Source: Promethearchaeota archaeon
GTDB lineage: Archaea > Asgardarchaeota > Lokiarchaeia > Sigyniarchaeales > SOKP01
Reading direction: 5' to 3'
Assembly (NCBI GenBank): GCA_048941015.1
Contig: JBHLNZ010000062.1
Location: 1-18,710, forward strand
DNA length: 18,710 nt
Shown: positions 1 to 18,710 of the stretch, in pieces
Numbering within the stretch: the stretch's first letter is position 1
Layout: each line of letters opens with the position of its first letter
The notes under the pieces: generated by a model
The model's input: only the letters and a program-made list of their open reading frames with translations
The model's database searches: none
Told to the model about the DNA's origin: nothing
Made by a program: the position numbers and the translations under genes

Positions 1-120
1 AAGAATTCTAATTATTATTTATTTTTAATGATCTTTATATTTCATTCTAATAATTTTTAAATTATTTTAAAAGTTTTACTTCATATAATTCTTTTTCAAT
101 AATTGAATTTTGGTATTAAT

Positions 121-417
121 ATGCGTTCGCGGAAACCTTTTTTAATTTTTTGGCCTCAATATTTTGATGCAAAAAGAAGTCGTGCAAAAGGTAGAAGGGT
201 TTCGAAAAAACTTGCTGTCGATAAGATAACTGCTGATGATATTTTCAAAGCTGCTAACCGTTTAGGTTATAAAACACAGTATGAAAAAGGTTATAAATAT
301 CCTAAGACATGGTGGGACGATTCCGATCGAGTAGTAATAGATACTAAGGGAAAAAAGAAGCAGAAAGTCATTTTAGAAATTGCTAAAGAAATTAAAAAAG
401 TACAATCCAAGAGATAA
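121..417 (+). CDS. srp19: Signal recognition particle 19 kDa protein (SRP19/SEC65)
   Basis: Motifs IFWPQYFDAKRSRAKGRRVSK and KYPKTWW..RVVI..KGKKKQKVILEIA are typical of SRP19. ATG at 121 is preferred over TTG at 103. Confidence 0.95.
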   Translation: MRSRKPFLIFWPQYFDAKRSRAKGRRVSKKLAVDKITADDIFKAANRLGYKTQYEKGYKYPKTWWDDSDRVVIDTKGKKKQKVILEIAKEIKKVQSKR

Positions 418-421
418 TAGA

Positions 422-793
422 ATGCATGAATTTTCATTTGCTTATAATATTTTCAAAGTTGCTGAAGCTACTGCATTAAAGTATAATGCTAAAAGAATTA
501 CTGAAGTTTATTTAGAGATTGGAGAATTAACTTTGATAGTTCCCGAGTTACTTAAACAATCATTTAAAATGGCAACAGCGGGTTCAATAGCTGAGGGTGC
601 TGAATTGAAAATTGAAATAACACCGGGAAAAATAAAATGTAGAGATTGTGAGAAAATCTCAAATGTAACCTTAAATGAAGAAGCTCAATTAACAGGACTT
701 CAATTATTTCAATGTAAATATTGTAAAAGTAAAAATACTGAAATAATAGAAGGAAAAAAAGCAAATGTTAAAAATATCAAGATTCAAGAATAG
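422..793 (+). CDS. hypA: Hydrogenase maturation nickel metallochaperone HypA
   Basis: The ATG at 422 gives the N-terminal Ni-binding MHE motif (the ORF track start at 380 is too early). Also IGELT and two CxxC motifs (CRDC, CKYC). Confidence 0.95.
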   Translation: MHEFSFAYNIFKVAEATALKYNAKRITEVYLEIGELTLIVPELLKQSFKMATAGSIAEGAELKIEITPGKIKCRDCEKISNVTLNEEAQLTGLQLFQCKYCKSKNTEIIEGKKANVKNIKIQE

Positions 794-795
794 CT

Positions 796-1173
796 TTATA
801 TTAAAACAGCATTTAAAACTCCATGTTGTCCTGGACGGCTTGTTATTTTTGCCTTTCCTAATTCAGTTTCAACAATAGCTCCTTTGGTGAGAATATGCCT
901 TCTATTATAATCTTTCGATGCTAAATTGCTTTCAAATCTTAAAATTTTTACTTTAGATGTTTTATTTGTGTTAAGATCAGTCACGTTAATGTAATCAGTA
1001 GAAAATAATTTAAGTTTTTGATTTCCACCCATAATTCTCTGCTTTTTCTTCTTATGAGTACCAATTTTAGTCTCTATAGGAGGTCTTTCAAGCTCTCTCT
1101 TTCTCTTTTTCCGGAAATATCTATACTTTTTGCCTGTATACTTACGCTTACTACGTGCTTGTGATCTAGCCAT
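796..1173 (-). CDS. rps8e: 30S ribosomal protein S8e (eS8)
   Basis: RSKRKYTG..KKRKRELER at the N-terminus; ILTKGAIVETELGKAKITSRPGQHGVLNAVLI at the C-terminus. Confidence 0.97.
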   Translation of the reverse strand: MARSQARSKRKYTGKKYRYFRKKRKRELERPPIETKIGTHKKKKQRIMGGNQKLKLFSTDYINVTDLNTNKTSKVKILRFESNLASKDYNRRHILTKGAIVETELGKAKITSRPGQHGVLNAVLI

Positions 1174-1340
1174 TGCGAAATCCTTTAAAAATAATAATTA
1201 GAGAAAGAAATGATTTCTTTAAAATTTTTGTATTAGAAATATTATAATTCTTAAAAGAAAAATAAATATAGTTAAAATTAATTTAATAATCATAATTATT
1301 AACTTAGTATTTAATTTCAATTGACCTTATTTAGAAGATT

Positions 1341-1982
1341 ATGATGGAAAATAAATCTAAAGTCTCAAATCTAGACGAAAATACAGTGAAAAAGATAATT
1401 AAATCTAGTACTACAACTGTAGGGATAATCGTTAAGGATGGTGTTGTAATTGGCACAGAGTCTCAAGCAACTGCAGGATATATGGTTGCAACTAAAACTG
1501 CACAAAAACTTTTTCAAATAAATGATTTTACTGTAGCTACGATAAGTGGAGGAGTTGCAGATTGTCAATATGTTGTAAATCAACTAAAAGCATTCTCCAG
1601 ACTAAAAGAGGTAGAAGAAGAGAAAGTTCCAGATCCTAAATATATAGCTAGTATTACAAGAAATATATTATTTAGTGGACGTTCCTATTTTCTTTGTATG
1701 ATGATTGTTGGTGGTTACTCACAAAGAGAAAAAAAAGGTTTGCTCTATGGAGTTGATTTATTAGGAACTATGTATGAAGAAGAAAATTTTCTCTCCTTTG
1801 GTTCAGGTTCACCGTTTTCTCTTGGAGTATTAGAAGTAGATTGGATACCGAATATGACAAAATCAGCAGGAATTGATCTAATAAAATCCGCAATTACTAG
1901 TTCTCGAGAAAGAGATGCTGCTTCAGGATTTGATATTCAATTATGTACGATAGATAAATCTGGTTTTAAGCAAATTCAATAA
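1341..1982 (+). CDS. psmB: 20S proteasome beta subunit (Ntn hydrolase) with a ~23-aa propeptide
   Basis: Mature N-terminus TTTVG (Thr1 codon at 1410). Glu17, Lys33 and Gly47 fall at the canonical mature positions; GSGS and RDAASG motifs are present. Start is 1341 or 1344. Confidence 0.95.
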   Translation: MMENKSKVSNLDENTVKKIIKSSTTTVGIIVKDGVVIGTESQATAGYMVATKTAQKLFQINDFTVATISGGVADCQYVVNQLKAFSRLKEVEEEKVPDPKYIASITRNILFSGRSYFLCMMIVGGYSQREKKGLLYGVDLLGTMYEEENFLSFGSGSPFSLGVLEVDWIPNMTKSAGIDLIKSAITSSRERDAASGFDIQLCTIDKSGFKQIQ

Positions 1983-2001
1983 GATTAATTAATATATGAA
2001 A

Positions 2002-2523
2002 TTATTCATCAATTTTCACATTTACTTTTAATAGCTCAGACTCTAGATATATAAAGCAATTTATCTCAAAACTAATACTATCCATAATTGACCAAATTAA
2101 ATTTTTAAAAGCCTTACTAACAAAATTATGATCTACACTACTAAAATTGTCTAAAAATTTCATATTATTCAAATCAACATTACTTGGATAAGAACCAGAA
2201 GGATGGGAATGAAAAATGCTAATTAATCTCATTTTGGTATCAATACTAAGTTCTCCTATCATGTTTTGAATCGTTTCATGTAATTTTTCGATATTTTCGA
2301 TTAAAAATGATACAGTAGATCTCTTATCTGATTTTATACATCCAAATTTCTCTCCAATATAAAGGTAGTGAAAATCATCCAATCCTTCTTTCTTTTTCTC
2401 TTGTTTTATATGTCCAAAAACTATACCGCATGCTTCATTAGGTCTAGCTTTTTCTACACATTGTTTTAATTCTTGAAAAATTTCTTTAGATAAAATGAGT
2501 TCAATATCATTTTGGAACTTAAT
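2002..2523 (-). CDS. JAMM/MPN+ (Mov34/JAB, M67) metalloprotease; probable ATT start at 2523
   Basis: HSHPSGSYPSNVD Zn motif. The frame stays open upstream of the ORF-track TTG (2382) to a TAA at 2539-2541 and encodes ..LILSKEIFQELKQCVEKARPNEACGIVFG.., which holds the catalytic Glu motif. The start coordinate is inferred. Confidence 0.88.
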   Translation of the reverse strand: MKFQNDIELILSKEIFQELKQCVEKARPNEACGIVFGHIKQEKKKEGLDDFHYLYIGEKFGCIKSDKRSTVSFLIENIEKLHETIQNMIGELSIDTKMRLISIFHSHPSGSYPSNVDLNNMKFLDNFSSVDHNFVSKAFKNLIWSIMDSISFEINCFIYLESELLKVNVKIDE

Positions 2524-2529
2524 TTTTAA

Positions 2530-2535
2530 TCCACC
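2530..2535 (-). promoter_or_regulatory. Shine-Dalgarno-like GGTGGA for the JAMM gene
   Basis: G-rich island in AT-rich DNA, 6 nt upstream of the in-frame ATT (2523-2521) and just downstream of the upstream gene's stop (2548-2550). Confidence 0.6.
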
Positions 2536-2547
2536 CGATTATTTCAA

Positions 2548-3249
2548 TCAAAATAGTGTTAAAGCAGCATTCAAAGATGCTAACCTTGCTTTTTTAGGAT
2601 CATCCCCTAATCCTATTATAATAACATCATTATTTTTTAATTCTAAATTTGCATTTGATAGTTCTTTGTCAAAATATTTTTGGATGGTCATATTGACATT
2701 TGATCTTTCTTTATTATTTTCTAAATTTGAGGGAAACTTCAAATTTTTTCCATCATAAATTAAACAAGTAGCCCCCGAACCATATACTTTAATTGCAGCA
2801 TCTCTTTGTTCTATTCCGTTAGTAATTCTGTGAGACGCATTTCTTACCAAACAAAAATAAGCATAAGCATTTTCTGCATTTATAATAATCTCTTTTAAAA
2901 TAGATAAGTCTCCTTTATTTAATAATGGTAATTTTAATTTGATTTTTTCTAAAAATCTTGAACCTTTCTCAGTTAAAATATGTCCCCTTCTAATATTTTG
3001 ACTTTCTGATTTACTTGTTTCATCCTTCACTTTTATAAAACTTAATTTCGACTCTAATCTTCTAACTAAAGATCTAGAGGTCCCTGCCCCTATTAATAAT
3101 TCCTCTCTTAAACGATACCTTCCAATCCCATCTGGATTCTCCTTGAATGTAAAAAGGGAAAGAATAACATGAACATAATCAAAAGTAGGTTTAATAGTGA
3201 GGCTATCAAATAATGAATCTAATTCATTTAAAACTGACATTTTTTTCAT
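2548..3249 (-). CDS. Winged-helix + DUF4443-like protein, putative transcriptional regulator
   Basis: N-terminal wHTH (GIGRYRLREELLIGAGTSRSLVRRL..RGHILTEKG). C-terminal GIEQRDAAIKVYGSGATCLIY motif recalled from the archaeal DUF4443 family. Confidence 0.75.
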   Translation of the reverse strand: MKKMSVLNELDSLFDSLTIKPTFDYVHVILSLFTFKENPDGIGRYRLREELLIGAGTSRSLVRRLESKLSFIKVKDETSKSESQNIRRGHILTEKGSRFLEKIKLKLPLLNKGDLSILKEIIINAENAYAYFCLVRNASHRITNGIEQRDAAIKVYGSGATCLIYDGKNLKFPSNLENNKERSNVNMTIQKYFDKELSNANLELKNNDVIIIGLGDDPKKARLASLNAALTLF

Positions 3250-3351
3250 ATATTATAGTATTTATTTATAAAAAAGTTATAATGTTAAAAAAAAATAAAA
3301 GTTAAAAAGAATTCTTTATACAATAACGATTAAAATCTAAATTTATTCTGA

Positions 3352-4359
3352 TTGGCGAAAAATCATATGACTAATGATCAAAGTAATAGAAAAGAAGGTG
3401 ACATTCAAGAATTAGTCATATTCGGTGAACCATCAACTAACGAAATTGAAAAAAAAGAAACGGTCTCCTTAGAATATGTGGATCAAGAAAATAAAATCAA
3501 ATTAGTCAATGAGTTGAAACCATACGGTGGGAGTTATAGATATTCTTTATTACTTATCAATCAGAGTTTAGTTCCGATCACAGAAGTTAAAATTAGAATT
3601 AGATTTCCAGATTTTTTAATCCTCTCCAGAACCAATCCACCAACTATTACTATAGATTCCGCTAATGTAGATGAAGAAGAACAACAAGTGAAAATTCAAT
3701 TTGATAAATTAGAAGGAAATTCAAAAAAACAAATCAATCTCTATCTAACTCCTAAAAATTTAGAAGAAAAAGGAGAAATTAGATCTTATGTAACTTTTGT
3801 TAATAATGCAGATTTCGTAAGAGCTCTCGATTCTGATCATGTTACATTACAATTTGATCCAATTACTATTGAACCTAAGATTTTACCTAGCTCTGAAATA
3901 AGTAAATTCTCAAAAAATCCTGGAATAAAAAAAGCTATAAAGAGTATTGGAATTGGAAATAATAGAAAACTTGACCTTGGGCTTTATTTCAGTCAGATTC
4001 TCCATGTTCTTGAGAACCTCAACTTACAATTAATAACTAAAGATGATGATAGGAAAATTGCTTGGTATTTCGGTACTGAACTAGTATCTGGAGATGATAT
4101 TCTAGTAATTGGACAAATAATGTATGGGAAAATAGAATGGATTGCATTATCTTTTAATCCTCATTTAAATATATCATTATTGATAAACTGCTATAATGAG
4201 TTCACAAGACGAATGCTTATGAAAGGTTTAATTGATTCTGAAGATCAGATCTATGACCTAGAATGTAAACATTGTGGAAACATTTTGGCTCGATTTCCCA
4301 AAAAAGGCGAACCAATAGAATGTAAATATTGTAATTATGATCAAATTGTTTGGAAATAA
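3352..4359 (+). CDS. Hypothetical protein: Ig-like beta-sandwich + platform-like alpha/beta domain (adaptin/COP appendage-like) + C-terminal Zn ribbon
   Basis: 335-aa ORF with alternating beta-strand patterns over ~aa 45-170, an alpha/beta region over ~aa 170-290, and CKHC...CKYC at the end. Start is TTG 3352 or ATG 3367. The CDS is secure; the fold call is inference. Confidence 0.6.
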   Translation: MAKNHMTNDQSNRKEGDIQELVIFGEPSTNEIEKKETVSLEYVDQENKIKLVNELKPYGGSYRYSLLLINQSLVPITEVKIRIRFPDFLILSRTNPPTITIDSANVDEEEQQVKIQFDKLEGNSKKQINLYLTPKNLEEKGEIRSYVTFVNNADFVRALDSDHVTLQFDPITIEPKILPSSEISKFSKNPGIKKAIKSIGIGNNRKLDLGLYFSQILHVLENLNLQLITKDDDRKIAWYFGTELVSGDDILVIGQIMYGKIEWIALSFNPHLNISLLINCYNEFTRRMLMKGLIDSEDQIYDLECKHCGNILARFPKKGEPIECKYCNYDQIVWK

Positions 4360-4808
4360 GATCTTACTTCATTATTTATATTTTGTCTATAAGAAGTTAA
4401 ATAACAGAATTCTTTTATTTAATAGGGCTATAATTTTAAAAAATAAGTTAAAATTTTATCTCCAAAAATTCTCTAATATTTTAAATCTAGCTTTTCATAA
4501 TTTAAATATTTTTTACAAAACTTTATCATTATCAGCTAAATCATCAAACTGGAAAATAGTTTCTTATATTATAATTATTACCGTTCCAAATTTGAAAGAA
4601 TTTTAATATTTAGAAAAAAAGTGCTAACTTCTACGAGATTGATCTTTTTCATACGTCTGAATTTTGTCGTAAAATTTTTTTCATTTTATTCTTCATAAAC
4701 TTAAGTTGTTATCAAAATCTTTAAATATATAGAAGATGTATTACTATTTAACTAACTTATAAAAAATAACAAAAATCAATAAGAATTATTATAAAATAAT
4801 TAAAAAGT

Positions 4809-4813
4809 GGAGG
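4809..4813 (+). promoter_or_regulatory. Shine-Dalgarno GGAGG of the histone gene
   Basis: GTGGAGGAATAAAAATG; GGAGG lies 7 nt before the ATG at 4821. Confidence 0.7.
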
Positions 4814-4820
4814 AATAAAA

Positions 4821-5033
4821 ATGTCTGAATATATTAGTTGGTCTCCTATTAGACGATTAATGAAACATAATGGTGCTATTATTGTAGCTCGAGATGCAGT
4901 TGATGAATTAGTTGATTGGATGGGTATGGCAGCTGAAAAAATTACAAAACAAGCTTTATCATTGACTAAGCATGCTAAGAGAAAGAAAGTCACTAAAGAT
5001 GACATTCTATTAGCAATAAAATACTTCAAATAG
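4821..5033 (+). CDS. Archaeal histone (HMf-like histone fold, no tail)
   Basis: 70 aa, aligns without gaps to HMfB: SPIRRLMK..GA..V..DA; HAKRKKVTKDDILLA. Strong RBS. Confidence 0.95.
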   Translation: MSEYISWSPIRRLMKHNGAIIVARDAVDELVDWMGMAAEKITKQALSLTKHAKRKKVTKDDILLAIKYFK

Positions 5034-5103
5034 ACAAAATTTTTTTCAATAGGAGTCTAGATTTAAAGGAGAAAATAAGATCATAAAATCTTTTTTAATA
5101 ATA

Positions 5104-5120
5104 TTTTTTTTTTATTTTTT
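5104..5120 (+). terminator. Putative archaeal oligo-T terminator after the histone gene
   Basis: T10-A-T6 tract between convergent genes; a shorter T tract also follows the stop near 5040. Confidence 0.4.
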
Positions 5121-5144
5121 GAGTTTCTGATAAATAGCTTAAAT

Positions 5145-6305
5145 TTATTTTATAAAATTGCAATCGTGCTCTTTTAAAGCATCTGTAAGAACTAAACAGA
5201 GTTTCTTTAAAACCTGCGTATCTATTTTATCTAAAGTATCATTGGGAGTATGCATATAATCATACGCTTCTACTTCACCGATCCCAAATCCTTGTAAACC
5301 TTTATCTCCTAGAAACCCTCCATCAGAATGAGTGCCAAGAACTCTATTAGTAATATAGTGACGAATTCTAAGATTTCTAGAGTTATTCAAAAGTAAATTA
5401 TCGACATCCTTAATATGGACCCCTTTATTTCCTCCTGGAAATAGATAAACATGATTAGCTATAGATTCAAAATTAAATCCAATCAAATTTTTAAAATCAA
5501 AATTTTCCAACTTATTATAAAAATGCCTAATACCCATTGTCCCGCATTCTTCAGCTCCAGTAAAAAGAAACCATAATTTGTAATTTGTTAATCTATTTTC
5601 AGGTATGCTATAATAGTTTAACAGCTCTAAATTGCATGCTATTCCTGAAGCATTATCAACAGCACCTTCAGAAGTATTATCTGTTGTATTCATTATCAAT
5701 ATTATTGATGCAAACATATTCCCTATTGAGGGAAATAATCCGATAATAAAAAAAATAGGTGCAAAATCTATAAATATAAAGGATTTAAGGGGGATAATAA
5801 CAGCGAGAATAATTGAGGAGATGATCCATAGTTTAATTATTCTTATCCGAATTCTAATCGTGAATCTTTGTCCCTTAGAATCCAAATGACTAATAAATAA
5901 TGCAATTCTGACGTTATTACTCTCTTTATTTGATTTGGGATTTATTTTTACTAAAAGGTTTTGTGAATTAAATTTTTTAAGAAATTGAATTTTTTCAGGT
6001 TTTCTTGTTATTATGAAAGAAGTAATTAGAATTCCTAGTAATATAAGTATCAAAATTAAAGATATTCTCATATAAAAATTCAAGTAAAGCAGCAAAAAGA
6101 TTAATGAACCTGACGTGAATGCTATTTTTGGATACATTCTCGAATAGAACGAGCTAAAGGTAAACTTTTGAACTTCAAATTCCAAATTCAAATTCTTAAT
6201 TTCTTGCTTTACTTTATTGAAAGCTTCCAATTCATACACTGTTCCAGATAAACGAGGAAATGAAAAATTTTTTAAATTTTTTTTAATTTGGTCTTCTTCG
6301 ATCAT
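5145..6305 (-). CDS. Membrane-associated M28 family metallopeptidase
   Basis: Motifs SHLDSK, GAVDNASG, GAEECGTMG, NFES, HSD and HTPNDT. Two hydrophobic helical hairpins (about 4 TMs) are inserted into the catalytic domain. Confidence 0.9.
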   Translation of the reverse strand: MIEEDQIKKNLKNFSFPRLSGTVYELEAFNKVKQEIKNLNLEFEVQKFTFSSFYSRMYPKIAFTSGSLIFLLLYLNFYMRISLILILILLGILITSFIITRKPEKIQFLKKFNSQNLLVKINPKSNKESNNVRIALFISHLDSKGQRFTIRIRIRIIKLWIISSIILAVIIPLKSFIFIDFAPIFFIIGLFPSIGNMFASIILIMNTTDNTSEGAVDNASGIACNLELLNYYSIPENRLTNYKLWFLFTGAEECGTMGIRHFYNKLENFDFKNLIGFNFESIANHVYLFPGGNKGVHIKDVDNLLLNNSRNLRIRHYITNRVLGTHSDGGFLGDKGLQGFGIGEVEAYDYMHTPNDTLDKIDTQVLKKLCLVLTDALKEHDCNFIK

Positions 6306-6557
6306 TATAATTATTTATTGATGTAAAATATGTACGAAAATGGAAATTTCAATTTTTATTTTATTATTTTTCCTACATTTAATGAAGTATATTGATTTAA
6401 CAAAAACTATGTAGATCCAACAAATTTAAAAAGCATAATTTCTTTATGATTCTTAGTAAAGGAATTTTTGCTTTATAACTTATTCTAATGAAGGATACAT
6501 GTGATAATCTAATTTAGATAAGTTCAATTTAGACATTACTTCTTAAAAAAAAGTTAA

Positions 6558-8150
6558 ATGAGTAAAATGAAAATATTATATATCAACCCAGCTCGCTTAC
6601 AAGCGGGATTGGATTCCATCATAAAGGGTTCTCCTTTGAGTCTAATCTCGATTGCTGCTATGGTACCTGATCATTATGCAAAATTATTTGATTTTAAAGT
6701 TGATAAATATCGAGAAAAGCGTTTTCGTAGTGACTTAAACCGATTCGATGTTGTGGCTATAACAAGTATGACTCCTCAAATCTATCATGCGATAGAAGTA
6801 GCAGAGATGGCAAAAGAGCATGGTTGCACGACAATATTAGGAGGATATCATCCAACTTTAGCTCCAGAATTTGTAACGAAGCAAGAATGTGTAGATTACA
6901 CTATTCGAGGAGAAGGAGAACATACTTTCAAAGAATTGATTGACTATATAGATGGCACTCAAAACAAATCTTCTTTAAAAGATATTGATGGTTTATCATA
7001 TAAAGATAGCCAAGGAAAGATTATCCACAATAAAGAACGTCAATTAGAAAATAACTTAGATAATTTCCCCTTACCTAGAAGAGATTTATTAAAAGGAAAA
7101 TTATATTCTTACTTAGGAGCTACAACTCAACAGATAGAAACATCAAGAGGTTGTCCCCATAATTGTAAATTTTGTTGCATTATTAAGATGTGGAGAAACT
7201 CAAATCGTCCCATTACTTATCGAACGAAGTCGATTTCAAGAATAATGCAAGAAATTTATGATGTAGATTGGAAGAATGACTTTATTTTCTTTTGTGAAGA
7301 CAATTTCACAATTAATACAAAAAGGACGAATAAAATCTTAGATACCATTATCAAGTCAGGAGTCCAAAATAAAATGCATTTTTCTTGCCAATCCCGTGTT
7401 GATACTTTATATAAAAATCCAGATTTAATTAGCAAACTTCACAAAGCAAATTTTAGGCAAGTTTTTCTTGGAATTGAATCGGTTCATCAACAAAGTTTAG
7501 ATGCAATGAATAAGAGAAATACAACATCTGATATGGTAAAAGAAGTTGTAAAGAACTTACGAAATAAAGGAATTTCAATTTTTGGAGGTGTGATAATTGG
7601 ATTCCCAGGAGAAACCAAGCGAATGGTCAGACAAAATATTCAATATGCTATAGATTTAGATTTAGATTGCGTACAATTCACTCCGATTACTGCTTTTCCT
7701 GGAACAGATTTTTATGAAGAAATGAAGGAGAAAAACATGATAACTACTAAAAATTATAAGTATTATGACTTATTCTATCCAATGATGAGAACCCAAGATT
7801 TAACAACAATAGAAATGTATCAATTAGTTGCTGAGGCTTATGCTGCTTTTTATTTAAAAGGTTGGATTGTTAGGAGAGGTAAAGAATATTTAAATCCCTT
7901 TGGAAAGTTTAATTGGATGCTTTCATGCATGGGCAGATTAATAAAGCAGGGGATTATGGGCGGTTTAGGAATGCTTCATACCCAAGGTATAACTACTGAA
8001 GTCATCTCTGATGAATTAAAAAATAAGAAAGAATTGATGAAAGGTATCAATGAAACCTATCAAAAACAAATTAAAGAAGCCTTAATATTAGATCAACCAA
8101 AAAGCATATTCATATCAAAACAAAGTGCTGCTACTACAGAGCAATTATAG
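6558..8150 (+). CDS. Cobalamin-binding radical SAM enzyme (BchE/class B methyltransferase-like superfamily)
   Basis: N-terminal Rossmann B12 domain (VAITSMT, ILGGYHPT, IRGEGE); SRGCPHNCKFC CxxxCxxC; LGIES; IIGFPGET; TAFPGT. Confidence 0.92.
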   Translation: MSKMKILYINPARLQAGLDSIIKGSPLSLISIAAMVPDHYAKLFDFKVDKYREKRFRSDLNRFDVVAITSMTPQIYHAIEVAEMAKEHGCTTILGGYHPTLAPEFVTKQECVDYTIRGEGEHTFKELIDYIDGTQNKSSLKDIDGLSYKDSQGKIIHNKERQLENNLDNFPLPRRDLLKGKLYSYLGATTQQIETSRGCPHNCKFCCIIKMWRNSNRPITYRTKSISRIMQEIYDVDWKNDFIFFCEDNFTINTKRTNKILDTIIKSGVQNKMHFSCQSRVDTLYKNPDLISKLHKANFRQVFLGIESVHQQSLDAMNKRNTTSDMVKEVVKNLRNKGISIFGGVIIGFPGETKRMVRQNIQYAIDLDLDCVQFTPITAFPGTDFYEEMKEKNMITTKNYKYYDLFYPMMRTQDLTTIEMYQLVAEAYAAFYLKGWIVRRGKEYLNPFGKFNWMLSCMGRLIKQGIMGGLGMLHTQGITTEVISDELKNKKELMKGINETYQKQIKEALILDQPKSIFISKQSAATTEQL

Positions 8151-8429
8151 AAATAATTTTCCAATTCTAATTTTATAAATTTTTTCTAATTTTTCTTAAG
8201 TTAATACTTTTATTTCATAAGATAGAAAATTAGTCATTATTAATTATAGGGAATATTATGAAATTTATTAAAAGCAATAATAGTAATCAAGAATTGGATT
8301 CTTATAATTTGAATTAAAAATGTTTATAAAAGGAAAATTGATATTTTACATAATATCTTAAATTGTTTAAATAGGTCAAATTTAAATTTAAACTAATTAA
8401 ACTTAATCAATTGTTAAAATATGATTATT

Positions 8430-9122
8430 ATGGATGATGAAACTACCCTACCTAAAGAAAATCAGATAAAAAAAGATATAAAAAAAGAGGAAAAAATATT
8501 TTTGAGGAGTTATTCTAAAGTCATTTTCTTTTATCCACTTTTCTTTACATCTTTAATATTGTTTTTAATACAATATTTTGTGGGTATTGATGAACCGGGA
8601 TTCGGAGCAATTTGGATTACTGTTTTCTTTTCTAATTTATATGTTATAGCCTTCGATACTTCATCATCTAAATTCTTTATATTACTTTTGATTGCTATTA
8701 TCTTAATATTAATATTCACTTTTTTATTTCATCCAAATGTCATCATCTCCCAGATTTTATCTTTTGAAGTCACAATCATAATGACTTATCAATTTTATTT
8801 ATCTTCAGCTGTAACTCTGGGTTTTATTTTTTTAGTAGCTTGGATAGCTACTAGATTTAATTATTGGAAATTGGAAAGAAATGAGATTATTCATAAAAGA
8901 GGTATTTTTGTTTCAATTGGCAGATATCCTACAAAAAGTTTACGTATTAAAAAGGAAATTCCGGATCTTTTTGAATTTTTCTTGTTAAAATCTGGTTCAA
9001 TTCAATTATTTTTAGCAAATAATGAAGTAGTTCATCTAGATACTATTTTAAATATCAATAAAAAAGCGAAACAGATTGATTACTTACTTAGCGATATTGA
9101 AGTTGAAATTGAAAAGAGTTAA
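8430..9122 (+). CDS. Membrane protein (about 4 TMs) with a C-terminal bacterial PH-like (bPH_2) domain
   Basis: Four hydrophobic segments followed by YWKLERNEIIHKRGIF...DLFEFFLLKSGSIQL, which resembles the bPH_2 pattern. Start is ATG 8421 or 8430. Confidence 0.65.
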   Translation: MDDETTLPKENQIKKDIKKEEKIFLRSYSKVIFFYPLFFTSLILFLIQYFVGIDEPGFGAIWITVFFSNLYVIAFDTSSSKFFILLLIAIILILIFTFLFHPNVIISQILSFEVTIIMTYQFYLSSAVTLGFIFLVAWIATRFNYWKLERNEIIHKRGIFVSIGRYPTKSLRIKKEIPDLFEFFLLKSGSIQLFLANNEVVHLDTILNINKKAKQIDYLLSDIEVEIEKS

Positions 9123-9131
9123 TTTTTTTTT
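9123..9131 (+). terminator. Putative oligo-T terminator
   Basis: T9 immediately after the stop codon at 9120-9122. Confidence 0.4.
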
Positions 9132-9229
9132 ATGAAATGTTTAATTTTAAATAACAACTTTTGCTTTACTTTATAAAAAACTTTCAGAGTTAATATTTTT
9201 AAAAAATCTGATTCAAAATAAATTTTAAT

Positions 9230-11380
9230 ATGGATAATAACGACATAATTTACTTTAACTATCCATTCTTAAAAAAGAACAAACTCCTTTACCGACAATA
9301 TCAAGAAAGTATTGTTCAGAATTGTAAAAACAGAAATTCCTTAGTGGTTTTACCTACTGGATTAGGAAAAACAATTATTGCGGTAATATTAATTGCAAAA
9401 GCACTTGAAAAGTATCCTAAGGGTAAAGTAATTATTCTTGCTCCTACTAGGCCCTTAGTTTATCAACATAAAAGATCCTGCGAAAAATTTCTTGATATTA
9501 AAAAAGATAATATTATCACCTTAACTGGCAAAGTGTCTCCTGAAAATAGATCACTGCAATTTTTTAACTCCCAAATTATAATATCTACTCCTCAGGTAAT
9601 AAAGAATGATTTAGATAAAGAAAGATACAACTTAAAGCATGTATCTTTAATTGTTTTTGATGAATCACATCGGACAAGAAGAAATTATGCCTATAATTAT
9701 ATTTCAAAAGAATATATTGATGCTTGCTCAGATCCATTGATATTGGGATTAACAGCATCTCCAGGGAAAGATTATAACCATATTCAAGAATTATGTGATA
9801 ATTTATTTATTGAGAATGTAGTGTTTAAAAATTATAATGATAAAGATGTTCAAAAATACATTTATGAAATTGATACTTATCTTGAGGTTGTTAATTTACC
9901 TATTAAACTTTTAGAGTTAAGTGCAGTTTGGGATAATCTATTCCAGCGATTTCTGAGATTCTTTATCGAAAGAAAATTAATCCCACCAAACAAACCGTAC
10001 TATTCAAAATTAGATTTTTTATCATTATCTCGAGATTTAACTATATCCTTGCGTTTAGAGAATGATTATAGTTCAATATTTTCAGAAGAAAATTACTTAG
10101 AATTATTGTACTTTAAATCTCCAAAGATCATTGATATTATTAGAGAAAGAAACCTAAATATTCAAACGATTTTTTCTTATTGTTCAAGCTGTATTTCTTT
10201 ATTACATGGTAAAGATTTACTAGAAACGCAAAATGTAACTTTATTTAAATCATTTTTAGATAAACTAAAGTTTAAAGCAGGCCAGGATATCCTATCTGCC
10301 AAAAGAATCATTGATTCTGAACATATTAAATTTATTGACACGATGCTAACTAATTACTGTGATGAAATTTCTCATCCAAAAATATCCAAATTATTATTGA
10401 TTTTAGAAGAAGAATTAAATGAGTATCATAATAATAAGATTTTAATCTTTACCCAATATCGAGAGATGGCAGAATATCTAAAAAATAGATTAAATAGAGA
10501 ATTAGAACATAAAGTAAGAGTAGAAAAATTTATTGGACAAACAACTAAAGTTGATGATTTAGGTTATACGCAAGACAAACAGGTTGAAATACTGAATCAA
10601 TTTAGAGAAGGGAAAATCAGCATTCTTATCGCAACAAGTGTTGCTGAAGAAGGATTAGATATACCTAATGTTGATGCAATAGTTTTTTATGAGCCTGTTC
10701 CTTCAGAAATTAGATTAATCCAAAGAAGAGGAAGAACTGGGCGAACTGCTTCTGGAAGATGCTATATTCTTGCAACTCGTTCTACAGTAGATATACCTTT
10801 TTATAAAATTTCTGAAAGAAAAGAAATGACCATGAATGAGGTACTATCTCACCCAAAGCAGTTAGATTTGTGTAATAATATAAAACGAAAAAAAATCGAT
10901 TTTTCCACATTTTTAGAAGAGTATTCAGAAGAAAATTTCTTAGAAAAAGCTCAAGAAAGAAAGGAAAAAGAGAGAGAATTACTTGCCAATAAGTCAATAG
11001 AAGAAATTATCTTAGAGCTTGATAATTTCGTTAATAGTGATGAATATAAAACTTTAAAGAAGTATGGGATTACTCTTTATAATGATGTCTTAGATATAGA
11101 TAAATCAAAATTAAAAGCTTCTTTAGTACGTTTAAAATCAAGAGGAACAAAGACAATTCGAGAGAATAGAAATTATCTTAATAAGAAATTAAAGACATTA
11201 ATTAATATTGTAAAGAATTTTTGTATAGATGGTAAGATCGACTTTCTCTCTTTTAAACAACGCGCTCATGATGAAGAAATATCAGAAGATAAATTTTATC
11301 TTCATTTCAATCAAGCTTGTTATTTAGGGTATCTTAAAAGAATTGGTGATGATGTTCAATTAGTTATGGATTATGAATAG
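9230..11380 (+). CDS. hef: Hef/FANCM/Mph1-family SF2 DNA helicase without an ERCC4 nuclease domain; C-terminal winged helix
   Basis: RQYQ, LPTGLGKT, LAPTRPLV, STPQ, DESHR, GLTASPG, IFTQYR, ATSVAEEGLDIP, YEPVPSEIRLIQRRGRTGR. Confidence 0.92.
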   Translation: MDNNDIIYFNYPFLKKNKLLYRQYQESIVQNCKNRNSLVVLPTGLGKTIIAVILIAKALEKYPKGKVIILAPTRPLVYQHKRSCEKFLDIKKDNIITLTGKVSPENRSLQFFNSQIIISTPQVIKNDLDKERYNLKHVSLIVFDESHRTRRNYAYNYISKEYIDACSDPLILGLTASPGKDYNHIQELCDNLFIENVVFKNYNDKDVQKYIYEIDTYLEVVNLPIKLLELSAVWDNLFQRFLRFFIERKLIPPNKPYYSKLDFLSLSRDLTISLRLENDYSSIFSEENYLELLYFKSPKIIDIIRERNLNIQTIFSYCSSCISLLHGKDLLETQNVTLFKSFLDKLKFKAGQDILSAKRIIDSEHIKFIDTMLTNYCDEISHPKISKLLLILEEELNEYHNNKILIFTQYREMAEYLKNRLNRELEHKVRVEKFIGQTTKVDDLGYTQDKQVEILNQFREGKISILIATSVAEEGLDIPNVDAIVFYEPVPSEIRLIQRRGRTGRTASGRCYILATRSTVDIPFYKISERKEMTMNEVLSHPKQLDLCNNIKRKKIDFSTFLEEYSEENFLEKAQERKEKERELLANKSIEEIILELDNFVNSDEYKTLKKYGITLYNDVLDIDKSKLKASLVRLKSRGTKTIRENRNYLNKKLKTLINIVKNFCIDGKIDFLSFKQRAHDEEISEDKFYLHFNQACYLGYLKRIGDDVQLVMDYE

Positions 11381-11384
11381 CTTA

Positions 11385-14300
11385 CTAAACTTTCTTTTCC
11401 TTTCTTTTTTTAAATATAATATAGAATAAGATAACAATTGCGCATATAATTAATATAATAAGGATCCCGGGATTTCCTCCTGTAGCTGTAGACAAGGATA
11501 TTGTTATAGACAAGATTGCAGCTACGAAAGTAAAAATGCTGTAATTTTGAGTGGTAAAATTCTTTAAATGCTTGTAAAACATATAAAACCGAAAATTCAT
11601 CTTCTTAATAACCTCTAGTTCTGTTTCATCTAAATCTTTTAAAACCTCAGGATTTTCGTAATATAAACCTAATCGAGGTTCATATTTTCCTAATAAACTA
11701 CCTGCGCTTATTAATGAAATGAGTCTATCTTGGATTATTTGTTTCTTAATTTTTAATTCGTTTTGTAAAAAGCTTAAAGTTAAGTATTCATTAGCAACAG
11801 CTTTAATTGCCATTTCTACATATGATTTAATTATTAATTCTTCTAATGACTTCACTTTTTCATTAAGAATATCATAAAAACTCTTCAAGAATTGCTCAAA
11901 ATCAGAAATAATATGTTTATTTTTAGTTGAAAAATTTTTGGAGTGTTTATCATAATCCTTAATCAATAATTTAACGTTTTTATAAATTTCTTTTAATTCA
12001 TTTTGAATTCCTTTTTCTCTTTTTGATACTTTACTATAAGCTCGTTTGAATTCTTCATAATCAATATAATCTTCGACTCGAGCTTGTAGAGTTCCAAGAA
12101 GCTGGCTTAGATGTATCTTATATTTATTTAAATGTTCAATGAAATTGTTGCGGAACGATTCATCTTTTAAATGATTAATTTCTTCATTAATCATTTTTAT
12201 TTTGTCTTCAAAGAATTTTTGTAATTGTTTTTTATAGGAAACAAAAAATTCCCTAATTTCCGTTTCAAATTTCTTTGAATCCGATGATTTTTCTAAGGTT
12301 TCAGTTATTTGATTTTCAACTTTTTCATATGATAATTCCAATTTGTTTTCAATTCTTTGCTTTTTGTTTTCTAATACTTCAATTAATTTAGAGTATGAAT
12401 GACTTTCTTCATAACCTTCAAAAAATCTTGAAAATTCTTTTTCTAGATTTAATTTTAGGGCATTAAATTCTTGACCAATAGAATTTTGCAAGTTAGAAAA
12501 TTGTTTCAAGCTATTCTGAATAGAATTGATTGCTAAATTATTATTCTCAATTGTTTCTTCGAAACTTTTTCTGATTTCGATACTCTCATGTCTATTTTCT
12601 CTGATATTAAGCTCTTGGAACTTCTTTTGAAATTGCTGTCTAATTTGACTTTCAACACTAGAAAAATCATCAATTCTGTTTTGGATCTCAAGAAAATTAA
12701 CTGCTAAAGTTTTATTTCTTATGCTCGAATCATAAAGTGCTAAAATTTTTCCTACTGTTTTTTGCGTGTTTTTTAATAACTTATTCTGAGTATAAATCAT
12801 TAATTCATTAATTTTATAGTAATGCTCAGTGTGAACAGTAATATTTTTATTATCCTCATTAAGGTCTCCTTGTATTCTCGAGCTTTCAATCATTTCTTTA
12901 ATTCTTGAAATTAATGCTTTACATTTTAAACTTAATTTGTCAGATAATTTTTTAAGATCCACTCTATCTGTATTTTCATTTTCACAAAATAAATTCATCT
13001 CATCTATTATAATTTGATTTACATACTCCTCTTTCAATTTAGATATCTCATTGTTTAAAAATTCTCGAAATTTTTCCCATTGTATTGTAGTGATTGAAGA
13101 AGCATCAGAATTTTCAACTATATTTTTTAAATTATTTAACTTTTTGAGGTATTTTTTATTTACATTATCCAATTCGATGAGAATTCTATCAAATCCTTGT
13201 ATTACTTGGTTAATTCTTTTCTCTTGCATTTGATTTAGTTTAGATTTATATTCTTCAACTTCATTTTTGAAATTTTTCATTTCATCAGATACAAAATTAT
13301 CGAAGTCTTCTATTTTTGCTCTATTTCTTTCTTCTAATACGCTATTTTTTAGAGATTGGACTTGTTCTGCAATGATATCTATTATATTCTCTTCTAATGT
13401 TTCTAATTTGTCTTGTAGATATTTATAAAGAAGATATAGTTTTTGTTTATTTTCTGTTTCGTTTTTAATCTGAGATTTAAGCTCTTTAATTTCTTGAATT
13501 TTTTTATTAAGTAAATTATCAGATTCTTTTTTTATAATCTCGAATGCATCTTTAAATTTATTCTCATCCACCTTAACTTGAGCGAGATTTTTAAGTTTAT
13601 TAATCTCTATTTGAATGATTTCATTAGTATTTTCAACAATTTTCATCTTGTTATTAAAAAATTGAAAACCATCTGAATAATAATTAGATAGTGTATCAAA
13701 ATTTTCTTTAAAGTTAACCCAACCACTTATTATTTTCTTATGTTTCTTTACTATTTTATCATCTTTGGTTTTTATCTGTTGAGATACCTTGTAAATAATA
13801 TTATCATACTTACTTACATATTGAGAAATCCTATTAAAAGCCTGAATTATTAAATTGAACTTTTCTTCACTATAGTTGGATTCTAAAACTTCTTTAAAAT
13901 ATTTTTCGTATGAATCTAATTCTTTTTTAATGTAATCTTCTACTTCTGCAACTTTTTTCTCTAATTCATCTAATACTTTATCAAATTGTTTGATTTCCTC
14001 TTTTTCTAATATCTTCTCTTTAAGATATCTATCAAGGCTATTAAGTCTATCATGTAAAAAAATATAAGATTTTTTCCAACGTGAAATTTCAGAGGCTAAT
14101 CTTGCTTGAATATTAATATATTTTAATTCTTCATTAAAAGAATTTTCAATATTTTCATTTAAAAAATCCGCTTCCATTAACGCATTTCTTAATATAAATT
14201 TCAATCTTTCTTTAGCATAATTTATCTCATCTAAAAGTAAATAAGATTCAATTTCTTCCTTAATTTGAGAAATGGCATTATTTAGCTTTAAAGTCATATT

Positions 14301-15797
14301 ATAAATATCGTTCTTAATATCAATTATTATTTCTTTTTCATTGGAAAGAGCTTCTGAATCGATTTCCATATCCGCAATAATAATTTTTTCATATACAAAA
14401 TCCAAACAAAGAAAATACTTCTTCCTAAAAGATATTCCCCTTCTTGTTCTTATCTCTCCTTTGAAAAGATGCTTATTTATCATCTCTTTTATATAAGGAA
14501 AAAGATCTTCCTTTAGTTTCATGGGTTCGTAAAGTGATGAATTTCTATACTTCTTAAAAATGTCTGAAAGTGATATAATACTTTTTTGTTGAATTTGATT
14601 GAAAATTTCTTTGAGAACTATTTTCTTTCCTTCAGAAAATTCACTTATATATTGATTGAATTCTACTAAACAATCTAAAATTCTCAAATTAAAATTGTAA
14701 TTAAGATTAATGAATAATATTATCTCGTCGATCCCATGACTTAATCCTAAGATCGATTTTATTTGATTGACATCAATAAACTTTTCTTTCTCTAAATGCC
14801 TGAAAATTATCCTTTCTATCTCTTCAATAAATTTGTTCCAAATATATGATAAAATTATAACCAATTTTGATAAAATCTTGACACTTGTAAAATCCCAGTT
14901 TTCTTCATGATCTAGTAATTCATTCACTTTTTTGTTTATAAAAGAATAAATTTCTGCGGGATTATAATCTATCTTCCAAGAATATAACTCAAGAATATAT
15001 GCAATCCAAAATGAAGTGGTTATTGAGCCCATAGCATCATCATAACTAAAACCACCATCATTTCTTTGATATTGATAAAGATTTTCTATTTCCTTATCTT
15101 TTACTTCAGAATCTAAATCAAGTGCTTTAATAATTGCTAATTTATATACAATAGAAGAATCTTTTCTAATATAATCAATATAAGATTGAAATTGTTTAGT
15201 ATATAAGCGAATTTCAATATTTAAAAGTCTTAAAATTTCCGTAACAAAGTAGAGTGTCTTGGCATATGAATCTTTTTCGCAAATTTCACAATTCTTATCG
15301 AAACAATGTAAAAATTTATGCCCTTTTTTATGAGCATTAATAAAATTAAAGATTTTTCTTTCGATATTATCTTTTTCTTTGGAAGTGATATATTCCTTTA
15401 ACATCCCTAAAATGCTTAATGCTGAAAATGCATAGTAAGTAGACCAGATATCAGGCTCCTTCCCTTGATCTGGAGCTGATTTAAACCCTAACTGATCATA
15501 GTCATGAATTTCAACTTCACAATTCTTAATAAACTTAAAAATCTCTTCTTTTTGATCTTCTCTATTTTCTTTTAAATATTTTCTCAATAAAAGTAGCCAA
15601 TACAAATTTTCGAGAGTTAAAGATTTATTAGAAAGAAAAGTTTCATTAATTTTTTTATAAATTTTGACAATTTGATTATATTGACTTAAATAGAAGCTAC
15701 TGATGTCCTTACTATCAATAATAACAAAGGATTTAAACGGTTCCTTTTTGAATTCACTAATGTACGGGTACGCCGTCTTTTTTTCTACTTTTGCCAA
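11385..15797 (-). CDS. Giant (1470 aa) protein: prenyltransferase-beta/squalene-cyclase-repeat-like head, PCI-like winged helices, long coiled coils, two C-terminal TM helices
   Basis: Uninterrupted 4.4-kb ORF with a TTG start and GGGG upstream. Motifs GFKSAPDQGKEPDIWSTYYAFSALSILG and YQRNDGGFS; heptad-rich K/E/Q helices; hydrophobic C-terminal hairpin followed by KKRKEKKV. Confidence 0.8.
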   Translation of the reverse strand: MAKVEKKTAYPYISEFKKEPFKSFVIIDSKDISSFYLSQYNQIVKIYKKINETFLSNKSLTLENLYWLLLLRKYLKENREDQKEEIFKFIKNCEVEIHDYDQLGFKSAPDQGKEPDIWSTYYAFSALSILGMLKEYITSKEKDNIERKIFNFINAHKKGHKFLHCFDKNCEICEKDSYAKTLYFVTEILRLLNIEIRLYTKQFQSYIDYIRKDSSIVYKLAIIKALDLDSEVKDKEIENLYQYQRNDGGFSYDDAMGSITTSFWIAYILELYSWKIDYNPAEIYSFINKKVNELLDHEENWDFTSVKILSKLVIILSYIWNKFIEEIERIIFRHLEKEKFIDVNQIKSILGLSHGIDEIILFINLNYNFNLRILDCLVEFNQYISEFSEGKKIVLKEIFNQIQQKSIISLSDIFKKYRNSSLYEPMKLKEDLFPYIKEMINKHLFKGEIRTRRGISFRKKYFLCLDFVYEKIIIADMEIDSEALSNEKEIIIDIKNDIYNMTLKLNNAISQIKEEIESYLLLDEINYAKERLKFILRNALMEADFLNENIENSFNEELKYINIQARLASEISRWKKSYIFLHDRLNSLDRYLKEKILEKEEIKQFDKVLDELEKKVAEVEDYIKKELDSYEKYFKEVLESNYSEEKFNLIIQAFNRISQYVSKYDNIIYKVSQQIKTKDDKIVKKHKKIISGWVNFKENFDTLSNYYSDGFQFFNNKMKIVENTNEIIQIEINKLKNLAQVKVDENKFKDAFEIIKKESDNLLNKKIQEIKELKSQIKNETENKQKLYLLYKYLQDKLETLEENIIDIIAEQVQSLKNSVLEERNRAKIEDFDNFVSDEMKNFKNEVEEYKSKLNQMQEKRINQVIQGFDRILIELDNVNKKYLKKLNNLKNIVENSDASSITTIQWEKFREFLNNEISKLKEEYVNQIIIDEMNLFCENENTDRVDLKKLSDKLSLKCKALISRIKEMIESSRIQGDLNEDNKNITVHTEHYYKINELMIYTQNKLLKNTQKTVGKILALYDSSIRNKTLAVNFLEIQNRIDDFSSVESQIRQQFQKKFQELNIRENRHESIEIRKSFEETIENNNLAINSIQNSLKQFSNLQNSIGQEFNALKLNLEKEFSRFFEGYEESHSYSKLIEVLENKKQRIENKLELSYEKVENQITETLEKSSDSKKFETEIREFFVSYKKQLQKFFEDKIKMINEEINHLKDESFRNNFIEHLNKYKIHLSQLLGTLQARVEDYIDYEEFKRAYSKVSKREKGIQNELKEIYKNVKLLIKDYDKHSKNFSTKNKHIISDFEQFLKSFYDILNEKVKSLEELIIKSYVEMAIKAVANEYLTLSFLQNELKIKKQIIQDRLISLISAGSLLGKYEPRLGLYYENPEVLKDLDETELEVIKKMNFRFYMFYKHLKNFTTQNYSIFTFVAAILSITISLSTATGGNPGILIILIICAIVILFYIIFKKRKEKKV

Positions 15798-15967
15798 TTA
15801 GAAGAGACCCCTAAATTCATTTTGATTATAATGAAAATAATGGCATATATTTTTTTGGGATTGAAAACATTCTTTAATATTTCATACTTTTAAAACCCAA
15901 ATATTTCAGACTTATTAGAGATTATTTCTTAGAGAAATTACCATTTTCGTTTCTGGTGTACATATTA

Positions 15968-17449
15968 ATGAAAATTTTAGCGATAGATATTGGGACTCAA
16001 AGTATAAGAGCCGCCATATTAAACCATACTGGTTCAATTTTATCAATTTCACAAGAAATACAAGAAATAAATAGTCCGTATCCGGGGTGGGCTCAACAGA
16101 AGCCAAAAATATGGTGGACTCTCACTAAAAAGGTAGTTTCTGATGTATTATTAAAATCAAAAGTTGATCGATCATCAATTAAAGCAATTTGTACATGTGG
16201 ACAGATGCATGGACCAGTAGGAATCGATAATAGAGGTAATATTACCACTGAATGGACTCAAATTTGGATGGATAAACGCTGTGAAGATATTTGTAAACAA
16301 TTAAGGAAAAATAACGACGAATCAGAGCTTGCAGAAAAAATAACTGGTAATCCAATAACATCAGGTTGGCTTGGTATTAAAGTTCGTTGGATAAAAGAAA
16401 ATCAGCCTGAAGTTTATAAAAAAACTCGTTACTTTTTAGTACCTAAAGATTTTATAAATTTTATGATTAGTAAAGTAGCAGCAACGGACCATAGTGAAGC
16501 TTCTGGGACCTATCTCTATGATTATAATATAGAAAATTATTCTTCAAAAATGGCAGATATAATTGATATTGATTTAGAAAAATTCGCACCAATTCATAAT
16601 TCATATGATATTATCGGAAATATTACTGAAGATTTCGCGAAAGAATTTTCCCTTTCTCCGGATACTCCAGTTCTAGCAGGGGGTGGAGATTTCCTCGTTT
16701 CTCTTCTGGGCTTAGGATTAATTAATGAAAAAATTGCGATTGATATGACTGGAACGAGTACCTTGTTTGTTATATATAAAGAACAACCAATTGTACAGCC
16801 TATGATTCAAAATCTTAGACATGTTATCAAAGGATGGGTACCCTTTACTATACTAGATTGCGGAGGATTAAGTATGAAATGGTTTAAAGATTTTTTAAAT
16901 TCAAGCGGAAAAGCAGAAATATCATTTGATGAAATTATCAAAATGGCTGAATCAATTCCAATTGGAAGTGATGGTTTGTTGTTTTACCCTTATATGCTTG
17001 GTGAACGTCGAAAAGAAAATAATTTAGCACGAGGTTGCTTTTTTGGAATTAATTTAAACCACACTATTGCAAATTTCGCTCGAGCAGTAATGGAGGGAGT
17101 TTCTTTAGCTCTAGGAAAAGATATACAAATTTTCAAAGAATTGGGTATTAATATTGAACATGTGATATGTGTTGGAGGAGCAACTAGAAATAAATTATTA
17201 TATCAAATAAAAAGTGATGTAATGCAAATTCCCCATATTTTAATGGGTGAACCTGAAGCGAGTCTTAGAGGTTGTGGCTTATTATCTGCTTATGGATTAG
17301 GCTTAATCAAAAACTTCGACAATTTAAATGATATAAATGAAATAAAAATTACCAAAATCCATCCTGATAAAACCGTAGCTGAAAAATATAATAACTTGTT
17401 AATAGAATTCAAAAAATTATATAGTCATTTACTAGGCTATTGGTCTTAA
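15968..17449 (+). CDS. FGGY-family carbohydrate kinase (xylulokinase-like)
   Basis: ILAIDIGTQS, PGWAQQ, GQMHG, WMDKR, PKDFI, TDHSEASGT, GGGD, GTS, PYMLGER, RAVMEGV, VGGA. ATG at 15968 with GGTG at 15955-15958 as RBS. Substrate is not certain. Confidence 0.9.
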   Translation: MKILAIDIGTQSIRAAILNHTGSILSISQEIQEINSPYPGWAQQKPKIWWTLTKKVVSDVLLKSKVDRSSIKAICTCGQMHGPVGIDNRGNITTEWTQIWMDKRCEDICKQLRKNNDESELAEKITGNPITSGWLGIKVRWIKENQPEVYKKTRYFLVPKDFINFMISKVAATDHSEASGTYLYDYNIENYSSKMADIIDIDLEKFAPIHNSYDIIGNITEDFAKEFSLSPDTPVLAGGGDFLVSLLGLGLINEKIAIDMTGTSTLFVIYKEQPIVQPMIQNLRHVIKGWVPFTILDCGGLSMKWFKDFLNSSGKAEISFDEIIKMAESIPIGSDGLLFYPYMLGERRKENNLARGCFFGINLNHTIANFARAVMEGVSLALGKDIQIFKELGINIEHVICVGGATRNKLLYQIKSDVMQIPHILMGEPEASLRGCGLLSAYGLGLIKNFDNLNDINEIKITKIHPDKTVAEKYNNLLIEFKKLYSHLLGYWS

Positions 17450-17451
17450 TT

Positions 17452-17460
17452 AAAAAAAAA
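17452..17460 (-). terminator. Putative oligo-T terminator for the C13 peptidase gene
   Basis: A9 on + (T9 on -) about 25 nt downstream of the stop at 17486, in the convergent gap. Confidence 0.35.
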
Positions 17461-17485
17461 GAATAATAAAAGATTTAATTTCTCT

Positions 17486-18709
17486 TTATAAAGGTGGCAC
17501 ACTGTTAAAGCTAAATGTGTTTATTATGCCCATATTATCATGTATCAATGGTGATTGAATCATTAATACATTCCGTGGTGGTGGAGGTAAGCTAGGGAAA
17601 TAATTTAAAGCAAAGTTAAATGCAGCGTTTATTGTTTGACCATAATTTAACTGTTCCCAAAACCAATGAAAGAACCATGAACCCGCAAAACCATCAGGAT
17701 TTTGACTATTTACCCAATACCATGAAAAAACATTTGAAGCAGCACTTATCATAATACAATTAGGGATATTATACCAACTCGATCCGATATTCTGGTTTTC
17801 ATTTAAAAAATTTCCACTAAAGCAAGAGTCAACATTGATCATCATGCGAGCACATTCAATTTTTTTTACCAGATTGAAAAATTCAAATTCGGTTATCCAA
17901 CTATTATCTGCCTCAAAATGAAAGGTCGCATTACCATCACCAAGTATTTTATTTGATCCATGATCACACATAAAGATTATAAAGTAGTCATTTGGTTTTA
18001 CCTTAGATGCAAATGAACCAGAAACGGACACATTCAATTCTTCCTTAAATCTTGCTGCAGTCACACTGTTATTAGCAACATCTATTATTGCTGGTTCTGT
18101 ACCATGGATTAGATCGTTTGGATATGCATCAGAAGCGTTAATGTCAATGATACCATCAACATCATTTTTATAATAAAGCATGAGAAAGATGTTATCATCA
18201 GTATAGCCGTGATTTTTCAAGACCCAATAAACTTGGAGTGCTTGGGCTGGAAAACCATCAGAGTCCTTTTTTACTGTTGTTGGAGGAGGTTGTGTTGGAT
18301 TAGTTACATTTACCGATATTAGGCGATCCATAATTACATCATCATAATACATATGATCAGATGCACCACCTGCAAAAATTCCTTCTACTGCTAATACTAG
18401 TTTAAGATCAATTATTTCATTATTCGTTTCATTATTACAGAAACCGACCACATTAATTTCAAACCAATTATTTAATGATGAATTATGACTGTTAGACCAA
18501 TCTAATCTAACTGTCCCTCCAGTTGAATTTATCCATTGTAATCCAATTCGCACACCGCTACCTTGTATTGGACTGTCACTGTCAATAAATACTTTTGTTG
18601 ACATATTATATAAAGCATATTCATATAAAAATTGAAATTTTGACCAATTATATGAAAAATTAGCTATGATTAAATTATCATCTAAAGGTTGGATGAAAAT
18701 CGATTGATT
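17486..18709 (-). CDS. C13 (legumain/GPI8-like, caspase-fold) cysteine peptidase with an upstream jelly-roll-like domain; 5' end lies outside the window
   Basis: His-Cys dyad in IFMCDHGS and INVDSCFSG; QVYWVLKNHGYTDDNIFLM resembles legumain helix 1. The frame stays open beyond ATG 18604 to the window edge (NQSIFIQPLDDNLIIANFSYNWSKFQFLYEYALYN-MSTK). Confidence 0.82.
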   Translation of the reverse strand, partial: NQSIFIQPLDDNLIIANFSYNWSKFQFLYEYALYNMSTKVFIDSDSPIQGSGVRIGLQWINSTGGTVRLDWSNSHNSSLNNWFEINVVGFCNNETNNEIIDLKLVLAVEGIFAGGASDHMYYDDVIMDRLISVNVTNPTQPPPTTVKKDSDGFPAQALQVYWVLKNHGYTDDNIFLMLYYKNDVDGIIDINASDAYPNDLIHGTEPAIIDVANNSVTAARFKEELNVSVSGSFASKVKPNDYFIIFMCDHGSNKILGDGNATFHFEADNSWITEFEFFNLVKKIECARMMINVDSCFSGNFLNENQNIGSSWYNIPNCIMISAASNVFSWYWVNSQNPDGFAGSWFFHWFWEQLNYGQTINAAFNFALNYFPSLPPPPRNVLMIQSPLIHDNMGIINTFSFNSVPPL

Positions 18710-18710
18710 T

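What the first reader, a model, noticed from the sequence alone, without database searches (positions are those of the whole stretch)
11385..15797. Giant C-terminally anchored coiled-coil protein with a prenyltransferase-like head and PCI-like winged helices: candidate archaeal membrane tether/scaffold
Seen in sequence, N to C: (i) no signal peptide; (ii) ~300 aa of alpha/alpha-barrel-type repeats (EEIFKFIKNCE..GFKSAPDQGKEPDIWSTYYAFSALSILG; ENLYQYQRNDGGFS); (iii) one or two winged-helix-like units (~14820-14390); (iv) ~450 aa of coiled coil; (v) a PCI-like WH (DRVDLKKLSDKLSL..SRIKEMIESSRIQGDLNEDN, ~12970-12840); (vi) more coiled coil; (vii) another PCI-like WH (EYLTLSFLQNELKI..DRLISLISAGSLLGKYEPRLG, ~11790-11655); (viii) a 2-TM hairpin with a basic tail. 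Established: the repeats in (ii) typify protein prenyltransferase beta subunits and terpene cyclases; PCI WHs typify the proteasome lid/CSN/eIF3; long C-anchored coiled coils typify golgin tethers. Inference: a long cytoplasmic rod fixed in the membrane whose distal head may bind isoprenoid lipid or a lipidated protein. I know of no described protein with this architecture.
Basis: partly seen in the sequence, partly recalled or inferred. Interest (0 to 1): 0.85.

Follow-up and report, generated by a model that had tools for sequence, protein, structure and literature searches.

The report
Lokiarchaeial membrane-anchored toroid-headed rod protein
This gene encodes a 1470-residue protein found in nearly all Lokiarchaeia: its head resembles a eukaryotic protein-prenyltransferase beta subunit, its rod is built from a duplicated helical-bundle plus PCI winged-helix unit, and a C-terminal hairpin anchors it in the membrane; the combination is undescribed and the function is untested.

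Summary
The ORF at 11385..15797 (minus strand, TTG start, 1470 aa) is real. It is single-copy and keeps almost exactly the same length in Lokiarchaeia: 133 of 134 genomes of its own family, and 12 of 14 of a sister family at about 25% identity. No credible homologue was found outside the class.

- **Head:** aa 36-324 is a complete alpha/alpha toroid, closest to protein prenyltransferase beta subunits (Z about 22).
- **Winged helices:** four are modelled, and two of them are PCI/DDRGK-type.
- **Anchor:** a C-terminal two-helix hairpin with positively charged flanks puts the bulk of the protein in the cytoplasm.

Corrections and additions:
- The "coiled coil" models as serial three-helix (spectrin-like) bundles, not a golgin-type rod.
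- The rod is a tandem duplication of a unit of about 380 aa (bundles plus PCI winged helix; hhalign 99.2%, E 2e-19).
- The canonical prenyltransferase zinc ligands are absent. A family-specific His/Cys cluster is present instead.

My best reading is a cytoplasmic, membrane-anchored scaffold or spacer with a ligand-binding head. The function itself is inferred. This scan has already reported orthologues of this protein in other genomes, with the same reading. No paper describing the family was found.

The parts
11385..15797 (-). Whole gene: 1470 codons plus stop, TTG start
   Evidence: Homologues begin at the equivalent position and are 1460-1504 aa long.
15726..15779 (-). Conserved N-terminal peptide, aa 7-24 (pattern K.AYPYI..FKKEPF.SF), predicted disordered
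   Evidence: At least 90% conserved in 120 homologues. pLDDT is below 50 for aa 1-17. Still recognisable in members at about 25% identity.
14826..15692 (-). Alpha/alpha toroid head, aa 36-324, like a protein prenyltransferase beta subunit
   Evidence: Pfam PF00432. Foldseek E about 1e-5. VIA Z 21-22.6. A head-only profile hits only RabGGTase beta in the PDB, E 2e-6.
15279..15308 (-). His/Cys cluster in a loop, aa 164-173 (H-C-x4-C-x2-C). Together with invariant C93 (15519..15521) it is a candidate zinc site.
   Evidence: Among 120 homologues C93, H164, C165 and C170 are each present in all 120, and C173 in 78. Metal binding is inferred, not tested.
14643..14780 (-). Winged-helix-like unit 1, aa 340-385
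   Evidence: AF2 secondary structure, strand-helix-helix-strand, pLDDT about 88-92.
14373..14633 (-). Winged-helix-like unit 2, aa 389-475, with a three-stranded wing
   Evidence: AF2 model. Weak profile similarity to winged helix 3 (hhalign 83%, E 9e-6).
13968..14357 (-). First helical bundle, aa 481-610. It holds the most conserved stretch of the whole protein (aa about 496-575).
   Evidence: Mean column conservation is 0.76-0.83, against 0.5-0.7 elsewhere. Helices at 481-521, 525-554 and 568-640.
12813..13967 (-). Repeat unit A, aa 611-995: three-helix bundles followed by PCI-type winged helix 3 (aa about 943-990, window 12828..12971)
   Evidence: hhalign of unit A against unit B gives 99.2%, E 2e-19, over 370 columns. 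The rods alone score 97, against 37 or less in shuffled and reversed controls. Matches to spectrin and plakin repeats reach Z 11-13.5. PCI/DDRGK evidence.
11643..12812 (-). Repeat unit B, aa 996-1385: three-helix bundles followed by PCI-type winged helix 4 (aa about 1336-1382, window 11652..11792)
   Evidence: aa 993-1323 aligns to three spectrin repeats (Z 9.8) and Kar9 (Z 10.6). aa 1219-1382 aligns to a proteasome-lid PCI subunit at Z 8.1 over 121 residues.
11547..11627 (-). Basic, aromatic helices just before the membrane, aa 1391-1417. Probably lie at the membrane interface.
   Evidence: Helices in model 2. Net charge in the 20 aa before TM1 averages +4, minimum +2, in 33 members. The interfacial role is inferred.
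11412..11543 (-). Transmembrane hairpin: TM1 aa 1419-1438, a short uncharged loop (G-G-N-P-G), TM2 aa 1444-1462
   Evidence: Hydropathy. AF2 helices. Conserved across the family. The G.NP loop motif is conserved only within the window's own family.
11388..11411 (-). Basic C-terminal tail, aa 1463-1470 (net +5)

Best explanation
The gene encodes a cytoplasmic, elongated scaffold fixed to the inner face of the cell membrane by a C-terminal two-helix hairpin.

From the membrane outwards it has two tandem copies of an ancient unit of about 380 aa (about three three-helix bundles plus a PCI-type winged helix). Next come a highly conserved helical bundle and two further winged helices. At the far end sits a prenyltransferase-beta-like alpha/alpha toroid preceded by a conserved disordered peptide.

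I infer that it works as a rigid spacer and docking platform. The winged helices and the conserved bundle would bind partner proteins at fixed distances from the membrane. The toroid has lost the canonical catalytic zinc ligands, so it would act as a binding module for a hydrophobic, possibly isoprenoid-bearing, ligand or for a peptide.

Shown here: the gene, its conservation, the domain folds (predicted), the internal duplication and the topology logic. Inferred: rigidity, overall length (roughly 35-45 nm if extended, counting about 5 nm per bundle), partner docking and ligand binding.
For: - **Conservation:** more than 200 full-length homologues of 1460-1504 aa align with almost no gaps over all 1470 positions. 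The gene is single-copy and present in 133/134, 1/1, 12/14, 2/3, 2/2 and 2/2 genomes of six Lokiarchaeial families. Such fixed length fits a structure whose geometry matters.
- **Models:** two overlapping AF2 models have mean pLDDT 81.9 and 83.2.
- **Head:** Z about 22 to prenyltransferase beta subunits, and Pfam PF00432 in 27 of 33 members.
- **Lost catalytic site:** the places in register with RabGGTase beta D238/C240/H290 hold S/N/D/T and no Cys or His in any of 33 diverse members.
- **Winged helices:** PCI in 29 of 33 members. PCI-complex subunits dominate the Foldseek list for the rod.
- **Rod:** three-helix-bundle matches from two searches, one of them independent of Foldseek.
- **Duplication:** supported against shuffled and reversed controls.
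- **Topology:** no N-terminal hydrophobic segment, and positive charge on both flanks of the hairpin.
- **Not an operon member:** neighbouring genes are housekeeping genes.
Against: - No partner, ligand or localisation has been shown.
- Z values of 10-13.5 for helical bundles lie in the range that common helical arrangements reach by chance (notes). 'Spectrin-like' therefore describes the model and does not show homology.
- The relative orientation of the modules is uncertain (pTM 0.38-0.54).
- The invariant His/Cys cluster could be a new catalytic site rather than a structural one.
- The zinc-ligand mapping rests on alignment register, not on a residue-level superposition.
Confidence: 0.45

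Rival explanations
1. Membrane-to-membrane or membrane-to-vesicle tether. The hairpin sits in one membrane, and the distal toroid captures isoprenoid lipid, or a lipidated protein, on another membrane or on a protrusion.
For: A C-terminal anchor with a distal head on an elongated rod. The toroid is of the type that binds isoprenoid diphosphates. Many aromatic residues in the head are conserved: W67, F105, F263, W264, W274, Y278.
Against: Internal membranes have not been established in Lokiarchaeia (my own knowledge). The rod is not a golgin-type coiled coil. Lipid binding is untested. The four winged helices and the highly conserved bundle are not explained by tethering alone.
Confidence: 0.15
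2. Membrane-anchored core of a PCI-type or UFL1/DDRGK1-type assembly. Its winged helices would join other winged-helix or PCI proteins edge to edge, recruiting protein-modification, proteasome or ribosome machinery to the membrane.
For: The winged helices are PCI/DDRGK-type. The same genome encodes three tandem small PCI proteins, one further PCI protein, and a 795-aa protein matching the UFL1, DDRGK, PCI and Vps28-C families. DDRGK1 is itself a membrane-anchored winged-helix protein (my own knowledge).
Against: No link between these genes and the giant gene was found in position or co-occurrence. No Ufm1 family match was found in this 95%-complete genome, and the UFC1 match is just under the cut-off. 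The query's own PCI score is below Pfam's cut-off.
Confidence: 0.15
3. Active membrane-tethered enzyme. The toroid would catalyse prenyl transfer or cyclisation using the family-specific His/Cys cluster as a new metal site. The rod would position the active site relative to the isoprenoid membrane.
For: C93, H164, C165 and C170 are each present in all 120 homologues, and C173 in 78. The fold is that of zinc-dependent prenyltransferases. Archaeal membranes supply isoprenoid substrates (my own knowledge).
Against: The canonical D/C/H ligands are absent. No alpha-subunit-like partner was found, only a generic TPR protein. Four or five Cys/His ligands close together in one loop suggest a structural zinc knuckle. 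Some divergent members lack the cluster. An active site at the far end of a 1100-aa rod is hard to reconcile with membrane substrates.
Confidence: 0.12
4. Surface-exposed protein. The large N-terminal part lies outside the cell, and the C-terminal motif, helix and basic tail form a sorting signal that is processed, for example by the nearby C13 peptidase.
For: The G.NP loop, hydrophobic helix and basic tail loosely resemble three-part C-terminal sorting signals. There is a weak LPXTG-anchor match, E 0.3. A C13 (legumain/GPI8-like) gene lies directly upstream on the same strand in several genomes of the genus.
Against: There is no signal peptide or N-terminal hydrophobic segment. Both flanks of the hairpin are positively charged. 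The loop motif and the C13 neighbour are not conserved in the sister family. The domain types (prenyltransferase beta, PCI) are cytoplasmic in known systems.
Confidence: 0.03

Closest known systems
Protein prenyltransferase beta subunits (RabGGTase/GGTase-III beta, GGTase-I beta, FTase beta; Pfam PF00432)
   Same: A complete alpha/alpha toroid (Z 21-22.6, rmsd 3.0-3.5 A, about 255-270 aligned residues). Q..GGF-type repeats. Pfam score above the cut-off. RabGGTase beta is the only PDB sequence family hit by the head profile.
   Different: The canonical Asp/Cys/His zinc ligands are not present. No alpha subunit was identified. There is a family-specific His/Cys loop. The head is fused to a 1100-aa rod and a membrane hairpin. 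Sequence identity is only 13-19%.
PCI-domain scaffold subunits (proteasome lid Rpn3/5/6/7/9/12, CSN1-4/7/8, eIF3a/c/e/l, TREX-2 PCID2) and the DDRGK1/UFL1 winged-helix array
   Same: A helical region followed by a PCI-type winged helix. Pfam PCI in 29 of 33 family members. These proteins dominate the Foldseek list for the rod. DDRGK1 winged helix aligns at Z 8.6, rmsd 1.8 A. DDRGK1 is also membrane-anchored.
   Different: Two PCI-type units sit in a single chain, derived from an internal duplication. The preceding helices form three-helix bundles, not TPR-like solenoids. No MPN partner or horseshoe assembly is known. This sequence's own PCI and DDRGK scores are below Pfam's cut-offs.
Membrane-anchored spectrin-repeat linkers (nesprins, plakins such as plectin, spectrin, bacterial EzrA)
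   Same: A predicted series of three-helix bundles joined by continuous helices, with a membrane anchor at one end and a globular head at the other. Plectin Z 12.8, beta2-spectrin Z 12.6, nesprin-2 Z 11.4.
   Different: There is no sequence similarity and no Pfam spectrin match. The Z values are within the range of generic helical arrangements. The head is a toroid, not a calponin-homology domain. Winged helices interrupt the rod. The anchor is a hairpin.
Golgins and other C-terminally anchored coiled-coil tethers
   Same: A C-terminal membrane anchor, an elongated helical body, and a functional N-terminal end.
   Different: Golgins are long parallel two-stranded coiled coils. Here the helices are 30-73 aa long and fold back into bundles in confident models.

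Membership tests
Protein prenyltransferase beta subunit (PF00432) | Alpha/alpha (six-hairpin) toroid fold | tested here: met
   AF2 model aa 36-324. VIA Z 21-22.6 to GGTase-I, RabGGTase and FTase beta, against Z 16 for squalene-hopene cyclase.
Protein prenyltransferase beta subunit (PF00432) | Pfam model score above the curated cut-off | tested here: met
   41.7 bits against a 26.5-bit cut-off. 27 of 33 diverse homologues match, best E 3e-20.
Protein prenyltransferase beta subunit (PF00432) | Catalytic zinc ligands Asp/Cys/His (D238, C240, H290 in rat RabGGTase beta, numbering from my own knowledge) | tested here: not met
   Using the register from VIA (model 36..324 to chain 16..304) and the shared S-[FW]-W motif, the equivalent places are aa about 258, 260 and 310. 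Columns 254-267 and 305-315 hold no conserved Cys or His in 33 members. This is a register-based mapping, not a residue-level superposition.
Protein prenyltransferase beta subunit (PF00432) | Obligate alpha subunit with PPTA repeats | tested here: inconclusive
   A PF01239 search of the genome gave only sub-threshold hits, in what proved to be a generic 8-repeat TPR protein.
PCI domain (PF01399) | Winged helix of PCI type preceded by a helical region; Pfam match | tested here: met
   Met at family level: 29 of 33 homologues at E 0.01 or better, best 1.8e-10. This sequence scores only E 1 as a whole protein and E 0.009 for winged helix 3 alone. Structural matches to CSN, Rpn and TREX-2 winged helices reach Z 8-10.
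PCI domain (PF01399) | Assembly into a multi-subunit PCI/MPN complex | not testable with these tools
   No partner was identified. Other PCI proteins exist in the genome, but nothing links them to this gene.
DDRGK1/UFL1 (PF09756, PF09743) | Pfam DDRGK or E3_UFM1_ligase score above the cut-off | tested here: not met
   DDRGK scores 20.4 bits against a 27.8-bit cut-off for winged helix 3 alone. There is no UFL1 match. The similarity is limited to a single winged helix.
Spectrin repeat proteins | Serial three-helix bundles of about 106 aa joined by continuous helices; Pfam spectrin match | tested here: inconclusive
   The models match 2-3 consecutive spectrin or plakin repeats at Z 9.8-13.5, which is within the range generic helical matches can reach. 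No Pfam spectrin hit.
Golgin-type coiled-coil tethers | Long, mostly uninterrupted two-stranded coiled coil | tested here: not met
   Confident monomer models (pLDDT 82-83) break the helices every 30-73 aa and fold them into bundles. This is a prediction only.
C-terminally anchored (tail- or hairpin-anchored) membrane proteins | No signal peptide; hydrophobic segment(s) only at the extreme C-terminus; flank charges compatible with a cytoplasmic bulk | tested here: met

The most novel reading that the evidence does not exclude
This is a Lokiarchaeia-wide membrane-skeleton or linker protein, functionally analogous to nesprins, plakins or spectrin. It would connect the cell membrane to the cytoskeleton, ESCRT or protein-modification machinery through winged-helix docking sites and a repurposed prenyltransferase-like head. 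That would make it an archaeal, independently built forerunner of eukaryote-style membrane-cytoskeleton organisation.
Probability: 0.15. Interest if true: 0.85.

Novelty: new variant of a known kind. Interest (0 to 1): 0.62.

Why it matters
Lokiarchaeia are among the closest cultured archaeal relatives of eukaryotes. They have an actin cytoskeleton and elaborate protrusions, but little is known about how their membrane is organised from the inside.

This protein is a nearly universal, single-copy, length-invariant 1470-residue component of the class. Its domain types are best known from eukaryotic cell biology: a prenyltransferase beta toroid, PCI winged helices and spectrin-like bundles. Orthologues appear to exist in closed genomes whose sizes match the cultured species, which I infer from genome size only. 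Localisation, pull-down and cryo-ET experiments are therefore feasible.

The internal duplication and the loss of the catalytic zinc site give concrete handles for dissecting how the rod evolved and what the head binds.

Tried and rejected
- **Homodimer test:** repeat unit B (aa 996-1417, two copies) went to complex prediction. The result was no verdict (score 0.00, controls not run). This is not evidence either way.
- **Winged helices 1 and 2 plus the conserved bundle:** a profile of aa 331-620 searched against PDB sequences gave nothing meaningful (best E 0.12, myohemerythrin). These two units therefore have no named relative.
- **Whole-protein profile against the PDB:** apart from weak RabGGTase, DDRGK1 and PCI hits, the matches were compositional hits to apolipoproteins, viral fusion proteins and designed helical proteins. 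I rejected them as helical bias.
- **HipA_C Pfam hit:** E 7e-4, below the cut-off, found in 1 of 33 members. Rejected.
- **LPXTG anchor hit:** E 0.3. Rejected.
- **ESM Atlas:** returned only the protein's own cluster.
- **Literature:** five searches found no paper on this family. The ESCRT survey PMC11188069 mentions PCI/HTH domains in Asgard proteins but not this architecture.
- **Operon partners:** none found. The neighbours are a helicase (convergent), an FGGY kinase, CBS-domain, RsmB-like, FAD and CCG proteins.
- **Ufm1 system:** no Ufm1 family match in the genome.
- **Model coordinates:** Cavity residues, rod length and the position of the His/Cys cluster could not be measured.

Full report
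**The gene.** The window has one long ORF at 11385..15797 on the minus strand, 1470 codons with a TTG start. The TTG is the first start codon in frame. The N-terminus it gives aligns with the N-termini of homologues. The window is AT-rich (GC 0.23-0.33).

**Conservation and distribution.** A word-indexed search of 5.8 billion proteins found 216 relatives. The 120 listed are almost all 1460-1504 aa long, 47-88% identical and cover about 100% of the query. Their sources label them Lokiarchaeota, Promethearchaeota, Hodarchaeota or Hermodarchaeota MAG proteins. Their names are 'hypothetical', 'prenyltransferase/squalene oxidase repeat-containing' or 'conserved membrane protein of unknown function'.
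- My alignment of these has essentially no gaps along all 1470 positions.
- An exhaustive HMMER scan of 1.84 billion cluster representatives found only 74 hits. All are full-length family members (1417-1499 aa, down to 21% identity) or fragments. Not even canonical prenyltransferases reached E 0.001.
- In whole genomes the gene is single-copy in its own genome.
- A family profile finds it in 133/134, 1/1, 12/14, 0/4, 2/3, 2/2 and 2/2 genomes of the seven families of its class. Outside the class only 8 of about 240 genomes gave marginal hits, E 1e-5 to 1e-8.
- The four negative genomes of family f4 are 63-88% complete. For them I can only say 'not found with this query'.

**Head.** Pfam PF00432 matches aa 43-212 above its cut-off. 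It also matches 27 of 33 diverse members.
- AF2 on aa 1-1200 with 120 homologues gave mean pLDDT 81.9, with the head mostly at about 85-96.
- Foldseek's first 24 PDB hits, and nearly all of its top 50, are protein prenyltransferase beta chains.
- VIA-align gives Z 21-22.6, rmsd 3.0-3.5 A, 253-269 aligned residues over aa 36-324, against Z 16 for squalene-hopene cyclase. The toroid is therefore complete, contrary to a companion first-reader note.
- A head-only profile hits only RabGGTase beta among all PDB sequences, E 2e-6.
- Using the VIA register and the shared S-[FW]-W motif, the RabGGTase zinc ligands fall on aa about 258, 260 and 310. None of 33 diverse members has Cys or His there.
- C93, H164, C165 and C170 are instead invariant in 120 homologues, and C173 is present in 78. 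They form an H-C-x4-C-x2-C loop after a beta hairpin. I read this as a probable structural zinc knuckle. That is an inference.
- The first 17 residues model as disordered, yet aa 7-24 are at least 90% conserved. This is typical of a short docking motif, which is also an inference.

**Winged helices and rod.** Model 1 and a second model (aa 480-1470, 121 sequences including 19 divergent ones, pLDDT 83.2) show four winged-helix units, at aa 340-385, 389-475, about 943-990 and about 1336-1382.
- The third unit on its own matches Pfam DDRGK (E 4e-4) and PCI (E 0.009), both below their cut-offs. PCI is nevertheless found in 29 of 33 homologues, best E 1.8e-10.
- Structurally the third unit aligns to DDRGK1 (Z 8.6, rmsd 1.8 A, 62 residues) and to CSN, Rpn and TREX-2 PCI winged helices. 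The fourth region aligns to a proteasome-lid subunit (Z 8.1, 121 residues).
- Foldseek's list for the rod is dominated by lid, CSN and eIF3 PCI subunits at weak E values, 8e-4 to 5e-2.
- Between the winged helices the helices are 30-73 aa long and fold back on themselves.
- Both a Foldseek-seeded second look and a search independent of Foldseek put serial three-helix bundles on top. These are alpha-spectrin repeats 15-17 (Z 13.5), plectin (Z 12.8), beta2-spectrin (Z 12.6), nesprin-2 (Z 11.4), Kar9 and the alpha-actinin rod. The matches hold for both aa about 489-824 and aa about 993-1323.
- These Z values are in the range that generic helical arrangements can reach. 'Spectrin-like' therefore describes the model and is not a claim of homology.

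**Internal duplication.** Profile-profile alignment of aa 480-995 against aa 996-1385 aligns aa about 611-982 with aa about 998-1375 at 99.2% probability, E 2e-19, over 370 columns. The helical parts alone, without winged helices, give 97.7%, E 2e-12 and score 97. Winged helix 3 against winged helix 4 gives 97.3%. Controls with column-shuffled, 14-column-block-shuffled and reversed alignments scored 11-37. The rod is thus a tandem duplication of a unit of about 380 aa. I did not see this point in the summaries of the scan's earlier reports on orthologues.

**Anchor and topology.** The only hydrophobic windows are aa 1418-1466. They model as two helices joined by a five-residue uncharged loop. 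The arrangement persists in members at 18-25% identity. In 33 diverse members the net charge averages +4 (minimum +2) in the 20 aa before TM1, 0 in the loop, and +3 after TM2. There is no N-terminal signal. By the positive-inside rule, both ends and the 1400-aa body face the cytoplasm.

**Genomic context.** No operon partner emerged.
- The one conserved neighbour is a Hef-like DEAD/Helicase_C gene lying tail to tail, 5-55 nt away in most cases. It is present in 12 of 17 loci, including the sister family at about 25% identity.
- Because the two genes converge, they cannot be co-transcribed.
- A C13 peptidase gene lies directly upstream on the same strand in several genomes of the genus. Here an FGGY kinase gene on the opposite strand separates the two.

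**Interpretation.** The fixed length, the folded bundles and the docking-type domains argue for a rigid, membrane-attached scaffold or spacer with a ligand-binding head. The tether, PCI/UFL1-like assembly core and active-enzyme readings remain open. An extracellular location is unlikely. One homodimer prediction gave no verdict (listed under Tried and rejected only).

**Relation to earlier scan findings.** The scan has already noted orthologues in other genomes. Two follow-up reports reached the same architecture. My results were obtained independently on this window and agree with them.

**Limits.** Model coordinates could not be inspected.

Noticed in passing
window 9230..11380 (+) next to 11385..15797 (-); also L013, L015, L018-L022, L032-L035: The Hef-like helicase gene (DEAD + Helicase_C, 716 aa) converges tail to tail on the giant gene with a 4-nt gap. 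The same convergent pair, mostly 5-55 nt apart, is kept in 12 of 17 loci, including the sister family where the giant protein is only about 25% identical. The reason for this conserved convergent pairing is unexplained.
   Followed up: partly
window 17486..18604 (-) and 15956..17449 (+); L002, L006, L007, L008, L011: In several genomes of the same genus, a C13 (legumain/GPI8-like) peptidase gene lies 146-195 nt directly upstream of the giant gene on the same strand. In this window an FGGY carbohydrate kinase gene on the opposite strand sits between them.
   Followed up: partly
G000 contig C19, L036:367-2754 (+): A 795-aa protein of the same genome matches E3_UFM1_ligase/UFL1 (63.7 bits), DDRGK (61.7 bits) and two PCI winged helices (80 bits), all above their cut-offs. 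It also gives a sub-threshold VPS28 C-terminal match (22.8 bits). A UFC1-like ORF (24.7 bits against a 25-bit cut-off) lies at L044:1501-1959. No Ufm1 family match was found.
   Followed up: partly
G000 contig C9, L039:686-2719 (-): Three consecutive small genes (195, 250 and 199 aa) each carry a PCI domain above Pfam's cut-off. Another PCI protein of 233 aa, scoring just under the cut-off, lies at L041:1423-2124.
   Followed up: no
G000 contig C46, L024:1390-2472 (-): A stand-alone 360-aa prenyltransferase-toroid protein (PF00432, 72 bits). It is weakly similar to farnesyltransferase beta (E 5e-5) and is not a close paralogue of the giant protein's head (BLASTP E 7e-4 over 85 aa).
   Followed up: partly
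L016:7905-12368 (+), in a closed 6.04-Mb genome of the sister family: The orthologue's frame is open for 1487 codons and encodes the conserved N-terminal peptide. However, it has no ATG, GTG or TTG in its first 156 codons, and a run of nine A lies near the start. This suggests a non-canonical start codon or a homopolymer sequencing error. A database homologue of this lineage (P0149, 1417 aa) is annotated from a later Met that would truncate the toroid.
   Followed up: partly
window 11469..11483 (-): The extracytoplasmic loop motif G-x-N-P between the two membrane helices is conserved within the window's own family but not in more distant family members.
   Followed up: partly
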